Assembly: GCF_044324875.1 (NCBI RefSeq)
Contig: NZ_CP172185.1
Strand: one strand, 5' to 3'
DNA length: 64,000 nt
Source: Escherichia coli
GTDB taxonomy: Bacteria; Pseudomonadota; Gammaproteobacteria; Enterobacterales; Enterobacteriaceae
Below are positions 1-64,000 of this stretch, one piece after another. Every line of letters starts with the position of its first letter. Positions within the stretch are counted from its first letter, which is position 1. The notes beneath the pieces were generated by a model, which was not told where the DNA came from, did no database searches, and worked only from the letters and a program-made list of their open reading frames with translations. The translations under genes were made by a program, and so were the position numbers.

Positions 1-645
1 AGCAGGTGCTTTGTGGCGCCGGAGCCCCCGAACTGAACACCACCATCCTTGATTCAGAATGGGCCATGCCTGTTGCTCTGGGCCCCGTCGGTGCCACTGG
101 CATGTACGCCCGTCGTGGAGAGGTGCAGGCAGCCAGAGCGGCCTCAGCAATGAACATCCCTTATACTCTCTCAACCGTCTCCGTCTGCCCGATCGAAGAG
201 GTCGCCGGACACGCTGACGGGCAACTGTGGTCCCAGTTATACGTCCTTCGGGATCGTGGTTATATGCAAAACGCACTTGAACGCGCCTGGACTGCAGGTA
301 TGAAAACCCTGGTATTTACCGTCGACATGCCTGTGCCGGGCTCCCGGTACAGGGATAACCATTCAGGGATGTCAGGTCCCCACGCCACACTGCGTCAGTA
401 TCTTCAGGCCGTTCTTCATCCCCGCTGGGCGCTGGATGTGGGAATTGCCGGTCGTCCTCTGTCATTTGGTAACATCGAAACGTACACCGGGCATAAAATG
501 TCGATGGATGACTATATGGGCTTTATCAGCAAAAACTTTGATCCCTCTATTGCATGGAACGATCTCGAATGGATCCGTGATGGCTGGAAAGGTAAACTGA
601 TAATAAAAGGGATCCTTGTTCCGGAAGATGCAAAAAATGCTGTAC
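1..645 (+). pseudogene. FMN-dependent L-lactate dehydrogenase (LldD family), 5' part; gene starts upstream of the window and is interrupted by IS629
   Basis: ORF 6..806 translation has the alpha-hydroxy-acid dehydrogenase pattern ([48 protein letters not shown]); after ..EDAKNAV (pos 645) the frame reads into the IS629 terminal repeat. Confidence 0.8.
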
Positions 646-687
646 TGAACCGCCCCGGGTTTCCTGGAGAGTGTTTTATCTGTGAAC

Positions 688-1578
688 TCAGGCTGCCAGA
701 TCATCGTTTCCGATGGAAGCATAATAAGATTTTTCTGCTTCTGCCGGTGGGATATGGCCCAGCCTTTCCAGCAATCGTCGATTGTTATACCAGTCCACCC
801 ACGTGAGTGTGGCCAGCTCCACTTCTGTCCGGTTTTTCCAGCTCTTACGGTGTATTACCTCCGCTTTGTAAAGGCCATTGATGCTCTCCGCCATCGCGTT
901 GTCATACGAGTCACCAGTACTTCCTGTTGATGCCAGTAATCCGGCTTCCTTAAGCCGCTGTGTGTAGGCCAGCGATACATACTGAGAACCTTTATCACTG
1001 TGATGGACTGTGCCGGACGGTCGACGGGCCCATAACGCCTGCTCCAGAGCATCCAGCACGAATGTCGTTTCCATAGACGATGAGACCCGCCACCCCACGA
1101 TGTATCCGGCAAACACATCAATGATGAACGCCACATAGACGACCCCCTCCCATGTGCTGACGTAAGTAAAATCAGCCACCCACAACTGGTCAGGACGTTC
1201 TGCCACAAACTGACGGTTTACGCGGTCGCCTGCGGCAACGGCTTTCCGGCTGACGGTAGTGCGGACCTTTTTACCCCGGAGAACACCGGCAAGTCCCATA
1301 ACCGCCATGAGGCGCGCCACTGTACATCTGGCTACCCTGATTCCTTCCCGTAACAACTGACGCCAGACTTTACGCACACCGTATACCTGATGATTCCCAT
1401 CGTATACGCGCAGTATCTCTTTCTTCAGCCAGTCATCGCGCTGCGCACGGGCACTGCGTTTATAAGGATGATGTCGCTGTTGCTGACAGTGGTAATACGT
1501 TGACGGGGCAATATGTAGTTCACTGCATACCGGTCCGACCCCGTACAGCTTACGCAGCTTATCCAGCAGTGGCATCAC
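688..1578 (-). CDS. IS629 transposase OrfB (DDE integrase domain)
   Basis: 296-aa ORF with IS3-family integrase core ([18 protein letters not shown]); 3 aa different from copies 2-4. Confidence 0.85.
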
Positions 1579-1901
1579 TTTTTCCAGAGGCGGTCGAACT
1601 CCGCCTTCGCAAAATAAGCGGAAGCCTGGCGAAGGATATCGTTACTGCGGCGCAGTTCACGATTTTCACGTTCCAGCTCTTTCAGACGCTGACGTTCAGC
1701 GGTGGTGAGCCCGCCATCACCGCCTCCGGTATCCCGCTCATGCTGGCGTACCCAGACACGCAGAGTCTCCGGTGTACAGCCAATCTTTGGGGCAATGGAA
1801 CAAATTGCCGCCCACTGTGAGTCATATTCGCCCTGACTTTCCAGAACCATACGAATCGCCCTCTGACGGACTTCGGGGGAAAAACGAGTATTTTTAGTCA
1901 T
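1575..1901 (-). CDS. IS629 transposase OrfA (helix-turn-helix / leucine-zipper part)
   Basis: 108-aa [22 protein letters not shown]..., overlaps orfB start as in IS3-family frameshift arrangement. Confidence 0.85.
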
Positions 1902-1955
1902 TCTGTTTACCTCTTTCTCAGGGAGTTTAGTCTCCAGGATTCCCGGGGCGGTTCA

Positions 1956-2336
1956 GTACGGCTTGGCGCGGATGGCATCATTGTCTCCAATCATGGCGGA
2001 CGTCAGCTTGATGGTGCCATCCCCACGGCCAGGGCATTACCGGCGATAGCAGATGCAGTGGGTGATGACATCACGGTACTGGCGGATTCAGGTATTCGTT
2101 CCGGTGTGGATGTGGTCCGGATGCTTGCTCTGGGGGCAAAAGGTGTGCTGCTGGGAAGAGCGTATATTTACGCACTTGCCGCTGCGGGAAAAAAAGGCGT
2201 TGAGCACCTGCTCAGACTTTATGCTGAAGATATGAAAGTCACCATGACGCTGATCGGCGCTTCTTCTCCCGCTGATATCAGCAGCAGAAATCTTGAATAT
2301 CTGGAAAAAGAATTCTCCCGACATTCATCATCCTGA
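1956..2336 (+). pseudogene. L-lactate dehydrogenase 3' part (resumes in frame after IS629)
   Basis: Translation from 1956 gives [20 protein letters not shown]...[19 protein letters not shown], the conserved C-terminal half of LldD-type enzymes; joins ..KNAV at 645 when IS and one GTAC copy are removed. Confidence 0.8.
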
Positions 2337-2412
2337 CCAAAGTAAACCAGGCACATATCCTCCATGCTCCCGGGACAACAGAGCGCAGTTCGGGCACTAC
2401 AGCCTTACTGGT

Positions 2413-2703
2413 TTACCAGTATGGTCTGCATTCAGAAGGGACCGACAACAACTCAGCCAGCTCCGCCACAAGGCGGTTGGTTTCCAGTAATTTCCGCAGA
2501 CTCACCGAAAAATAGCCTTGTGCCACATCGTGATTTTCACAGGCTTCCCTGCGCGTCAGCCCCAGAACAAAATAATCCCTCAGCGCCAGGATAACCTTTT
2601 TACTGTTAACGGGAGAAAGCGCTGCAAGTATTTCAAAATGTGCATCTGACATGCTTCCGGGCGTGTCATATATCCCGGCAACACGACTGTGATATATCCC
2701 CAC
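2413..2703 (-). CDS. PapB/FaeA-family small transcriptional regulator (fimbrial-operon regulator type)
   Basis: 96-aa ORF with GSMSDAHFEILAALSPVNSKKVILALRDY...REACENHDVAQGYFSVSLRKL, recalled PapB-family signature; long AT-rich region upstream (2704-3500). Confidence 0.55.
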   Translation of the reverse strand: MGIYHSRVAGIYDTPGSMSDAHFEILAALSPVNSKKVILALRDYFVLGLTRREACENHDVAQGYFSVSLRKLLETNRLVAELAELLSVPSECRPYW

Positions 2704-3268
2704 GGATACCCCCTGATTACCGCCTGCCCTTATTCCCCGGGAGACTGAGAACAGGCTGAGATATAAGTATATTTATATAATATTATATTTCGGATTATTC
2801 GCAGAATACTGAAAAAACCGGTCGGGTCAACCGCAGGAAAACAGAAAGAGCCTGTAATAACGCATAGAAACGATATTTAAAACCAGAACAACCATCAAAA
2901 ACAGAACATAAAGTCACAAAAACCGTCAAAAACGACCAGGTACTGCATTTTTAACACCTTTTTTAAATTTTGGTATCTTTACAAAAAACACCACCTGAAA
3001 ATCATTTATTTAATTAAATAAAGTAAATTGCTTAGCCTGATAAATATTGTTCTGCAACACTCCGGTTCAGGCAGAATGTATTTTCATGGCTTACCCATTC
3101 AGGCGTAAATGCGATATTCCGCACATGACAGAGACCACACAAAGAAAAACAGGCGCAGACAGCCGGATACAGGATAAATTAACACTTCACAATCCGGCAT
3201 TATTACGCTACAACATTCACGGGCAACTGCCCTTGTAACGAAAACTTCCTTAATTTGGGTATTTGTGT

Positions 3269-3298
3269 GCCGTACGTCTGTGGTGTACGGCTTTTTTT
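3269..3298 (+). terminator. Putative intrinsic terminator (GC stem GCCGTAC/GTACGGC followed by T7)
   Basis: gccgtac gtctgtggt gtacggc ttttttt read directly; the transcript it would end is not identified. Confidence 0.4.
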
Positions 3299-3584
3299 CA
3301 TTTTTTTATAATTTCTATAAATAAAGATATAATCAATACGTATATACCGTCGTATAAGATCCTTCTTCACCTTTCATTAAAAAGATCCGGAACAAAACAG
3401 ACGATGAGATTGTGGTACTACCAGATTTACACCCTTACTCCGGATAATTCACAAATCCTGAAATTACGACCTTCCTCCCGTTGCCGGACTGAAACAATAT
3501 GCAGACACTCTGACGGACATGTCAGCAATGCACTCGCTCTCTGCTGTACAGGTATTACACCATACTTCACCAGGAGGTCTGTTC

Positions 3585-5228
3585 ATGGATATCTGGTCAC
3601 AGGACTATGATCCCGTCGGAAATATCTGGCTGTCCAGCCTGACAGCATCGCTTCCCATTCTGTTTTTTTTCTTTGCCCTGATTAAGCTGAAGCTTAAAGG
3701 CCATGTTGCTGCCACATGGACTGTCATTATCGCGCTCATCGTGGCCCTTCTTTTTTATAAGATGCCTCTCACAGCCGCACTCGCTTCCGTGCTCTATGGT
3801 TTCTTCTATGGCCTGTGGCCCATTGCCTGGATAATTATTGCCGCAGTTTTTGTTTATAAAATTTCTGTAAAAACCGGACAGTTCGATATCATTCGCGCTT
3901 CAGTGCTGTCCGTTACGCCTGATCAGCGTATTCAGATGCTGATTGTGGGGTTTGCCTTTGGTGCCTTTCTCGAAGGGGCCGCCGGTTTTGGAGCACCTGT
4001 GGCCATAACAGCAGCACTGCTCGTGGTGCTTGGGTTCAGACCACTTTACGCGGCCGGGTTGTGTCTGATCGTCAATACAGCTCCCGTGGCCTTTGGTGCG
4101 ATGGGGATCCCCATTCTCGTCGCAGGCCAGGTTACCGGGCTGGACAGCTTTGAAATCGGTCAGATGGTTGGTCGTCAGTTACCCTTCCTGACCATTATTG
4201 TGTTGTTCTGGATCATGGCAATTATGGATGGCCTGCGTGGCATTAAGGAAACCTGGCCCGCCGTTCTGGTTGCCGGAGGTTCCTTCGCCATAGCCCAGTT
4301 TCTCAGTTCCAACTTTCTGGGCCCGGAGCTCCCGGACATCATATCATCACTGGTGTCGCTGGTTTGTCTGACGCTTTTCCTGAAACGCTGGCAGCCTGTA
4401 CATATTTTTCGCTTTGACAACACCCCGTACCAGAATACGGACTCATCACCACTGAGCCGTTCACAGGTGATACGGGCATGGTCGCCATTTCTGTTTCTGA
4501 CTGCCACGGTGACACTCTGGAGTCTTCCTCCCTTTAAAACACTGTTCGCACCGGGCGGTACACTGCATGACCTGGTGATTACTGTTCCTGTGCCGTATCT
4601 TGATAAACTCATTGCACGTATGCCTCCGGTAGTCAGCGAAGCCACTGCTTATGCCGCGGTGTTTAAGTTTGACTGGTTCTCTGCCACCGGTACCGCCATC
4701 CTGTTTGCAGCATTGCTCTCTGTGATCTGGCTGAAGATGAAACCGTCAGATGCTGTCAGCACCTTTGGCAGTACACTGAAAGAACTTGCCCTGCCCGTCT
4801 ATTCCATCGGCATGGTGCTGGCTTTCGCCTTTATCTCTAATTATTCGGGGCTTTCATCCACACTTGCCCTGGCTCTGGCACAGACAGGCAGCGCCTTTAC
4901 GTTCTTCTCACCGTTTCTGGGCTGGCTGGGCGTATTTCTGACGGGATCAGATACCTCATCCAATGCATTATTTGCATCACTCCAGGCAACGGCAGCTCAT
5001 CAGATCGGGGTCTCCGATATTCTGATGGTTGCCGCCAACACCACAGGGGGAGTAACCGGCAAAATGATTTCTCCACAGTCCATTGCCATCGCCTGCGCAG
5101 CAACCGGACTTGTTGGCAAAGAATCAGAACTCTTTCGTTTTACTGTTAAACACAGCCTGATCTTCACCTGTATTGTGGGAGTCATCACCTCTCTCCAGGC
5201 ATGGGTATTCACCTGGATGATCCCATGA
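3585..5228 (+). CDS. Lactate permease (LctP/LldP family)
   Basis: ORF 3519..5228; start placed at ATG 3585 preceded by AGGAGG; translation is close to E. coli LldP along its length (recalled, not aligned). Confidence 0.85.
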
Positions 5229-5403
5229 AATATTTGTTGTGCCGGATCTTTTCCGGCATGATGATGTGTGTTACAGCCTCTGGCTTATAACACTCTGCAG
5301 TAGTGCTGGCTGACGTGACTGCCGGATATTCTGGTTTTCTTAAGTCACGGATATACTGACGACAGGGTTTCACATTCAATATTCAACTGACAGGTATGTT
5401 TAT

Positions 5404-6696
5404 ATGGCACACCGCTACCTGACACGACAGGATCACAGGACCTTATCTCTGGCTGCGCTCGGAGGCGCACTTGAATTCTATGACTTCATCATTTTTGTTT
5501 TTTTCGCCGCCGTCATTGCTGAGCTCTTTTTCCCGCCGGATATACCGGAATGGCTCCGTCAGCTCCAGGCATTTGGTATATTTGCTGCCGGGTACCTGGC
5601 ACGACCTCTCGGCGGAATAATTCTGGCCCATTTTGGCGATATACTTGGGCGAAAGAAAATGTTCACCCTGAGTATTTTGCTTATGGCAGTACCGACACTT
5701 GTTATCGGTATTTTGCCAACCTACAGCTCTGTGGGTACCCTGGCTCCTGTGCTGCTTCTTCTGATGCGTCTGCTTCAGGGCGCAGCGATTGGCGGTGAAG
5801 TGCCCGGTGCCTGGGTTTTTGTTGCTGAGCATGTACCGGAGCGCCGAACCGGTATTGCATGCGGAACACTGACAGCAGGTTTAACCGCCGGGATCCTGCT
5901 TGGTTCAGTGGTTGCCACACTTGTCAATTCAGTATTGTCTCAGGATATTGTTTACGATTACGGCTGGCGATTCCCCTTCCTTCTTGGTGGTGTTTTTGGC
6001 CTGGCAGCAATGTACCTGCGCCGCTGGCTGGAGGAAACTCCGGTATTTCTGGAAATGAAAGCCAGAAAAAAACTGGCTCAGGAATTACCGGTAAAAGCTG
6101 TCGTTTTAAGACATAAAAAAGCTGTTGTGATTTCCATGCTGTTGACATGGCTGATATCCGCAGGGATTATTGTGGTGATACTGATGGCACCGGTCTGGTT
6201 ACAGAAACAGTATGACTTTTCGCCGACAGTCACCTTACAGGCTAACAGCATTGCAACTATTATGCTGAGTCTGGGATGCCTGCTGGCCGGTATGGCCATT
6301 GATTCTTTTGGTGCCGGAAAAACCTTTATATCAGGCAGTATTCTGCTTGGATGTTCAGGATGGCTGTTCTATCACACTGTCGGTGAGTATCCTGAAATGT
6401 TGTTCTGGCTGTATGGGCTGGCGGGATTCAGTGTGGGCATTGTCGGGGCCGTCCCTTATGTTCTCGTGCGTATTTTCCCCGCAGAGGTCAGGTTTACCGG
6501 CATTTCATTCTCTTACAATGTCGCTTATGCAGTGGTGGGGGGACTGACTCCTGTTGTGGTCACGATGTTAACGGAAATCTCCCCGATGGCTCCAGCATGG
6601 TATGTTATGCTGTTATCACTTGTGGGATCAGGACTGGGAATATGGTTCTGCAGGGATCCCCGTCTTTTTATCTGTCACGCAGACAAAGACAAATAA
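5404..6696 (+). CDS. MFS transporter, probably metabolite:H+ symporter family
   Basis: 430-aa hydrophobic ORF with GGALEFYDFIIFVFFA, GDILGRKK, FSYNVAYAVVGGLTP. Confidence 0.7.
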   Translation: MAHRYLTRQDHRTLSLAALGGALEFYDFIIFVFFAAVIAELFFPPDIPEWLRQLQAFGIFAAGYLARPLGGIILAHFGDILGRKKMFTLSILLMAVPTLVIGILPTYSSVGTLAPVLLLLMRLLQGAAIGGEVPGAWVFVAEHVPERRTGIACGTLTAGLTAGILLGSVVATLVNSVLSQDIVYDYGWRFPFLLGGVFGLAAMYLRRWLEETPVFLEMKARKKLAQELPVKAVVLRHKKAVVISMLLTWLISAGIIVVILMAPVWLQKQYDFSPTVTLQANSIATIMLSLGCLLAGMAIDSFGAGKTFISGSILLGCSGWLFYHTVGEYPEMLFWLYGLAGFSVGIVGAVPYVLVRIFPAEVRFTGISFSYNVAYAVVGGLTPVVVTMLTEISPMAPAWYVMLLSLVGSGLGIWFCRDPRLFICHADKDK

Positions 6697-7005
6697 TGTT
6701 TCACCGTTATATAACGGTATCATTCAGTTTTTAAAAATGGCGACAGGTTAACCTGTCGCCATCCGGTCAGATGCTCACCAGACCGCGCCCCCCATCAGTC
6801 TCCATATCCTCCCCCTTGCCCTGCCGGATGATAGCGCCACGCGACATCACCAGGTAGTGGTCCGCCGTCATGTTCCGGTGAAATCGTCCTGACACGTTTC
6901 CGGGCTCGTTATCAGCGGTTTTTGCGAATGATCGCCGCCCTGCGATGGTTGATTTATTTTATTGCGCCCCGGCGTCTGCCTTGCCAGGTACCGGAGGCGG
7001 GCTCT

Positions 7006-7104
7006 GAAGTACTGAGTAGGGTGAGCGCGTCAGGCCACGAAGTACTGACACGGGAGTTTGTGGCAGGCAGTGAAGTCCTGACCAGGGTAAGGGAGGGGCT
7101 GACG
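7006..7104. repeat. Three tandem 33-bp units each beginning GAAGT(A/C)CTGA
   Basis: Units start at 7006, 7039 and 7072 (exact 33-bp period), conserved 10-bp head, variable body. Confidence 0.5.
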
Positions 7105-7319
7105 TGCATGCCCTGACTGTCAGCCAGGGCGCGTGGTGACTGACTTTCTCAATAACCCGCTGTCAGGCGCTCAACGCCCGACAGCAGGCCATGGCCCGGT
7201 GTGCAAAGACCTGACGGCAGGCCTTGTGTCACCCGGATAAGGTAAATCCCTCAAGAGGCAGCAACTCAGCCAGTCGGTCCTCAGGCCACTCCGGCAGGCG
7301 CGTCAGTACGTCCGTCAGC

Positions 7320-7488
7320 CAGGCATGTTGCAAAATCGCATCGTGTTCGATCGCCGATTCGCATCGTACTCGATCGCTGATTCGCATTGTCCGATCATTG
7401 ATTCGCATCCTGCAGTCACTCCTGGAATTAACTTTTCTGCATAGTCTCTACTGCTGAATTTTCTTCTCAGTAGAGGTCTTGATGGCTG
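7320..7488 (+). mobile_element. IS21-family left-end stub (multiple TTCGCAT...GATCG terminal repeats), truncated by the IS66-family element
   Basis: Repeat series and ...CCGATCATTGATTCGCATCCTGCAGTCACTCCTGGAATTAAC closely parallel the left end of the IS21-family element at 48620-48780. Confidence 0.45.
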
Positions 7489-7517
7489 TAAGCGTCAACG
7501 GAGCACCGTATTGACGC

Positions 7518-9131
7518 TTATTTATTGGTGAGTACTACGTTCCATGGCAGGAGTTCGTCAACTCGGTTGGAAGGCCATTCCGGCAGTACGCTCAGGATAT
7601 GGCGCAGATACGCTTCCGGATCGATACCGTTCAGACGGCAGGTGCCGATCAGCCCGTACAACAGTGCTCCACGCTCGCTGCCGTGATCGCTGCCAAAGAA
7701 CATAAAGTTTTTCTTTCCGAGACAGACTGCACGAAGCGCTCTTTCCGCAGCATTATTATCCGCCTCCGCCAGACCGTCATCACTGTAATAACAGAGGGCA
7801 TCCCACTGATTCAGTACATAGCTGAACGCTTCGCCCAGTCTGGATTTTTTCGACAGCGTACCATTCTTCTCCACCATCCATTCATGCAGCGACGTCAGTA
7901 ACACTTTGCTTCGCTGCTGCCTGACGGCAAGACGCTCTGACTCCGGTAATCCCCGTATTTCATCCTCGATGGCGTACAGTTCACTGATTCGCTTCAGGGC
8001 TTCTTCTGCCGTCGCACTTTTGCTGCTGATGTATACATCGTGGATTTTTCGCCGGGCATGGGCCCAGCACGCAACTTCTGTCAGTGCACCACCTTCACGT
8101 TCTGCACTGAACAACCTGTCGTAACCTGTGAACGCATCCGCCTGCAGGATACCCCGGAAGGGGCGGAGGTGTTGCTCCGGGTGTTTCCCCTGCCGGTTCG
8201 GCGAGTACGCGAACCAGACCGCTGGAGGAGATGACGAACCCACATTGCGATCATCCCGGACATACGTCCAGATACGCCCTGTTTTCGCCTTTTTCTGACC
8301 CGGTGCCAGTACCTTTACCGGTGTGTCATCAGTGTGAACCTTGCGGGTGTTCATTACATAACGGTACAGGGCATCATTCACCGGTGTCATTAACTGGCAG
8401 CACGCGTCAACCCAGTTGGAGAGTAAGGCCCGGCTCAGTTCGACACCCTGGCGGGCAAAGATTTCACTCTGACGATACAGTGGCAGGTGTTCGCAGTATT
8501 TTCCCGTTAACACGCGGGCAAGTAACCCCGGGCCCGCGATACCACGCTCTATCGGACGGGATGGTGCCGGTGCTTCAACGATACAGTCACATTTTGTACA
8601 GGCTTTTTTTACCCGTTCTGTGCGGATCACTTTCAGGGCGCTGCTCACCAGTTCCAGTTGTTCTGCACTGACTTCCCCCAGATAATCCAGCTCACCGCCA
8701 CACTCCGGGCAACAGCTTTCTTCAGGCTCCAGGCGGTTTATTTCGCGGGGCAGATGCTCCGGTAACGGACGACGATGGCGTGACTGTCGCAACTGGCGGG
8801 GAACCTGCCGGTCATCCTCTCGCCCACTGTAACGATCGCTGTCCTGTTCGCGTTGCTTCAGCAGGGCCTCAGCCTGTTCAACTTCACGACGCAGTTTTTC
8901 AGAACGGGTACCGAACAGCATCCGGCGCAGTTTTTCTATCTGAGCCCGCAGATGTTCTATTTCCCGTTCATCTTCTTCGATCTTTTCTTCGGCACGTGCC
9001 AGCGCAGAACGCAGGAAGGCCTCCGTCTCTTCAACCAGACTCAGTTGTTGGTCTTTCTGACGGAGGGCTTCAGCCTGCTCAGAGAGCAACCTTTCCAGCT
9101 CTGCGATGCGAATGAGGTATTTCTGACTCAT
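7518..9131 (-). CDS. IS66-family transposase TnpC
   Basis: 537-aa ORF with N-terminal coiled coil, CxxC..CxxC zinc motif (CCPECGGE...CTKCDC) and IS66 catalytic region. Confidence 0.85.
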   Translation of the reverse strand: MSQKYLIRIAELERLLSEQAEALRQKDQQLSLVEETEAFLRSALARAEEKIEEDEREIEHLRAQIEKLRRMLFGTRSEKLRREVEQAEALLKQREQDSDRYSGREDDRQVPRQLRQSRHRRPLPEHLPREINRLEPEESCCPECGGELDYLGEVSAEQLELVSSALKVIRTERVKKACTKCDCIVEAPAPSRPIERGIAGPGLLARVLTGKYCEHLPLYRQSEIFARQGVELSRALLSNWVDACCQLMTPVNDALYRYVMNTRKVHTDDTPVKVLAPGQKKAKTGRIWTYVRDDRNVGSSSPPAVWFAYSPNRQGKHPEQHLRPFRGILQADAFTGYDRLFSAEREGGALTEVACWAHARRKIHDVYISSKSATAEEALKRISELYAIEDEIRGLPESERLAVRQQRSKVLLTSLHEWMVEKNGTLSKKSRLGEAFSYVLNQWDALCYYSDDGLAEADNNAAERALRAVCLGKKNFMFFGSDHGSERGALLYGLIGTCRLNGIDPEAYLRHILSVLPEWPSNRVDELLPWNVVLTNK

Positions 9132-9161
9132 GACCGTTTTTATAATGCGGTCAGGCGTTTT

Positions 9162-9512
9162 TTACAACATTGTCAGTGAGTTAAGGCGGGATGTTTTTGG
9201 CTGACGCCAGTCCAGCTTATCGAGGAGCATTACCAGTTGCGAACGGGTAATGGATACCTTGCCGTCACGTACCGCAGGCCAGATAAACTGGCCTTCCTCC
9301 AGGCGTTTGGTGAACAGGCACAGACCATCAGCATCAGCCCAAAGAATTTTAACGGTGTCACCCCGTCGGCCACGGAAGATAAACAGGTGGCCGGAGAAGG
9401 GATTATCATTCAGCACATGTTGTACCTGTTCTCCCAGTCCGTTGAAGGATTTACGCATATCGGTAACGCCGGCAACGAGCCAGATACGGGTACCTGATGG
9501 GAGTGAAATCAT
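9162..9512 (-). CDS. IS66-family TnpB
   Basis: 116-aa ORF MISLPSGTRIWLVAGVTDMRKSFNGL... Confidence 0.85.
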   Translation of the reverse strand: MISLPSGTRIWLVAGVTDMRKSFNGLGEQVQHVLNDNPFSGHLFIFRGRRGDTVKILWADADGLCLFTKRLEEGQFIWPAVRDGKVSITRSQLVMLLDKLDWRQPKTSRLNSLTML

Positions 9513-9934
9513 CTTCCCCTCCCGCTCAGTTCGCGGATCAACACCGTGAGCAGCTCTGGCGATGGATTTTCCAGCGTCATGTTACCGTGATGGAACTCCA
9601 CCTTGCAGGAACTGGCACTGACTCTGGTCTGAGTGGAAGTGGATAAAGACGGCGCAATGGCCGCCACAGGTTCTTTCTGCTCATCCGGCGTTATTTCTAC
9701 AGGTAATAATTCAACGCCAGTGTCAGAAGAGGTCGTTACCGGAAGACGCCGCGAAACACGCCCTTCGTTCTGCCAGAGCCTGAGCCATTTGAAAATAACA
9801 TTATCATTGACGCCATTTTCACGTGCAATCTGTGCAACACAAGCTCCAGGTTGTGATGCCAGTTCAACCATACGAAGTTTGAATTCATTCGAATAGTTTT
9901 TACGAGGTTCTTTTCGCCAGTCCTGTAATTCCAT
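9509..9934 (-). CDS. IS66-family TnpA
   Basis: 141-aa ORF with helix-turn-helix region (NYSNEFKLRMVELASQPGACVAQIARENGV). Confidence 0.8.
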   Translation of the reverse strand: MELQDWRKEPRKNYSNEFKLRMVELASQPGACVAQIARENGVNDNVIFKWLRLWQNEGRVSRRLPVTTSSDTGVELLPVEITPDEQKEPVAAIAPSLSTSTQTRVSASSCKVEFHHGNMTLENPSPELLTVLIRELSGRGR

Positions 9935-10014
9935 ACTTAGATGTCCGTCTATATCAGATGGGCGTCTAAGTTACCAATTTTCGTCTGATGGCTACATACG
10001 GCGGTCAGTTTACG

Positions 10015-10290
10015 CTTACCATTGAGGCAATTGAAAAACCACTTTCTTCCCTGCCTTACTCACTTTCCCGTCACATCCTGGAACATCTGCGTAAACTCAC
10101 CAGTCACGAACCCGTGATTGGCATTATGGGGAAAAGCGGGGCCGGTAAATCCTCACTCTGTAATGCACTGTTTCAGGGGGAGGTCACCCCGGTCAGTGAT
10201 GTTCACGCCGGCACCCGGGAAGTGCGGCGCTTCCGTCTGAGTGGCCACGGTCACAGCATGATTATCACTGACCTGCCCGGGGTGGGCGAG
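10015..10290 (+). pseudogene. GTP-binding protein fragment (YeeP/YfjP/YkfA-like prophage GTPase), truncated at both ends by IS elements
   Basis: ORF 9988..10293 carries a P-loop (GKSGAGKSSLCNALF) and DLPGVGE; the ATG at 9988 lies inside the IS66 terminal repeat; 3' end cut by IS629 at 10291. Confidence 0.65.
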
Positions 10291-10332
10291 TGAACCGCCC
10301 CGGGTTTCCTGGAGAGTGTTTTATCTGTGAAC

Positions 10333-11223
10333 TCAGGCTGCCAGATCATCGTTTCCGATGGAAGCATAATAAGCTTTTTCTGCTTCTGCCGGTGGGATAT
10401 GGCCCAGCCTTTCCAGCAATCGTCGATTGTTATACCAGTCCACCCACGTGAGTGTGGCCAGCTCCACTTCTGTCCGGTTTTTCCAGCTCTTACGGTGTAT
10501 TACCTCCGCTTTGTAAAGGCCATTGATGCTCTCCGCCATCGCGTTGTCATACGAGTCACCAGTACTTCCTGTTGATGCCAGTAATCCGGCTTCCTTAAGC
10601 CGCTGTGTGTAGGCCAGCGATACATACTGAGAACCTTTATCACTGTGATGGACTGTGCCGGACGGTCGACGGGCCCATAACGCCTGCTCCAGAGCATCCA
10701 GCACGAATGTCGTTTCCATAGACGATGAGACCCGCCACCCCACGATGTATCCGGCAAACACATCAATGATGAACGCCACATAGACGACCCCCTGCCATGT
10801 GCTGACGTAAGTAAAATCAGCCACCCACAACTGGTCAGGACGTTCTGCCACAAACTGACGGTTTACGCGGTCGCCTGCGGCAACGGCTTTCCGGCTGACG
10901 GTAGTGCGGACCTTTTTACCCCGGAGAACACCGGCAAGTCCCATAACCGCCATGAGGCGCGCCACTGTACATCTGGCTACCCTGATTCCTTCCCGTAACA
11001 ACTGACGCCAGACTTTACGCACACCGTATACCTGATGATTCCCATCGTATACGCGCAGTATCTCTTTCTTCAGCCAGTCATCGCGCTGCGCACGGGCACT
11101 GCGTTTATCCGGATGATGTCGCTGTTGCTGACAGTGGTAATACGTTGACGGGGCAATATGTAGTTCACTGCATACCGGTCCGACCCCGTACAGCTTACGC
11201 AGCTTATCCAGCAGTGGCATCAC
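10333..11223 (-). CDS. IS629 transposase OrfB
   Basis: 296-aa ORF identical to copies 3 and 4. Confidence 0.85.
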
Positions 11224-11546
11224 TTTTTCCAGAGGCGGTCGAACTCCGCCTTCGCAAAATAAGCGGAAGCCTGGCGAAGGATATCGTTACTGCGGCGCAG
11301 TTCACGATTTTCACGTTCCAGCTCTTTCAGACGCTGACGTTCAGCGGTGGTGAGCCCGCCATCACCGCCTCCGGTATCCCGCTCATGCTGGCGTACCCAG
11401 ACACGCAGAGTCTCCGGTGTACAGCCAATCTTTGGGGCAATGGAACAAATTGCCGCCCACTGTGAGTCATATTCGCCCTGACTTTCCAGAACCATACGAA
11501 TCGCCCTCTGACGGACTTCGGGGGAAAAACGAGTATTTTTAGTCAT
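11220..11546 (-). CDS. IS629 transposase OrfA
   Basis: 108-aa ORF identical to other copies. Confidence 0.85.
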
Positions 11547-11600
11547 TCTGTTTACCTCTTTCTCAGGGAGTTTAGTCTCCAGGATTCCCGGGGCGGTTCA

Positions 11601-12608
11601 GTACTGCCGAATTAGCCCATTTGTGTTCTCATTTGTTCCCCGCTGCCAAGGACTCTGAGGATCGCAGAAGTAAACTTTAACGCCGGTGCTGACAGTAAAT
11701 TCTAGATGTCTGGCCAGTTCCATTCCTCTGTCCCATGTCAGTGATTTTCTGAGTTCTGACGGTAAACTCAGGAATTTGTCGGTAAGAGCCTGATTTACTG
11801 AGACAGAATCTTTGCCCCTGAGTCTAAGGATGATCGTATAACGTGATTTTCGGTCTACAAGTGTGGCTATATGAGAGTTTTTTGTACCTGAGACTAAATC
11901 GCCCTCCCAATGCCCCAGAGAGCGTCTGTTATCGATATTTCGGGAACGTTCGTGAATTGGTGTTCCGTTCACTATGTTAATCGTACCTCTTTCGCCTTTG
12001 CGGGTATGACGCCTGCCATGGCGAAGGCTATGCGACCGTCGCAGATGCTGTATATTCAGGTGGTGTAGCGCTTCACGGCTACGAAAGTACAGCGTTTTAT
12101 AAATTGTCTCAGGTGATATTCGCAGCGTTTTTTGACGTGGTTTTGTTCGCCTTAACCATCCTGATATTTGCTCTGGAGACCATTTCATCTCCAGCTTTTC
12201 CAGAACAAGCTTTCGCAATGGTAAATTTTGATCCAGTAAGCACGGTTTTGGCCTTTTCGCCATTCTGTTGGCTCGGTTATTAGCATCAACAGCTTTGTAA
12301 TAGCGTCTGCCCCGATTACGCTGAACTTCACGTGAGATCGTCGAAGGACTGCGATTCAGCGCAGTAGCTATCGCACGAATGCTCATTTTGGCTGACAAAC
12401 CAGCTCGTATCTCCTCGCGCTCAGACAGTGTCAGGTGAGCTACAGCCCGCTTACGCTCATGGGGTTTTATGCCGCCAGTATCCCTTAACATAGTGAAGAT
12501 CGTTCCGGGTTTTGAACCCAGGATATTCGCTATTTCACTGAAGCCTGTTCCGTTCTTCCATAGTTCAAAAACAGAGGCTTTTTCCTCTGCTGTAAATGTT
12601 CGTCTCAT
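11601..12608 (-). pseudogene. IS30 transposase, C-terminally truncated
   Basis: ORF 11598..12608 [20 protein letters not shown]...NENTNGLIRQY stops at the IS629 boundary; full IS30 transposase is longer. Confidence 0.8.
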
Positions 12609-12670
12609 TCAAAAAACCTCCGCAACCCCATGTTTTCACATAACTGTTGCGTTGACCAATTGAATCTACA
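11601..12670 (-). mobile_element. IS30, truncated (about 150 bp of its distal end replaced by IS629)
   Basis: Terminal repeat TGTAGATTCAATTGGTCAACGCAACAG... (reverse complement ending at 12670); transposase ORF loses its C-terminus at the IS629 junction. Confidence 0.8.
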
Positions 12671-13005
12671 GTAGCCTTTTTTAATATTTCATTTTCCATT
12701 TCAATACGTTGTAGCTTTTTCCTGAGCTCACGGATTTCAATTTGTTCCGGGGTAATGGGGGAGGCTTTTGGTGTTTTTCCCTGCCGCTCATCACGTAATT
12801 GTTTCACCCATCGCGTCATTGTGGAAAGGCCGACATCCATAGCGCTGGCTGCATCTGCCACGGTGTAATTCTGGTCAACGACCAGTTGAGCGGATTCGCG
12901 TTTAAACTCTGCGCTGAAATTTCTTTTTTTCATTATGGCACCTGTGTTGTTCTGAGGTGAGCATATCACCTCTGTTCAGGTGGCCAAATTCAGTAAACCA
13001 CTTCA
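12671..13005 (-). mobile_element. IS911 5' fragment (left terminal repeat plus orfA 5' part), interrupted by IS30
   Basis: Terminal repeat TGAAGTGGTTTACTGAATTTGGCCACC (reverse complement ending 13005); orf[24 protein letters not shown]... begins at 12933 and runs into IS30 sequence. Confidence 0.75.
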
Positions 13006-13164
13006 ATCACCCTGCGGGCATGCCGCAGGTCACTGCCGCTCAGGTTCTCCACCGTCACACCCGGTGGGATTGTTGGGTTTCTCATCGTGAGTTACCGGTT
13101 CAATATTCCAGACAGACTCGCGGTTCATTTAAGCATCCATGCCCGCCCTGAACTCCGGGCACAC
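13006..13164 (-). other. 159-bp fragment of a group II intron 5' end (domain I start), identical to 26800-26958
   Basis: Reverse complement begins GTGTGCCCGGAGTTCAGGGCGGGCATGG... directly after IS911 orfB codons ..GDVTY; ends abruptly at the IS911 left terminal repeat. Confidence 0.75.
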
Positions 13165-13380
13165 TATAGGTCACATCACCGCACCACACCTGATTTGGCT
13201 CGGTCACGGCGAACTGCCGTTCAAGGTAGTTAGGGATAGCAACATGTTCATGACCACCACGTTTATACCGGTGAGTCGGCTGCTGACAGCTGACCAGCCC
13301 CAGCTCCTTGGCAATTTGACGTCCTTTCAGGCCTGGTGACCCACCTAATAACTCTGAGACTGCCTTCAGCAAACCATCAC
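13165..13380 (-). pseudogene. IS911 orfB 5' fragment (up to the ..CGDVTY motif), lacking its own upstream IS911 sequence
   Basis: ORF 13100..13372 translation ..[53 protein letters not shown] then intron-derived residues; hsdR stop codon lies at 13387-13389. Confidence 0.6.
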
Positions 13381-13386
13381 TCCTTT

Positions 13387-16300
13387 CTACCTACCCACCA
13401 TTCGTTGCATACTTTGCGTCCACGAGGCTTTAAATGCTGAATCTCCTGCGAACAACTTGTAGAGCTCAAGTTCATCTTTACGGCGTTGCAGCATGATTTC
13501 CTTGAGCATTTTTTCGAAGGCCAAATCTCGATTATGGGGATCTGGGTTGTTTTTGTATTTCGATTCGAAGTCAGGGTGATTGCGGATACTTTCAGCGATG
13601 TTCACGAACTTAACCTTTTGCTCTTCAGGTGTGGCACTCCAGCCCTGGAACCATCGCTCATTAAATGTGCGAATGATTTCATCCAGCGGGTCAGTTTCTT
13701 TTTCACCGCCATGCACCCCACGTGGGTTCGGATTTTGAGGATCAAGCTCCGCTTCTTGGTCACTAAGTTTAATGCTGTGGTTAAGCTTCACACGTTGCAA
13801 ACCGTATGAACTCAGATCGACAGAATCGAGAAGCTCATCAATAGCATCAGCATCGGGATCTTCCACTTTCAATTTCGGTATTAAAAACTTCAGGAACCAA
13901 AACAGTTTTTCCCAGCTGACCATTTCATAAGGCATGATAGAAGCCATCTGCCCATAGATTTTAACGAACTGTTTGGCTTTAATCTTAAAGTCCACTTTAG
14001 CTTCAGCTTCAAGATCTAGTTCATGGTCAAACCGCGCTGCGGCAATATCAATGATTGGACTGAGTGTTTGGGCGTCTTCATTCTTGAAATAACGCGTCAC
14101 AAAGTCTTCAACTTCATACCACTCGTACACACCGACATCGTCCATTTCATCTTTCAACTCGTGCAGTACGTTTATATCTGTAGCTTGGGACAATGACGTT
14201 GCTGTATAGAAAGGATCGAATGCTGATTGAATATCTTCAACCGAGTTGAAAAAATCCAGGATAAACAAGTCTTCTGTTTTCTTCCCTAGCTTAGGTGCAC
14301 TGCGATTGAGCCTAGATAGCGCCTGAACACACAAGACACTGGCGAGCTTCTTATCTACATACATGGCGCAAAGCTTAGGCTGGTCAAACCCAGTCAGATA
14401 CTTGTTAGCAACCACTAAAAGTCGATACTCATCGGTATCAAACATATCTTTGGTATCTGACTCGGCAAAACCATTAATATCTGCTTCGGTATATTCAATA
14501 CCATCAACTTCTTTGGTTCCTGAGAAAGCAATGGCAACTTTAAACGGGTTTCCTTGCTCCTCAAGTATTCGCCTTATCGCTTTGTAGTATCGAATGGCCG
14601 CCTCAATATTTTGAGTGACCACCATTCCTTTACCTTTACCTTTGAGCTTTTTCGTATTCACGACATGCGGAACAAAATGCTCCAGCATAATCTCTGCCTT
14701 GATATCAATTGTTTGCTGGCTTCGTTCTACATAAGCTCTGAGTTTTTTCTGCGCCTTTTTGGTATCAAACTCAGGGTTATCAGCAATTGATTTCTCAATC
14801 TCATAATAACTTTTGTACGTCGTATAATTTGCCAGCACATCCAAGATGAAGCCTTCTTCAATGGCTTGTTTCATCGAATACAAGTGAAACGGCTTGTAAG
14901 AGCCATCTTCTTGGCGTTGACCAAATTTCTCCAAAGTGCTGTTTTTTGGTGTCGCTGTAAATGCCAGGTACGACGCATTCCCGCGCATCTTACGCGATCT
15001 CATCGCCTGAAGGATTTTATCCTGAGCATCTTCTGCCTCTTCGACTTCAGACTTGCCCATCGCTCGGTTCATATTGTCATGCGCCGAACCAGACTGTGAG
15101 CTGTGTGCTTCATCGATGATCACTGCAAAGCGCTTGTCACTAAGATCGGCGATACCATCAATAATGAACGGGAATTTCTGAATCGTCGTTATAATAATCT
15201 TTTTGCCATTCTCCAGCGCCTGCTTAAGCTCAGAAGACTTATTCGCTGGGGCAATAATGTTCTTTACTTCAGAAAACTCTTTAATGTTATCCCGCAGCTG
15301 CTTGTCCAATAGGCGTCTATCGGTGACCACAATCACAGAGTCAAACAACGGCTGCTCCAAGCTTTTTCCGCCTGCCACATCAGACGAAGCAGGATAGGTT
15401 TCAATTAGCTGATAAGCTGCCCAGGTAATCGAGTTAGACTTACCTGAACCGGCTGAGTGTTGAATTAAGTAAGTCTGACCGACACCGTGCTGGGCGGCAT
15501 GGTCTACTAATTTTCTCACCACATCCAATTGATGGTATCGAGGAAAGAACAGGGTTCGCTTTGGTAATGGATCTTTGCTTGACCCATCCAGACGCACAAA
15601 ATGCTGAATAATATTCGCCAAGCTGTCTTTAGTGAATACTTCTTGCCATAGGTATGCCGTTTTATGGCCAGATGGATTCGGCGGGTTGCCTTGTCCAAGA
15701 TTGTGACCTTTATTGAACGGCAAGAAGAATGTACTGCTACCTGATAACTTGGTGGTCATATACACTTCGTCGGTATCGACCGCCATATGCACTAGGCAGC
15801 GGCCAAAGGTCAGCAATGGCTGAGTTGCATCCCGATCATCTCGATACTGCTTTTGGCCGTGATAACGTGCTGTTTGCCCGGTCCATGCGTTCTTCAACTC
15901 CAGCGTTATCAAGGGTATTCCGTTGATAAACAATACCATGTCGATTTCTTGTAGGGGATTTACCATGGAATAGCGCACTTGGCGAGTACAACTAAACACG
16001 TTATCTGCAAAGTTTTGCTTTACCTTCTCACTACTACTTGCCAAAGGGGCTGGATAGAGCAAATTGAAATGAGCATCGTCTACGCTTAGCCCTTTCTTAA
16101 GTAAATGAAGAATGCCATGCTTCTTAATCAGTCGGTCAAATCGTTCGAGTAACTTACGTTGCCAATCTGAGGGGTTGTTCTTTTGCAGTTTGGCCAACTC
16201 TACTTCTTGTGTCTTTTGCAGAAATTGCCAGAAAAAACGTTCATCAATGGCATATTGCATATTAAAGTCACTAGCAGCACCAATGAAGTATCCAGCACCC

Positions 16301-16404
16301 AGTGACTGCTGACTCAGTCCCTCTTTAAGCTCTTCAGCACTGATCCCAGCCAGACATTTCTCAATGGCCGACTCTAATGCTTGTTCATTGGTTTGACTGA
16401 CCAT
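13387..16404 (-). CDS. hsdR: Type I restriction enzyme R subunit (HsdR): N-terminal PD-(D/E)xK nuclease plus SF2 helicase motors
   Basis: 1005-aa ORF; nuclease motif D..ELK ([17 protein letters not shown]), helicase motif [11 protein letters not shown], motif [10 protein letters not shown], motif III FTATP; last gene of an hsdM-hsdS-X-hsdR array. Confidence 0.85.
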
Positions 16405-16418
16405 AATTGTAAATTCCC

Positions 16419-17582
16419 TTAATCAAAATTCTTCTGTTTCATTGCCTCAGCCGCTTTTTGCAGCGGTCCTTTTAAGGCTTTTTCTAACTTTGTCATCTGC
16501 TCTAAGTGCCACGCAACCGCTTGGGGCCAAGTCTCTTTGTTAAACCCGTCAGCTTTGGTCGAAAACTGGATACGGCAAGATTTCTTCTCATCCAGCCTCA
16601 TCCACTCAAGTTCTGCACCAAAAGTATGCTCAATGTCTTGTTTGGACTGACTCAACAAATCAAAAAGGTATTTATTCTCTTCGGTAACCCCACGGCTGAT
16701 CCAAAGCTCTACTCGAAGCTCTTTTTGCAGAAATATCAGGTTATACGGACATCCACTTAGCCCTGAGCCTGCTGATAACCAATGATCTTTGCTTGGGCTA
16801 ATGTTGTTATAGAGTTGGCAAGAGCTTTTCTGAAACGCCTCTAAGGCACGCTCCCAGTACTCGCGACGCACGGTATGGCGGTTTTTTAGTACCACTTCGG
16901 TGGTTTTTTCTTCCGCTTCCTTGGCATTAATGCCGATCATCAACTCTTTCGCTTCTGGCGTTGGAATGATCTGGTCAATATTAATCAGTAGCTGTTCACC
17001 CAGTGAATAAGGCGTGATTTTGAAGCAGGCAATGCTAATGCCTTGACCCAATAACCACAGCGCGGTGCTGGTCACTTCTTTGCGAAAGTTTGCCGCAACT
17101 AACATAATGCGCTGGCTGTTACCCAGGTTGAGCTTTAACTCATCGAGATCGGGCGCATCCAAAAACTCACATATTCTAGCAGAGGCACTTGCAGGGGTAT
17201 TAAACAAGTCAACCTCTCCTGTTACAGGCTCATAGCGGTCTAAGTACTGCTGGTAAATTTCAACGATTTGCGCTTTGGTTAAACTTGCGCAGTAGGAGGC
17301 ATATTTAAGCGCCTGCCACACCACATCGCGGCCACTATCGTCCAGCTTGTTTTCAATAATGACCAAGTTGCCATCTTTATCCAGTGCCAGTAAATCTAAG
17401 CGTTCACGGGTGTCATCAAAGCCATCGAACTCTTTTTGAATAATCAGCAGCTCTTCACCCAGTGCGGAAGGCTCGTGTGCCAACCATTCCTGAAGATTTT
17501 TGCGCTCAGTAAAGCCCAACTCACTGAATCTCTTCGTCTTAACCGGACTAATCCTGTTGGTCTGATAATTTACCGTGAACAT
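16419..17582 (-). CDS. Uncharacterised protein with a PD-(D/E)xK-like nuclease motif, embedded between hsdS and hsdR
   Basis: 387-aa ORF; N-terminal LALDKDGNLVIIENK fits D-x(n)-E-x-K; start codon 10 nt after the reconstructed hsdS stop and 15 nt before hsdR; no family assigned with confidence. Confidence 0.6.
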   Translation of the reverse strand: MFTVNYQTNRISPVKTKRFSELGFTERKNLQEWLAHEPSALGEELLIIQKEFDGFDDTRERLDLLALDKDGNLVIIENKLDDSGRDVVWQALKYASYCASLTKAQIVEIYQQYLDRYEPVTGEVDLFNTPASASARICEFLDAPDLDELKLNLGNSQRIMLVAANFRKEVTSTALWLLGQGISIACFKITPYSLGEQLLINIDQIIPTPEAKELMIGINAKEAEEKTTEVVLKNRHTVRREYWERALEAFQKSSCQLYNNISPSKDHWLSAGSGLSGCPYNLIFLQKELRVELWISRGVTEENKYLFDLLSQSKQDIEHTFGAELEWMRLDEKKSCRIQFSTKADGFNKETWPQAVAWHLEQMTKLEKALKGPLQKAAEAMKQKNFD

Positions 17583-17646
17583 ATTCGCTTCCTATTGCTC
17601 AACCTGAACCGCCCCGGGTTTCCTGGAGAGTGTTTTATCTGTGAAC

Positions 17647-18537
17647 TCAGGCTGCCAGATCATCGTTTCCGATGGAAGCATAATAAGCTTTTTCTGCTTC
17701 TGCCGGTGGGATATGGCCCAGCCTTTCCAGCAATCGTCGATTGTTATACCAGTCCACCCACGTGAGTGTGGCCAGCTCCACTTCTGTCCGGTTTTTCCAG
17801 CTCTTACGGTGTATTACCTCCGCTTTGTAAAGGCCATTGATGCTCTCCGCCATCGCGTTGTCATACGAGTCACCAGTACTTCCTGTTGATGCCAGTAATC
17901 CGGCTTCCTTAAGCCGCTGTGTGTAGGCCAGCGATACATACTGAGAACCTTTATCACTGTGATGGACTGTGCCGGACGGTCGACGGGCCCATAACGCCTG
18001 CTCCAGAGCATCCAGCACGAATGTCGTTTCCATAGACGATGAGACCCGCCACCCCACGATGTATCCGGCAAACACATCAATGATGAACGCCACATAGACG
18101 ACCCCCTGCCATGTGCTGACGTAAGTAAAATCAGCCACCCACAACTGGTCAGGACGTTCTGCCACAAACTGACGGTTTACGCGGTCGCCTGCGGCAACGG
18201 CTTTCCGGCTGACGGTAGTGCGGACCTTTTTACCCCGGAGAACACCGGCAAGTCCCATAACCGCCATGAGGCGCGCCACTGTACATCTGGCTACCCTGAT
18301 TCCTTCCCGTAACAACTGACGCCAGACTTTACGCACACCGTATACCTGATGATTCCCATCGTATACGCGCAGTATCTCTTTCTTCAGCCAGTCATCGCGC
18401 TGCGCACGGGCACTGCGTTTATCCGGATGATGTCGCTGTTGCTGACAGTGGTAATACGTTGACGGGGCAATATGTAGTTCACTGCATACCGGTCCGACCC
18501 CGTACAGCTTACGCAGCTTATCCAGCAGTGGCATCAC
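17647..18537 (-). CDS. IS629 transposase OrfB
   Basis: 296-aa ORF identical to copies 2 and 4. Confidence 0.85.
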
Positions 18538-18860
18538 TTTTTCCAGAGGCGGTCGAACTCCGCCTTCGCAAAATAAGCGGAAGCCTGGCGAAGGATATCG
18601 TTACTGCGGCGCAGTTCACGATTTTCACGTTCCAGCTCTTTCAGACGCTGACGTTCAGCGGTGGTGAGCCCGCCATCACCGCCTCCGGTATCCCGCTCAT
18701 GCTGGCGTACCCAGACACGCAGAGTCTCCGGTGTACAGCCAATCTTTGGGGCAATGGAACAAATTGCCGCCCACTGTGAGTCATATTCGCCCTGACTTTC
18801 CAGAACCATACGAATCGCCCTCTGACGGACTTCGGGGGAAAAACGAGTATTTTTAGTCAT
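18534..18860 (-). CDS. IS629 transposase OrfA
   Basis: 108-aa ORF. Confidence 0.85.
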
Positions 18861-18914
18861 TCTGTTTACCTCTTTCTCAGGGAGTTTAGTCTCCAGGATT
18901 CCCGGGGCGGTTCA

Positions 18915-19526
18915 TTGGGAAGTTGTGCCTCTAAAAAGGTTGGCGGTCTTGAGCCCTTCTGTGAAAGTTTCAAATAGAAAGTCCAAAGAATTAGTTACTT
19001 TCTTAGCGATAGAAAAGGTTTCAACAGATGGATTTATTGATCAAGATACATTAATGCCTATATGTGATGTGAGCCAAGGTTTTACGGTTTTTAACCGGGG
19101 GGATGTGATTGTTGCAAAAATTACACCTTGCTTTGAAAATGGGAAATCTGCTTGGCTTAACAATCTTCAAACTGAGTTTGGTTACGGCTCAACCGAGTTT
19201 CACGTTTTAAGATGTGGTCAGAGAATTATAGGAAGTTTTCTCTACTTAATCGTTAGTTCGCCCCTTTTTCTTAATGCCGGTGAGGCTATGATGACTGGTT
19301 CAGCTGGTCAGAAGCGCGTGCCTAGTTCATTTATCCAAAACTTTCCTACCGCAATTCCCGGAGTTGCAGAGCAAGAAAAAATAGTATCAAAGGTAAAAGA
19401 GCTGTTTTCACAGATTGATGTTGTTGTGGCTTCTACGGTAAATCAAATCGAAAAGCTCAAAGAATACAAAACCACCCTGATCAACAGCGCCGTGACAGGA
19501 AAAATAAAAATCACCCCAGAAATGGT
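18915..19526 (+). pseudogene. hsdS: hsdS 3' half (second target-recognition domain and distal conserved region), inverted relative to the rest of the operon
   Basis: ORF 18925..19575 (GTG start artefact) ...QEKIVSKVKELFSQIDVVVASTVNQIEKLKEYKTTLINSAVTGKI... typical HsdS C-terminal repeat; reads on + while hsdM, hsdS 5' half and hsdR read on -. Confidence 0.75.
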
Positions 19527-19580
19527 TGAACCGCCCCGGGAATCCTGGAGACTAAACTCCCTGAGAAAGAGGTAAACAGA

Positions 19581-19907
19581 ATGACTAAAAATACTCGTTT
19601 TTCCCCCGAAGTCCGTCAGAGGGCGATTCGTATGGTTCTGGAAAGTCAGGGCGAATATGACTCACAGTGGGCGGCAATTTGTTCCATTGCCCCAAAGATT
19701 GGCTGTACACCGGAGACTCTGCGTGTCTGGGTACGCCAGCATGAGCGGGATACCGGAGGCGGTGATGGCGGGCTCACCACCGCTGAACGTCAGCGTCTGA
19801 AAGAGCTGGAACGTGAAAATCGTGAACTGCGCCGCAGTAACGATATCCTTCGCCAGGCTTCCGCTTATTTTGCGAAGGCGGAGTTCGACCGCCTCTGGAA
19901 AAAGTGA
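19581..19907 (+). CDS. IS629 transposase OrfA
   Basis: 108-aa ORF identical to other copies. Confidence 0.85.
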
Positions 19908-20794
19908 TGCCACTGCTGGATAAGCTGCGTAAGCTGTACGGGGTCGGACCGGTATGCAGTGAACTACATATTGCCCCGTCAACGTATTACCACTGTCAGC
20001 AACAGCGACATCATCCGGATAAACGCAGTGCCCGTGCGCAGCGCGATGACTGGCTGAAGAAAGAGATACTGCGCGTATACGATGGGAATCATCAGGTATA
20101 CGGTGTGCGTAAAGTCTGGCGTCAGTTGTTACGGGAAGGAATCAGGGTAGCCAGATGTACAGTGGCGCGCCTCATGGCGGTTATGGGACTTGCCGGTGTT
20201 CTCCGGGGTAAAAAGGTCCGCACTACCGTCAGCCGGAAAGCCGTTGCCGCAGGCGACCGCGTAAACCGTCAGTTTGTGGCAGAACGTCCTGACCAGTTGT
20301 GGGTGGCTGATTTTACTTACGTCAGCACATGGCAGGGGGTCGTCTATGTGGCGTTCATCATTGATGTGTTTGCCGGATACATCGTGGGGTGGCGGGTCTC
20401 ATCGTCTATGGAAACGACATTCGTGCTGGATGCTCTGGAGCAGGCGTTATGGGCCCGTCGACCGTCCGGCACAGTCCATCACAGTGATAAAGGTTCTCAG
20501 TATGTATCGCTGGCCTACACACAGCGGCTTAAGGAAGCCGGATTACTGGCATCAACAGGAAGTACTGGTGACTCGTATGACAACGCGATGGCGGAGAGCA
20601 TCAATGGCCTTTACAAAGCGGAGGTAATACACCGTAAGAGCTGGAAAAACCGGACAGAAGTGGAGCTGGCCACACTCACGTGGGTGGACTGGTATAACAA
20701 TCGACGATTGCTGGAAAGGCTGGGCCATATCCCACCGGCAGAAGCAGAAAAAGCTTATTATGCTTCCATCGGAAACGATGATCTGGCAGCCTGA
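19904..20794 (+). CDS. IS629 transposase OrfB
   Basis: 296-aa ORF identical to copies 2 and 3. Confidence 0.85.
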
Positions 20795-20836
20795 GTTCAC
20801 AGATAAAACACTCTCCAGGAAACCCGGGGCGGTTCA

Positions 20837-21543
20837 CAATGCTCTGGAATATCTCCAATCCAATCCACACCGGAGTCTTTCATTGGCACATTGGGATCAA
20901 GCCCTTGGGTCACCGCCTGTTGGATGATGATCTGCTTATGTTCTTTTAACAGATTAATTTGCTTTTCTTTGATCGAAATCGCTTCGTCGATTAGAGCGAT
21001 TTTCTTGTCTAGGAAGTTGGCGATACGGGTTTGTTGCTCATGGGGAGGAACAAACGTCTTAAAACTCAGAAATGAATCTTTAGGAATTGTATTTCTCAGG
21101 CCACGATAAAGCGGTTTAAGCATCTTTTTTGCATCAAGGTTCATATAAAAATAGTATAAAAACCTATTATCAAAATTGTCATTTAGTTCAAAAACGGTAT
21201 ATGCACCAGTAATCATCCCATTAAATGGCGACAACCCAACAGTTCTGGGTGTTTCTTCCACGTCGAACAAGCAGAAAATGAAATCTCCACACTGCACTTC
21301 TTGATAAGTATCGAACTCTGCTGGGAACTTACCCTCTGGGTTTTCCATATCACGCTTAATCACACCTCTGAGAGTAAGCGATAGCAAATCATATTCGCTT
21401 GAGCGTTTTCCAACCTGTTTTTTCTTCAAGCGAAAGATGTGCTTATTAGCTAATAAGCTCCAAGACGCAGGAATATCCCCTAGCCATTCAACACCTGAAT
21501 CCTTATAAACCTCATATTTCGGCATTTCAGAAATCTTCATCAT
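20837..21543 (-). pseudogene. hsdS: hsdS 5' half (first target-recognition domain and central conserved region), cut by IS629
   Basis: ORF 20797..21543; ...TRIANFLDKKIALIDEAISIKEKQINLLKEHKQIIIQQAVTQGLD...DIPEH then IS-derived read-through; start overlaps hsdM stop. Confidence 0.8.
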
Positions 21544-21549
21544 AACGAC

Positions 21550-33851: not shown

Positions 33852-35282
33852 TCAGGCCAGCGTCCACAGTGAGCCGTCCGTCAGCACAGCCTCGCCGTGA
33901 GCTGCATATAGCGACAACCGGCGGGTTCCGGGCTGCGGGTAAATACGGCTGGACAGGGTGGCATCGCCATCGTTAACGAACACTTCCACCGATGAACGGT
34001 CCAGGAAAACCCGTAGCGTCAGATATTCTGCGCCAGGCAGCGCGATACTGCGGTAACCGTCCAGCCCCTCATCCGGGTAGTGACGCCAAAGCACCAGCCG
34101 TCCTGCCTGGTTATCCACATACAGCCGGAGCCCGTCTCCCAGGTGGATGCCGTAATGCTCTGCCTGACTGTCGAGGGTATGCCACGTCAGCACCAGTTCC
34201 ACGGCCTGTGCGTCCTCAGCCAGCAACTGCGTGCCACTGAGCCTTACAGGGTGTAACGGCTGGCACGTCCCGCGAAGGGATTCGGCTTCGCGAACCGGAC
34301 GCTGACACAGACGACCATGGCGTTCAAAAAGTTCCCTCGGCAGGGTCAGACATCCGGCCCAGGCCTCACGCTTTGTAGGCATCGGGGAGTCCCACATATT
34401 CATCCAGGCCATGATGATGCGCCGTCCGTCCTCCGCGACCAGGGACTGCGGGGCATAAAAATCATGACCGTGATCCAGTTCTTCAAATGCCCCGCTCAGG
34501 GCAAAAGCGGCCCCCGGCTGCCAGTGACCCGGTAAAACTCCGCTCTGAAAGCGGTTGCGGAACCGGTATCCGCCGGGCGTCATCCCCTGCGGGGAGAACA
34601 TCAGCCAGTGATGGTCGCCACAGCGGAAAAAGTCCGGACATTCCCACATATAGCTTTCTCCGGCTGCCGACTGCGCCAGAACCCGTTCCTGGCGCCAGTC
34701 CCGCAGGGATGTGCCGCGATACAGCAGCACCTGACCGGTGTCAGAGGTATCCCGCGCGCCGATAACCATCCACCAGTATCCCCCTTCCCGCCAGACCTTC
34801 GGGTCACGGAAATGCATGATGCCTTCCGGTGGCGTCAGCACGCAGCCCTGTTTCTCAAAGTGAATGCCGTCACGGCTGGTTGCCAGACACTGGACTTCGC
34901 GGATGATGCTGTCATCCCCCCGATCCTCCAGACAGAGATGACCGGTGTAGATAAGCGACAGCACGCCGTTGTCGTCCACTGCGCTGCCGGAAAAACAGCC
35001 ATCCCGGTCATATTCATCACCGGGTGCCAGCGCAACCGGCTCATGCTGCCAGTGCAGCATGTCCGGACTGGTGGCATGTCCCCAGTGCATCGGCCCCTGA
35101 TGTTCACTTGCCGGATGGTGCTGAAAGAATGCGTGATAGCGACCGCTGAAATAAATAAGCCCGTTCGGATCATTCATCCATCCGGCAGGTGGAGCCAGAT
35201 GAAAAACCGGGTACCAGGTATCACCACGACGGGCGCGGAGTGTATCAAGTGCAACCTGTGCAGAGGCAAGACGCTGTTTCAT
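33852..35282 (-). CDS. rafD: Glycoside hydrolase family 32 sucrose(-6-phosphate) hydrolase / invertase
   Basis: 476-aa ORF with GH32 motifs (WMNDPNG, FSGSA, RDP, EC). Confidence 0.75.
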   Translation of the reverse strand: MKQRLASAQVALDTLRARRGDTWYPVFHLAPPAGWMNDPNGLIYFSGRYHAFFQHHPASEHQGPMHWGHATSPDMLHWQHEPVALAPGDEYDRDGCFSGSAVDDNGVLSLIYTGHLCLEDRGDDSIIREVQCLATSRDGIHFEKQGCVLTPPEGIMHFRDPKVWREGGYWWMVIGARDTSDTGQVLLYRGTSLRDWRQERVLAQSAAGESYMWECPDFFRCGDHHWLMFSPQGMTPGGYRFRNRFQSGVLPGHWQPGAAFALSGAFEELDHGHDFYAPQSLVAEDGRRIIMAWMNMWDSPMPTKREAWAGCLTLPRELFERHGRLCQRPVREAESLRGTCQPLHPVRLSGTQLLAEDAQAVELVLTWHTLDSQAEHYGIHLGDGLRLYVDNQAGRLVLWRHYPDEGLDGYRSIALPGAEYLTLRVFLDRSSVEVFVNDGDATLSSRIYPQPGTRRLSLYAAHGEAVLTDGSLWTLA

Positions 35283-36571
35283 AAGCGAACCTCCGTCTGT
35301 GCTGTAGCGGTTTCTGCTGACGGGGCAGCCGTTTTACGGGTACTGCTCAGGGTGAAAGCCGATAACACGGTGACCGCAAGGACAATACCGCCCAGAACCA
35401 GATAGGTGTTCTGGAACCCCATGCGGTCATACAGGTGACCTGCAAAGGTTGAGAGGAATATCGCCGCCAGTTGTTTGGAGAACTGAAAGCCAATCAGATA
35501 AATGGTGGCCGACAGCCGGGTATCAAACACGCCGGTGATATACTTGAACGCACCAACCAGCAGGAATGGGACTTCAAGGGCATGCAGCATTTTCAGGATC
35601 ACCACTTCAGTAGCCGTGGTGGCAAAGGCCGACCCTGTGATGCGGATGGTCATAATCAGACCCGCGACAAGCAGTGTGTTTTTGGCACCAATGCGGTTGA
35701 TTATCCAGGGGGAGCAGAACATGATGATGGCATTGCAAATCTCGCCAGCCGTGGTGGCAAAACCAAATGCCCGGATCCCCGCCTGCGGCGTGTCAAAAAA
35801 TGCACGGAAGAACGTGGCAAACTGCTGGTCAAACACGTCATAGACGCAGGCCACCCCAATCATGTAAAGCACGAACATCCACATCTGACGCATACGAAAC
35901 AGACTGAACACCATTCCGGCGGAAATCACGGGCGAGTTGGCACCCAGCGCATTCATGACCATCGCTGTCTGACTGGTTCCGGGACGCGCCAGCGCCACCA
36001 GAAGGACCAGCAGCAATGCGCAGCCGGACCCCATCCAGAATACCAGGGACGGATCCACGTTGAAAAGCAGCCCTGCCGTGGTGGCACACAGCGCCCAGCC
36101 CAGACAGCCGAACATCCGGGCCTTACCGTATTCAAATCCGCTGCTGCGGCTGACACGTTCAATATAGGCTTCGATGGCACCGGCTCCCGCAGAAAAAACG
36201 AAGCCGATAAAAATCCCGCCGCTCAGTGCTCCGGCCCAGATGTTGAACCGCAGCAGCGGCGCAAAAACGTACAGAAAGAACGGTGCAAACAGGACCAGCA
36301 GCAGGCTGATGATCCACATCAGGTGTTTTTTCAGGCCAAGACGGTCTGAGATGACCCCCAGCAGCGGCTGGAAGCTGATGGCAAACAGGGAGAGGCATGA
36401 AAAAACAATCCCGGTATCCGTTTTACTCAGCCCCACAATGTCTGACAGCCAGACGGGCAGAAACGGGAAACAGGTTGCCATGATGAAAAAGTAGAGAAAA
36501 AAGAACAGACCAAATATCCAGAAATCGGGGTTTTTATGAGTACTGACAGTATTCATTATTGTTATCCTCAC
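35279..36571 (-). CDS. rafB: LacY-family oligosaccharide:H+ symporter (raffinose permease)
   Basis: 430-aa ORF colinear with LacY-type permeases (FWIFGLFFFLYFFIM, GKARMFGCLGWALC). Confidence 0.75.
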   Translation of the reverse strand: MRITIMNTVSTHKNPDFWIFGLFFFLYFFIMATCFPFLPVWLSDIVGLSKTDTGIVFSCLSLFAISFQPLLGVISDRLGLKKHLMWIISLLLVLFAPFFLYVFAPLLRFNIWAGALSGGIFIGFVFSAGAGAIEAYIERVSRSSGFEYGKARMFGCLGWALCATTAGLLFNVDPSLVFWMGSGCALLLVLLVALARPGTSQTAMVMNALGANSPVISAGMVFSLFRMRQMWMFVLYMIGVACVYDVFDQQFATFFRAFFDTPQAGIRAFGFATTAGEICNAIIMFCSPWIINRIGAKNTLLVAGLIMTIRITGSAFATTATEVVILKMLHALEVPFLLVGAFKYITGVFDTRLSATIYLIGFQFSKQLAAIFLSTFAGHLYDRMGFQNTYLVLGGIVLAVTVLSAFTLSSTRKTAAPSAETATAQTEVRL

Positions 36572-36610
36572 GGGACTGAGTGCAGGGAGCCGTGACCGGC
36601 TCCGGTCCTT

Positions 36611-38737
36611 TTATGCCAAACGTTCAAGGGCAATCAGCATGGCGCTTTCCGGATCCAGTACGGGAAGCTGAATACCGGCCTGCGCCAGCCATTCCCCACT
36701 GATGTCGGAGGTCTGGTTCATCCAGCCGGGCAGCCTGCGCATGGTATGCCCGCCTTCACCGACCAGCTGAATATCCGGATGGTCAACAACACGAAGCCGG
36801 TAACGGGCCTGTGGTGCCAGCCCCGGAAAACGTAGAGCACCCGGCAGGGTGTGATCCGGCATGGCAAGCTGGCTCACCAGGAAGAGCGCCTGCGACTGAT
36901 CCGGGCTGACCACCCCCTGCACCTGTGTCGCCGCATCCGGCATATCCACCCGCCATAGGGTGCCCGTGTGGATAAGCTGCCGCCATTCTTTGTAGAGCGA
37001 GGCATAGCGGCGGTAACCGGCGGATTCCTCTTCTCCGGCCGTTACCGGATCCAGCTCCAGTCCCATATGACCGAACAGGGCCGTCAGACCGCGAAAGGCA
37101 ATGCTGTGCTGCCGGAAGGTGGCATGGCAGCGATGATGACCGATGTGTGCCCCCATAACCTCCGGCGGGAAAAAGTAACTCATGCCACGCTGTATGGTGC
37201 AGCGCTCCAGGGCGTCATTGTTGTCAGAAGCCCAGAAGCGGTGCGTGCGGGTCAGAACCTCAAAGTCGATACGTCCACCGCCGGAAGCGCAGGACTCAAA
37301 CTCAACACGGGGAAAACGTTCGCGCAGGAGATCCAGCAGCCGGTAAAACTGACGGGTCTGCGCGTCCGCCGCCGCCCGACCTTCATGCCCGGCCTGGACC
37401 AGCTCGCGGTTCATGTCCCATTTCACATAGTCAACTGGGTGTTCGCCCAGCAGCCATAAACAGCGTTCATAAATGTAAGCAAAGGCCTCAGGAATGTTCA
37501 GGTTGAGAACATACTGATGTCTCCCGGTTGGTTGTGTGTACCCCGGCATTGACAGTACCCAGTCAGGATGGCGGCGAAAGAGGTCAGAGTCCGGGTTAAT
37601 CATTTCCGGTTCCACCCAGATACCGAACTCCATGCCGAGTGATTTCACATGGTTAATCACCGGCATCAGTCCGTCCGGATACTTCTGTTCATCCAGATAC
37701 CAGTCGCCCAGAGCCGCATGGTCATCATTGCGCCCCTTAAACCAGCCGTCGTCGATAATGAAACGTTCAACGCCAAGCGCTGCCGCACGTCCGGCCATCT
37801 GCATGATGTAGTTCGGGTCGTGGTCAAAATAAATACCTTCCCAGGTATTGAGGTGCACCGGACGGGGTTTCTGCTCAGGAAAACGGATGATTTCATCGCG
37901 CAGAAAACGGTGGTACTGCTGACTCATACCATTGAGCCCCTCCGGGGAATAGCTGGCGTACAGCCACGGCGTGTACACGGTCTCATCCTTCTTCAGGGCT
38001 TTTTCTCCGGGCATCCACAGTGCTTCCGCCTGGAGGTAACGCCGTCCGTCAGTTTTGACCTCACATTTCATGCGATGGTTGCCACTCCAGCCCAGATGTA
38101 CGGCCCACACCTCGCCCTGCTGTTCTGAGAAACCGGGGGCACCGGCAATCAGTGCCGGAAAATGCTCATGGGACGTGCGGCCCCGGCGGTTCTCCAGCAC
38201 AAAACCGTCATGTGTGAGACGGACCCTGTGCGGCTGAAACTCACGAGTCCAGCGTCCGTGGAAGGCCATGACTTCCTCTGCCCTTTCAGCCACAGGGAGC
38301 GTGATGGCGAAGCGGTTCACCTGCCAGTCCCCTTCACGGAGGTTCGTCAGGGCATGACGCATCTTCAGCACACCGGACGATGTCAGCACCAGTTCACTGA
38401 CCATGCGCAGACCCGCCACTGCATCCTCACTGGTCAGGGTGAGTGATTCTCCGGCCTGTACCACGCTGATGGTACGGAACACAGGGGACGCATCCAGCCC
38501 GTTGCGGTGTCCCTCCAGCCCCGGCGAGCCAAAAAGTCCCGCGCCGTTTTCGGCCATCAGCGTCAGTGGGGTGTCGGTATCCAGACGACCATTCGCAACC
38601 GGCCTTTCCAGGCTGATACAGTCATCCGGTGAAAAGTGTTTCAGGGTGGATCCCCACCAGACAATCTCTGCATACGGGTGGGTTTTAATAATCAGGTCTG
38701 AGTGGGGACTGGTCAGCCTGCGGTACATCGGTTCCAT
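36611..38737 (-). CDS. rafA: Alpha-galactosidase (GH36)
   Basis: 708-aa ORF; GH36 core (ERFIIDDGWF, KWDMNR, SCASGGGR). Confidence 0.8.
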   Translation of the reverse strand: MEPMYRRLTSPHSDLIIKTHPYAEIVWWGSTLKHFSPDDCISLERPVANGRLDTDTPLTLMAENGAGLFGSPGLEGHRNGLDASPVFRTISVVQAGESLTLTSEDAVAGLRMVSELVLTSSGVLKMRHALTNLREGDWQVNRFAITLPVAERAEEVMAFHGRWTREFQPHRVRLTHDGFVLENRRGRTSHEHFPALIAGAPGFSEQQGEVWAVHLGWSGNHRMKCEVKTDGRRYLQAEALWMPGEKALKKDETVYTPWLYASYSPEGLNGMSQQYHRFLRDEIIRFPEQKPRPVHLNTWEGIYFDHDPNYIMQMAGRAAALGVERFIIDDGWFKGRNDDHAALGDWYLDEQKYPDGLMPVINHVKSLGMEFGIWVEPEMINPDSDLFRRHPDWVLSMPGYTQPTGRHQYVLNLNIPEAFAYIYERCLWLLGEHPVDYVKWDMNRELVQAGHEGRAAADAQTRQFYRLLDLLRERFPRVEFESCASGGGRIDFEVLTRTHRFWASDNNDALERCTIQRGMSYFFPPEVMGAHIGHHRCHATFRQHSIAFRGLTALFGHMGLELDPVTAGEEESAGYRRYASLYKEWRQLIHTGTLWRVDMPDAATQVQGVVSPDQSQALFLVSQLAMPDHTLPGALRFPGLAPQARYRLRVVDHPDIQLVGEGGHTMRRLPGWMNQTSDISGEWLAQAGIQLPVLDPESAMLIALERLA

Positions 38738-38830
38738 AAGACATCTCCGTTTTCGGGTATGCCTTACTGTTGATCCGAATCGTTTCGGATAGCAACCGAA
38801 ACGATTCGGATTTGTGAGCGGGATTAAAAA

Positions 38831-39841
38831 TCAGGCGGAGGGAGCAAGCGTTGTCTTGCCAGGATGAAATTCCGGCTGCCAGAGTACTTGTAGCATTTCA
38901 GGTGAAACATTCGTGACCAGCTGGCGTATCATGTCGGCAATCTGACGACCGACGCGATGTCGTGTTGACTGAAGAACTGCAGCCACATCCTGTTCAATAA
39001 TACTGTCCTGCGGCAGACCATCATAAACCACAAGAGAGACGGCATCCTCTCCGGACAGATGACCGGATAACTGCAGCGACATGGCCGCGCCATCACCGAT
39101 CAGGTCACTGTCGGTAATAATGGCCGTCGGGGGAAGCGGAAGTGACATTAACTCAGTCACTGCCTGGAAACCTGAGCGTCGGGTGGGAGAGACCCGGCGT
39201 AGCCAGGTCTCAGGCAGACCATGTTCACTCAGGGCATCGCGCCATCCCTGACGTCGTGCAGTGACATAGGCACGGGAGTTGTCCTCACTCAGCAGGGCAA
39301 TTCGCTGATGGCCCAGGGCAATCAGGTGCTGTGTGGCCTGCCAGGTTCCTGCATGGTTATCAAAGTCAAACCAGGCACAGGGAAGACCGGACGGCACCTG
39401 ACCGAGTGCCAGAAACGGAATACCGGCCTCCTGCAGGTGTGTAAGACGCGGGTCATTATCCATCGTGTGCGCCACGATAAGGGCATCAACCCGGCGGCTT
39501 TCGACCAGACGCATATAGCTGTGGCTGTCAGCCCGTTCATCATCGGCTATCAGCAGTAAGTCAATATCATGGCGGGCCAGTTCCCGGCTGATACAACTGA
39601 CCATATCCACAAACACACTACTGCTGAACAGTACAGCATGTTCAGGGAAGACCAGGCCGACCGCATCGGTTTTACCGGTTTTGAGACGTCTTGCCAGGGT
39701 ATTCGGGCGATAACCACGACGCCGAGCTTCCGCTTCTACACGTGCACGGGTCGAAGCGGAAACGTCCGAAAATCCGCCAAGCGCCCGGCTGACTGTGGTG
39801 ACAGAGATCCCGAGTTCGGCGGCGATAGCCTTGAGTGACAT
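38831..39841 (-). CDS. rafR: LacI-family transcriptional repressor (raffinose operon repressor type)
   Basis: 336-aa ORF with N-terminal helix-turn-helix (LKAIAAELGISVTTVSRALGG) and periplasmic-binding-fold domain. Confidence 0.7.
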   Translation of the reverse strand: MSLKAIAAELGISVTTVSRALGGFSDVSASTRARVEAEARRRGYRPNTLARRLKTGKTDAVGLVFPEHAVLFSSSVFVDMVSCISRELARHDIDLLLIADDERADSHSYMRLVESRRVDALIVAHTMDNDPRLTHLQEAGIPFLALGQVPSGLPCAWFDFDNHAGTWQATQHLIALGHQRIALLSEDNSRAYVTARRQGWRDALSEHGLPETWLRRVSPTRRSGFQAVTELMSLPLPPTAIITDSDLIGDGAAMSLQLSGHLSGEDAVSLVVYDGLPQDSIIEQDVAAVLQSTRHRVGRQIADMIRQLVTNVSPEMLQVLWQPEFHPGKTTLAPSA

Positions 39842-40266
39842 ATTTTCTCCTGCGGATAACTGAACAGCCCTGTCCCTGATGCGGGTGATCCGGGCAACAA
39901 ACCTGACAGAGACGCCTGCATAAGTGGTCGCGCTGTACCAGTATGAGCCTCCATCATCCTGATTTGTGTATTAACTTTCAATACCGGAGGACGATTTGAT
40001 TACCGGTTGTTAGCAGGAGTGCGAATATTAGACCGACGGTGGAGATCTAAGACTCAGTGAGCATAGCGATACACTATATTACTGTAATTAAGCCAGTAAA
40101 CTTCCTGTTCACTGGCTTAAACGCTAATGATGTATGCAGTTGAACAAGCTTTTAAACTAATGATTAATTGATATATAGACTGGCCCCCTGAATCTCCAGA
40201 CAATCAATATCACTTAAATAAGTGATAGTCTTAATACTAGTTTTTAGACTAGTCATTGGAGAACAG

Positions 40267-40632
40267 ATGATTGATGTCTTAGGGCCGGAGAAACGCAGAC
40301 GGCGTACCACACAGGAAAAGATCGCAATTGTTCAGCAGAGCTTTGAACCGGGGATGACGGTCTCCCTCGTTGCCCGGCAACATGGTGTAGCAGCCAGCCA
40401 GTTATTTCTCTGGCGTAAGCAATACCAGGAAGGAAGTCTTACTGCTGTCGCCGCCGGAGAACAGGTTGTTCCTGCCTCTGAACTTGCTGCCGCCATGAAG
40501 CAGATTAAAGAACTCCAGCGCCTGCTCGGCAAGAAAACGATGGAAAATGAACTCCTCAAAGAAGCCGTTGAATATGGACGGGCAAAAAAGTGGATAGCGC
40601 ACGCGCCCTTATTGCCCGGGGATGGGGAGTAA
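40267..40632 (+). CDS. insC: IS2 OrfA (InsC)
   Basis: [26 protein letters not shown]... 121 aa, matches recalled E. coli InsC. Confidence 0.85.
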
Positions 40633-41495
40633 GCTTAGTCAGCCGTTGTCTCCGGGTGTCGCGTGCGCAGTTGCACGTCATTCTCAGACGAACCGATGAC
40701 TGGATGGATGGCCGCCGCAGTCGTCACACTGATGATACGGATGTGCTTCTCCGTATACACCATGTTATCGGAGAGCTGCCAACGTATGGTTATCGTCGGG
40801 TATGGGCGCTGCTTCGCAGACAGGCAGAACTTGATGGTATGCCTGCGATCAATGCCAAACGTGTTTACCGGATCATGCGCCAGAATGCGCTGTTGCTTGA
40901 GCGAAAACCCGCTGTACCGCCATCGAAACGGGCACATACCGGCAGAGTGGCTGTGAAAGAAAGTAATCAGCGATAGTGCTCTGACGGGTTTGAGTTCCGC
41001 TGTGATAACGGAGAAAAACTGCGGGTCACGTTCGCGCTGGACTGCTGTGACCGTGAGGCACTGCACTGGGCGGTCACAACGGGTGGCTTCGACAGTGAAA
41101 CAGTACAGGACGTCATGCTGGGAGCAGTGGAACGCCGCTTTGGCAGCGAGCTTCCGGCGTCTCCAGTGGAGTGGCTGACGGATAATGGTTCATGCTACCG
41201 GGCGAATGAAACACGTCAGTTCGCCAGGATGTTGGGACTTGAACCGAAGAACACGGCAGTGCGGAGTCCGGAGAGTAACGGAATAGCAGAGAGCTTCGTG
41301 AAAACGATAAAGCGTGACTACATAAGTATCATGCCCAAACCAGACGGGTTAACGGCAGCAAAGAACCTTGCAGAGGCGTTCGAGCATTATAACGAATGGC
41401 ATCCGCATAGTGCACTGGGTTATCGCTCGCCACGGGAATATCTACGGCAGCGGGCCAGTAATGGGTTAAGTGATAACAGGTGTCTGGAAATATAG
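40590..41495 (+). pseudogene. insD: IS2 OrfB (InsD) with in-frame TAG at 40974-40976 (TGG to TAG, Trp to stop)
   Basis: ORFs 40590..40976 and 41115..41495 are in the same frame; ..KESNQR*CSDGFEF.. where E. coli InsD has ..NQRWCSDGFEF. Confidence 0.75.
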
Positions 41496-41821
41496 GGGCA
41501 AATCCAATCGTTAGCCATGGCCTCCCTACTCCAGAGATAATATAAAGGGGCGGGCTCAACAGATTTATCTTTACGTCGCTTGCACTGCAAATATTCAGAA
41601 ATTAGTCTATGCAGTTCACCAGTAAAATCAGCCATCAGAGAGGGAATTGCCTTATTCATACCTGGGCAAGGTATTAATTTAAATTGTAATAATTTAATTT
41701 TAGGATGTGTAGCTGCAGCCCGATACAGAGTTGCAAGGACACACTTTTGCCAGAGGACGTTACAGGAAAGCTTAATGTTTGATTCTGTATACATAATAAA
41801 TCACCTTACAGTTACAATAGG

Positions 41822-43477
41822 TCAAAAACCGCTGTAGCCAAAGTTACGCTGACCTGATGCTTTAGTGTCGAGCTTCGTCAGATAATCCAGACGTGCCAAT
41901 AAGCGCTGATACTGCTCAGGGAAATCAGGATCGTTAATATCCAGGATGTAACGTCCATTAGTAGGGAAATGAACTAATCCCTGGTGATCTTCCAGTTCCA
42001 ACCCTAAGGCGCTGTACCAGGCTCCGGTAATTAACCCTCTCAGGGTGTCAGAGCGCTCATAGTCTCCCAGGTGGTAATAGGCGTCTTTGTTAAACAACAG
42101 GCAGACGTGATAATGACATTTAAAGGACTGTGTATATTCTTTCGCCCAGATAATACAAACCGACGTTGCGTAGGTGCGTTTGCCTTATTGTTTTTTACGG
42201 TGTTGATCTGCATTAATTTTCGCATTCAGCGAGTTACGGAAACGAGATATCTCTCCGGGGATCAGGTTAGGGAAACAGGTAATGGTATCCCCGTTGTCAA
42301 TCACAGGAGGGTAATGGAGATCCACCCGTATTGCTGTTATTCTGGAAGTATTTTTAATATTCGTATTGATAGTTCTCAGAGATATATCACACTCTAGATA
42401 TTTTAATTAAGTATCAGTTCGATATCGGCATATTGTACACTACCTCAGGTAGATGATGAGATCAGATACAGGGATCAACTGACGGTGAACGCAGTCCCCA
42501 CATTTTATCCAGGGCTTACTGCATATTCCCAACAGCCATTCGTTAGCCAGGTAGACGAATACCCTTTCCGCTGGTTTTGCTTTCCCATCGAAGGGCCCAT
42601 ACATCATCACGCCCGCGAAACAACCGACGAAATAATGCAACCTTCTCGTCGGTGGATAATACGAAAACGCACTGCACAGGGCTCTGCGGTTTACGTCACC
42701 ATTCAATCCCATGAGCTTCAAGTTATGCTTGCCCTTAGTGCAGCTAATTCATCACTGTCAGATTTATGAACTATATGCGTTATCTGTACCTGCCCCACGG
42801 GGTACCACCACAGAAGATGAAGTGTCATAGTCCCCTGCGCTGAGGACAAAGCTACGCATTAACGACAAATCCACGCGATAACTTACGATAGTTCGGACAT
42901 AAGCCCCCATAATTCAGTTATGTCGTGGTCGGCCGCGGTTACTTTTTTCGGGAAGCCTGCTACGGCCCAGAATAATACCGTGTTCTTTCTGATCCTGTTT
43001 AGCCAGATAGCTAAGGGCGTAACGTAAGTCGTCTACCGCAGACTTATCACTATAGTGAATCACGTGATCGATACGCACCGGGTATTTATCTTTAGCCCGG
43101 CACAGATGAAAATAAGCCTCCCCTTCCGTGATCCGCCTCCAGATATCTCCCAGTTGCCTGGATATCTGATAAGAGTTCTTGTGACGTTGTCCATCCAGAT
43201 AGCCGATAAAATGAATATGAAGCCCTTTGTCTGGTGTATATTCCATAACCCAGTAATATCCTGCCAACATCGTCTGGGTTTCGCTAAGTAAACGGTATAT
43301 TTCCATACACATACTGTGCTTACAGGAATGCCCGAAACTGGGCGTGTCTTTCCTGTAGGCAAAATCAATTCTGAAAGGTAACAGTTTAGAAAAACGTTGA
43401 AACAATCCCTCCATGTGTTCATTCACATCTTTCAGAATCGCGAAATTCATTTCGTAATTGGGATTGGCATTATACAT
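41822..43477 (-). pseudogene. YagK/YfjJ-like (inovirus Gp2-family) prophage gene, decayed into several frames
   Basis: Same-strand ORFs 42914..43477, 42440..42721, 42040..42225, 41822..42097 with dispersed similarity to the family; assignment from memory only. Confidence 0.4.
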
Positions 43478-44610
43478 TTTATAGTCCTTAATTTATAAAA
43501 CTCACAGGAAGAGGAAATTATGTAAATACTGAGAGAACATAAACGCCGTACCACGGCATTAATAAACGAAGTAAACCAGCAGCACAGACACCCTGATAAA
43601 ACTGTTTTGTATTACCGCATCGCTGTAACAAGGTAATACTTCAGAATTCAGTGAGGCTCTCTTAAACAGAGGACCAGTAAGAATTACAATGGTAAAAACA
43701 CACCTCATAGAATTGAGTTTAAGGAAGCACCATTCACTCAACCTGACATTCACAAAAGTCAGTACCAGGTGGCCTCAGGTAACATCGCTATTAATATTAT
43801 CCTGCCATTAAGTAAAAACAGAAACTCTGTGAGGAAGTCTCACCAATATTTGACCAGTAGCATAAAGAATAACGATATGAGAGATACGCCCACACCAGAG
43901 ATGATTACCCCATACAAAAAGATAATATTTATTAATACCACCGCACCTCAATAGACTAATAACACACTAATAGCGTTTTGGTACACACTTAACACTAACT
44001 ATGCACCAGACACATACTCAGGATTAACATTCCCAACATTTATGGTACTCTCAAAGAGTATAATTCACCACACAGGTAAACTCTCACACCAGTAGTATGG
44101 AGATAATGCTGTACACATACTTACAGAGTAAAGTGTACAGTTAGCATACAGTGGCGAGCAGACATTACAACATAAAGACATAAGATAGCATAATAAGAAC
44201 ATAACAAAACTCCCACTAATAATACTAATTAACCTTAATTCTTTTTTGAACAGGAAATCAACATTGCTCCAGACCTCTTCAGGTCATACACTTTTGTATT
44301 GGATGTTCAATGTGTACTTCTGCACAAACAAAAAAATAAAACCCGCAAAATAAAATATCAGCCCCAAAAATACAGCGTGAAACACCACGTTATGGATATG
44401 TTTTCATATCACCAGAAGCATATTTCACACATACAATACAGAAACAATTCATCATATAATCAGGGTTACTGTTCACTCCTCTCGGTTATCCGCGAGACGA
44501 TAAAACATGACACTAATCACAAAAACGAGAGATAGTATTTGCGAAATATAAACAACATAAAAATCAATGCGTTGCGATTTTTTATTTTTTCAGACATGCA
44601 TGCCCCCTCT

Positions 44611-44645
44611 GCTATTGTTGCTAGCCGGCTAGCAACAATAGCAGG
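44611..44645. repeat. Perfect 17-bp inverted repeat CTGCTATTGTTGCTAGC-C-GCTAGCAACAATAGCAG
   Basis: Read directly; about 40 bp downstream of the 607-aa ORF stop; no flanking U-run, so not a canonical terminator. Confidence 0.6.
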
Positions 44646-44686
44646 GATATACAAACATCGGATGCCAAAAACACGTTCCGATAATA

Positions 44687-64000: not shown

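Follow-up and report, generated by a model that had tools for sequence, protein, structure and literature searches.

An IS629-type element in an island-borne lldD paralogue of Escherichia coli

The stretch of Escherichia coli DNA analysed here (64,000 nucleotides of NZ_CP172185.1, one strand; hereafter the window) opens with two pieces of an lldD-like gene on either side of an insertion sequence, and genes for a PapB-type regulator and an LldP-like permease lie beyond them. How was the dehydrogenase gene broken, what was lost with it, and do its neighbours make up a lactate module in which that loss would matter? We consider it highly probable (roughly 0.9) that transposition of an active IS629-type element into an accessory lldD paralogue, carried on an island, duplicated the sequence GTAC and made the enzyme null. 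The features on which the argument draws are collected in Table 1.

Table 1. Coordinates of the interrupted dehydrogenase gene, its neighbours and the related insertion sequences, counted from the first nucleotide of the window.
Feature	Position	Strand	Basis or remark
lldD paralogue, 5' part (gene nt 146-790)	1-645	+	0 mismatches to intact gene
Target-site duplication GTAC, left copy	642-645		single GTAC in intact allele
IS629-type insertion sequence (IS3 family), complete, 1310 bp	646-1955	-	junctions and full-length similarity
IS orfB, 296 aa, DDE/rve integrase-like domain	688-1578	-	intact ORF; rve Pfam domains on equivalent copies
ALIL frameshift-stimulating pseudoknot	1504-1620	-	Rfam RF01497, 116.2 bits vs gathering score 50, E=1.9e-30
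IS orfA, 108 aa, HTH	1575-1901	-	intact ORF
Target-site duplication GTAC, right copy	1956-1959		single GTAC in intact allele
lldD paralogue, 3' part (R264 to stop), with SNHGGRQLD motif	1960-2336	+	0 mismatches to intact gene
PapB/FocB-family small regulator gene, 96 aa from GTG or 79 aa from ATG	2413-2703	-	Pfam PF03333, 95.4 bits, E=2e-27; PGAP name
AT-rich non-coding spacer, 880 bp, 34-40% GC	2704-3584		
Terminator-like hairpin, strong, 10-bp stem, T7 tail	3269-3291	+	no gene upstream to terminate
Best promoter-like site for permease	3305-3333	+	predicted
TGGTACTACCA palindrome, perfect TGGTnnnACCA, GntR/FadR-type operator core	3413-3423		about 80 bp downstream of best promoter-like site
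LctP-family L-lactate permease paralogue, intact, 547 aa	3585-5228	+	86% to K-12 LldP; NCBIfam NF007740
MFS metabolite/H+ symporter-like transporter, 430 aa	5404-6696	+	always accompanies permease in island
Third full IS copy, without target duplication	10291-11600		same site in strains GF4, TUM1886
Two IS629-type full copies splitting hsdS (type I restriction-modification), identical, inverted orientation	17605-18914 and 19527-20836		absent from GF4 island
Partial IS copy, 795 bp (IS positions 516-1310)	26959-27753		site common to GF4
Tyrosine integrase, island end	51289-52497		adjoins DUF2726, phoH, efeUOB, putPA

The left junction reads ...GCTGTAC/TGAACCGCCCCGGG..., the element starting with TGAACCGCCCCGGG, and the right junction reads ...CCCGGGGCGGTTCA/GTACGGCTT..., the element ending with CCCGGGGCGGTTCA; the GTAC at the insertion point occurs once in the intact allele, exactly at this site, which rules out coincidence. 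As the reference for that allele we used the gene of E. coli strain AR_0085 (L001:11856-13022; 1167 nt, 388 aa, WP_000587292.1, named LldD in RefSeq). Joining window positions 1-645 to 1960-2336 gives 1022 nt with 0 mismatches to nt 146-1167 of this gene, and its translation coincides exactly with the C-terminal part of the 388-aa protein; the window itself begins at nt 146, and the preceding 145 nt (first 48 codons) lie outside it. The initial annotation had described a lactate dehydrogenase gene split by IS629 with a 4-bp GTAC duplication, and had held that deleting the element and one GTAC would restore the gene. Both statements hold: a restored gene out of frame would have refuted the annotation, and the restored gene is in frame.

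The insertion point lies between V263 and R264, 5' of the catalytic SNHGGRQLD motif. Upstream of it the lldD frame runs into the element and meets a stop at 806 (ORF 6-806), and the predicted product, 263 native residues followed by a 53-residue IS-derived tail (316 aa), would lack both the catalytic His and Arg of SNHGGRQLD and the last FMN-binding barrel strands. The downstream piece lacks a promoter and a start codon of its own, the first candidate start being a GTG at 2058. The motif and the full-length barrel are therefore not in one reading frame, since the element separates the motif from residues 1-263. Split in this way from its catalytic motif, the gene is a pseudogene in its present state, and the allele is predicted to be null, in keeping with the earlier claim that the dehydrogenase is now knocked out.

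What kind of enzyme was lost can be judged from the restored protein. It carries a full FMN_dh domain (PF01070, 421 bits), scores above both NCBIfam cut-offs for LldD (NF033901, 596 vs 550 bits; NF008398, 612 vs 376) and aligns with K-12 LldD at 63% identity over 383 residues with one 1-residue gap and conserved catalytic motifs; its 5' part in the window is 66% identical to K-12 LldD residues 59-263 by tblastn. An enzyme clearly diverged from E. coli LldD had been proposed, and the 63% amino-acid identity bears this out. We would predict L-lactate as the substrate of the island paralogue.

The permease beyond it matches PF02652 over its full length (755 bits) and exceeds the LldP equivalog cut-off (NF007740, 1089 vs 918), scoring below that of the GlcA model (757 vs 1121). 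Its relatives outside E. coli reach no more than about 87%, and it stands at roughly equal distance from the LldP of several genera. The description of the permease as close to LldP (86% amino-acid identity), with a PapB-type regulator in the place of lldR, thus agrees with what we find: the intervening minus-strand gene matches PF03333 with 95 bits, and tblastn detects no LldR homologue in the window.

The block containing the lldD paralogue is present in 11 of 5426 complete E. coli genomes, and canonical lldRD in 5420 of the same 5426, so that carriers of the island almost certainly hold two sets. On that frequency across E. coli, the island copy would probably be a second one, redundant with lldPRD, in the genome from which the window comes as well. 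The neighbours are constant in the E. coli carriers (a gene for an aromatic-amino-acid-type transporter, then lldD paralogue, papB-like gene, permease and MFS transporter), and about 1786 assembly blocks are indexed as containing the exact permease sequence; in all 8 of the places shown the arrangement was the same. The surrounding island is large and IS-rich, with raf genes and a type I restriction system among its contents; it is bounded by an integrase, and no tRNA gene was found in the window. Of the initial proposal of a second, horizontally acquired lactate module, the acquisition is supported by the presence of the block in few genomes and by its place in an integrase-bounded island next to phoH; its genes, as set out below, are not an operon.

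Some further observations concern the island as a whole. Its raffinose/sucrose utilisation cluster occupies 30139-39841 of the window and comprises a porin, a kinase, a GH32 hydrolase, an MFS permease, an alpha-galactosidase and a regulator. In the corresponding island of strain GF4 (L023:20191-20666), PGAP places a fragment of astA (EAST1 heat-stable enterotoxin) overlapping a transposase ORF upstream of the porin gene, a position that by synteny corresponds to about 29400-29900 of the window. The core genes of the window are only 98.6-98.9% identical to those of the best complete E. coli genomes.

Outside this island the dehydrogenase belongs to an LldD-like clade whose members are 80-88% identical to one another and 63-64% identical to K-12 LldD, the closest named relatives beyond E. 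coli being those of Klebsiella (81%) and Enterobacter hormaechei (82%). The Klebsiella member encodes 394 aa and is a solitary chromosomal gene with sufABCDSE adjacent, widespread across assemblies of the K. pneumoniae complex; it sits between sufA and an RND efflux operon and bears the RefSeq name LldD (L006-L008, 8001-9185). Members in Enterobacter and in other E. coli stand alone among IS elements and integrases. For an 88%-identical homologue (L012:1654-9041), the immediate upstream neighbours are an Afa/Dr-type chaperone-usher cluster (PapD, PapC, AfaD) and an Hha-like gene. These contexts have nothing in common except the dehydrogenase gene itself, and a search for synteny with the block outside E. 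coli recovered this gene alone. Our literature search returned nothing relevant on this island or its dehydrogenase paralogue, nor experimental data for the clade.

The PapB-like gene is convergent with lldD and divergent from the permease gene, and its closest DNA relative is the Afa/Dr-family operon regulator gene daaA. The PGAP annotation of the equivalent regions in carrier genomes contains no chaperone, usher or pilin genes, which leaves the PapB-like gene an orphan. That it is a relic is likelier than that it replaces lldR, and the daaA-like sequence together with the Afa/Dr neighbour of the 88% homologue hints that this orphan regulator is what remains of such a fimbrial operon.

In the spacer upstream of the permease an Rfam scan returned terminator-like fragments only. 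The palindrome found there agrees with the published LldR box (PMC10272880) at 9 of 14 positions, and the TGGTnnnACCA pattern occurs twice in the window against 1.1 expected, which is no enrichment. The region upstream of the permease has no similarity to that of K-12 lldP. A conserved LldR operator upstream of the island permease was considered and rejected: the K-12 lldP promoter does not align, the box matches in part and the pattern shows no enrichment. The palindrome, which resembles GntR-type operators, is retained as no more than a lead.

The lldD paralogue and the permease gene are separated by 1.25 kb and so do not form one operon. The "module" is a juxtaposition peculiar to the E. 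coli island, and the block looks like a mosaic that became fixed within one such island. A further step would be to regard the genes as brought together by chance during mosaic assembly of the island and as no functional lactate module at all, the knockout then hitting a stand-alone dehydrogenase only. On this account, which we hold to be possible although unlikely, a mobile LldD-like gene that stands alone elsewhere, a PapB-like orphan left over from an Afa/Dr-type fimbrial operon and a separately acquired pair of permease and MFS genes came to lie side by side. The solitary state of the closest dehydrogenase relatives outside E. coli (80-88%) speaks for it, as does the fact that this gene alone is common to the different contexts. 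The unequal resemblance to the core proteins (63% to LldD vs 86% to LldP) suggests different histories, the gap between dehydrogenase and permease holds an antisense gene and a terminator-like hairpin, and both the kinship of the papB-like gene with daaA and the PapD/PapC/AfaD cluster beside one 88% homologue fit the same picture. Catabolic loci, however, usually pair a dehydrogenase with a permease for the same substrate. The island dehydrogenase and permease both exceed lactate-specific NCBIfam cut-offs, and the gene order is constant in all E. coli carriers read (about 1786 blocks indexed).

Alternatively, the paralogue might oxidise another 2-hydroxy acid, for instance glycolate, mandelate or an aromatic lactate, in which case a different catabolic step was lost. 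The protein forms a clade of its own at 63% to LldD, its best solved relative is (S)-mandelate dehydrogenase, and in every carrier an aromatic-amino-acid-type transporter gene lies directly upstream. We nevertheless regard another substrate as improbable. The top rank of mandelate dehydrogenase may simply reflect the absence of an LldD structure among the PDB hits, and the near full-length alignment with K-12 LldD and the scores above the curated LldD cut-offs both point back to L-lactate.

One might also combine these ideas and speculate that the clade of 388-394-aa LldD-like proteins is a distinct mobile 2-hydroxy-acid dehydrogenase, wired in the island copy to a captured permease. Its substrate or its conditions of use might then differ from those of LldD, and the permease might answer in trans to a host GntR-type regulator through the palindrome at 3413-3423, or to the orphan PapB-like protein. 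We give this proposal little credence; were it true, the recurrent lesions described below would mark the function as dispensable in some niches.

We return to the preferred explanation, transposition into an accessory lldD paralogue, and to the element responsible. Its terminal inverted repeats are imperfect (25 bp, 23 of 25 end positions complementary). Its transposase genes overlap at 1575-1578 and run antisense to lldD, and PGAP annotates equivalent copies as "IS3 family transposase, programmed frameshift", a -1 frameshift joining orfA and orfB. The element shares 99.8% identity with copies that are frequent on E. coli plasmids and 95.4-95.8%, over its full length, with copies annotated as IS629 in O157-type Stx phages and phage BP-4795. 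In ISfinder practice, isoforms share at least about 95% nucleotide identity with the reference element, a threshold against which the values for the phage copies are borderline. Rump et al. found IS629 sub-types 4-5% apart, all carrying that one name (PMC3271280), which makes the IS629 label acceptable for our element at the sub-type level; judged by these identities, it is an IS629 sub-type other than the O157-type. The duplication also fits, IS629 target duplications being 3-4 bp (PMC3271280).

The insertion had been called simple and recent, and several observations agree. The 4-bp duplication is perfect, the flanks are free of mismatches and the ORFs of the element are intact. A search of the 5426 complete E. 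coli genomes found no junction between lldD and the element, nor did one of the GTDB species representatives, in which the intact target site has no match either; the predicted 316-aa product has no exact-sequence record. All 11 complete E. coli genomes that carry the block lack the element in their lldD paralogue, a gene nearly invariant among carriers (0-1 differences per 1167 nt). From such comparisons we judge that the lldD insertion is recent and lineage-specific.

The window contains four more copies of the element, three full and one partial, within 28 kb of the same island. The three full ones are mutually identical, and the lldD copy departs from them at 4 positions, so its donor is not in the window but elsewhere in the genome. 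The third full copy occupies a site common to GF4 and TUM1886 and is therefore older, and the two copies in hsdS, new relative to GF4, indicate that the element has been active in this lineage. Between these two copies (17605-20836) a 612-bp piece of hsdS has the opposite orientation to that in strain GF4. When the flanks are exchanged, 3-bp target duplications (ACC and CAA) reappear, which points to two hsdS insertions followed by an IS-mediated inversion. One of the hsdS junctions is common to about five draft assemblies.

Other lesions occur in the same dehydrogenase gene. Strain 135 (L015:3579-4752) has a 7-bp tandem duplication, GAAAATA, at nt 116, and two SRA-derived assemblies (L029, L030) have 1-bp deletions, at nt 676 (within an A5 run) and nt 828. 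The genes may truly be pseudogenes there, or the changes may be errors of sequencing. About four lesions among roughly 1800 carrier records are compatible with weak constraint on the gene and are no demonstration of it.

Such independent lesions (the duplication in strain 135 and the deletions in two SRA assemblies) might suggest that the insertion was selected or regulatory, for example that outward transcription from the element runs antisense into the PapB-like gene, or that loss of the enzyme was advantageous. We think this very improbable: about 1800 carrier records contain few such lesions, some of them are possibly sequencing errors, and the same element struck hsdS twice nearby, which resembles untargeted IS expansion. 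It is harder still to credit that the split is an assembly artefact in which a repeated element was misplaced, for although five near-identical IS copies in one window are the type of repeat that confuses assemblers, a complete element with both ends and an exact 4-bp duplication of a single-copy GTAC is the signature of transposition and not of a misjoin, and the lldD copy has 4 private differences from the others.

The sequence of events we favour would thus begin with entry of the IS629-type element into the accessory lldD paralogue, presumably by the copy-out-paste-in route known from the IS3 family. Insertion would have duplicated GTAC and parted codon 263 from codon 264 of the 388-codon gene, leaving an upstream piece that lacks the catalytic residues and a downstream piece that lacks a start codon, and hence a null enzyme. 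The neighbouring genes for the PapB-like protein, the permease and the MFS transporter are untouched. A polar effect on them seems unlikely: the PapB-like gene faces lldD in convergent orientation, and the permease, at a distance of 1.25 kb, is preceded by a predicted AT-rich promoter region of its own. Since core lldPRD is present in nearly all E. coli, loss of the island copy was probably of low cost.

None of the databases searched contains the allele, but knockout by an insertion sequence is thoroughly known as a type of event. We therefore see the insertion as a lineage-specific marker with little significance beyond strain typing. Like the double hit on hsdS, it counts among several indications that the IS629-type element recently expanded in the island and is eroding accessory genes there. 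It also draws attention to the RefSeq name LldD, which in E. coli covers two clearly different proteins, the core enzyme and the 63%-identical island paralogue.

Compared with K-12 lldPRD, the island likewise holds an LctP-family permease (86%) and a homologue of the FMN-dependent membrane-type dehydrogenase (63%) at one locus. The K-12 genes, however, lie in the order P-R-D in one unit and include the GntR-family regulator LldR, whereas the island order is D, antisense papB-like gene, P, with a PapB-family gene in the position of the missing LldR and a permease upstream region unrelated to the K-12 lldP promoter region. The former locus is core (5420/5426) and the latter accessory (11/5426). 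The Klebsiella 394-aa "LldD" shares the clade of the island enzyme and its 63-64% identity to K-12 LldD, but it is chromosomal and solitary, without an adjacent permease, whereas the E. coli copy is island-borne beside one. Pseudomonas aeruginosa offers an analogy only: it has redundant FMN-dependent L-lactate dehydrogenases, LldD and LldA (PMC10983889), and with two such enzymes lactate use may survive the loss of one.

The element itself has close counterparts in the IS629/IS1203/IS3411 group of E. coli and Shigella, with which it shares the 1310-bp length, the TGAACCGCCCCGGG ends, the -1 frameshift between orfA and orfB and the ALIL pseudoknot. The 3-4-bp target duplication and the inactivation of a gene by simple insertion are likewise features of this group (PMC3271280). 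From the IS629 of O157 Stx phages it stands apart, at only 95.4-95.8% identity.

Follow-up and report, generated by a model that had tools for sequence, protein, structure and literature searches.

A stand-alone PapB/FocB-family regulator gene beside an AT-rich spacer in a serX island of Escherichia coli

A PapB/FocB-family gene without a fimbrial operon

The window, by which we mean the whole 64-kb stretch of E. coli DNA that was analysed, contains a papB-like gene. It lies between the lldD and lldP copies of a mosaic island, rich in insertion sequences, at tRNA-Ser (serX) (Table 1). Island lldD is split in this window by a 1310-bp IS3-family element. The papB-like ORF encodes 96 amino acids from a GTG at 2703; an alternative ATG at 2652 would give a protein of 79 amino acids. 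Between the regulator and lldP lies an AT-rich spacer, whose flanks have about 52% GC.

Table 1. Features of the papB-like locus, with coordinates in the window
Feature	Coordinates	Strand	Remarks
3' part of island lldD	1956..2336	+	Convergent with the papB-like gene, 76 bp from stop codon to stop codon
Stand-alone PapB/FocB-family regulator gene	2413..2703	-	Pfam, FocB match, AlphaFold2/Foldseek
Replaced 3' tail, ELLSVPSECRPYW and stop	2413..2453	-	Without the aromatic pair (FY/YY, then tail) of most family members
Core common to the papB-like gene and the second orphan copy	2454..2723	-	94.8% nucleotide identity; flanks unrelated on both sides
AT-rich spacer, papB-like gene to lldP	2704..3584		881 bp, 39% GC, minimum 32%
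Promoter-like site TTGACC-16-TATTCT	2803..2830	-	100-127 nt 5' of the GTG; predicted transcript start near 2796; consensus match only
Stretch weakly collinear with the regulatory DNA 5' of the group C fimbrial operons	2834..3034	-	nhmmer
T/G-rich stretch ending TAAATATCGT	2870..2924	-	Weak likeness to TAAAGATCGT, the proximal GATC box in switches with papI; no GATC of its own
Two overlapping promoter-like sites	2951..3005	+	Facing the terminator, away from the papB-like gene; consensus match only
26-nt block TAAGCAATTTACTTTATTTAATTAAA	3009..3034	-	24/26 in group C, 21/26 in group B
63-aa ORF	3047..3238	+	No Shine-Dalgarno sequence; probably not a gene
Intrinsic-terminator-like hairpin, then T7	3269..3298	+	10-bp stem, 6 G-C pairs, loop of 3
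Best promoter-like site of the spacer, TTTATA-17-TATAAT	3305..3333	+	10/12; candidate lldP promoter
GATC at 3358-3361 and at 3384-3387, with no others in the spacer	3358..3387		26 bp apart; not a pap-type pair
TGGTACTACCA palindrome, TGGT-N3-ACCA core	3413..3423		172 nt 5' of lldP
lldP of the island (L-lactate permease)	3585..5228	+	Divergent from the papB-like gene; RefSeq start 3585

The ORF scored 95.4 bits with the Pfam PapB family (PF03333), where the cut-off is 29.4, over positions 18-89 of the 91 in the profile (E 2.1e-27), its product matched the sequence of FocB (3m8j) at E 3.5e-14, and an identical gene is labelled in RefSeq as a 'PapB/FocB family fimbrial expression transcriptional regulator'. 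An AlphaFold2 model of the protein (pLDDT 87.5) has helices at residues 20-29, 35-45, 51-57 and 62-87, and its best Foldseek matches were FocB 3m8j A/B (E 2e-6, TM 0.71-0.81). The structured core, residues 15-87, is whole and was modelled at high confidence. Every family-invariant residue of the family alignment is retained. R51 and C55 align with R61 and C65 of PapB, two residues reported to be needed to bind DNA (PMC7734786), and among 37 family members C55 is invariant and R51 nearly so. At 50% identity the gene forms a cluster of its own. Together, the homology and the model place it in the PapB/FocB family of small helix-turn-helix regulators, with a predicted FocB-like, all-helical fold.

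The usual position of a family member is that of first gene in a chaperone-usher or other adhesin operon, and the papB-like gene does not occupy it. Pilins, chaperones and ushers of four related operons, used as tblastn queries on the window, gave no match at E < 0.04, and between tRNA-Ser gene and integrase no fimbrial gene is annotated in the near-identical serX island of strain GF4. The closest relatives with readable context (44-59% identity) all head chaperone-usher operons; these comprise groups A-C, P0007, P0009 and the GATC-pair loci, with P0008, the closest by identity, left out. The papB-like gene is truly an orphan, without a fimbrial operon. The original prediction had described the ORF as PapB-like, had stated that PapB-type regulators head fimbrial operons, and had noted no usher, chaperone or pilin gene nearby. 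The homology check, the Pfam and FocB matches and the predicted fold bear out the first of these claims, the second is true of all relatives with readable context (again leaving out P0008), and the third holds for the window and for the GF4 island.

The gene is present in 11 of 5426 complete E. coli genomes, its reading frame is intact in all 11, and the island is the same one in every carrier. Strains GF4, TUM1886 and MS 119-7 are among the carriers. When the regulator was used to look for a donor of the locus among 100,044 species representatives, nothing was matched; metagenomes were scanned for relatives with a 9-sequence family alignment.

The second orphan copy, the 3' end and selection

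A second orphan copy is located in a different E. coli island, where it adjoins a LysR regulator with CoA-transferase and 3-hydroxybutyrate genes. Fimbrial structural-gene remnants were sought by tblastn beside both orphan copies, and none were found. Homology between the two copies stops at codon 84 of the papB-like gene, after which comes a foreign tail of 13 codons. The aromatic FY/YY pair is retained in the second copy and absent from the gene here. Because the tail is replaced and the aromatic pair is missing relative to the second copy, we regard the 3' end as a deletion or recombination junction.

When codons 2-83 of the two orphan copies were compared (82 codons), seven synonymous and no non-synonymous differences were seen. 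With 60.7 synonymous (S) and 185.3 non-synonymous (N) sites, 11.5% of the synonymous sites differ, and the probability of this pattern by chance is about 5e-5. The papB-like gene of strain CM2 has one further synonymous SNP. Judged from this comparison, the gene was evidently under purifying selection in the past, not necessarily now, since the synonymous-only divergence may predate the loss of working fimbrial operons. The gene is probably functional. Disrupted forms also occur: one allele (P0003/L005) has an IS66-family insertion at the 5' end of the gene, IS903B is inserted 210 bp upstream of it in strain 673, and another allele (P0005) is scrambled. Given these disrupted alleles, loss of the papB-like gene is tolerated.

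The AT-rich spacer

Searches of E. coli genomes, of plasmids and of canonical lldP loci gave no DNA relative of the spacer apart from the island itself. A family of pap-like operons, headed by some of the closest relatives (55% protein identity), has a counterpart of its 26-nt block about 350 nt 5' of papB, and none of 100 shuffles equalled the match. A profile of the group C upstream region found its best match in the window at 3034-2834 (nhmmer E 0.025, top of 128 kb; 0 of 500 shuffles). Both the block and the collinear match lie on the same strand and at a similar distance as in the group C and B operons; the similarity is short and AT-rich, and shuffles break local composition and may overstate its significance. 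We take 2834-3034 as presumptively native papB upstream DNA. The spacer proves to be composite, with putative native papB DNA from 2704 to about 3054, a 250-bp segment at 3055-3300 that is closed by the strong intrinsic terminator-like hairpin, and, from 3300 to 3584, the promoter-like site, operator-like palindrome and leader of lldP. A long AT-rich upstream region is normal for the papB family and is no sign per se of a hidden element.

The two GATC sites of the spacer share one orientation, and no GATC occurs between 2256 and 3357. The genuine switches of relatives have GATC pairs 102-103 bp apart in conserved inverted boxes, and GATC-box weight matrices gave 7 bits or less here versus 19-36 bits at 18 real switches. 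Most GATC-pair loci with upstream DNA on the contig carry a papI-type gene; a tblastn search here for a papI/faeA remnant, with two PapI-type queries, gave as its top match 17 residues within the lldP leader (E 0.06). A pap-type GATC switch was rejected on GATC spacing, on box scores and on the missing papI, the likeness of TAAATATCGT being weak. The pap-type Dam switch is absent at this locus. Group B and C operons have no papI and no GATC pairs and, since the matching operon family lacks both, the relic in the spacer would not be that of a Dam switch.

The terminator-like hairpin itself occupies 3269-3291, and terminator features are present on the + strand only. By strict terminator criteria there are four such sites in the window, and they arise in two of 300 dinucleotide shuffles of the spacer. 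It is a strong, statistically unusual terminator-like hairpin, at which termination is predicted. The 63-aa ORF that precedes it belongs to no Pfam family and has no homologue among 5.8 billion proteins except itself; a small protein at 3047-3238 was rejected, as the ORF lacks a ribosome-binding site, a family and, beyond the locus, any homologue.

These results bear unequally on what had been predicted for the spacer. The AT-rich region of about 800 bp is real, as is the strong isolated terminator at 3269-3298, with no annotated gene 5' of the hairpin. The suggested check for paired GATC sites gave only those at 3358 and 3384, too close together and with no conserved boxes. Of the idea of a relic of a fimbrial switch region, a trace of pap-like upstream DNA survives and the Dam switch does not.

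The candidate lldP promoter, the best promoter-like site of the spacer, lies directly 3' of the terminator. Farther towards lldP is the palindrome, whose TGGT-N3-ACCA core we take to be of the LldR/PdhR operator type. The canonical lldP of other Enterobacteriaceae is at most 87% identical to island lldP, and canonical and island lldP genes share no upstream DNA beyond 17 nt. In a protein search, no intermediate relatives of island LldP were found but one 97% match on a short contig. Island LldP itself occurs on more than 1,000 contigs.

Interpretation and comparison with known systems

We consider it fairly probable that the papB-like gene encodes a stand-alone PapB/FocB regulator that came from a papI-less pap-like operon, is still active and acts in trans. 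Its origin is most likely a fimbrial operon. The ancestor would have been the first gene of a pap-like chaperone-usher operon, from a branch without papI and without the Dam GATC pair; the structural genes would then have been lost, with the 3' junction falling inside the papB-like gene at codon 84, and about 330-380 bp of native 5' regulatory DNA would have been carried along with it. The terminator would most plausibly stop transcripts leaving the papB regulatory region, or mark where a lost gene ended, before lldP is reached. By analogy, the protein most likely acts in trans on adhesin operons elsewhere, which we propose because PapB, TosR and the pMB2 paralogue act so. It would bind the AT-rich regulatory DNA of distant adhesin loci, such as the fim switch region and other pap-family operons, and this binding would shift the choice of adhesins made.

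A rather unlikely account, though one to be taken seriously, is that the gene is an inert leftover, a fragment stranded by operon deletion, undegraded and with no present function in an IS-eroded island. The foreign sequence fused from codon 84 would suit such a fragment, as would the IS insertions in or beside the gene in some strains, the scrambled allele, the splitting of the adjacent lldD and the rarity of the gene (11/5426 complete genomes). However, the frame is intact in all 11 of these genomes, no amino-acid change lies between the gene and the second copy despite divergence at 11.5% of synonymous sites, the whole core from residue 15 to 87 has been kept and is confidently modelled, and two independent orphan copies survive in different islands. 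We find it scarcely credible that the spacer holds a decayed pap-type Dam/Lrp switch, its GATCs mutated to TATC at 2872-2875 and GATA at 2974-2977. A profile of papI-containing switch regions does have its best match in the window at 2924-2870, where TAAATATCGT stands against TAAAGATCGT (nhmmer E 0.31 over the window and 0.002 for the spacer alone; equalled by one shuffle in 500; matrix 5.1 bits), and the GATA is exactly 102 bp from the TATC. Yet the candidate decayed boxes score 5-7 bits versus 19-36 for real ones and are equalled at unrelated places in the window, the GATA is wrongly oriented for an inverted distal box, and the promoter block conserved after the proximal box in real switches was not found here. 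A MAFFT alignment of the region differs from the alignment that this decay would need and is incompatible with it, tblastn found no papI remnant, and a Dam/Lrp switch was never part of groups B and C, which are among the nearest relatives by protein.

It is improbable that the spacer encodes a small RNA of about 290 nt, or a small protein, running from the promoter-like sites at 2951-3005 to 3298 in the place of papI. Those sites do face a strong and unusual terminator with no annotated gene between, and related operons have their divergent papI gene in the position of this unit. Against it, a search for Rfam 15 small RNAs at permissive thresholds gave at best 13-21 bits (E 7-9), far under gathering scores, so that the earlier small-RNA idea found no homologue; 3012-3300 folds unremarkably (z = -1.9), with the terminator hairpin lost from the minimum-energy fold at full length. 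The 63-aa ORF has neither ribosome-binding site nor family nor homologue, and no similarity to PapI was found. Related papI-less fimbrial operons lack a comparable promoter-terminator unit; a divergent promoter with terminator was looked for upstream of one of them (L144) and was not found. The segment is known in this island only, in nearly identical copies. Local recruitment of the regulator, which would bind the shared spacer and control the divergent lldP-MFS unit and possibly lldD, seems to us highly improbable. It would be in keeping with the divergence of lldP and the papB-like gene over one long AT-rich spacer, with an island lld module that has no lldR gene of its own, and with a second orphan copy that likewise adjoins a carbon-source module. 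However, the papB-lld linkage arose once and counts once, because all carriers have one and the same island, and no family member controlling a metabolic operon is reported in the literature searched, including a 2025 review. Moreover, lldP has its own promoter-like site and operator-like palindrome, cut off from the papB side by the terminator, and the pieces of the composite spacer are unrelated to each other. That the regulator and spacer (unit 2951-3298) form a new module coupling island L-lactate uptake to adhesin choice is likewise very hard to credit. The routes for such coupling would be the protein acting on the lldP promoter and on distant fimbrial switches, or a ~290-nt RNA replacing PapI.

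PapB-family proteins set which adhesins E. coli displays, with cross-talk between operons. If the papB-like gene is, as we favour, a regulator acting in trans, it belongs with stand-alone papB copies that are already known, and this locus is a modest further example. What it adds is a lineage on the chromosome, carried by islands; its two copies lie in separate islands and are free of amino-acid changes, and this suggests that fimbrial regulators are repeatedly retained after operon loss. Stand-alone copies on mobile DNA can reprogramme host adhesion with no fimbriae of their own, as shown by the pMB2 gene, and virulence-gene inventories limited to fimbrial structural genes would overlook such regulators.

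PapB, FocB and SfaB head the P, F1C and S fimbrial operons of E. coli. The papB-like protein resembles them in its PF03333 domain match, its predicted four-helix fold and its retained R61/C65 equivalents, and the locus in its AT-rich upstream DNA; identity is about 46% to a PapB-type sequence and 36-38% to FocB in structural alignment. Unlike those loci, this one has no downstream pilin, usher or chaperone genes, no divergent papI/sfaC and no GATC pair 102 bp apart, and the C-terminal tail of its protein is replaced from codon 84. Pap-type Dam/Lrp/PapI switches are found in the pap, sfa, daa, clp and fae regulatory regions, and the locus shares with them a PapB-family gene and a long AT-rich upstream region, whereas the inverted-box GATC pair and a papI homologue are missing here. 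The PapI-less pap-like operons of group C (plasmid p170Kb, NZ_CP102245) and group B (NZ_CM196107), at 55-59% identity, have in common with this locus the 26-nt block at a similar distance and the lack of papI and of a GATC pair. They have about 1-2 kb of non-coding upstream DNA and, unlike this locus, a full downstream set of pilin, usher, chaperone and tip-subunit genes.

TosR is a non-fimbrial PapB-family member that works outside chaperone-usher operons and cross-regulates other adhesins (PMC12388093). It heads the operon tosRCBDAEF of the UPEC tos non-fimbrial adhesin, whereas the papB-like gene has no linked adhesin gene. OrfG, the papB/pefB paralogue of pMB2, is common on IncF plasmids of ExPEC. 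It belongs to no adhesin cluster, its surroundings being low-GC DNA next to mobility genes, and it reduces fim-dependent autoaggregation (Monarrez and Okeke 2020, PMC7734786). At our comparator locus for it (L149), the pMB2-type paralogue is in low-GC non-coding DNA with nutrient-uptake and mobility genes on either side. Both OrfG and the gene here are stand-alone PapB-family genes on mobile DNA without an adhesin cluster, and the papB-like gene likewise lies in low-GC, mobile-element DNA with no adhesin genes linked. The two proteins are only 41.5% identical over 65 residues (18-82), and therefore the papB-like gene is a separate lineage and not an orthologue of the pMB2 gene. The latter is plasmid-borne and has experimental support; the papB-like gene is chromosomal, in the serX island, and is known from sequence. 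By its trans action on chromosomal fimbriae, the pMB2 paralogue would be the best functional analogue of the papB-like gene.

The papB-like gene and its surroundings

The original prediction of a PapB-type regulator is upheld by the Pfam match of the ORF, its match to FocB and its predicted fold. The ORF scores 95.4 bits against PF03333 (cut-off 29.4), and FocB (3m8j; E 3.5e-14) is its sole relative with a solved structure. An AlphaFold2 model built on an alignment of 37 family members has four helices and a pLDDT of 87.5, and compares with FocB at a TM of 0.71-0.81. Every family column that is invariant or nearly so is kept, among them R51 and C55, which align with PapB R61 and C65; the two PapB residues are essential for DNA binding as cited in PMC7734786. 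The PapB family is small: HMMER, run in full against 1.84 billion cluster representatives, gave 173 clusters at E < 1e-3. The present gene forms a separate 50%-identity cluster, the nearest other clusters being 51-57% identical.

The window belongs to a genomic island of E. coli. In strain GF4, the closest match to the window, this island is about 75 kb long, is bounded by tRNA-Ser (serX) and an integrase gene adjoining dgcT, and contains metabolic modules, a type I restriction system, an Ag43 pseudogene and many insertion sequences. Of 5426 complete E. coli genomes, only 11 have segment 2300-3600, in every case on the chromosome, in one shared context and at 99.8-100% identity. lldD is unbroken in all 11; its interruption is seen in the window. 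The island LldP is at most 87% identical to any canonical LldP, the lone intermediate being P0204, a 97% identical protein on a short Logan contig. Public assemblies contain its exact sequence on over 1,000 contigs, and the island module is thus much commoner in drafts than the 11 complete genomes suggest.

The gene had also been described as lacking fimbrial neighbours, and so it does: tblastn with the pilins, chaperones and ushers of four related operons found none in the window, and no fimbrial genes are annotated in the GF4 island from serX to the integrase. Nearly all close relatives with readable surroundings (a tally that leaves out P0008) head chaperone-usher operons. These include K88/CS31A-like operons with a daaA/faeB-type gene, those headed by P0007 and P0009, and two pap-like families seen first on metagenome contigs and later in E. 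coli records, namely group C, which includes plasmid p170Kb, and group B, a rare chromosomal operon. Upstream non-coding DNA of 1-2 kb is usual in papI-less pap-like operons and in the orphan of the type found on plasmid pMB2.

Features of the papB-like locus and of the second orphan copy
Feature	Position	Strand	Remarks
lldD, island copy	6-645 and 1956-2336	+	Split in the window by the IS3-family element
IS3-family element, 1310 bp	646-1955		orfA 1575-1901 (-), orfB 688-1578 (-); interrupts lldD
Spacer, lldD to papB-like gene			76 bp
papB-like ORF	2413-2703	-	
Spacer, papB-like gene to lldP			881 bp
Two promoter-like sites	2951-3005	+	Upstream of the terminator
Conserved 26-nt block, TAAGCAATTTACTTTATTTAATTAAA	3009-3034	-	24/26 against all group C, 21/26 against group B
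63-aa ORF	3047-3238		Upstream of the terminator
Best promoter-like site of the spacer	3305-3333		10/12 consensus positions; directly downstream of the terminator
Palindrome, TGGTACTACCA	3413-3423		Perfect TGGT-N3-ACCA, 172 nt upstream of island lldP
lldP	3585-5228	+	
MFS transporter gene	5404-6696	+	
Second orphan copy	L146 14696-15031 = NZ_AP045773.1 1792063-1792398		Strain 23CRST013

Upstream DNA and the question of a Dam switch

The classical switches of relatives have a spacer of 560-570 bp, a divergent papI/faeA gene and a pair of GATC sites with a separation of 102-103 bp. These sites lie upstream of the B gene, at distances of about 142 and 245 nt, inside strongly conserved inverted boxes, ACGATCTTTTTATCTG and TAAAGATCGTGAAATT. 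The DNA upstream of the present gene is AT-rich, as originally noted (39% GC across the spacer, minimum 32%). Paired pap-type GATC sites were not found there: GATC is absent from 2256-3357, and the spacer has just two, at 3358 and 3384, 26 bp apart, in equal orientation and directly downstream of the best lldP promoter-like site. Weight matrices for the two GATC boxes reached a maximum of 7 bits in the spacer, against 19-36 bits at real sites, and a papI remnant was looked for and not found. Since none of the defining features was found, the gene lies outside the Dam/Lrp/PapI switch class. Elsewhere in the window, the best match to the proximal GATC-box matrix, TGGTTAAAAAGGTAGTTAAATTAA at 21951-21974 (-), scores 17 bits and contains no GATC; the counterpart of this region in strain GF4 is an IS3-family fragment, and the match probably arose by chance.

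A decayed Dam switch was considered as well. Built from 18 real switch regions, a profile finds its best match in the window at 2924-2870; the match is on the correct strand and ends in TAAATATCGT, where real switches have TAAAGATCGT (E 0.31 for the window and 0.002 for the spacer; equalled in 1 of 500 shuffles). Most of this match is low-complexity sequence rich in T and G, MAFFT yields a different alignment of the region, and the match is not followed by the conserved promoter block seen after real proximal boxes. Therefore, and given the low box scores and the lack of a papI remnant, we regard a decayed switch as unsupported.

The earlier suggestion of a relic of a fimbrial switch region stands in part: the GATC switch is not there, and a trace of native regulatory DNA is. 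The 26-nt block sits on the papB-gene strand in every case, about 350 nt upstream of the ATG in groups C and B and 382 nt upstream of the alternative ATG at 2652 here, and was absent from every window shuffle. Across the 64 kb, a profile of group C upstream regions matches best at 3034-2834 (E 0.025), with a score that was not equalled in any of 500 shuffles. Both papI and a GATC pair are missing from groups B and C. Together these observations suggest that some 330-380 bp of the DNA upstream of the present gene is native and stems from a papI-less lineage, in which case the missing Dam switch would seem to be ancestral rather than a product of decay. In the sampled PapB family (loci L097-L145, from metagenome and E. 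coli records), a papI-type gene was seen only in operons that have two GATCs at a spacing of 102-103 bp, and most such operons with enough upstream DNA on the contig carry one, the exceptions being L125 and L139. The P0007 type and locus L136 join groups B and C in having neither, so a sizeable part of the family is probably not Dam phase-variable.

The predicted terminator and the lldP side of the spacer

The strong terminator of the original prediction was recovered as a hairpin at 3269-3291 followed by T7, on the + strand only, and is a textbook intrinsic terminator as far as prediction goes. It is one of four sites in the 64 kb under strict criteria, and such a terminator arose in 2 of 300 spacer shuffles. 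The other three hairpins, at 52682-52707 (+), 52862-52889 (+) and 54179-54205 (-), group just past the integrase end of the island. For the 63-aa ORF we found no ribosome-binding site, Pfam family or homologue beyond the locus. An Rfam search for homologues of the small RNA once proposed here gave no match, and the folding of 3012-3300 is unremarkable; a small transcript from the spacer, with promoter-like sites ahead of the terminator, has a low probability.

On the lldP side, the palindrome carries the TGGT-N3-ACCA core of LldR/PdhR-type operators. The 64 kb contain just two such cores, and among 80 canonical lldP upstream regions 14 have one at -213, -172 or -87; core-genome LldR or PdhR may thus control island lldP. 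No DNA relatives of the spacer were found in E. coli genomes, plasmids or canonical lldP loci, and all of its copies are nearly identical. We interpret the spacer as a three-part composite, in which native papB upstream DNA reaches to about 3054, a segment of 250 bp follows and ends in the terminator, and the control region of lldP makes up the rest. The terminator would probably shield lldP from papB-side transcription, or else mark the end of a lost gene.

A second orphan copy, selection and known paralogues

A second orphan copy is carried by metagenome contig L096 and by one complete genome, that of E. coli 23CRST013, which also has the serX island. The island of this copy is a distinct one adjoining glnH/dps, with a LysR regulator, CoA-transferase and 3-hydroxybutyrate genes on one side of the gene, yebF and outer-membrane-protein genes on the other, and no fimbrial genes within 14 kb. 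Homology between the copies covers 2454-2723 only (94.8% identity), from 20 nt upstream of the start codon to codon 84, and the flanks are unrelated. The second copy keeps the aromatic FY/YY pair that most family members have near the C-terminus; the window copy ends in ELLSVPSECRPYW in place of that region, which marks its 3' end as a fusion junction, and the structured core of the AlphaFold2 model is unaffected. An 88-nt sequence, 90% identical, lies downstream of the MFS gene (6870-6957) and about 280 bp downstream of the second copy (L146 15309-15396), and may be a mobile-element fragment near both.

The main rival to a functional regulator is that the gene is an inert relic, a reading that draws on the existence of disrupted alleles: in L005, a GCA_048122955.1 contig, an IS66-family insertion at the gene's 5' end yields a fused protein, P0003, strain 673 (L148) has IS903B at about 2917-2925, between the gene and the 26-nt block, and a further allele is scrambled. 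We consider a relic the less likely reading. Codons 2-83 of the two orphan copies differ by seven synonymous and no non-synonymous changes. Under neutrality, and given 60.7 synonymous and 185.3 non-synonymous sites, the chance of this split is about 5e-5, and the single coding SNP of strain CM2 is also silent. These differences argue for purifying selection on the protein, although that selection may pre-date operon loss.

We believe that the gene most likely encodes a trans-acting adhesin regulator, a function that we hold to be somewhat better than an even bet by analogy with known proteins. Stand-alone PapB paralogues have already been described (PMC7734786), so that the present gene adds a new lineage to a known kind. 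The papB/pefB-like gene of pMB2, which is 41.5% identical to the present gene, lies outside adhesin clusters in low-GC DNA between mobility genes. ExPEC plasmids commonly carry it, and it lowers fim-dependent autoaggregation (PMC7734786); we found its lineage on many IncF plasmids. TosR is a PapB family member that acts outside chaperone-usher operons (PMC12388093).

Follow-up and report, generated by a model that had tools for sequence, protein, structure and literature searches.

The locus analysed here lies within a 64-kb stretch of Escherichia coli DNA (hereafter the window), in which the neighbours of an array of 33-bp repeats are an MFS gene, a fragment of an ABC-transporter gene and three insertion sequence (IS) remnants. 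A perfect 13+13-bp palindrome (ATGGCGACAGGTT/AACCTGTCGCCAT) follows the MFS gene at 6737-6762; its sub-threshold Rfam matches to the terminator part of CsrC fall on both strands, and it is thus most simply explained as the terminator of the MFS gene. The ABC-transporter remnant (6767-6865, minus strand), the C-terminal fragment of a gene coding for an ATP-binding protein as annotated by RefSeq in locus L001, where this region is identical, is cut by the end of an IS66-family element. It contains an open reading frame (ORF) whose C-terminus is ABC-like, and the 42-aa fragment gives no Pfam match.

The IS66-family sequence, which is ISSfl4-like, occupies positions 6867-7328 (minus strand) and represents the last 462 bp of the element. 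It comprises the right terminal inverted repeat (IR) GTCATGTTCCGGTGAAATCGTCCTGACACG (6867-6895), a 362-bp non-coding tail that carries the 33-bp units (6867-7228) and the 32 codons at the 3' end of tnpC (7229-7328, stop codon at 7229-7231), which is truncated at 7328 by the end of an IS21-family element; the left ~2.3 kb are absent. The tnpC fragment, annotated in RefSeq as a partial 'transposase domain-containing protein', matches the Pfam family DDE_Tnp_IS66_C (PF13817; 7232-7327, minus strand) with 35.2 bits, for a cut-off of 30. Two longer stubs (L002 and L006) are 96-98% identical to that of the window, and the one in L002 matches both PF03050 and PF13817. When the IR was aligned with the tips of 17 related ends, the window tip GTCATGTTCCGGTGAA fell in with their GTAAT or GTAAC tips. 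A single substitution at position 3, the C at 6869, separates the GTCATG of the window, L001 and L006 from the GTAATG of E. coli LH50-c (L029:3543).

A database search of this segment, which the initial annotation had proposed, was carried out on complete E. coli genomes. The 821-bp arrangement was identical in eight of them, and many weaker matches (75-78%), annotated as IS66 family transposase or tnpC, were obtained for 6865-7331. Positions 6870-7331 correspond to positions 2308-2768 of a complete element in L003, on the minus strand, with 76% identity over 469 aligned bases. The window-type element itself was not recovered as a complete copy from E. coli genomes, from plasmids or from the 11 genome-contig loci. 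Judged by its sequence, the stub is a remnant of the IS66 family, having both the C-terminal domain of TnpC and an IR of the type that starts with GTAA; of the tnpA-tnpB-tnpC gene set only the 32 tnpC codons are left, and with its genes and left end lost the stub does not count as a functional member. Its 76% DNA identity to the L003 element places it as a different IS species within the same ISSfl4-like clade, and the annotation of this region can be corrected to the extent that 6867-7228, left unannotated by RefSeq, is by the same alignments IS66-family sequence. The 33-mers, which had initially been described as unexplained by any recognised element, are accordingly located inside an IS66-family right end. 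In E. coli Br_112_kylling (L002:4990-5020), a window-type stub that is 96.5% identical, save that its last 5 bases differ, adjoins the start of sitB and not the ABC-transporter remnant, so the stub occurs in two flanking contexts.

The IS21-family stub begins at 7329 with TGCAAAATCGCATCG and extends to 7487 (plus strand, tip TGCAAAATCG), with three 22-23-bp repeats at 7336-7409, and is cut before the annotated start of istA. The initial annotation had correctly recognised here the stub of a further IS21-family element, which an IS66-family one interrupts and which resembles the left end of the element at 48.6 kb: the segment is 77.5% identical to that left end (and 76%, inverted, to the right end of the same element), and in E. 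coli LH50-c, in which ISEc23 is absent, an identical IS21-type sequence continues into an intact istA. The initial annotation had further described a 170-bp segment following the 33-mers. The segment is real (7329-7487, 159 bp), but the intervening sequence (7105-7328) is of the IS66 family and includes the 3' end of tnpC. Ends related to the stub are found just upstream of istA in an ISSso4-like element. The three repeats, the element at 48.6 kb and the LH50-c copy together show the IS21-family arrangement of multiple short terminal repeats followed by ist genes, of which none is left at this site in the window. The complete IS21-family element (48623-51270; istA, istB and five or six ~22-bp left-end repeats) adjoins a tyrosine-integrase-like gene at 51289-52497.

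From 7488 to 10019 (minus strand) lies a complete ISEc23, another IS66-family element with tnpA, tnpB and tnpC (RefSeq annotation in L001, and ORFs), which truncates the IS21-family stub. A GTPase-like ORF at 9988 begins inside its end. The flanks of ISEc23, TGATGGCT (7480-7487) and CATTGAGG (10020-10027), show no target-site duplication; they therefore derive from different places, via deletion or recombination between copies, and a later rearrangement took the rest of the IS21-family element. Comparison among strains points to a history in which the IS66-family element would have inserted beside the ABC-transporter gene fragment, its body would then have been lost to the IS21-family insertion at 7328, and the latter element would in turn have been cut by ISEc23 at 7488.

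Structure of the repeat array

The three repeats that had been reported to start at 7006, 7039 and 7072 have their heads at exactly these positions (GAAGTACTGA at 7006-7015, GAAGTACTGA at 7039-7048 and GAAGTCCTGA at 7072-7081), and the 33-bp spacing is exact. Their description as exact-period tandem repeats holds for the spacing of the heads and not for the units as such, since whole 33-mers share only 21, 18 and 17 of 33 positions. Moreover, Tandem Repeats Finder did not report the 33-bp units in the window, where it reported only the 23-bp IS21-type repeats. The array is therefore better regarded as a series of spaced conserved cores than as a true tandem repeat. In a scan of all 10-mers across the whole 64-kb window for three occurrences with at most one mismatch and an equal spacing of 11-60 bp, the 33-bp heads were the sole triple recovered, and when the window was simulated 200 times under a first-order Markov model no such triple appeared; the repeats are not due to chance.

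Two weaker copies flank the heads, CAGGTACCGG at 6985 (21 bp before the first) and CATGCCCTGA at 7107 (35 bp after the third), so that the array as a whole spans 6985-7116, and a Serratia relative carries CAGGTACTGA at the positions matching both. The best-conserved piece is CGTCAGG-N4-GAAGTACTGA (7028-7048). Elsewhere in the window the motif is represented only by scattered single-mismatch matches. The clearest compositional signal of the tail is a cluster of ten CTGAC/GTCAG pentamers between 6889 and 7215 (starting at 6889, 7029, 7045, 7078, 7099, 7113, 7119, 7140, 7162 and 7211), for which about one would be expected; ten or more were obtained in none of 1000 dinucleotide shuffles. The 33-bp heads are the regular part of this cluster. 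Enrichment is similar in other long tails (359-375 bp) and weaker or not significant in the short tails of L018 and L021. A second pair of sequences spaced by 33 bp, CCCGACAGCAGGCCATG (7177) and CCTGACGGCAGGCCTTG (7210), is 82% identical and lies within the tail (7177-7226) out of register with the three heads.

Distribution of the array among complete relatives

The complete element of L003 (5003-7772, 2770 bp) interrupts a phage terminase gene and carries tnpA, tnpB and tnpC, with Pfam matches to TnpB_IS66 and to a full TnpC with four IS66 domains. Its inverted repeats start with GTAATATTCCGG and GTAATGTTCCGG and pair over 33 nt with 85% complementarity, and 8-bp target duplications bound both this element (GATATAAC) and that of L009 (CAGAAAAC). 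A copy on Shigella pCP301, 93% identical to L003, is annotated as 'ISSfl4 ORF3', and we therefore term the clade ISSfl4-like.

Complete elements carry three copies of the motif with 33-bp spacing, all in the tail, and none in the body or at the left end. The latter measures 87 bp from the tip to tnpA, and in L003, L009 and L010 its non-coding region contains no match with up to two mismatches. Heads resembling GAAGTACTGA are present in all 13 aligned tails, from Escherichia, Shigella and Serratia; they are nearly invariant while the spacers vary, and the 33-bp spacing is kept in every tail except that of L013, which has a 7-bp insertion between units 1 and 2. The Serratia copy in L010 has three perfect heads and two outer CAGGTACTGA sites, one lying 21 bp ahead of the heads and the other 35 bp beyond them. 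When one genome per species was scanned, Cedecea neteri and Edaphovirga cremea proved to carry further related elements (TnpC 62-64% identical), with a tail of 225 bp and two units 34 bp apart, in which the invariant TCAGnACTTC-N4-CCTGACG corresponds to the other strand of window positions 7028-7048. The long tail is limited to the clade in which TnpC is at least ~58-64% identical to that of L003. Most IS66-family members, including elements with a TnpC 37-45% identical as well as ISAba46, ISEc8 and ISEc23, have a tail of 30-72 bp and no array. On chromosomes as well as on plasmids, every array found lies within an IS66-family tail, and from these alignments we take it to be a feature of the element and not an accident of the window copy.

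The tails of this clade also contain other insertions. On plasmid CP098976.1 (L007:3190-3660), related IS66-family ends are nested at one and the same octamer, GTGATACC, directly after the tnpC stop codon. The junctions read tgaGTGATACC/GTAATATTCCGG and CGGCAGGTATCAC/GTATCGTTCCGG (the slash marks the boundary), one insertion being inverted and the other direct, and for this reason they look like two independent events at a single hot spot. An inversion of the tail was considered for this locus and rejected, as the junctions show nested insertions with a duplicated GTGATACC. A further insertion of a related end into a tail, the third, is seen on plasmid NZ_CP124742.1 (L011:2993-3160), where an IS66-clade right end starting with GTATTGTTCCGG lies directly after the first head of another tail (TCTGAAGAACTGAG/GT). 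The flanks of 17 ends revealed no clear target-site consensus for the clade.

Sequence conservation and tests of coding and RNA function

Between L003 and the Serratia element of L010, the fraction of identical four-fold synonymous sites in tnpC is 0.41, which is close to saturation, and that of identical tail positions is 0.78. Likewise, for the window-type element and L010 the values are 0.41 at four-fold sites, 0.82 in the repeat block and 0.68 elsewhere in the tail. At the nucleotide level the tail, and the repeat block most of all, is thus conserved beyond the neutral expectation. For L003 and L004, identity in the tail (0.94) is far above that in tnpC (0.73), pointing to recombination in at least some lineages; the higher identity of the tail in such pairs could be due in part to recombination instead of constraint. 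Such mosaicism would suit a reading in which the region next to the IR was once duplicated in tandem and the repeats are what is left, without present function and maintained through recent common descent and recombination, and so would the likeness in the window between the inner segment of the IR, GTGAA(ATC)GTCCTGAC, and unit 3, GTGAAGTCCTGAC. In a local alignment of the inner 28 nt of the IR with the tail, the score of the window was reached in 7 of 500 shuffles, but L003, L010, L017, L018 and L021 gave no significant score, and in view of these five relatives no weight is placed on deriving the repeats from the inner part of the IR. Heads and spacing have been kept between elements near synonymous saturation (0.41) and across the genera Escherichia, Shigella, Serratia, Cedecea and Edaphovirga, with variation confined to the spacers, and we deem an origin as inert duplication residue quite unlikely.

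The initial annotation had also considered that the repeats might form part of a decayed gene. On the plus strand, the ORF at 6922-7116 does read through the array as SEVLSRVSASGHEVLTREFVAGSEVLTRV, so that the repeats could be taken for part of a small coding or decayed gene with an 11-residue repeat of the form E-V-L-T/S-R, and some database records annotate a 'hypothetical protein' over parts of related tails. Analysis of the six frames does not bear this out, yielding no conserved ORF over the repeats, no codon periodicity and no match to a Pfam family. The frame that reads E-V-L-T-R is open over 31 to 269 codons depending on the copy, with differing ends and no shared start, and three frames are open at once. 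Variable columns are distributed 14/15/12 by codon phase, without excess at the third position, codon position 2 of the first head can be T, G or A, and a 1-nt indel separates copies within the frame. The coding explanation was accordingly rejected and appears to us very improbable.

A further possibility is transcription of the tail into a functional RNA. The tail might act as a structured 3' untranslated region that stabilises or terminates the tnpC mRNA, or as a non-coding RNA working with the element's proteins, with the UCAGUACUUC repeats as protein- or RNA-recognition motifs. Some 300 nt of non-coding sequence, conserved above synonymous sites, do follow tnpC directly, several hairpins are kept, and the tnpC-strand RNA of the window folds better than its shuffles (z = -2.98, with none of 200 as good). 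This last result is what the numerous inverted CTGAC/GTCAG pentamers would lead one to expect, and covariation supports a structured RNA on neither strand: the RNAalifold covariation term is +1.41 kcal/mol on the tnpC strand and -1.37 kcal/mol on the other, the paired columns are mostly invariant, and the unit-2 hairpin is reduced to 4 bp, with no compensation, in the Cedecea and Edaphovirga tails (L018 and L021). A search of the tail against Rfam at E ≤ 1 returned only a chance L17-leader match (E = 0.48), and neither a promoter-like site nor an intrinsic terminator on the tnpC strand was found in 6700-7500. Since the tail is moreover missing from most of the IS66 family, we consider an RNA function unlikely.

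A GATC site (6930-6933) and a terminator-like hairpin on the plus strand (6931-6946) with a T-run, GGTTGATTTATTTTATT, lie in a region (6930-6962) that is kept in most related tails, and the hairpin would stop transcription that enters the element through its right end.

Putative function of the array

Short invariant cores, free spacers, intervals of 21, 33, 33 and 35 bp that are close to whole helical turns, and confinement to one end together give the array the look of a protein-binding one, and protein binding is, on sequence grounds, its most likely function. The suggestion of protein-binding iterons made in the initial annotation is thus probably right as regards protein binding, although not as regards replicon iterons, there being no rep gene nearby and the array being found only with IS66 tails. 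Our preferred explanation, which we hold to be probable, is that the 33-bp units are the conserved core of the tail and, in intact relatives, a cis-acting protein-binding array for the right end. The most likely candidate for the bound protein would be the element's own TnpC or TnpA, which would sit on approximately the same face of the DNA at intervals of some three helical turns, and the array would thereby mark or assemble the right end specifically. Two observations weaken the analogy with the transposase sites of Mu, Tn7 and IS21: the repeats are present at one end only, and their likeness to the inner IR, to be expected of additional transposase sites, is no more than marginal in the window and not seen in five relatives. 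In addition, because most IS66-family members lack the array, it cannot be essential to the chemistry of the family.

The repeats might instead bind a host factor, or insulate tnpC from outside transcription. In favour of this, the terminator-like hairpin with its T-run (plus strand, 6931-6946) faces inward from the IR and is kept along with the GATC at 6930-6933, and the spacings of 21, 33 and 35 bp approach whole helical turns, as is also the case for response-regulator site arrays. By inspection, however, the motif could not be matched to the LexA, IHF, Fur or NarL consensus sequences, and elsewhere in the window it does not go beyond those scattered single-mismatch matches, for which reasons a host-factor or insulator role strikes us as improbable.

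Returning to binding by the element's own proteins, it is possible, although we put this forward only tentatively and would sooner doubt it than assume it, that the whole ~360-bp tail might be an undescribed cis-acting module of the ISSfl4-like clade, with at least five CTGAC-core sites, spaced by about three helical turns, that would load the element's own proteins at the right end only. Were this right-end-only loading to be true, the two ends would have different roles, and the array would offer the first handle on end recognition by any IS66-family element. The tail may also attract incoming copies, which have landed twice at the octamer GTGATACC at the tail start and once inside the first repeat.

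In the window itself, the array is a functionless relic, given that there is no transposase and no left end and that the IR tip is mutated; what remains is ordinary transposon debris beside a truncated transporter gene, in which the repeats do nothing. The interest of the array lies in its being a concrete candidate binding site for end recognition in one clade of the family, nearly invariant and conserved above synonymous sites across five enterobacterial genera. In a literature search that left aside ISfinder and two key papers on the family, we found no papers on subterminal sites or repeats of IS66-family elements; the array may already have been noted in those sources, and is otherwise apparently uncharacterised. 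The transposition mechanism of the IS66 family is itself still regarded as insufficiently characterised (PMC12898284).

Comparison with known systems

Like plasmid iterons, the array consists of direct, evenly spaced short motifs in non-coding DNA. It differs from them in having no rep gene nearby and no origin context, and replicon iterons were rejected as an explanation because the array travels only with IS66-family tails.

The subterminal sites of Mu, Tn7 and IS21 provide a second parallel, for they too present short conserved cores in direct order within one end, separated by variable spacers; an IS21-family example of multiple subterminal repeats lies next door, at 7336-7409. In Mu, Tn7 and the IS21 family, each end has its transposase sites, and these bear an evident likeness to the terminal repeat. 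The array departs from these systems in being restricted to the right end and in showing a likeness to the IR that is not significant in most relatives.

Typical IS66-family members (ISEc23, ISEc8, ISAba46 and a Salmonella element with a TnpC 45% identical) agree with the clade in their tnpA-tnpB-tnpC organisation, in an IR of the GTAA type and in 8-bp target duplications, and the same terminal inverted repeat and direct repeat features have been described for another member of the family (PMC12898284). They differ from the clade in that the tnpC stop codon lies 30-72 bp from the IR tip and in having no array. The closest counterparts are the ISSfl4-like elements represented by L003: the window copy, at 76% DNA identity, has lost its left end, tnpA and tnpB and all but the 3' end of tnpC, but it shares with them an IR of the type GTAATnTTCCGG, the C-terminus of TnpC, the tail of ~360 bp and the triple GAAGTACTGA at 33-bp spacing.

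Follow-up and report, generated by a model that had tools for sequence, protein, structure and literature searches.

The stack of insertion sequences beside hsdR is very probably a non-functional patchwork of known mobile elements, assembled by ordinary steps in a variable chromosomal island of E. coli. Read on the minus strand from 13309 to 10020 of the window (the whole analysed stretch of 64,000 nucleotides, from contig NZ_CP172185.1), it consists of an IS911 orfB piece, a group II intron fragment, the left part of an IS911-family element, an IS30, an IS629-group element and a GTPase fragment. The alignments of these components are far beyond chance, and the order of the elements, their junctions and a series of deletions in related genomes can be read from them directly. 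Each element named in the initial annotation was found at, or within a few bases of, the coordinates given there, and its nesting order, IS911 interrupted by IS30 and then IS629, was borne out by alignment. All components and processes of the locus are already known, and its significance beyond bookkeeping is small. It is nevertheless a clear case of insertion sequences, a site-specific group II intron and repeated IS copies eroding and reshuffling a genomic island, and the same reshuffling disables a restriction-modification system. IS names (IS629 versus IS1203/IS3411; IS911 versus ISEc52) were taken from the RefSeq annotation of related copies rather than from ISfinder.

The IS911::IS30 junction and its counterpart in K-12

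The segment previously described as the IS911 left repeat and orfA (12671-13005, minus strand) corresponds to nt 1-335 of an IS911-family element of the ISEc52 type, containing the left terminal repeat and most of orfA, and is cut by IS30. It is 100% identical to ISEc52 of strain 2018-02-2CC, 98.8% to K-12 IS911A and 91% to IS911 of JSWP006. The adjoining IS30 (11601-12670, minus strand) covers nt 1-1070/1071 at 99.8% identity to K-12 IS30A. It had been described as lacking its last 150 bp, and alignment puts the loss at 150-151 bp, one base at the joint being ambiguous, together with the right terminal repeat. A full IS30 comprises 1221 bp with 26-bp terminal repeats and a 383-aa transposase, whereas here the transposase ORF is shortened to 336 aa, has lost its C-terminus and runs into IS629. 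The truncated copy scores 237.7 bits with the NCBIfam IS30 transposase model NF033563, and its family is certain.

IS911 and IS30 together (13005-11600) are colinear with IS911A and IS30A of K-12 CP4-6, without gaps and at 99.57% identity over 1406 bp; the joint falls at the same nucleotide, and IS30 has the same orientation, as in K-12 IS911A/insN (insN/insI1). The likeness of this junction to CP4-6 that had been noted initially was upheld by alignment to K-12. This nucleotide of IS911 may be a hot spot for IS30, as GZEC065 has an IS30 there too, inserted the other way round.

The wider resemblance to CP4-6 that had been suggested ends at this joint and at the intron homing site. The order in K-12 is insN (IS911A) – insI1 (IS30A) – IS911A-1 – E.c.I4 fragment (eyeA/ykfC) – IS5A, with E.c.I4 inserted at the same orfB site (762/763) as in the window and its first 159 nt identical. 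In the window, however, the intron fragment is found, together with the orfB piece, upstream of the left end of IS911 rather than downstream of IS30. This orfB piece shares only 89% identity with its K-12 counterpart, the IS911 part after IS30 is missing, and IS30 is truncated by IS629. K-12 ykfA, moreover, lies upstream of the IS911 left end, whereas the GTPase of the window is on the IS30/IS629 side.

The region holds no complete IS911/ISEc52 copy, that is, one of 1250 bp with TGAAGTGG… ends and both orfA and orfB. Its IS911-family fragments are three (nt 1-335, 618-762 and 763-1250), which are 100%, 98.6% and 100% identical to ISEc52, respectively, and alignment showed nt 336-617 to be absent from the region. 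In relatives that retain the right end of IS30, IS30 is followed by a different IS3-family element and not by the rest of IS911.

The E.c.I4 intron, the two orfB pieces and the restriction-modification block

The 159-bp intron 5′ fragment reported above 13005 is the first 159 nt of the group II intron E.c.I4 (13006-13164, minus strand), cut off by the IS911-family left end. Positions 13164-13006 match both the full intron of the window (26958-26800) and the K-12 ykfC-region fragment at 159/159 nt. The full-length copy (24690-26958, minus strand, 2269 nt) begins with GTGTG, ends with …CTAC, scores 64.9 bits with Rfam Intron_gpII (RF00029) at 24690-24776 and is 98.9% identical to the K-12 fragment. 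It has the hallmarks of E.c.I4 (5′ GUGUG, catalytic domain V/VI and the fixed IS3-family orfB site), with a reverse-transcriptase ORF that is frameshifted; the copy differs from that of GF4 by a 1-base indel, and its longest ORF is 359 aa. The exons of this copy are chimeric: the 5′ exon is IS629 nt 1-795 (26959-27753, minus strand), and the 3′ exon is ISEc52 nt 763-1250 (24202-24689, minus strand), comprising the 3′ part of orfB and the right terminal repeat. The 3′ exon is 100% identical to ISEc52 of 2018-02-2CC and 95.1% to IS911 of JSWP006. E.c.I4 targets IS629 and IS911 orfB at a fixed site, and a fragment persists in MG1655 (Leclercq and Cordaux 2012, PMC3522654). The same study describes fragmentary and inactivated copies as common and intron/IS tandems as long recombination substrates. 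Nothing essential in the window departs from that description, the particulars here being one copy with chimeric exons and another cut at nt 159 by an IS.

The orfB piece above the intron fragment had been drawn as far as 13380. The piece is present, as an internal orfB segment (nt 618-762; 13165-13309, minus strand) that stops at the intron homing site, but its outer end is 13309. It matches the IS911 remnant on plasmid NZ_CP022167 at 100% and the IS911 copies of both JSWP006 and phage Sf6 at 99.3%. Positions 13310-13380 have no IS911 match and belong instead to the native downstream flank of hsdR (13310-13386, minus strand), in which a small ORF begins; a 16-bp microhomology marks the point where this ORF runs in frame into the IS911 piece. 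A reading of 13310-13380 as a diverged IS3-family orfB was rejected, since this small-ORF start continues differently in GZEC065.

The type I restriction-modification block (hsdR, a DUF4268 gene, hsdS and hsdM; 13387-24134, minus strand) has the end of hsdR at 13387, as initially placed, and its hsdS is interrupted by two IS629 copies and further disrupted by an inversion. Beyond it lies an IS3-family end remnant like ‘ISX’ of K-12 (24135-24201), with a 24-bp tandem duplication, to which ISEc52 is joined 43-46 bp in. We also considered whether the 24201/24202 joint could be an IS911 circle junction in which AGA would represent a 3-bp spacer or target duplication; this was rejected because AGA is native to the ISX-like remnant, 60 bp of which is uninterrupted on the plasmid.

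Plasmids of ~113 kb carry the same cassette with a contiguous, intron-free IS911 remnant (618-1249) beside hsdR. This remnant is 100% identical to the 618-762 piece of the window, whereas its 3′ half is only 94.7% identical to 24202-24689. The block of the window is split in its affinities: hsdR and the DUF4268 gene agree with the plasmid cassette at 99.8% identity, and on the hsdM side the same figure of 99.8% is reached with GZEC065-type chromosomes. In phage records, only the 145-bp IS911 piece was matched, and the restriction-modification cassette was not found. We propose that the block, which with its 145-bp IS911 piece is the cassette also found on these plasmids, would have recombined with a resident chromosomal copy.

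The two orfB pieces (618-762 and 763-1250) are colinear, meet at the homing site 762/763 and together restore the reading frame (...DVTY|IWTGKRW...). To this extent, the proposal that they reconstitute one intron-containing IS911 stands; its conclusion does not follow, because E.c.I4 always homes to this site, so that colinearity is forced by homing and expected for any two IS911-family copies carrying the intron. The sequences suggest that the pieces probably derive from different IS911-family copies. It is unlikely that they are halves of a single element with the restriction-modification block placed between them, for example through an IS911-plus-block unit that circularised and re-integrated through the intron. 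Such an origin would fit the fact that both pieces abut E.c.I4, and the plasmids, where the IS911 remnant (618-1249) and the block form one unit of which the window order is a circular permutation. However, the 3′ piece is entirely ISEc52-type and differs from the plasmid 3′ half, while the 5′ piece and hsdR are plasmid-type (99.8-100%), although a single informative SNP in nt 618-762 separates the IS911 and ISEc52 types, which makes this typing weak. Furthermore, ~35 chromosomes have the same joint between the 3′ piece and the ISX-like remnant, and two of those examined, GZEC065 and ET474, lack the 5′ piece.

The GTPase fragment

The left neighbour of the stack is ISEc23 (IS66 family, with tnpA, tnpB and tnpC; 7488-10019, minus strand), so named in the GF4 annotation and bounded by 24-nt terminal inverted repeats at 7488-7511 and 9996-10019. 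Matches to other IS66 copies stop at 10019, and homology to GTPase genes begins at 10019/10020. The GTPase fragment does abut the IS66-family end, as had been noted, and spans 10020-10290 (plus strand), or 271 bp instead of 276 bp. It encodes residues 7-96 of 290 of a YeeP/YkfA/YfjP-family GTPase and is cut by ISEc23 at the 5′ end and by IS629 at the 3′ end, just past the DLPGVGE motif. Although only a fragment, it retains the family motifs GKSGAGKS (P-loop GxxxxGKS) and DLPGVGE (DxxG), and the Era, Der and MnmE GTPase models gave only weak, sub-threshold matches. Its identity to GTPase genes in thousands of genomes is 95-98.5%.

That the gene is truncated, as first supposed, is evident from AR_0085, whose full-length 290-aa gene is 100% identical over the fragment and lies in the opposite orientation. 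It adjoins Ag43 there and in GZEC065, in keeping with island GTPases, which have ~290 aa and occur in CP4-like islands beside Ag43 and DUF932 genes. Its placement within a CP4-6 (ykfA) arrangement was not supported. The fragment shares only ~55% amino-acid identity with K-12 YkfA, which makes it a YeeP/YkfA-family paralog, and compared with K-12 it is inverted, cut at both ends and on the opposite side. In the least-rearranged relative, too, the GTPase gene lies beyond the IS30 right end and not upstream of the IS911 left end.

The IS629-group element and a series of deletions beside it

The IS629-group element (10291-11600, minus strand; 1310 bp) is the sole element of the stack still intact and is apparently active in the lineage. 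It has orfA (11546-11220, 108 aa), orfB (11223-10333, 296 aa), terminal inverted repeats TGAACCGCCCCGGG… and a frameshift pseudoknot at 11149-11265 (Rfam ALIL pseudoknot, 116 bits), as is typical of the group, whose members have ~1310 bp, overlapping orfA and orfB and a -1 frameshift signal. It had been called complete and without a direct repeat, and we likewise found no 3-4-bp target duplication, the flanks being GAG and GTA, as is expected after rearrangement. The element is identical to the copies at 17605-18914 and 19527-20836. Three IS629 copies of the window are absent from GF4, one with a clean 4-bp duplication and two with swapped 3-bp duplications; the copy at 646-1955 is flanked by a GTAC duplication. 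RefSeq labels window-type copies only as ‘IS3 family’, and the copies annotated IS1203/IS629 in O157:H7 and on poultry E. coli plasmids are ~95% identical to them.

Comparison with related complete genomes revealed graded retention of sequence beside the IS629 left end: most in AR_0085, less in GF4 and LR-31, less again in the window, and least in MS 119-7. AR_0085 and BEN5202 keep ~0.9 kb of the other IS3-family element and a full GTPase gene. GF4 and LR-31 have a complete IS30 followed by 37 bp of that element. The window is 187 bp shorter than GF4 and LR-31 and reaches IS30 nt 1071, the rest of the locus being 99.97-100% identical. MS 119-7 lacks the equivalent of window 11601-12475 on one side of IS629 and of 5458-10290 on the other. 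The claim that the IS30 end was lost in connection with IS629 therefore gains support, since GF4 and LR-31 hold the missing 187 bp in a near-identical locus. The 37 bp between IS30 and IS629 in GF4 represent the beginning of another IS3-family orfB, into which IS30 is inserted in ~360 genomes; their assignment to IS911 nt 336-372 or to more of the GTPase gene was rejected, as was the identification of the host element with the IS600 copy of LR-58-1. Taken in order, AR_0085, GF4/LR-31, the window and MS 119-7 might be used as a natural record of how IS629-associated deletion proceeds in steps.

The deletion ends at the IS30 site AAAGTACTG, which IS629/IS1203 has hit independently elsewhere. In O157:H7 F7349, an IS1203 lies in IS30 with the duplication GTA and a left-end joint identical to that of the window; on poultry E. 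coli plasmids, which also have IS911 nt 1-335 upstream of IS30, an IS629/IS1203 is inserted 1 bp away with the duplication AGT. Both occupy the same IS30 site as in the window (nt 1069-1072). They are, however, simple insertions with 3-bp duplications that keep the distal 150 bp of IS30, whereas in the window the distal IS30 is gone and the other IS629 end abuts the GTPase fragment. As the endpoint is a known IS629/IS1203 target, the 187-bp deletion probably arose by one of two routes, either in one step, by attack of the IS629 left end on this site within the same molecule, or in two, by insertion of a second IS629 there followed by recombination between the copies.

IS629 has been associated with genomic deletions in O157 (PMC9943667), and IS629 insertions, deletions and small structural polymorphisms in E. 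coli O157 and others are attributed to Ooka 2009 and Kusumoto 2011, as cited in PMC9943667. The present locus is similar in that an intact, multi-copy, active IS629 stands at the breakpoint of deletions of varied length in close strains. It differs in that the IS is retained after each deletion, whereas events mediated by the IS-excision enhancer protein remove it.

Import of the IS629/IS30 joint by homologous recombination or gene conversion from an existing IS30::IS629, for instance an insertion like those on poultry E. coli plasmids or in O157 prophages, appears improbable compared with local deletion. An identical joint (…GGTTCA|GTACTGCC…) does exist in F7349, with near-identical ones in many plasmids, and two adjacent substitutions separate the local IS629 from its GF4 orthologue, as might be expected of an import. 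On the other hand, the known IS30::IS1203 donors carry the ~95% variant, the window copy is 100% identical to two others in the window, its IS30 part is 100% identical to GF4, and a donor with a window-type IS629 in IS30 was not seen. These substitutions lie at IS629 nt 491-492, which read GG in the local copy and the two newest copies and TT in GF4, MS 119-7 and LR-31; GG need not mark an incoming copy, since it could have originated in place and spread from there. An assembly artefact, with repeated IS copies collapsed or mis-joined, is very improbable: repeats of 1.3-2.3 kb are frequent in the region, and the arrangement as a whole recurs in none of the complete RefSeq E. coli genomes, but all junctions other than the window-specific IS629 events recur in GF4, LR-31, AR_0085, BEN5202 and MS 119-7, the new IS629 copies show proper 3-4-bp target duplications, and the IS629/IS30 joint falls at a documented insertion site.

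Proposed order of events

We infer the following order and mode of deletion, with the direction of change between strain states taken from parsimony rather than from a strain phylogeny. First, E.c.I4 would have homed into the fixed site of IS3-family orfB genes, one copy entering the IS911 remnant beside hsdR, and another being the copy now placed between IS629 nt 795 and ISEc52 nt 763. Second, an ISEc52/IS911-family element, carrying IS30 at the K-12 CP4-6 nucleotide, may have inserted at nt 159 of the first intron copy. Third, an exchange between IS30 copies would have placed the different IS3-family element to the right of IS30, a state kept in AR_0085 and BEN5202. Fourth, an inversion with its breakpoint at the IS629-group element presumably reversed the 5′ part of the neighbouring GTPase gene, and successive deletions driven by IS629 would then have run outward from the left end of that element; the one seen in the window would have taken away IS30 nt 1072-1221 and the final 37 bp of the other IS3-family element.

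Two linked ideas are offered tentatively: that the restriction-modification cassette moves between ~113-kb plasmids and the island by homologous recombination, with the IS911 remnant and E.c.I4 as portable homology, and that IS30 nt 1069-1072 is a preferred target of IS629-group elements. If the latter preference is true, the ‘adjacent deletions’ of IS629 end at sites chosen by the transposase and not at random positions.

For annotation, two ORFs of the region are chimeric artefacts rather than genes: the ‘GTPase’ ORF from 9988, whose false start is an ATG within the ISEc23 terminal repeat, and the 90-aa ORF at 13100-13372.

Composition of the insertion-sequence stack

The nested stack beside a GTPase stub described in the initial annotation was confirmed, with all of its parts located by alignment to K-12 IS30A, an IS911 reconstructed from JSWP006, ISEc52 of strain 2018-02-2CC and the IS629 copies found in the window itself. 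On the minus strand it comprises IS911 orfB nt 618-762 (13309-13165), group II intron nt 1-159 (13164-13006), ISEc52-type IS911-family nt 1-335 (13005-12671), IS30 nt 1-1071 (12670-11600) and a complete 1310-bp IS629-group element (11600-10291), followed by a GTPase gene fragment coding on the plus strand (10290-10020) and by ISEc23 on the minus strand (10019-7488). The orfB piece and the GTPase fragment were both present as annotated, but the former ends at 13309 rather than 13380 and the latter measures 271 bp rather than 276 bp; an ATG at 9988 falls within the ISEc23 terminal repeat. A 90-aa ORF (13100-13372, minus strand) is a chimera of a small-gene start downstream of hsdR, 48 IS911 orfB codons and intron read-through. 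In the stack copy of IS629 (10291-11600), orfA and orfB are intact and the ALIL frameshift pseudoknot is strongly matched; the flanks of the element, GAG and GTA, form no target duplication. All components of the stack are known (IS629 group, IS30, IS911/ISEc52, E.c.I4, ISEc23 and a CP4-like island GTPase) and the processes inferred for it are all textbook (nested insertion, intron homing, repeat recombination, and IS-adjacent deletion and inversion); the stack is real, was read correctly in outline, and is ordinary.

Comparison with K-12 CP4-6

The initial annotation had likened this arrangement to the CP4-6 region of K-12. Window 11600-13005 aligned without gaps to K-12 270206-271611 (IS911A then IS30A; 99.57%), so the IS911::IS30 joint is the K-12 insN/insI1 joint. 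Beyond this joint and the E.c.I4 intron the likeness ends, as the identity and position of the GTPase and the sequence following IS30 differ. The window GTPase fragment is only ~55% identical to K-12 YkfA; it matches residues 7-96 of a 290-aa gene in the AR_0085 genome at 100% identity. The full AR_0085 gene adjoins Ag43 and lies past the IS30 right end, in the orientation opposite to that of the window stub. In relatives retaining the IS30 right end, IS30 is followed not by IS911 nt 336 onward but by orfB from another member of the IS3 family.

In the GZEC065 genome (L015 7360-7740, compared with window 12640-13005), IS30 occupies the same IS911-family orfA nucleotide in the opposite orientation, and the abutting IS911-family variant is only ~90% identical to that of the window. 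The comparison suggests an IS30 hot spot at this orfA site rather than one ancestral event; the joint shared with K-12 could thus stem from such a hot spot as well as from common descent.

The E.c.I4 intron and the two IS911 orfB pieces

The group II intron of the stack is E.c.I4, which homes to a fixed site in the transposase genes of IS629, IS911, ISEc16 and ISEc31 and is present in MG1655 as one fragment (Leclercq and Cordaux, PMC3522654); the window intron and the K-12 ykfC-region fragment share 98.9% identity. A full-length E.c.I4 lies at 24690-26958 between chimeric exons; the upstream exon is IS629 nt 1-795 and the downstream one ISEc52 nt 763-1250. The intron measures 2269 nt against 2270 in the GF4 genome, and this 1-base deletion breaks the reverse-transcriptase/maturase ORF (longest ORF 359 aa vs 502 aa in GF4).

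The two orfB pieces had been proposed to be halves of one IS911. The pieces, nt 618-762 and nt 763-1249/1250, prove precisely colinear, with the reading frame restored across the intron site, and so pass the check named in the initial annotation; because E.c.I4 always homes to this site, this is weak evidence for a single element. The nt 763-1250 and nt 1-335 pieces are each 100% identical to one ISEc52 reference. Non-mobilizable plasmids of ~113 kb, NZ_CP022167 for example, match the 618-762 piece, the 77-bp flank, hsdR and the DUF4268 gene at 99.8-100% identity; in these plasmids the IS911 remnant runs unbroken from nt 618 to 1249 without the intron and its 3′ half shows only 94.7% identity to window 24202-24689. 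The joint of the ISEc52 right end with an ISX-like remnant upstream of hsdM is common to ~35 chromosomes, and that of intron nt 159 with the IS911 left end was found in only 5. In GZEC065 and another genome, ET474, the 618-762 piece is absent, though the ISEc52 3′ piece is present; there the hsdR flank extends for another 46 bp as part of a small ORF, which in GZEC065 reads on as …KELGLDKSQVNSFLHKHQDTF before being cut by an IS911 end. These comparisons suggest separate histories for the two pieces, with moderate confidence because the typing of the 145-bp piece depends on one informative SNP. Testing of a circle-junction model led to its rejection.

Deletions at IS629 and its target in IS30

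The window is 99.97-100% identical to a GF4 chromosomal island adjoining lldP, and close relatives occur in the genomes LR-31, MS 119-7, AR_0085 and BEN5202. Beside the IS629 left end, five almost identical loci can be arranged as a nested series, in which the AR_0085 state would be basal and those of the window and MS 119-7 derived. AR_0085, which has no IS629 at this locus, and BEN5202 hold ~0.9 kb of another IS3-family element, an hsdM fragment and the full GTPase gene. GF4 and LR-31 have a complete IS30 with IS629 37 bp away, the other IS629 end lying against the inverted GTPase fragment; the stack IS629 copy of LR-31 additionally carries the intron, acquired by homing. The window lacks a further 187 bp, namely those 37 bp and IS30 nt 1072-1221, and MS 119-7 has lost IS30 down to ~nt 195 and, from the opposite side of IS629, 4.8 kb. 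In strain 135 (L010 9350-12935), window 10815-24687 is absent and one intron-containing IS629 lies between the GTPase stub and an IS66 tnpC fragment; the simplest explanation of the loss is that two intron/IS629 repeats in an LR-31-like ancestor recombined. Deletions linked to IS629 are a well-documented phenomenon (PMC9943667 and works cited there; preprint 10.1101/2023.06.07.543989). Excision promoted by the IS-excision enhancer protein eliminates the IS, whereas in the window IS629 stayed.

The window deletion ends at IS30 nt 1069-1072 (AAAGTACTG), which IS629/IS1203 has struck independently elsewhere (compared at window 11596-11610; L006 3760-3775 and 5075-5090; L007 3760-3775 and 5075-5092). 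O157:H7 F7349 carries a simple IS1203 insertion in IS30 with the duplication GTA and a left-end joint identical to that of the window, and plasmids of poultry E. coli isolates carry an insertion in IS30 1 bp from the window endpoint, with the duplication AGT. Since IS1203/IS629 hit the same IS30 site in these sequences, the window endpoint is, on this comparison, not arbitrary, and the elements may have a target preference for nt 1069-1072. The shared target suggests two routes to the deletion: the IS629 left end would have attacked the preferred IS30 site intramolecularly, or a second IS629 copy would have landed there, followed by recombination with the one already in place. Gene conversion or the two-step route is mildly favoured by GG at IS629 nt 491-492, a variant shared by the stack copy and the two newest window copies, where the GF4, MS 119-7 and LR-31 orthologues have TT. 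Despite the identical F7349 joint, known IS30::IS1203 donors are unlikely sources of the window joint, since their IS629 is only ~95% identical to that of the window. A recurrent IS629 target in IS30 that doubles as a deletion endpoint is of mild interest.

The IS629 at 646-1955, a new insertion inside lldD (L-lactate dehydrogenase), has a clean 4-bp target duplication, GTAC, which may point to the same target preference. GF4 lacks this copy, which shows four differences from the three remaining full copies in the window.

The restriction-modification block

The type I restriction-modification operon (window 13387-24134; L012 3516-11763), in which a DUF4268 gene separates hsdS from hsdR, was found both on the ~113-kb non-mobilizable plasmids and in the chromosomal island; about 59 genomes have its hsdR. 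On its hsdR side the window block is 99.8% identical to the plasmid type and 98.6% to the GZEC065 type; on its hsdM side it is 99.8% identical to the GZEC065 type and 98.5% to the plasmid type. Judged by these identities, the block is a recombinant of plasmid and chromosomal lineages, and the evidence of cassette exchange between plasmids and this island is of mild interest. An hsdS segment of ~615 bp, inverted relative to GF4, lies between two identical inverted IS629 copies (17605-18914, minus; 19527-20836, plus; together 17605-20836), whose 3-bp duplications (ACC and CAA) are interchanged. This arrangement fits two IS629 insertions followed by inversion, or intramolecular transposition. Because the specificity subunit gene hsdS is disrupted, the system is probably inactive in the window.

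Just upstream of hsdM, the ISX-like remnant (24135-24201), derived from the end of another IS3-family element and similar to 'ISX' of K-12, contains a 24-bp tandem duplication (TGAATCGCCACAGGTTTAA[T/C]AGAC); its plasmid version holds 60 bp of remnant with a single copy of the 24-bp unit.

Follow-up and report, generated by a model that had tools for sequence, protein, structure and literature searches.

A putative modification-dependent DNA endonuclease of the MdgA/PDC-S11 defence family nested in an IS-disrupted type I restriction-modification operon of Escherichia coli

Results

An intact nuclease gene lies between hsdS and hsdR

The window analysed here, a stretch of 64,000 nt of Escherichia coli DNA, contains an intact gene for a 387-aa protein next to hsdR. 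On the basis of its family, its domains and its genetic context, we consider it probable (about 0.72) that this gene encodes an autonomous, type IV-like, modification-dependent defence DNA endonuclease of the MdgA/PDC-S11 family, which is a passenger in a type I restriction-modification (R-M) operon. The family has already been catalogued by PADLOC and one of its members has been characterised; the protein itself is not novel. The features at the gene and its two borders are the following:

13387..16404, minus strand: hsdR, 1005 aa, frame intact, directly 3' of the nuclease gene on the same strand; annotated in relatives as type I restriction subunit R
16419..17582, minus strand: nuclease gene (MdgA-like / PDC-S11), 387 aa, ATG start, intact (from the ORF list, DNA identity and PADLOC)
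17583..17604, minus strand: remnant 5' of the nuclease ATG, 22 nt, made up of the last hsdS codons, the TAG stop, AGGAAG and the 9-nt spacer

An earlier note, written from the DNA alone, had proposed a 387-aa ORF at 16419-17582. This ORF is real and intact: its DNA shows 100% identity to annotated genes in several complete E. coli genomes, and its product is identical to RefSeq WP_001349632.1, which carries the label 'DUF4268 domain-containing protein'. A chance ORF is ruled out by the deep conserved family to which the product belongs and by its confident fold (see below). The gene is carried by 58 of 5426 complete E. coli genomes, on plasmids in 20 of the 58, and E. coli copies were always found within a mobile type I module or on plasmids.

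In the intact loci of E. coli DLI.6n (L001), MS 119-7 (L002) and GF4 (L025), the gene order is hsdM-hsdS-ORF-hsdR, so that the position between hsdS and hsdR, as proposed in the earlier note, was confirmed. The distances given there, 10 nt from hsdS and 15 nt to hsdR, were also correct. The TAG stop of hsdS (17594-17592) and the nuclease ATG are 9 nt apart, and the spacer between the nuclease gene and hsdR is 14 nt long (GGGAATTTACAATT), with hsdR beginning at the 15th nucleotide. Only the last 13 nt of hsdS survive at this border in the window, and the stop codon overlaps the ribosome-binding site AGGAAG. The native 22 nt kept 5' of the nuclease ATG (GGTTGAGCAATAGGAAGCGAAT) retain this ribosome-binding site. 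The terminal repeat of an insertion sequence (IS) begins at 17605, which puts it exactly 22 nt upstream of the start codon, in agreement with the claim that IS629 lies 22 bp upstream of the start.

A RecB-like nuclease core is combined with a DUF4268 domain

The following parts of the nuclease gene were assigned to domains and active-site residues of its product:

17289..17507, minus strand: N-terminal NucS/RecB-like PD-(D/E)xK nuclease core, residues 26-98
17505-17507, 17394-17396 and 17352-17354, minus strand: key codons of the nuclease core for E26, D63 and E77, respectively
17346-17348, 17313-17315 and 17301-17303, minus strand: key codons of the nuclease core for K79, Q90 and Y94, respectively
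16467..16871, minus strand: DUF4268 domain at the C-terminus (residues 238-372), which may serve as a sensor or recognise the substrate

Pfam detected DUF4268 at residues 238-372 (E 2e-39); the part of the protein outside the nuclease motif, which had been described as unrecognised, does therefore contain a catalogued domain. In the N-terminal part, weak Pfam matches to NucS_C and PDDEXK_4 were obtained at residues 29-97, together with a weak NCBIfam match to NucS (E 2e-5). The protein was modelled with AlphaFold2 at a mean pLDDT of 95.1, and Foldseek ranked NucS/EndoMS first for this model, in which the alpha-beta-beta-beta-alpha-beta core of RecB-like PD-(D/E)xK nucleases is found with its D, ExK and QxxxY elements. 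Structure prediction and fold comparison, proposed in the earlier note as a check, thus revealed a nuclease-like active site. By sequence, a phmmer search of the PDB with the single nuclease protein returned nothing, and NucS was reached by the family profile alone.

The active site was examined by aligning the full-length sequences of 79 diverse homologues. All of them carry E26, D63, K79 and Y94, and E51, D68, E77 and Q90 are conserved in at least 90% of the sequences. The profile built from the 79 homologues matches Pyrococcus abyssi NucS in such a way that D63, E77, K79, Q90 and Y94 align with D160, E174, K176, Q187 and Y191, which are the RecB-type site residues of that enzyme (PMC7343888). 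The earlier note had recognised a D-x(n)-E-x-K motif (LALDKDGNLVIIENK, residues 65-79) and had assumed a PD-(D/E)xK fold. Fold and site hold and can now be specified as NucS/RecB-like, whereas the aspartate has to be reassigned, as the alignment with NucS predicts the catalytic residue to be D63 and not D68 or D70.

The modelled fold of DUF4268 resembles type III secretion system (T3SS) chaperones and YbjN proteins, which are not known to read DNA modifications. That this domain selects the substrate or acts as a sensor is put forward here as a conjecture.

The protein probably belongs to the MdgA family

The nuclease was matched by PADLOC to PDC-S11, a single-gene class of phage defence candidates in PADLOC-DB v2. 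The match to model PDLC04913 (E 4.5e-182) spans residues 1-383 of 387 and model positions 1-373 of 375, and seven further PDC-S11 models match the protein with E values from 8e-67 to 2e-30. The window protein is thus matched over its full length by a class that is a computational candidate without assigned mechanism or operon context. When clustered at 50% identity, the family counts 5540 clusters at E<=1e-3, of which 478 reach E<=1e-30.

It has been reported that MdgA (modification defense gene A), isolated by functional metagenomic selection from an insert of a human faecal metagenome, protects against T4, though not against unmodified T4-GT7, and also against Mu (Rodriguez-Rodriguez et al., Cell Host Microbe 2025, PMC12366544; bioRxiv 10.1101/2025.02.28.640651). 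The purified protein degrades T4 DNA far better than T4-GT7 DNA, and an E77A exchange abolishes both nuclease activity and defence; moreover, MdgA by itself is enough to defend E. coli, and it cleaves DNA in vitro with no partner protein (PMC12366544; bioRxiv 10.1101/2025.02.28.640651). In the supplementary table, the mdgA insert T4-29 (F01A_T4_pc4_2) is among four inserts with a PDC-S11 match, and mdgA is described as a single ORF with a NucS-like nuclease and a DUF4268 domain (bioRxiv 10.1101/2025.02.28.640651).

The window protein has this same architecture, with an N-terminal NucS-like nuclease and a C-terminal DUF4268 domain in the range of about 370-400 aa. The primer used for the E77A exchange in MdgA (GTTATTGTTGCAAACAAGCTAGATGAT) encodes VIV(A)NKLDD, and the window protein reads V74-I-I-E77-N-K-L-D-D82 with matching numbering; the glutamate of the catalytic ExK is thus present in VIIE77NKLDD. 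Both proteins therefore share the single ORF, the two domains, the PDC-S11 class and Glu77 in the motif (V/I)I(V/I)ENKLDD. PADLOC family, domain architecture and the primer-encoded motif with its identical numbering are three independent features, which together make the window protein a probable member of the MdgA family.

The two genes differ in their surroundings and in their beginnings. mdgA adjoins a short-chain dehydrogenase gene and is not inside a type I operon, and the inferred N-terminus of MdgA is MILNQSI, compared to MFTVNYQ in the window protein. An exact scan of metagenome contigs with the 27-mer of the mutagenesis primer and with the inferred start region of MdgA gave no match. 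With a degenerate scan for VIVENKLDD in GTDB genomes, eight family loci were obtained in which the motif glutamate is residue 77 counted from the apparent start methionine; the N-terminus of MdgA is absent from all eight. The specificity of the nuclease may differ between members of the family.

The interpretation as a defence gene is supported by these results, since the protein is a full-length PDC-S11 member and the family member MdgA has been shown experimentally to be a defence nuclease. By analogy with MdgA, the activity of this allele is most likely the degradation of hypermodified phage DNA, and we infer its dependence on modification from this relationship.

hsdS has been split by two IS copies

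Upstream of the remnant described above, the operon continues as follows:

17605..18914, minus strand: IS629-type IS3-family element, 1310 bp, transposase genes co-oriented with the nuclease gene; bounds from the alignment of the two copies
18915..19526, plus strand: middle and 3' piece of hsdS, 612 bp, inverted with respect to the rest of the operon; edges from the IS bounds
19527..20836, plus strand: second IS629-type copy, identical 1310 bp, in opposite orientation to the first
20837..21543, minus strand: 5' part of hsdS, truncated, starting with MMKISEMPKY like the annotated 441-aa HsdS WP_000975823.1
21550..23973, minus strand: hsdM, 807 aa, frame intact, with Pfam HsdM_N and N6_Mtase

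The IS elements of the window are annotated as 'IS3 family transposase' in relatives; from their length and ends, we take them to be IS629. The inverted hsdS piece matches positions 13181-13797 of L001 in reverse orientation with 99.8% identity. Each 3-bp target duplication, GGT as well as CAA, is split between the two IS copies, and this exchange indicates that two independent insertions in opposite orientation were followed by recombination between the copies. As a consequence, hsdS lies in three pieces, while the frames of hsdM and hsdR are intact. HsdS is required for both methylation and restriction by type I systems, so that the break-up of its gene has probably inactivated the type I system of this strain, with the loss of both activities. 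The IS events look recent, because three copies of the element are identical and because hsdS is intact in GF4, the nearest genome, with which the left and right flanks of the window share 100% and 99.9% identity, respectively.

Several other observations were made around the operon. Further copies of the same IS are located at 646-1955, 10291-11600 and 26959-27753, one of them 100% identical, one 99.7% identical and one a partial copy of 795 bp. Elements of the IS66 (ISEc23), IS30 and IS3 families form a patchwork around the R-M module that takes up the whole left third of the window; it includes a GTPase gene fragment (9988-10293), which ends just before the IS copy at 10291-11600. The GC content of the R-M module (13387-23973) is 40-46% as compared to 50% for the window, which fits horizontal acquisition. 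HsdM is unusually long with its 807 aa; HsdM_N and N6_Mtase stop near residue 486, and for the C-terminal extension of about 320 aa no significant Pfam match was found. Just upstream of hsdM, at about 24780-26300 in the window, the annotation of relatives shows a group II intron reverse transcriptase (ltrA) that lies within an IS3 remnant. The longest ORF of the window at this place has 364 aa (25208-26302) versus about 502 aa in GF4, and ltrA may thus be interrupted in this strain.

The nuclease gene could be transcribed from the adjacent IS

The insertion 22 nt upstream of the start may have cut the nuclease gene off from the operon promoter, and the gene could be a silent relic that has no current function in this strain despite its intact ORF. 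We regard this as a possibility to be taken seriously, although the odds are somewhat against it. In its favour, hsdS is in three pieces and two IS copies plus an inverted segment stand between hsdM and the nuclease gene, and a consensus scan for sigma-70-like promoters at the junction of IS and nuclease gene found none. However, the nuclease ORF is 100% identical to copies that look functional and shows no decay, and the recent appearance of the IS events, with identical IS copies and an intact hsdS in GF4, also speaks against a silent relic. Moreover, the ribosome-binding site is kept and the adjacent IS points in the same direction as the nuclease gene, so that transcription of the transposase genes could read through into it. 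Transcription would now start either from this co-oriented IS or from a promoter that the scan did not recognise. Whether the gene is silent here bears on its expression state and is a matter separate from its identity.

Relatives recur in and around type I operons and also occur apart from them

Proteins 97-99% identical to the nuclease were found in Vibrio, Proteus, Providencia, Morganella, Salmonella, Alteromonas, Marinomonas, Cellvibrio and others. In Alteromonas and in marine metagenomes, the same four-gene module is present with the same spacers of 9 nt and 14 nt. In the module of Alteromonas CP013930 and marine sequences (L026-L030), HsdM is 98% and HsdR 94% identical to the window proteins, and HsdS only 40%. 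This 40%, as against 94-98% for the other three proteins, shows that the specificity has been swapped on a conserved scaffold. The L026-L030 module lies between a BrxR-type WYL regulator and an SMODS/SAVED-HNH CBASS operon, beside umuDC-like genes, a setting which looks like a defence island of the ICE type. The four-gene module is mobile, being found in ICE-like islands, plasmids and E. coli islands. In phage genomes, only three partial and distant matches to the nuclease were obtained, and, given their small number and quality, it is not a typical phage gene.

Plasmid pM160133_p3 (L003) and about 30 similar E. coli plasmids carry the module about 6.6 kb from the start of the record. These plasmids are roughly 105-120 kb in size and typed as 'non-mobilizable', and the neighbours of the module include a recombinase and a 5'-3' exonuclease; they may be phage-plasmids.

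The earlier note had suggested a survey of gene neighbourhoods, which was done with 11 representatives of clusters at 50% identity. Of the 11 sampled clusters, 4 have their representative within or adjacent to a type I operon. Two of these four are located between hsdS and hsdR: P0122 (57% identical), in a type I system that shares only 24% identity with the window proteins in HsdR and HsdM, and P0123 (52%), which is accompanied by an AAA_15/21 ATPase gene and belongs to a related system (HsdR 74% identical). One, P0128, is found 14 nt upstream of an hsdM, and another, P0127, 1.2 kb downstream of hsdR, adjoining another helicase-methylase cluster. Three (P0126, P0129 and P0141) are beside other R-M, helicase or WYL-regulator genes, and for the remaining four, among them P0121, P0124 and P0155, no defence gene is seen nearby or the contig is short. 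At the eight VIVENKLDD loci, no homologues of the window Hsd proteins were found in the available flanks, some of which are short. Likewise, phmmer searches with HsdR, HsdM and HsdS of the window against nine family loci detected no type I neighbours, which argues against an obligatory linkage. Taken as a pattern across these genomes, the neighbourhoods point to an autonomous defence gene that would have been captured repeatedly by type I operons, and not to a type I subunit.

The slot between hsdS and hsdR also houses other small genes in related type I operons (L013 5355-5993; L017 2721-4719; L032 1039-1686). Two of the products, of 212 aa and 215 aa, are without Pfam matches; in another case, an AAA_15/AAA_21 ATPase precedes a Cys-rich protein of 216 aa, and the two may be an OLD/RloB-like pair.

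The recurrence near type I genes could also mean that the nuclease serves the type I enzyme as a functional accessory. It might bind HsdR or HsdM and, following the logic of PrrC, fire when phage anti-restriction proteins block the complex, or it might instead process DNA translocated by HsdR. The gene does occupy the operon slot of prrC, the 9-nt and 14-nt spacers are conserved from E. coli to Alteromonas, and the 4 of 11 sampled clusters in or beside type I operons fit such a role. Nevertheless, we consider it unlikely, since MdgA alone suffices for defence and cuts DNA without partners, most sampled family members lack type I neighbours, and host type I systems that are only 24% identical speak against a specific protein-protein interface. 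Furthermore, no ATPase or anticodon-nuclease module is present in the nuclease.

A functional coupling of a different kind, in which the type I complex would hold the nuclease inactive or load it onto DNA with DUF4268 as a protein-protein or effector-binding module, is likewise unlikely. It draws on the recurrence of the nuclease between hsdS and hsdR in two type I families with only 24% identity to each other, as well as directly upstream of hsdM and just downstream of hsdR; DUF4268, with its T3SS-chaperone-like fold, would then not read modified bases. If it were true, the activity or the toxicity of the nuclease would change once HsdS is lost, as has happened in this strain. An autonomous nuclease of the MdgA family, which would act independently of HsdMSR, remains our preferred reading.

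Comparison with known systems

The closest architectural precedent is TgvAB of the Vibrio cholerae island VPI-2, a GmrSD-like type IV system in the hsdS-hsdR slot. TgvAB works independently of the HsdR nuclease and is found much more often outside type I operons than within them. Both loci would thus place a type IV, that is, modification-dependent, function between hsdS and hsdR, which for the window protein is proposed by analogy. They differ in their proteins, as TgvAB consists of two, with a DUF262 NTPase and a DUF1524 His-Me finger, whereas the window protein is a single one with PD-(D/E)xK and DUF4268 and without NTPase. A GmrSD/TgvAB-type enzyme was rejected, both DUF262 (DGQQR NTPase) and DUF1524 (His-Me finger) being absent from the Pfam scan. 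DUF4268 also occurs as a fusion with GmrSD type IV enzymes, which fits a role connected with type IV restriction; it is the one domain that some GmrSD proteins have in common with the window protein.

PrrC and RloC are ABC-ATPase-like tRNA anticodon nucleases encoded in type I loci and held in check by the type I enzyme. The earlier note had named them as comparators, which is fitting with respect to the operon slot and the logic of a passenger in a defence island. The likeness does not extend to the protein: there is no ATPase or anticodon-nuclease module, the matches are restricted to PDC-S, NucS, PDDEXK-type and DUF4268 families, and the family acts on DNA. A PrrC/RloC-type anticodon nuclease was discarded because no ATPase or anticodon-nuclease family was found with Pfam, NCBIfam or PADLOC and the model has no P-loop domain. 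A core type I subunit was also discarded, as no Hsd family matched in NCBIfam or Pfam and most sampled homologues are without type I neighbours.

With NucS/EndoMS (P. abyssi 2vld, Thermococcus kodakarensis 5gke), the window protein shares the RecB-like fold and the set E...D...ExK...QxxxY. NucS is the closest solved structure, with catalytic residues in common, and one UniRef entry calls a 98%-identical protein 'Endonuclease NucS'; a housekeeping endonuclease for mismatched or branched DNA of this type is nevertheless very improbable, because the scores, 23.7 bits for NF003270 (cut-off 216) and 15.1 bits for NF002876 (cut-off 252), are about ten times too low, only the nuclease core aligns (residues 25-101 with profile positions 127-201), DUF4268 stands in place of the unmatched N-terminal mismatch/ssDNA-binding domain of NucS, and the gene is sporadic and mobile, with low GC, in 58 of 5426 E. 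coli genomes on the type I module or plasmids. A NucS mismatch repair enzyme was accordingly rejected on the curated NCBIfam cut-offs and the missing N-terminal domain.

Discussion

The core of the earlier interpretation, a PD-(D/E)xK accessory defence gene in the hsdS-hsdR slot, is supported by fold, PDC-S11 class, relationship to MdgA and genetic context. In the mechanism that we propose, the N-terminal PD-(D/E)xK domain would cut DNA by means of E26, D63, E77-x-K79 and Q90-x3-Y94, and a central alpha/beta region with a long helix would link it to DUF4268, which might select the substrate. Hypermodified phage DNA, for example the glucosyl-hydroxymethylcytosine DNA of T4 or the momylated adenine DNA of Mu, would be degraded, and host DNA would be spared. 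The nuclease would act alone, as a passenger in an hsdM-hsdS-X-hsdR operon, and would cover phages that escape type I restriction through base modification.

The locus holds nothing conceptually new, and its context has a clear precedent. What the analysis provides is a likely function for a gene that RefSeq labels only as 'DUF4268 domain-containing protein' and that mobile type I R-M modules carry nearly unchanged across many Gammaproteobacteria. After TgvAB, it would be the second case in which a type I operon harbours a type IV-like nuclease. Such a nested nuclease would widen the reach of one locus to both unmodified and hypermodified phage DNA. In the strain studied here, the locus suggests a defence island in which IS activity has disabled the type I arm but may have spared the nested nuclease.

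Follow-up and report, generated by a model that had tools for sequence, protein, structure and literature searches.

Inversions bracketed by identical insertion sequence (IS) copies in opposite orientation are known in enterobacteria for IS1, IS5, IS26, IS629 and other elements. They reorder many genes, and their target duplications are swapped, such that the flanks of each copy mismatch until the segment is re-inverted in silico. For IS26, He et al. (2015) described replicative transposition 'in trans', in which a relative carries one IS and the derivative carries two inverted IS copies plus an inversion (PMC4471558). A literature search on IS629 target site duplication combined with inversion retrieved no papers, and the inversions treated in one O157 paper are prophage-mediated, not IS629-mediated (PMC7430833).

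Invertible segments also occur within hsdS, the gene for the S subunit of type I systems. In phase-variable hsdS loci (S. pneumoniae SpnD39III/ivr, PMC4190663; Mycoplasma pulmonis hsd), a segment encoding a target-recognition domain (TRD) lies between short inverted repeats within the coding sequence, spare cassettes and usually a dedicated recombinase are present, and hsdS is intact either way. Incomplete HsdS proteins can themselves be functional in type IC systems: Tn5- or deletion-truncated HsdS of EcoDXXI and EcoR124I are active as homodimers with palindromic specificity, and co-expressed HsdS halves give back wild-type activity (PMC3874165). Here we describe an Escherichia coli hsdS gene interrupted by two IS copies, with its 3' half inverted between them. 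The window, the whole 64,000-nucleotide stretch of DNA analyzed, is from contig NZ_CP172185.1 (assembly GCF_044324875.1), and positions refer to it throughout.

Organization and reconstruction of the hsdS locus

Two 1310-bp IS copies at 17605-18914 (- strand) and 19527-20836 (+ strand) are 100% identical, inverted relative to each other and separated by 612 bp. The intervening segment (18915-19526, + strand) is the 3' half of hsdS, containing codons 236-439 with TRD2 and the distal conserved helix, and lies on the strand opposite to hsdM, the hsdS 5' half, DUF4268 and hsdR. The coordinates and the inverted arrangement of the two copies agree with the original prediction. Copy 1 (IS629-group, IS3 family; orfB 309 bits with NF033516) has its IRR end toward DUF4268, and copy 2 has its IRR end toward the hsdS 5' half; the left ends (IRL, orfA side) of both point to the inverted segment. 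The hsdS 5' half (20837-21543, - strand) contains codons 1-235 plus 2 nt and encodes TRD1 and the central conserved helix, with the domain boundary taken from alignment to 1YF2. It reads on into the IS to give a 248-aa product that is also present in four draft assemblies. On the far side of copy 1, a terminal stub of hsdS (17592-17604, - strand; gene strand GGT TGAGCAATAG) is uninterrupted both in intact relatives and in a contig of GCA_040713135.1, which has a single IS.

The neighboring genes, all on the - strand, are intact: hsdM (21550-23973; 807 aa from the annotated start; PADLOC MTase_I, 890 bits; TIGR00497), the DUF4268 gene between hsdS and hsdR (16419-17582; PADLOC PDC-S11, PDLC04913, 603 bits; Pfam DUF4268 in relatives) and hsdR (13387-16404; 1005 aa; NCBIfam TIGR00348, E=2e-62; PADLOC REase_I). 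Open reading frames across 12000-27000 consist of hsdR, DUF4268, the hsdS pieces, hsdM, IS transposases and a group II intron reverse transcriptase. Neither a silent hsdS cassette nor a site-specific recombinase was found among these reading frames or in the annotation of a relative. Shufflon-type site-specific inversion was rejected as an origin of the arrangement: the locus is without a recombinase and without a spare cassette, and its repeats are whole IS elements.

In order along the window, the four junctions (slashes denote IS boundaries) read ..CAACC/TGAACCGCC.., ..GCGGTTCA/TTGGGAAG.., ..GAAATGGT/TGAACCGCC.. and ..GCGGTTCA/CAATGCTC.., the third reading ..AAATGGT/IS in shorter form. Outer copies of the target duplications are located at 17602-17604 in the terminal stub (ACC, or GGT on the gene strand) and at 20837-20839 for the mid-gene site (CAA), and inner copies at the two ends of the inverted segment (TTG, 18915-18917; GGT, 19524-19526). 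When the segment is re-inverted, the flanks become ACC-IS-ACC and CAA-IS-CAA, as originally predicted. The repeats are exactly 3 bp, since a fourth base pair fails to match both times (AACC versus ACCA; CCAA versus CAAT), and the chance of two independent 3-bp matches is ~(1/64)^2, or 2.4e-4.

The ancestral hsdS was restored by re-inverting the segment and taking out both IS copies together with one copy of each repeat. The product is a single open frame of 441 aa, with the joint reading ..DIPEHWEVVPLKRLAV.. and the C-terminus ..ITPEMVEQ*, which bears out the continuous frame that had been proposed. Aligned gap-free with the intact hsdS of E. coli MS 119-7, it has a single-nucleotide difference in 1326 nt; the rebuilt locus as a whole is collinear with the MS 119-7 chromosome over 9633 nt, gap-free and with one mismatch. 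The lone mismatch, at window position 19011, gives ATA (Ile267) here and ATG (Met) in MS 119-7; relatives have Met. The restored HsdS matches PF01420 (Methylase_S) twice, at residues 115-197 and 235-404, and can be aligned to two S subunits of solved structure, 1YF2 and 2Y7C (EcoKI HsdS). The rebuilt sequence thus has two TRDs, each with a conserved helix, beside hsdM and hsdR, as expected of an HsdS, whereas the gene in the window is itself in three pieces. The mid-gene IS entered TTG at codons 235/236, where IPEHW aligns with IPEDW of 1YF2 at the start of TRD2; as judged from this alignment, the insertion lies precisely at the boundary of the central conserved helix with TRD2. Only 7 nt (V-E-Q, about 2.3 codons) separate the distal IS from the TAG stop; the six codons given in the original prediction were a miscount. 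The reconstruction of an hsdS with two insertions and an inverted half is solid and is confirmed to the base.

The IS element

Each IS contains a 108-aa orfA overlapping a 296-aa orfB (in copy 2, 19581-19907 and 19904-20794) and extends from TGAACCGCCCCGGG... to ...CCCGGGGCGGTTCA, with TG...CA termini. OrfB scores 308.7 bits with the IS3-family transposase model NF033516, whose cut-off is 160, and the N-terminal portion of this model is hit by orfA. RefSeq annotates near-identical copies, with 3 mismatches in 1310 nt, as 'IS3 family transposase, programmed frameshift' and gives them a pseudoknot feature. The window contains five copies of this IS, all resolved in place; the duplications are 3 bp at both hsdS sites, and the copy at 646-1955 has a 4-bp duplication, GTAC. 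The element therefore combines the features by which the IS3 family is recognized, namely an orfA/orfB DDE transposase, TG...CA ends and a target duplication of 3-4 bp.

Isoforms of an IS conventionally share more than ~95% nucleotide identity. Compared with the IS629 copy on pO157 Sakai, the element is equal in length and gap-free but has 66 mismatches in 1310 nt (94.96% identity). From this comparison it is best described as a member of the IS629/IS1203/IS3411 group, and the name IS629 used in the original prediction is approximate.

Stages of decay in related genomes

When the rebuilt hsdS and its flanks were compared with 5,426 complete E. coli genomes, 58 matched, 57 of which contain the hsdS 3' part. 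The hsdS region is on the hsdM strand in all 58 and on the opposite strand in none. The possibility that the + orientation is ancestral, which would have overturned the original prediction, was rejected on this basis. The exact intact allele is present, uninterrupted and on the hsdM/hsdR strand, in five complete genomes (DLI.6n, GF4, MS 119-7, LR-31 and BEN5202), which establishes the - orientation as ancestral. GF4 is the closest complete relative and, outside the IS changes, is essentially identical to the window: positions 11600-17604, including hsdR and DUF4268, are 100% identical, hsdM has 0 differences in 2424 nt, and window 18913-19529 matches GF4 in reverse orientation (GF4 sequence 17790-17174). 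The window exceeds GF4 by three copies of the IS found at the hsdS locus and also has one IS-adjacent deletion. The complete nucleotide identity of hsdM, DUF4268 and hsdR with this intact relative upholds the view that the system was functional until recently.

Draft assemblies contain the intermediate states. GCA_040713135.1 has the mid-gene IS only: one contig contains hsdM and the hsdS 5' half and then reads ..GAGCATTG/TGAACC.., and a second starts at the other IS end (..GGTTCA/TTGGGAAG..) and continues through the hsdS 3' half (..MVEQ*) into DUF4268 and hsdR. In these contigs the 3-bp duplication, TTG, can be read directly at either end of the IS, and the distal site is empty. In GCA_027706465.1 and GCA_036632015.1, the hsdS 5' half stops in the IS, and a separate contig of 863-866 bp consists of IRL, the hsdS 3' half and IRL; the 866-bp contig has been recorded in six samples. 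With an identical IS end on each side of the 3' half, at least two draft assemblies have both sites occupied. The hsdS 5' half of GCA_027946735.1 likewise ends in the IS. Short-read contigs are blind to segment orientation, the four short junctions being the same in either state. Compared at the sequence level, these genomes place the mid-gene insertion before the distal one.

The allele has been altered in other ways as well. Strain 23CRST013 shares the mid-gene insertion; its block of hsdM and hsdS 5' half is inverted between two other IS copies, and the strain is without the hsdS 3' half, DUF4268 and hsdR. Other breaks of this hsdS allele include an IS insertion 27 bp further on, a truncation after ..SAWL and N-terminally shortened gene calls. 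At two further loci, 248-aa and 191-aa reading frames with no IS between them were considered as a candidate IS-excision footprint; these loci instead carry another TRD1 allele that is frameshifted.

Among the complete E. coli genomes searched, none contained both IS copies with the segment un-inverted, and in another search only MS 119-7, which is intact, exceeded 80% coverage; no second genome with the full arrangement of the window was found. Exact-sequence look-ups for the 454-aa product expected from a distal IS only, the intact Ile267 allele, the 216-aa and 203-aa 3' fragments and a 204-aa Ile variant were empty, a result limited by gene callers having taken another start codon (MKVSNRK..); the informative fragments were found by homologue search and cluster listing. 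Near-identical HsdS proteins are present in Morganellaceae and Vibrio, and the G+C content of the locus is 40-45%, compared with 50% for the whole window. These last two observations suggest that the hsdM-hsdS-DUF4268-hsdR operon is a horizontally acquired island.

Routes to the present arrangement

The arrangement is best read as two insertions in opposite orientation, followed by homologous recombination between the inverted copies, and this reading is probably correct. In it, the starting point was a horizontally acquired type I operon, hsdM-hsdS-DUF4268-hsdR, with all genes on the - strand and an intact hsdS. An IS629-group element of the IS3 family inserted into TTG at codons 235/236, and a second, identical copy then entered GGT, 7 nt before the stop, in the opposite orientation. 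RecA-type homologous recombination between the 1310-bp inverted copies would finally have flipped the 612-bp hsdS 3' half, a step that we infer from the swapped 3-bp duplications. The segment would probably be able to flip to and fro thereafter, with an intact gene in neither orientation. IS3-family elements transpose by copy-out/paste-in through excised circles, which produces simple insertions and leaves the donor unrearranged. This behavior, together with recombination of the same IS at the locus in 23CRST013, is the reason for preferring the two-step route.

The same structure could have formed in a single step if the mid-gene IS attacked GGT 612 bp away on the same molecule, duplicating the IS and inverting the segment. 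Such an event would be replicative transposition 'in trans' of the cointegrate type, or else would start from the junction of a tandem (IS)2 dimer. We consider these one-step routes, taken together, unlikely, though far from negligible: they predict precisely the scars that are present (ACC outside and TTG inside for one copy, CAA outside and GGT inside for the other), their starting state with a single mid-gene IS exists in GCA_040713135.1, and the very short distance between the sites suits an intramolecular target. There is also a precedent in IS26, for which the same pattern has been reinterpreted in this way (PMC4471558). The present element, however, is a member of the IS3 family by its NF033516 match and programmed frameshift, and such elements normally make simple insertions via excised circles. 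Inversion by replicative transposition has been documented in the IS6, Tn3 and IS1 families and is not known as the main route for IS3. Two insertions plus recombination and one-step transposition with inversion cannot be separated by the sequence alone. The two insertions originally proposed, and their order, are seen in relatives; homologous recombination is deduced, and a one-step route leaves the same scars.

The second insertion site is 612 bp from the first, which is improbable if targeting is random (~2e-4 of a 5.7-Mb genome); this spacing fits a local or intramolecular event and counts against the two-step route. So does the failure to find, among the complete genomes searched, two IS copies with an un-inverted segment, a state predicted by the two-step route and by no other.

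For the window, the segment's orientation comes from one assembly. Where reads do not span the identical 1.3-kb inverted repeats, the 612 bp between them can be assembled in either direction, the four short junctions are alike in both orientations, independent short-read assemblies stop at exactly these IS ends, and the full arrangement is found in no second genome. The inverted orientation might reflect a choice made during assembly, or the culture might contain both states, with neither fixed. We give this reading very little credence: the window is long and contiguous with its five IS copies resolved in place, which suggests long reads spanning 1.3 kb. It would moreover leave both insertions real and independently confirmed.

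Consequences for the type I system

In either orientation of the segment, the frame of the hsdS 5' half continues into the IS, and that of the 3' half finishes with an IS-derived tail. From this structure we infer that full-length HsdS cannot be made and that methylation and restriction at the original bipartite site are lost. Little space lies between the genes, with gaps of 9 nt between hsdS and DUF4268 (whose ATG follows the hsdS stop) and 14 nt between DUF4268 and hsdR, so that 3.2 kb would now separate DUF4268-hsdR from the hsdM promoter. As methylation and restriction both depend on S, its loss should be harmless to the cell and a safe way to lose a type I system; this may be why the allele has been broken independently several times. 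The locus had been predicted to be switchable in principle, and the segment can indeed probably flip. Flipping back mends orientation alone, though: the mid-gene IS still breaks the frame, both IS copies stay in place and the gene is not restored.

A different outcome is that the system is re-specified instead of dead. The 248-aa fragment, with TRD1 and the central helix, would dimerize and steer HsdM to a palindrome of the first half-site, or else separately made HsdS halves would reassemble. We regard this outcome, in its two versions jointly, as decidedly improbable. With the IS at the exact start of TRD2, the fragment is a complete TRD1-plus-helix module, the inverted piece comes close to a full TRD2-plus-helix module, and hsdM is intact and directly upstream of the hsdS 5' half. 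On the other hand, the fragment bears a 13-aa IS-encoded tail, hsdR is probably weakly expressed behind two IS copies, and the precedent is type IC, in which the two helices are alike, whereas the present system is known from sequence alone. A promoter scan upstream of the inverted half detected no sigma-70-like site, which is weak evidence either way. A more elaborate version, in which half-HsdS co-transcribed with intact hsdM gives a new palindromic methylation and flips of the 612-bp segment by recombination start and stop production of the second half, we think highly improbable. If true, IS elements would by accident have built here a counterpart of the phase-variable hsdS loci.

Re-specification concerns the consequence of the arrangement and is compatible with every structural route to it.

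Discussion

Across close E. coli relatives, the locus passes through four stages of decay, namely intact, one IS, two IS, and two IS with inversion, with the rest of the operon nucleotide-identical to an intact relative. We conclude that this is ordinary IS-driven gene decay resulting from IS expansion and not a new kind of system, and knowledge of IS elements and of type I systems is unchanged by it. Its value is as a clean worked example in which swapped target duplications let an inversion be undone exactly. The repeated independent breaks of hsdS fit the expectation that loss of S is a safe loss of a type I system. For annotation, the three hsdS pieces are to be joined as one pseudogene.

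As in other inversions between IS pairs, identical inverted copies bracket the segment, and the target duplications are swapped until re-inversion. The scale differs: a segment of 612 bp has both of its breakpoints in one gene, which is left as three pieces on two strands. The IS26 'in trans' case shares the same end product, including reverse-complement target duplications and a single-IS relative (PMC4471558); IS26, however, is an IS6-family element and obligate cointegrate former with 8-bp duplications, in contrast to the copy-out/paste-in IS3-family element with 3-bp duplications at hsdS. The truncated type IC HsdS proteins of EcoDXXI::Tn5 and EcoR124I delta-50 (PMC3874165) resemble the 5' half described here in that a transposon at or in TRD2 leaves TRD1 and the central helix. 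Activity and a new palindromic specificity were measured for those proteins, whereas our reading comes from the DNA. Phase-variable hsdS loci likewise place a TRD segment between inverted repeats in an invertible arrangement; unlike in those loci, the repeats here are whole IS elements and the hsdS frame is broken in both orientations.

Sequence variation and breakage of the hsdS allele

The restored hsdS, the frame rebuilt by re-inverting the 3' segment and removing both insertion sequence (IS) copies, differs from its relatives at a single position, window 19011, where A replaces G and the encoded residue 267 is Ile instead of Met. Met occupies this position in all of the database fragments except P0147, which is attributed to a 5.75-Mb genome. 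Four other database entries (P0112, P0010, P0018, and P0060) represent the same hsdS allele broken in different ways elsewhere. Their forms include a fusion to an IS end located 27 bp downstream of the mid-gene insertion site, a truncation after the residues SAWL, and N-terminally shortened calls. The variety of these breaks suggests that hsdS has been lost repeatedly and independently.

The mid-gene IS insertion of the window is also present in E. coli 23CRST013 (NZ_AP045773.1; positions 8954-17723 of the extracted locus, L017), with a different outcome. In this strain two other IS copies flank an inverted block consisting of hsdM, the hsdS 5' half, and an intron, while the DUF4268 gene, hsdR, and the 3' half of hsdS are all missing.

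Additional mobile elements in the window

A third IS copy, 100% identical to both copies at hsdS, is located at window 10291-11600. Comparison of its flanks revealed no target duplication, and 186 bp of an adjacent IS30 end, present in GF4 (the closest complete relative with an intact hsdS; positions 10989-11174 of its locus sequence, L025), are missing from the window. Because of this loss, the IS30 transposase (window 11598-12608) is truncated to 336 residues as compared with 383. The missing segment looks like an IS-adjacent deletion, and the same IS/IS30 junction is found in GCA_040713135.1, a draft assembly containing only the mid-gene IS at hsdS.

Another copy, with four mismatches relative to those at hsdS, is present at window 646-1955, is surrounded by a 4-bp duplication (GTAC), and has no counterpart in GF4. 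Its position according to the GF4 annotation is inside lldD (L-lactate dehydrogenase), which would be disrupted. An incomplete copy (nt 1-795) at window 26959-27753 adjoins the remnant of another IS3-family element, which is found again at window 13006-13192 as a 187-nt direct repeat with 95% identity. Separately, a 1-nt deletion at approximately 25247, relative to GF4, divides ltrA, which encodes the reverse transcriptase/maturase of a group II intron, into two open reading frames (window 25208-26302 and 24780-25166); GF4 has an intact ltrA.

The DUF4268 gene between hsdS and hsdR

The DUF4268 gene (window 16419-17582) lies between hsdS and hsdR, an arrangement present in 10/10 long contigs among the matches listed. 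The hsdS products encoded next to the identical DUF4268 protein in these contigs have three lengths: 436, 441, and 443 residues. Across the assembly collection, 1357 blocks contain the exact DUF4268 protein. Its N-terminal stretch weakly matches NucS (E=2e-5), and in PADLOC the protein is assigned to PDC-S11, a candidate defence family, with a score of 603 bits.

Follow-up and report, generated by a model that had tools for sequence, protein, structure and literature searches.

The question raised by this locus is whether an insertion sequence that is complete in length, and that lies beside a raffinose-utilisation module, can still make its own transposase and, if it cannot, what role is left to the copy. 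The element occupies positions 40176-41506 on the plus strand of the analysed 64,000-nt stretch of the Escherichia coli contig NZ_CP172185.1 (hereafter, the window), and alignment with IS2A of strain K-12 identifies it as a full-length IS2 of the IS3 family. It is 1331 bp long and colinear with the K-12 copy, with no indels and 31 substitutions (97.7% overall identity), which are the length and the full-length nucleotide identity of an IS2; it starts with TAGACTGGCCCCC and ends with GGGGCAAATCCA.

The lengths of the inverted repeats, the positions of the OrfA docking site and the promoter, and the A6G window of IS2 were taken from published work (PMC3299598). All these parts are found here, on the plus strand. 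The terminal inverted repeats are imperfect, and each departs from its K-12 counterpart at one position: the 42-bp left repeat IRL (40176-40217) has a single C-to-T substitution at its position 29 (40204), while the 41-bp right repeat IRR (41466-41506), which keeps the terminal CA at its 3' end, is one base off at position 27 from the tip (41480). The ends had been called intact in an earlier reading of the sequence alone (the sequence-only reading). For IRR this can be maintained, as it is identical to the IRR of a copy in strain FDAARGOS_1303 that is flanked by target repeats, while for IRL it has to be qualified by the substitution at position 29. The region 40214-40226, which comprises the OrfA docking sequence (IS2 bp 39-48, with TAAATAA) together with the first bases of the extended -10 promoter PIRL (TGAT, bp 48-51), is the same as in K-12 in both of its parts.

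The two-frame organisation of the coding region is also that of IS2. The first gene, orfA (insC; 40267-40632), encodes the 121-aa IS2 repressor OrfA/InsA and has no nucleotide differences from K-12 insC1, in agreement with the earlier statement that insC is intact. The slippery heptamer AAAAAAG of the A6G window (40584-40590), at which the programmed -1 frameshift takes place, is intact and identical to that of K-12; the orfB frame opens at the GTG at 40590, and at homologous loci PGAP marks a "programmed frameshift". For the protein scans of OrfAB the stop codon discussed below was replaced by W. The restored protein was assigned by NCBIfam to NF006918 "IS2 transposase TnpB" (709.5 bits, cutoff 597) and to NF033516 transpos_IS3 (282.8 bits, cutoff 160), and its OrfA part to NF006928 "IS2 repressor TnpA" (238.8 bits, cutoff 229); Pfam recognised HTH_Tnp_1 at residues 8-87, HTH_21 at 172-212, rve at 232-335, and rve_3 at 324-389. 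Both OrfA and OrfB, with W restored, hence belong to the protein families of IS2 and IS3 transposition proteins. The element is IS2 by descent and, to all appearance, not an autonomous IS2.

The reason for the latter statement is found in orfB (insD). At 40974-40976 on the plus strand an amber codon lies within AAT CAG CGA TAG TGC TCT GAC GGG TTT GAG TTC (N Q R * C S D G F E F), in the same frame as the orfB GTG. The N-terminal 128 codons are still open (40590-40973, plus strand; the middle interval with HTH_21, OrfAB residues 172-212), and the ORF 40590-40976 accordingly encodes 128 aa with the C-terminus ...VAVKESNQR. The codon is residue 129 of InsD or, with the -1 frameshift at A6G counted, residue 237 of the 409-aa OrfAB, three codons ahead of the catalytic Asp240. 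In K-12 MG1655 IS2A (insC1/insD1, b0360/b0361) this codon is TGG, as it also is in intact IS2 copies at the same locus, which points to a G-to-A transition at 40975. An in-frame stop in place of Trp had been noticed in the sequence-only reading, and the alignment to a reference IS2, which that reading had proposed as a check and which might have revealed the same stop in the reference, bore it out, with TGG in K-12 b0361. That reading had also spoken of a single change. This stands in so far as the element has no nonsense or frameshift lesion besides TAG; as a description of the whole copy it does not, because 31 of the 1331 positions differ from K-12 IS2A, and "a single disabling change" would be a fair wording.

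What remains of orfB downstream of the stop (40977-41495, plus strand) should no longer be translated, though it comprises the whole catalytic core, covered by rve (232-335) and rve_3 (324-389), with the codons for D240, D306 and E342 retained. The only ATG-started ORF downstream of TAG, 41115-41495, begins at residue 284 and lacks D240. An uninterrupted OrfAB frame through the DDE core (D240, D306, E342), which an autonomous IS2 needs, is absent from this copy.

The expected effect can be read against the domain map of OrfAB, in which the H+HTH domain spans residues 13-60, a leucine-zipper-like motif 70-103, the middle interval 104-206, a disordered linker 207-235, and the catalytic active site, with the triad D240/D306/E342, residues 236-398 (Lewis et al., Mob DNA, 2011; PMC3219604). 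In the same work the single substitution W237R abolished transposition and left DNA binding intact (PMC3219604). The lesion in the window hits the same residue of beta-strand 1, three residues before D240. It differs from W237R, which is a missense change in a full-length DNA-binding protein, in being a stop, with which the whole catalytic core is gone. After frameshifting, translation would end at residue 236, and of these domains the predicted product would retain H+HTH, which binds DNA, the zipper-like motif and the middle interval but lose the DDE core 236-398. Since the stop at codon 237 deletes the whole core, it is strongly indicated, by the sequence taken together with published mutagenesis and domain mapping of a different IS2 allele, that this copy would be unable to make transposase. 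The OrfA repressor should still be made and both terminal repeats are retained, and in principle the element would move only with OrfAB supplied by another IS2. We are thus highly confident in reading it as a decayed, non-autonomous IS2 at the edge of the raf module, inside an integrase-bearing genomic island, with the stop brought about by the G-to-A change at 40975.

A single-base difference from the reference, in an element without a 100% match in any complete E. coli genome, could be suspected of being a sequencing or assembly error that hides an intact transposase. The distribution of the allele leaves next to no room for this. The best matches to the window IS2, in eight complete E. coli chromosomes, agree at 1330 of 1331 positions (99.9%), and the lone mismatch is not the stop but position 40781 (A in the window and in K-12, C in the matches). 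An exact 90-mer centred on TAG, used as a probe for the allele among complete E. coli genomes, was matched exactly and in full in 11 of them: eight carry both junctions of the window copy; in two, STEC384 and STEC379, the left junction is shared, the right flank is longer and IS2 is interrupted by an IS3; and one (FDAARGOS_1303) has a TAG-bearing IS2 at an unrelated site. The same TAG is, consequently, present at the rafR-IS2 junction in 10 independent complete assemblies, and it is also found in further draft assemblies. PGAP annotates the copies at this locus as [quoted passage not shown]; the pseudogenes KZ312_RS10885 (strain 135) and U3938_RS03530 (strain 673), for instance, have the same junctions and the same TAG and differ from the window copy by 1 nt in 1331. 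Because the allele is shared by so many assemblies, a read or assembly error is rejected, and the stop is evidently inherited by descent along with the surrounding island.

It might also be supposed that the amber codon is read through or suppressed, with some full-length transposase made. Amber suppressor tRNAs do exist in laboratory strains of E. coli, and UAG is known to be read through naturally at a low level. On the other hand, UAG followed by U, as here, is a strong termination context in E. coli, and the common amber suppressors insert Gln, Tyr or Ser. ARAGORN found no tRNA gene in the window, neither a possible suppressor nor a possible attachment site of the island, and nothing else points to a suppressor. 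Moreover, even the replacement W237R abolishes activity (PMC3219604). Taken together, these points make a readthrough product extremely improbable, and the loss of transposase remains by far the better reading.

The differences from K-12 IS2A are distributed very unevenly: a single substitution falls within the first 734 nt, and the remaining 597 nt contain 30 and are about 5% divergent. The two elements are alike in their length, orfA, A6G window, OrfA docking site and promoter region (all identical in sequence), and differ in codon 237 (TGG there, TAG here) and in the features peculiar to the window copy, i.e., the mosaic right half, the C29T substitution in IRL, the one substitution in IRR, and the lack of a 5-bp duplication. 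Besides the stop, orfB has 22 synonymous differences and seven conservative replacements (C245R, R251K, N276D, N294S, D295E, S298A and C398S), a ratio which argues that purifying selection acted on the lineage until the stop arose. All seven replacements are also found in the intact, PGAP-annotated protein encoded at the same locus in AR_0085 (WP_106421676.1), from which the restored window protein differs only at residue 173 and at the stop.

The IRL substitution at position 29 (40204) lies inside the protein-binding domain. T is found at this position in all 11 raf-locus copies fetched from other genomes, including copies with an intact transposase, and in none of the 23 copies at other sites, which have C. 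It looks like a private substitution acquired after the insertion, and it could constitute a second, cis-acting defect. The right halves behave differently from the constant left half: in a comparison of same-locus copies with reference copies from other sites their haplotypes differ by up to 35 substitutions per 700 bp, and at least four of them occur across strains on the left half that is constant among the raf-locus copies compared. Such a combination implies repeated recombination or gene conversion between IS2 copies. In one draft genome (L017) the TAG-bearing right half and the right flank of the window copy are preceded by a different left flank and a different left end of IS2.

The flanks have a history of their own. 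The 5 bp to the left of the element, in the position expected for one half of a target duplication, are ATATA (40171-40175), and those to the right are ATCGT (41507-41511), whereas the K-12 IS2A used as a control has ATTAC on both sides. The absence of a direct repeat, noted earlier from the sequence, is hence real; it bears on the history of the insertion and not on the identity of the element as IS2. The left junction, ...TTGATATA|TAGACTGG, between the rafR flank and IS2, is found in 227 of the 5426 complete E. coli genomes, and TAG accompanies it in 10 of these 227. The right junctions vary. AR_0085 and STEC384 keep 601 bp that are absent from the window (L007:5482-6082), APEC O2-211 and FORC 064 keep about 472 bp, part of the same segment (L011:3578-4051), TUM9803 has the junction of the window (also compared with L008:5482), and MS 119-7 has lost a further 15 bp. 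In other words, four nested right junctions, every one of them starting exactly at the last base of IRR, are combined with one shared left junction, and ATATA recurs in none of them. The right flank of the window, with its 601 bp fewer than in AR_0085 counted from the exact tip of IRR, is one step in this series. The conclusion of the sequence-only reading that the flanks were rearranged after the insertion is therefore supported by comparison between strains: the same left junction with differing right junctions and differing right halves of IS2 means that both flanks and interior were reshuffled, which explains the missing 5-bp duplication.

As for the mechanism, all four combinations of TGG or TAG with the longest (+601) or the window-type right junction exist (in AR_0085, STEC384, TUM9803 and the window), so that gene conversion or recurrent events have to be invoked. 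Adjacent deletions anchored at IRR, along with gene conversion among IS2 copies, would fit these data, and homologous crossover between the raf-linked IS2 and nearby IS2 copies would fit them equally well. What these comparisons do bring out is that the dead element serves as a portable patch of homology and as an end-point of deletions. We also considered a deletion between short repeats, given that the 9-bp microhomology ATCGTTAGC is found near both ends of the 601-bp segment. This route was rejected: it would have left AGTACTATT beside IS2, and this sequence is absent there in the window, which indicates that the 601-bp deletion was anchored at the tip of the IS.

A candidate for the empty site is offered by the Salmonella IncFII plasmid NZ_CP022492.1, in which the rafR flank runs up to ...TTGATATA and is followed by unrelated sequence with no IS (L024:3476/3477). 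The sequence downstream of this point agrees neither with the window nor with the longest of the right flanks; the original right flank was not recovered. In IncK2/Z plasmids (pLH50-c-A, NZ_CP100501.1; L025:3477-4806) a different IS, 69% identical to IS2 and beginning with TGAGCTGGCCCCCTGAAACACC, is inserted after the same nucleotide of TTGATATA.

The sequence-only reading held that the element is probably immobile unless complemented, which agrees with published IS2 data. The contrary proposal is that the defective copy is still mobile, its ends being used by OrfAB in trans, and that transposition in this non-autonomous form has spread the TAG allele. The principal argument for this comes from FDAARGOS_1303 (NZ_CP070045.1, L005:4247-5577), where a full-length IS2, divergent throughout, carries the same TAG, shares with the window an identical 589-bp block that includes the stop (40825-41413), and lies between perfect CTAAC repeats; its insertion site is found in this one genome among 5426. 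A K-12-type IS2 with TAG at codon 237 and a perfect ATAAC duplication is likewise present in LS992166.1; IRR of the window copy is the same as in the FDAARGOS_1303 element, and among genomes in which this IS2 has any match the median number of matching places is three. In view of the CTAAC repeat, "immobile" may be too strong a word. However, the FDAARGOS_1303 copy could have arisen by mobilisation in trans, by mutation in place after an insertion, or by gene conversion, and repeat-flanked copies with a stop may equally well be intact insertions that were mutated where they stood or that received TAG by conversion, a process which the mosaic haplotypes show to be common. Transposases of the IS3 family act preferentially in cis, as is known from IS911, and no second IS2 that might act as a donor in trans is present in the window. 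No other record of the truncated product of the FDAARGOS_1303 haplotype was found, and we see no sign of proliferation; nor was a second site with the T29 and TAG markers of the window copy found among 11 raf-locus copies and 23 copies elsewhere. Proliferation of the TAG allele as a non-autonomous element accordingly receives no support, the FDAARGOS_1303 product being unique and T29 being confined to the raf locus, and we regard continued mobility of the defective copy as unlikely, if a good deal less so than the error and readthrough explanations.

Codon 237 is of interest in another respect, since stops at this position have been met more than once. Records of precisely this 128-aa truncated InsD exist for 32 contigs, which represent several contexts. 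The TAG allele is found on a K-12-type element (LS992166.1, mentioned above) and on another K-12-like haplotype, and TGA is found in two IS2 copies (L013 and L014) on a single 231-kb contig, PSST01000001.1 (GCA_002968235.1), which also carries IpaH-like, CcdAB and ParM-type genes. CTGAA lies to the left of one of these two TGA copies and to the right of the other, a crossed arrangement that would be expected after inversion by recombination between the two.

One might then suppose that truncation has been favoured, i.e., that OrfAB(1-236) is retained as a trans-dominant inhibitor, a domesticated regulator under selection, which would bind the IS2 ends and oligomerise without catalysis and so brake the IS2 elements of the host in trans, the recurrent stops at codon 237 reflecting selection for the brake. 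In favour of this, both stop codons are met at codon 237, on at least three IS2 backgrounds: TAG on the K-12-type, divergent and hybrid ones, and TGA on the contig that resembles a Shigella virulence plasmid. The stop does fall exactly where the disordered linker (207-235) gives way to the catalytic site (236-398) (PMC3219604), and a truncated IS911 protein, OrfAB(1-149), has been used as an end-binding form (mentioned in PMC3299598). Against this stand the Trp codons of InsD taken together. With the intact K-12 InsD, present on at least 1000 contigs, as the base of comparison, we looked up the exact truncated product for each of them and obtained 12 contigs for W38, 73 for W72, 32 for W129 (codon 237 of OrfAB), 15 for W160 (and seven more of a divergent haplotype), 25 for W195 and 37 for W270. 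For the W72, W160 and W195 alleles TAG or TGA was confirmed in the DNA, several of the copies still having their 5-bp repeats. These IS2 pseudogenes of E. coli and Shigella have followed the same route of decay as the window copy, a TGG-to-TAG or TGG-to-TGA transition with both ends kept and, in many cases, the 5-bp repeats as well; they differ from it in the codon affected and in the locus. Stops at other codons on comparable numbers of contigs speak against W237 as a mutational or selective hot spot, which we reject: codon 237 is not enriched, and we see no evidence of selection for truncation. The recurrence of one nonsense codon on different backgrounds does not by itself indicate selection, and it can do without it because TGG is the codon most easily turned into a stop by a transition. 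Furthermore, of the 227 genomes that share this junction only 10 have the stop, copies at the same locus decay in other ways too (by the internal deletion in APEC O2-211, by IS3 or IS21 insertions), and frameshifting is normally rare, so that little truncated protein would be produced. A regulatory role of the truncated product, and selection for it, are consequently very unlikely, and ordinary decay remains our explanation of the stop.

The surroundings of the element fit its place at a border. To its left a LacI-family raffinose repressor gene (rafR-like; 38831-39841, minus strand), recognised from the ORF list, the annotation of homologous loci and matches of genes nearby to the Pfam families LacI and Melibiase, starts 334 bp from IS2, which lies upstream of its start codon; it heads a cluster encoding an alpha-galactosidase, an MFS permease and a GH32 hydrolase, that is, a raffinose-utilisation (raf) module. 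To the right of IS2 are genes of a decayed CP4-like integrative island, among them an inovirus-Gp2-family pseudogene, a primase fragment, a DUF3987 gene and a tyrosine integrase. Directly adjoining IS2, on the minus strand at 41822-42385, at about 42449-42791 and at 42914-43477, there are, respectively, a Gp2-family gene with an internal stop, a fragment with a TOTE conflict-system primase domain, and an intact gene of the Gp2/YagK-YfjJ type; the Gp2 genes and the primase fragment are decayed cargo of the CP4-like island. In strain 673 the island adjoins clpA, while in the window (about 48600-52700 onward) and in strain 135 its right side leads to putP/efeB, from which it follows that the island occupies different chromosomal sites.

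Taken as a whole, this is ordinary decay of an insertion sequence: the element is known, the lesion is of a known kind, the residue affected is experimentally essential, and annotation of sister genomes has already flagged the stop. The proper label for the copy is that of an IS2 pseudogene, interrupted internally by an amber stop at OrfAB codon 237, and not that of a working transposase; beyond correct annotation its significance is small. What our analysis adds is the IRL substitution, the comparative evidence for reshuffling of the flanks and of the right half, and the negative result on a hot spot; the locus also illustrates how an IS goes on shaping the genome after losing its transposase, by remaining, at the edge of a mobile raf module, a substrate for recombination and conversion and for deletions anchored at its end.

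Several further mobile elements were observed at this locus and near it. The raf-locus IS2 of STEC384 (L006:3176-4436) has a 1261-bp insertion after IS2 position 190, annotated with an IS3 transposase; that of another genome (L020:3794-5918) has near position 1204 an insertion that codes for proteins of the IS21 type (IstB_IS21 family), with IS2 bases 1204-1207 on both sides of it; and the one in APEC O2-211 (L011) has an internal deletion of about 228 bp (equivalent to 40378-40605 of the window). The left third of the window contains four copies of an IS of about 1311 bp, at 646-1956, about 10291-11601, 17605-18914 and 19527-20837, the last one inverted. For the copy in strain 673 the annotation names an IS3-family transposase, a programmed frameshift and an AL1L pseudoknot, and the homologous stretch of strain 673 has a single copy of this IS as against the four in the window, the window strain thus being the richer of the two.

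What the first reader, a model, noticed from the sequence alone, without database searches (positions are those of the whole stretch)
43478..44686. 1.2-kb AC-rich non-coding stretch with a perfect 17-bp palindrome
Between the YagK/YfjJ-like remnant and the 607-aa ORF there is no convincing ORF. The + strand is strongly A+C-biased, and a perfect 17-bp inverted repeat (44611-44645) sits about 40 bp beyond the 607-aa ORF stop. This could be a structured RNA, a protein-binding site or simply decayed coding sequence.
Basis: seen in the sequence. Interest (0 to 1): 0.3.

Follow-up and report, generated by a model that had tools for sequence, protein, structure and literature searches.

The report
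Island spacer holding a conserved nuclease site
The 1.2-kb gene-free stretch is a real intergenic spacer of an E. coli genomic island; most of it drifts freely, but it holds a 36-bp hairpin and a roughly 30-base DNA motif that sits upstream of the same small DNA-nicking-type gene in many enterobacteria and is probably that protein's working site.

Summary
Window 43478-44686 has no credible ORF. Its + strand is 60.1% A+C, the most extreme value in the window. The palindrome is slightly larger than reported: 36 bp, 44609-44644, with perfect 18-nt arms.

The stretch is neither decayed coding sequence nor a known RNA family. It is the spacer upstream of an intact 187-aa YagK/YfjJ ("inovirus-type Gp2") gene. 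That gene carries HUH-nuclease motifs in an island of the SpLE1/CP4-57 type.

It has three parts:
- **Hairpin (3' flank of the 607-aa gene).** Three lineages keep it through five fully compensated pair changes.
- **Motif, 44209-44241 (- strand), core GGTTAATTAGTATTAT.** It occurs once, upstream and co-oriented, in every fetched locus with an intact region upstream of the HUH gene (E. coli, Citrobacter, Erwinia, Yersinia, Limnobaculum, a soil metagenome). It is the only conserved feature there.
- **A 741-nt spacer.** It is GT-rich on the gene's strand and less conserved than synonymous codon positions, so it is roughly neutral.

The best reading is that the motif is the HUH protein's cis site, a candidate nick site or origin that may overlap the gene's promoter. 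This is inferred, not shown. Interest is moderate.

The parts
42914..43477 (-). Intact 187-aa YagK/YfjJ ('inovirus-type Gp2') gene, read here as a small HUH-type nuclease with a C-terminal RGRPR AT-hook-like tail.
   Evidence: PGAP names it 'inovirus-type Gp2 protein'. There are weak Pfam hits to REP_ORF2-G2P and YagK_YfjJ_C. H87, H89 (LHIHF), Y157 and K160 (YLAK) and RGRP are conserved in at least 90% of the 29 aligned homologs. The AlphaFold2 model has pLDDT 90. The top Foldseek PDB hit is the parvovirus NS1 HUH nuclease, E = 6.5e-4.
43478..43500 (-). Ribosome-binding region of the HUH gene (TAAGGACTATAAA followed by ATG), nearly invariant among E. coli variants.
   Evidence: The last 25 columns of A3 have 97% mean pairwise identity.
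43478..44208 (-). Spacer or possible leader between the motif and the HUH gene (741 nt from the end of the 16-nt core at 44219). It is G+T-rich on the gene strand, full of indels, and roughly neutral.
   Evidence: G+T = 0.61 on the sense strand. The proximal 400 nt have 86.5% mean pairwise identity against 90.1% at codon position 3 of the adjacent gene. A 216-bp segment (43985-44200) is replaced by 38 bp in O157. Spacer length from the core to the ATG is 134-1132 nt in other genera.
43542..43560 (-). Terminator-like hairpin AATGCCGTGGTACGGCGTT followed by a U-rich tail, 65 nt before the HUH start codon.
   Evidence: Found by the consensus scan. Three of the four terminator-like sites lie on the - strand, against 1.0 +/- 1.1 expected for both strands together. 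The stem is kept in most variants, compensated in one and broken in four.
44209..44241 (-). Conserved cis motif GAATTAA-GGTTAATTAGTATTAT-TAGTGGGAGT (core 44219-44234). Proposed recognition or nick site of the HUH protein, possibly overlapping its promoter (-10-like TATTAT).
   Evidence: It is the only match in the 64-kb window (0.08 expected at <= 2 mismatches). It occurs once, upstream and on the gene's strand, in 26 of 30 loci. Its columns are essentially the only ones >= 90% conserved in a cross-genus alignment with 26% mean identity. It is exact in L034 and degenerate in L031-L033. The 61-bp block 44201-44261 is the matched stretch, at about 87-88% identity, in most of the listed rows of a search that hit 1568 of 5426 E. 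coli genomes.
44262..44686 (-). 3' flank of the 607-aa gene, specific to that gene's lineage (about 157 E. coli genomes).
   Evidence: Only 157 of 5426 genomes cover this part. It has no similarity to O157 or other YfjI-type loci.
44609..44644 (.). Perfect 36-bp palindrome (18-nt arms, each holding TGCTA-N4-TGCTA). It is a conserved hairpin or cruciform 42 nt past the stop of the 607-aa gene.
   Evidence: Homologous 18-nt perfect arms occur in O104:H4-type E. coli and in Citrobacter. Of 16 pairs, 5 changed on both sides, none on one side only, and none are broken or G-U. The pattern occurs only in loci with the layout 607-family gene, then gap, then HUH gene.
44687..46510 (-). 607-aa protein of unknown function; its 3' end abuts the stretch.
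   Evidence: No Pfam, PADLOC, NCBIfam or PHROG hit. It is 30-32% identical over its full length to Sakai ECs_1300 and to a Citrobacter 627-aa protein.
46599..46859 (+). AlpA-type HTH/excisionase-like regulator of the island.
   Evidence: PHROG excisionase/regulator hits. It is 78% identical to Sakai ECs_1302 and 43% to K-12 AlpA.
46875..48421 (+). DUF3987/YfjI-family helicase-primase-like gene, split here into two ORFs (154 aa and 361 aa).
   Evidence: phrog_2373 DNA helicase on both pieces. It is a single DUF3987 gene in strain PK8277.

Best explanation
The stretch is the intergenic spacer of a SpLE1/CP4-57-type integrative island, and only two short elements in it are functional.

1. The motif. 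About 740 nt upstream of the HUH-type (YagK/YfjJ, 'Gp2-type') gene lies a motif of roughly 30 nt, core GGTTAATTAGTATTAT. I propose it is the cognate DNA site of that protein: the place where the HUH nuclease binds, helped by its RGRPR AT-hook-like tail, and nicks. That would make it an origin for replication or mobilisation of the excised island. In intact islands this would work together with the flanking DUF3987 helicase-like gene and the IEE PrimPol-helicase gene. The site contains a -10-like TATTAT and probably also serves as, or overlaps, the gene's promoter or operator.
2. The hairpin. The 36-bp palindrome is a base-paired hairpin belonging to the 3' end of the 607-aa gene. It most likely acts as a transcript end or insulator in front of the motif.

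The remaining ~740 nt is a fast-drifting spacer, and its A+C bias is a lineage-specific composition.

Shown: the anatomy, the conservation pattern, the protein motifs, and the hairpin covariation. Inferred: binding, nicking, origin function and promoter function.
For: - Linkage. The motif occurs exactly once, upstream of and co-oriented with the HUH gene, in 26 of 30 fetched loci. The four without it are K-12, an IS-truncated contig, a contig holding only the gene's 3' end, and an unrelated region. It occurs once in the 64-kb window.
- Depth. It persists in Erwinia, Citrobacter, Yersinia, Limnobaculum and a soil metagenome, where the proteins are only 35-60% identical and the rest of the upstream region cannot be aligned.
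- Co-divergence. The most divergent proteins (34-36% identity) have degenerate versions of the motif, as expected for a protein and its own site.
- It does not track AlpA. The AlpA neighbours fall into two subfamilies only 24-29% identical to each other.
- Sequence resemblance. The core TA(G/A)TATTAT resembles the TAGTATTAC/TAATATTAC nick sites of circo-, nano- and geminivirus HUH Reps (my own knowledge of those families).
- Family habit. Every homologous locus has 370-1450 gene-free bp upstream of the gene.
- Hairpin. All 16 pairs are kept, with 5 double changes and none broken.
- Spacer neutrality.
Against: - No conserved stem-loop presents the motif, whereas many HUH Reps nick in a hairpin loop.
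- No iteron array was found.
- In the compact loci the motif lies 134-170 nt from the ATG, which is just as well explained by a plain promoter or operator.
- No experiment on any YagK/YfjJ protein turned up in the literature searches.
- The palindrome has no U-tract on either strand, so it is not a canonical intrinsic terminator. Its perfect symmetry without any G-U pair would also fit a DNA-level role.
Confidence: 0.45

Rival explanations
1. The motif is only a promoter or operator. A -10-like TATTAT is preceded by a conserved binding site (GGTTAATTA) for an activator or repressor. It drives a long untranslated leader that contains attenuating terminators, possibly read through with the help of the island's AlpA-type protein, as in Pseudomonas AlpA antitermination. 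On this reading there is no nicking or origin function.
For: - The orientation is always that of the gene, and in compact loci the core-to-ATG distance is 134-170 nt.
- There is a TATTAT hexamer and no recognisable -35, as at activator-dependent promoters.
- Three terminator-like hairpins lie on the sense strand of the spacer. Four were found in all, against 1.0 +/- 1.1 expected.
- An AlpA gene is present in every locus.
- Pseudomonas AlpA loads at a promoter element and bypasses downstream terminators (PMC7969949, PMC9371919).
Against: - The sigma-70 consensus scan finds no promoter at the motif.
- The published AlpA element GGGACG-N5-GGTA is absent.
- The same motif serves loci whose AlpA proteins are only 24-29% identical.
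- Conservation continues about 10 nt past the -10 into AGAAGT/GGGAGT, which is unusual for a promoter.
- The Hfq-CRAC sRNA candidate list for Sakai has no entry in the equivalent region.
Confidence: 0.3
2. The whole stretch, or its proximal 350 nt, encodes a structured non-coding RNA or cis-regulatory leader that acts through its fold.
For: - The proximal 350 nt are found in 1584 of 5426 E. coli genomes at 80-90% identity and are never annotated.
- Two 25-nt blocks reach 93% identity.
- One hairpin (A3 columns 15-36) shows a few compensatory changes.
- Fold z-score is -1.9.
Against: - Rfam gives no hit at E <= 1.
- The covariation term is only -1.13 kcal/mol, with 5 of 93 pairs compensated.
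- The antisense strand folds equally well (z = -1.85).
- The region is less conserved than synonymous sites of the neighbouring gene.
- It cannot be aligned outside Escherichia.
- No Hfq-bound sRNA candidate is listed there in Sakai.
Confidence: 0.1
3. The stretch is decayed coding sequence or the scar of an old insertion, with no function. On this reading the motif and the palindrome are leftovers.
For: - The spacer drifts at or above the synonymous rate and is full of indels.
- Its length varies roughly 8-fold between genera.
- A hydrophobic 42-aa ORF follows the motif in 8 of 15 variants.
Against: - There is no codon periodicity.
- No Pfam hit is better than E = 0.05.
- PGAP annotates many pseudogenes nearby but none here.
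- The 42-aa ORF is absent or interrupted in 7 of 15 variants, and differences between variants are mostly non-synonymous.
- Leftovers would not keep a motif across genera, nor a palindrome through five double changes.
Confidence: 0.1

Closest known systems
Rolling-circle Rep (HUH) proteins with an origin in the intergenic region upstream of rep. Examples: circovirus, nanovirus and geminivirus Rep with TAGTATTAC/TAATATTAC, and Ff phage gene II with the intergenic origin just upstream.
   Same: A small protein with HUH and YxxK motifs. A short, AT-rich, deeply conserved site lies in the non-coding region upstream of its gene, with core TA(G/A)TATTAT matching 8 of the 9 nonanucleotide positions. 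The Pfam/NCBI label is 'inovirus Gp2 / REP_ORF2-G2P'.
   Different: No conserved stem-loop presents the site. The last base differs. The element is a chromosomal integrative island with a tyrosine integrase, not a virus or plasmid. The protein is only 187 aa, has no helicase domain, and carries an AT-hook-like tail. Nicking has never been shown.
SpLE1 of E. coli O157:H7 Sakai (ECs_1299-ECs_1305, ending with iee, the IS-excision enhancer) and the CP4-57 int-alpA-yfjI-yfjJ module of K-12.
   Same: The same gene set occurs: integrase, 605-607-aa protein, AlpA-type HTH, YfjI/DUF3987, long gap, Gp2-type gene, IEE/AEP primase. The equivalent gap is the 820-bp ECs_1303-ECs_1304 spacer, with the same motif.
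   Different: In the window the block holding the 607-aa gene, HTH gene and DUF3987 gene is inverted relative to Sakai and K-12, so the 607-aa gene abuts the gap. That layout is shared with O104:H4-type E. coli and Citrobacter. Here iee is a pseudogene cut by an IS66-family insertion sequence. K-12 yfjI-yfjJ has only a 152-bp gap and no motif.
AlpA- or Q-type antitermination cassettes (Pseudomonas alpA-alpBCDE; lambda PR'-qut-tR').
   Same: There is a conserved element next to a -10 hexamer, a long untranslated stretch with terminator-like hairpins before the regulated genes, and an AlpA-family gene nearby.
   Different: The published AlpA-binding element sequence is absent. The motif is shared by loci with very different AlpA proteins. 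No transcription data are available.
Intrinsic terminators and 3' stabilising stem-loops of mRNAs.
   Same: A stable 16-18-bp stem lies 42 nt after a stop codon and is maintained by compensatory change.
   Different: There is no U-tract on either strand. The stem is unusually long and perfectly symmetric, with no G-U pair in three lineages. Each arm carries a repeated TGCTA. A homologous gene in Sakai uses a different, ordinary hairpin.

Membership tests
Any Rfam RNA family | Covariance-model match | tested here: not met
   cmscan of 42500-47500, both strands, at E <= 1 gave 0 hits. The O157 homolog gave only a chance miRNA hit at E = 0.46.
Decayed protein-coding gene | Residual similarity to a protein family, or codon-periodic substitution | tested here: not met
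   The best Pfam E-value on the 10 longest six-frame pieces is 0.054, below the family cut-off. Variable columns split 56/47/52 by frame. No pseudogene is annotated under the homologs listed.
HUH endonuclease / RCR Rep (for the 187-aa neighbour) | HUH motif on a central beta-strand | tested here: met
   The LHIHF segment has H87 and H89 conserved in >= 90% of 29 homologs and lies in predicted strand 85-95.
HUH endonuclease / RCR Rep (for the 187-aa neighbour) | Catalytic tyrosine in a YxxK-type helix | tested here: met
   In SYLAK, Y157, A159 and K160 are conserved in >= 90% of homologs. The segment lies at the end of predicted helix 145-159.
HUH endonuclease / RCR Rep (for the 187-aa neighbour) | HUH nuclease fold | tested here: inconclusive
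RCR origin / HUH nick site (for the motif) | Short conserved sequence linked to the rep gene across divergent relatives | tested here: met
RCR origin / HUH nick site (for the motif) | Nick site presented in the loop of a conserved hairpin or cruciform | tested here: not met
   DNA folds of eight lineages show no shared stem-loop around the motif. Energies range from -0.8 to -7.1 kcal/mol and mostly lie within the shuffled range.
RCR origin / HUH nick site (for the motif) | Site-specific nicking and covalent 5'-phosphotyrosine attachment | not testable with these tools
   Needs biochemistry.
Intrinsic (Rho-independent) terminator (for the palindrome) | Stable stem-loop immediately followed by a U-tract | tested here: not met
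   The stem is present. It is followed by AGGGGGCAUGCAUG on the - strand and GGAUAUACAAAC on the + strand. The terminator scan did not call it.
AlpA-dependent antitermination promoter | AlpA-binding element between -35 and -10, with terminator(s) downstream | tested here: inconclusive
   The published element GGGACG-N5-GGTA is absent. A different conserved element abuts a -10-like hexamer, and terminator-like hairpins follow. The motif is shared across two AlpA subfamilies only 24-29% identical.
P4-type ori/crr or plasmid iteron origin | Array of repeated binding sites (iterons) | tested here: not met
   No direct-repeat family has more than 3 short copies. There are no tandem repeats. No 9-mer occurs three or more times.

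The most novel reading that the evidence does not exclude
YagK/YfjJ ('Gp2-type') proteins are site-specific HUH nickases, and the GGTTAATTARTATTAT motif is their origin. On this reading a very common family of enterobacterial genomic islands can replicate or be mobilised by a rolling-circle-like route after excision. That family includes SpLE1 with iee, CP4-57-like elements and many defence islands; the upstream element is found in 1584 of 5426 complete E. coli genomes (29%). The HUH protein would act together with the neighbouring DUF3987 helicase and the IEE PrimPol. The perfect TGCTA-repeat palindrome could then be a single-strand initiation or recognition hairpin rather than a terminator.
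Probability: 0.3. Interest if true: 0.65.

Novelty: new variant of a known kind. Interest (0 to 1): 0.42.

Why it matters
These islands carry virulence genes, tellurite resistance, the IS-excision enhancer and anti-phage systems. How they replicate or move after excision is unknown, and the YagK/YfjJ gene is an uncharacterised 'core' gene in them. A conserved cis site paired with an HUH-type protein gives a concrete test: does the protein nick this 30-mer, and does the excised island replicate from it? For annotation, the motif is a simple marker for the functional boundary of the module. The work also shows that about 95% of the 'mysterious' 1.2 kb is drift-prone spacer rather than a hidden gene or RNA.

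Tried and rejected
- **Esr41 or another EHEC island sRNA.** Esr41 is 44 kb away in SpLE1. The Hfq-CRAC sRNA candidate list has no entry in the equivalent spacer, and the nearest (EcOnc64) lies at the 3' end of iee.
- **Strand bias from C-to-T deamination on a displaced single strand, or from selection against Rho loading.** The G+T excess on the sense strand occurs only in the Escherichia lineage. The short spacers of Erwinia, Yersinia and Citrobacter are skewed the other way.
- **A type I toxin-like small hydrophobic ORF right after the motif.** It is present in 8 of 15 variants, interrupted or deleted in the rest, and differences between variants are mostly non-synonymous. Hydrophobic codons are expected from T-rich DNA.
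- **A one-off inversion scar.** The layout of 607-family gene, then gap, then HUH gene recurs in O104:H4-type E. coli and in Citrobacter.
- **AlpA as the motif's binding protein**.
- **P4-like iterons**.
- **Searches that yielded little.** A genome-contig scan with the protein gave only 3 loci. A viral-contig scan with the motif gave only 2.
- **Literature searches on yfjI/yfjJ, ECs1303/1304, DUF3296/YagK and the genomic context of IEE** found nothing on the spacer or the motif.

Full report
**1. Checking the observation**

The region 43478-44686 lies between two genes on the - strand: a 187-aa ORF (42914-43477) and a 607-aa ORF (44687-46510). No start-to-stop ORF inside it exceeds 78 aa. The longest stop-free run is 99 codons, which is what shuffled sequence gives (82 +/- 21).

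The + strand is 38.5% A and 21.6% C, so A+C = 60.1%. The window mean for 1209-nt windows is 51.2% (sd 2.8). Only 0.06% of such windows are as skewed, and the maximum in the window is 60.3% (profile).

The palindrome is real but slightly larger than reported. It spans 44609-44644 with 18-nt arms, 100% complementarity and no spacer. It starts 42 nt past the TGA of the 607-aa ORF. There is no U-tract after it on either strand.

**2. Where the region comes from**

The full 1209 bp recur at >= 80% coverage in 155 of 5426 complete E. coli genomes. No feature is annotated under any of the hits listed.

The annotated context in strain PK8277 is an integrative island next to clpA. It contains a tyrosine integrase, a DUF3987/YfjI-type gene, an AlpA-type HTH gene, the 607-aa hypothetical gene, the gap, an 'inovirus-type Gp2' (YagK/YfjJ) gene, and a truncated 'TOTE AEP-primase' gene.

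In O157:H7 Sakai the same module is ECs_1299-ECs_1305 of SpLE1. There the primase-domain gene is iee, the IS-excision enhancer, and the equivalent gap is the 820-bp ECs_1303-ECs_1304 spacer.

Relative to Sakai and K-12 CP4-57, the block holding the 607-aa gene, the HTH gene and DUF3987 is inverted in the window. The same layout recurs in O104:H4-type E. coli and in a Citrobacter contig, so it is an established arrangement rather than a one-off scar.

**3. The stretch is a composite**

| Segment | Distribution |
|---|---|
| Proximal part next to the 187-aa gene (43478 to about 43984) | Matches of 43478-43830 in 1584 of 5426 genomes; most of the listed rows are at 80-90% identity; the alignment with O157 runs to 43984 |
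| 61-bp block 44201-44261 | The matched stretch, at about 87-88% identity, in most of the listed rows of a search that hit 1568 of 5426 genomes |
| 43985-44200 | Variable; 38 bp in O157 against 216 bp here |
| 44262-44686 | Only in the ~157 genomes that carry this 607-aa gene |

**4. Not coding, and not a known or convincingly structured RNA**

- Rfam finds nothing at E <= 1.
- Variable alignment columns show no codon periodicity (56/47/52).
- No small ORF is conserved across the 15 variants. A hydrophobic 42-aa ORF after the 61-bp block is present in 8 and disrupted in the others, and its differences are mostly non-synonymous.
- Six-frame pieces give no Pfam hit better than E = 0.05.
- Homologs in the plasmid collection have no annotated gene under the match.
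- The RNAalifold covariation term is only -1.13 kcal/mol.
- Both strands fold with z of about -1.9.
- The Hfq-CRAC sRNA candidate list for Sakai has no entry in the equivalent spacer. Esr41 lies 44 kb away.
- The upstream 400 nt are less conserved (86.5% mean pairwise identity) than third codon positions of the adjacent gene (90.1%).

Most of the spacer is therefore under no detectable constraint.

**5. The neighbouring gene is an intact HUH-type protein**

The 187-aa product is full length, not a remnant. An alignment of 29 homologs down to 21% identity keeps four features in at least 90% of the sequences:
- FRIDF;
- LHIHF, with H87 and H89;
- SYLAK, with Y157 and K160;
- a C-terminal RGRPR, which resembles an AT-hook.

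I read it as an HUH-type nuclease. The motifs are met; the fold is compatible but not decisive.

**6. The motif**

I fetched homologs of the HUH protein from Citrobacter, Erwinia, two Yersinia species, Limnobaculum, Rouxiella and several metagenome contigs. Every locus has 370-1450 gene-free bp upstream of the gene and an AlpA-family gene nearby.

A cross-genus alignment of these upstream regions has 26% mean column identity. Its only columns conserved at >= 90% are essentially those of one motif, GGTTAATTA(G/A)TATTAT, plus flanks. In the window the motif is GAATTAA-GGTTAATTAGTATTAT-TAGTGGGAGT, at 44209-44241 on the - strand.

- The core pattern occurs exactly once, upstream of and on the gene's strand, in 26 of 30 loci then held.
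- It occurs once in the 64-kb window, where 0.08 matches are expected even allowing 2 mismatches.
- It is exact in a soil-metagenome locus whose protein is 44% identical.
- It is recognisably degenerate in loci with 34-36% identical proteins.
- Its distance from the end of the 16-nt core to the start codon ranges from 134 to 1132 nt; in the window it is 741 nt.
- The AlpA proteins beside it fall into two subfamilies only 24-29% identical. The motif therefore tracks the HUH gene, not the AlpA type.
- K-12 yfjJ (21% identical protein, 152-bp gap) lacks it.
- No conserved hairpin surrounds it.
- The sigma-70 scan does not call a promoter there, although it contains a -10-like TATTAT.

**7. Interpretation of the motif**

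A short AT-rich site that stays linked to an HUH gene through deep divergence, and degenerates as the protein diverges, is what a Rep-origin pair looks like. From my own knowledge of those families, the core TA(G/A)TATTAT resembles the TAGTATTAC and TAATATTAC nick sites of circo-, nano- and geminivirus Reps. The protein's RGRPR tail would suit AT-rich DNA.

My preferred reading is that this is the protein's binding and nicking site. That makes it a candidate origin for the excised island, with DUF3987 and IEE as helicase and PrimPol partners. It probably doubles as the gene's promoter or operator.

The main rival is a pure promoter/operator, possibly with terminators in the leader. Four terminator-like sites were found, three of them on the sense strand, against 1.0 +/- 1.1 expected. 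Nothing computed here separates the two readings, so my confidence in the nick-site model is 0.45.

**8. The palindrome**

Homologous palindromes follow the 607-family gene in O104:H4-type E. coli and in Citrobacter, where the protein is 32% identical. All have 18-nt perfect arms.

On a three-lineage alignment all 16 core pairs are kept. Five pairs changed on both sides, none on one side only, and there are no G-U pairs. Each arm reads TGCTA-N4-TGCTA, with the N4 covarying between arms. The pattern occurs only in loci with the layout 607-family gene, then gap, then HUH gene. The Sakai homolog, which sits next to the integrase, ends with a different, ordinary hairpin.

Base pairing is therefore selected. 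The simplest role is a 3' end or insulator for the 607-aa transcript. It is not a canonical intrinsic terminator, and its strict symmetry also allows a DNA-level role such as a cruciform, a single-strand hairpin or a protein site. With only three distinct sequences this remains open.

**9. The A+C bias**

On the gene's strand the E. coli spacers are G+T-rich (0.59-0.61). The short spacers of Erwinia, Yersinia and Citrobacter are skewed the other way (0.36-0.44). It is not a family feature, and I found no evidence that it is functional.

**10. Novelty and score**

The searches I could run found no description of the spacer, the motif or any biochemical function of YagK/YfjJ proteins. One preprint lists 'inovirus Gp2-like' among the core genes of a wide family of genomic islands without assigning a role.

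The finding is best filed as a new variant of a known kind: an HUH protein with a linked cis site, in an integrative island. The original observation (composition and palindrome) is largely ordinary. The conserved motif is the part worth an experiment. Overall interest is 0.42.

Noticed in passing
window 46875-48421 and 48750-50396: The DUF3987/YfjI-type gene is split into two overlapping ORFs (154 aa and 361 aa), which looks like a frameshift. An IS21-family transposase ORF (548 aa) sits between it and the integrase (51289-52497). Strain PK8277 has a single DUF3987 gene and no IS there.
   Followed up: partly
window about 41870-42760 (PK8277 locus L001 10394-11282): The gene after the HUH gene is the homolog of iee (the IS-excision enhancer; PGAP calls it 'TOTE conflict system AEP primase domain protein'). 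Here it is a truncated, frameshifted pseudogene that abuts IS66-family genes, so an IS-excision enhancer has itself been disrupted beside insertion sequences.
   Followed up: partly
window 44687-46510: The 607-aa protein has no Pfam, NCBIfam, PADLOC or PHROG hit. It nevertheless has full-length homologs (30-32% identity) in Sakai SpLE1 (ECs_1300, annotated 'membrane protein') and in Citrobacter, always inside this island module. It is a conserved island gene of unknown function.
   Followed up: partly
window 44092-44117 and 44770-44795: A 26-nt inverted repeat, 85% complementary, brackets the motif, the palindrome and the last 83 nt of the 607-aa ORF. By a rough estimate it is unlikely to arise by chance. 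It is not found in the O104:H4-type, CFT073 or Citrobacter loci and remains unexplained.
   Followed up: partly
window 44121-44216 (-); A2 columns 793-947 in other strains: A short hydrophobic ORF starts just after the motif: 31 aa in the window and 42 aa (MGVMLSVMLSLFIVMSLLFML...) in 8 of 15 variants. It is probably a by-product of T-rich sequence, but a small membrane peptide or type I toxin is not fully excluded.
   Followed up: partly
whole window: ARAGORN finds no tRNA gene anywhere in the 64 kb. Yet the island lies next to clpA, where serW is expected (from my own knowledge of the K-12 gene order). I did not locate the attachment site.
   Followed up: no
L002/L003/L009-L013, just after the yfjI stop codon: In YfjI-type loci the gap begins with a different conserved hairpin: AGTCTCCTC, an 11-nt loop containing TGCTAC, then GAGGAGACT. 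Like the palindrome, it has no clear U-tract.
   Followed up: no
Sakai NC_002695.2 1381282-1381341 (L021): The published Hfq-CRAC sRNA candidate EcOnc64 maps to the 3' end of iee. This suggests a 3'-UTR-derived Hfq-bound RNA from this island module.
   Followed up: no
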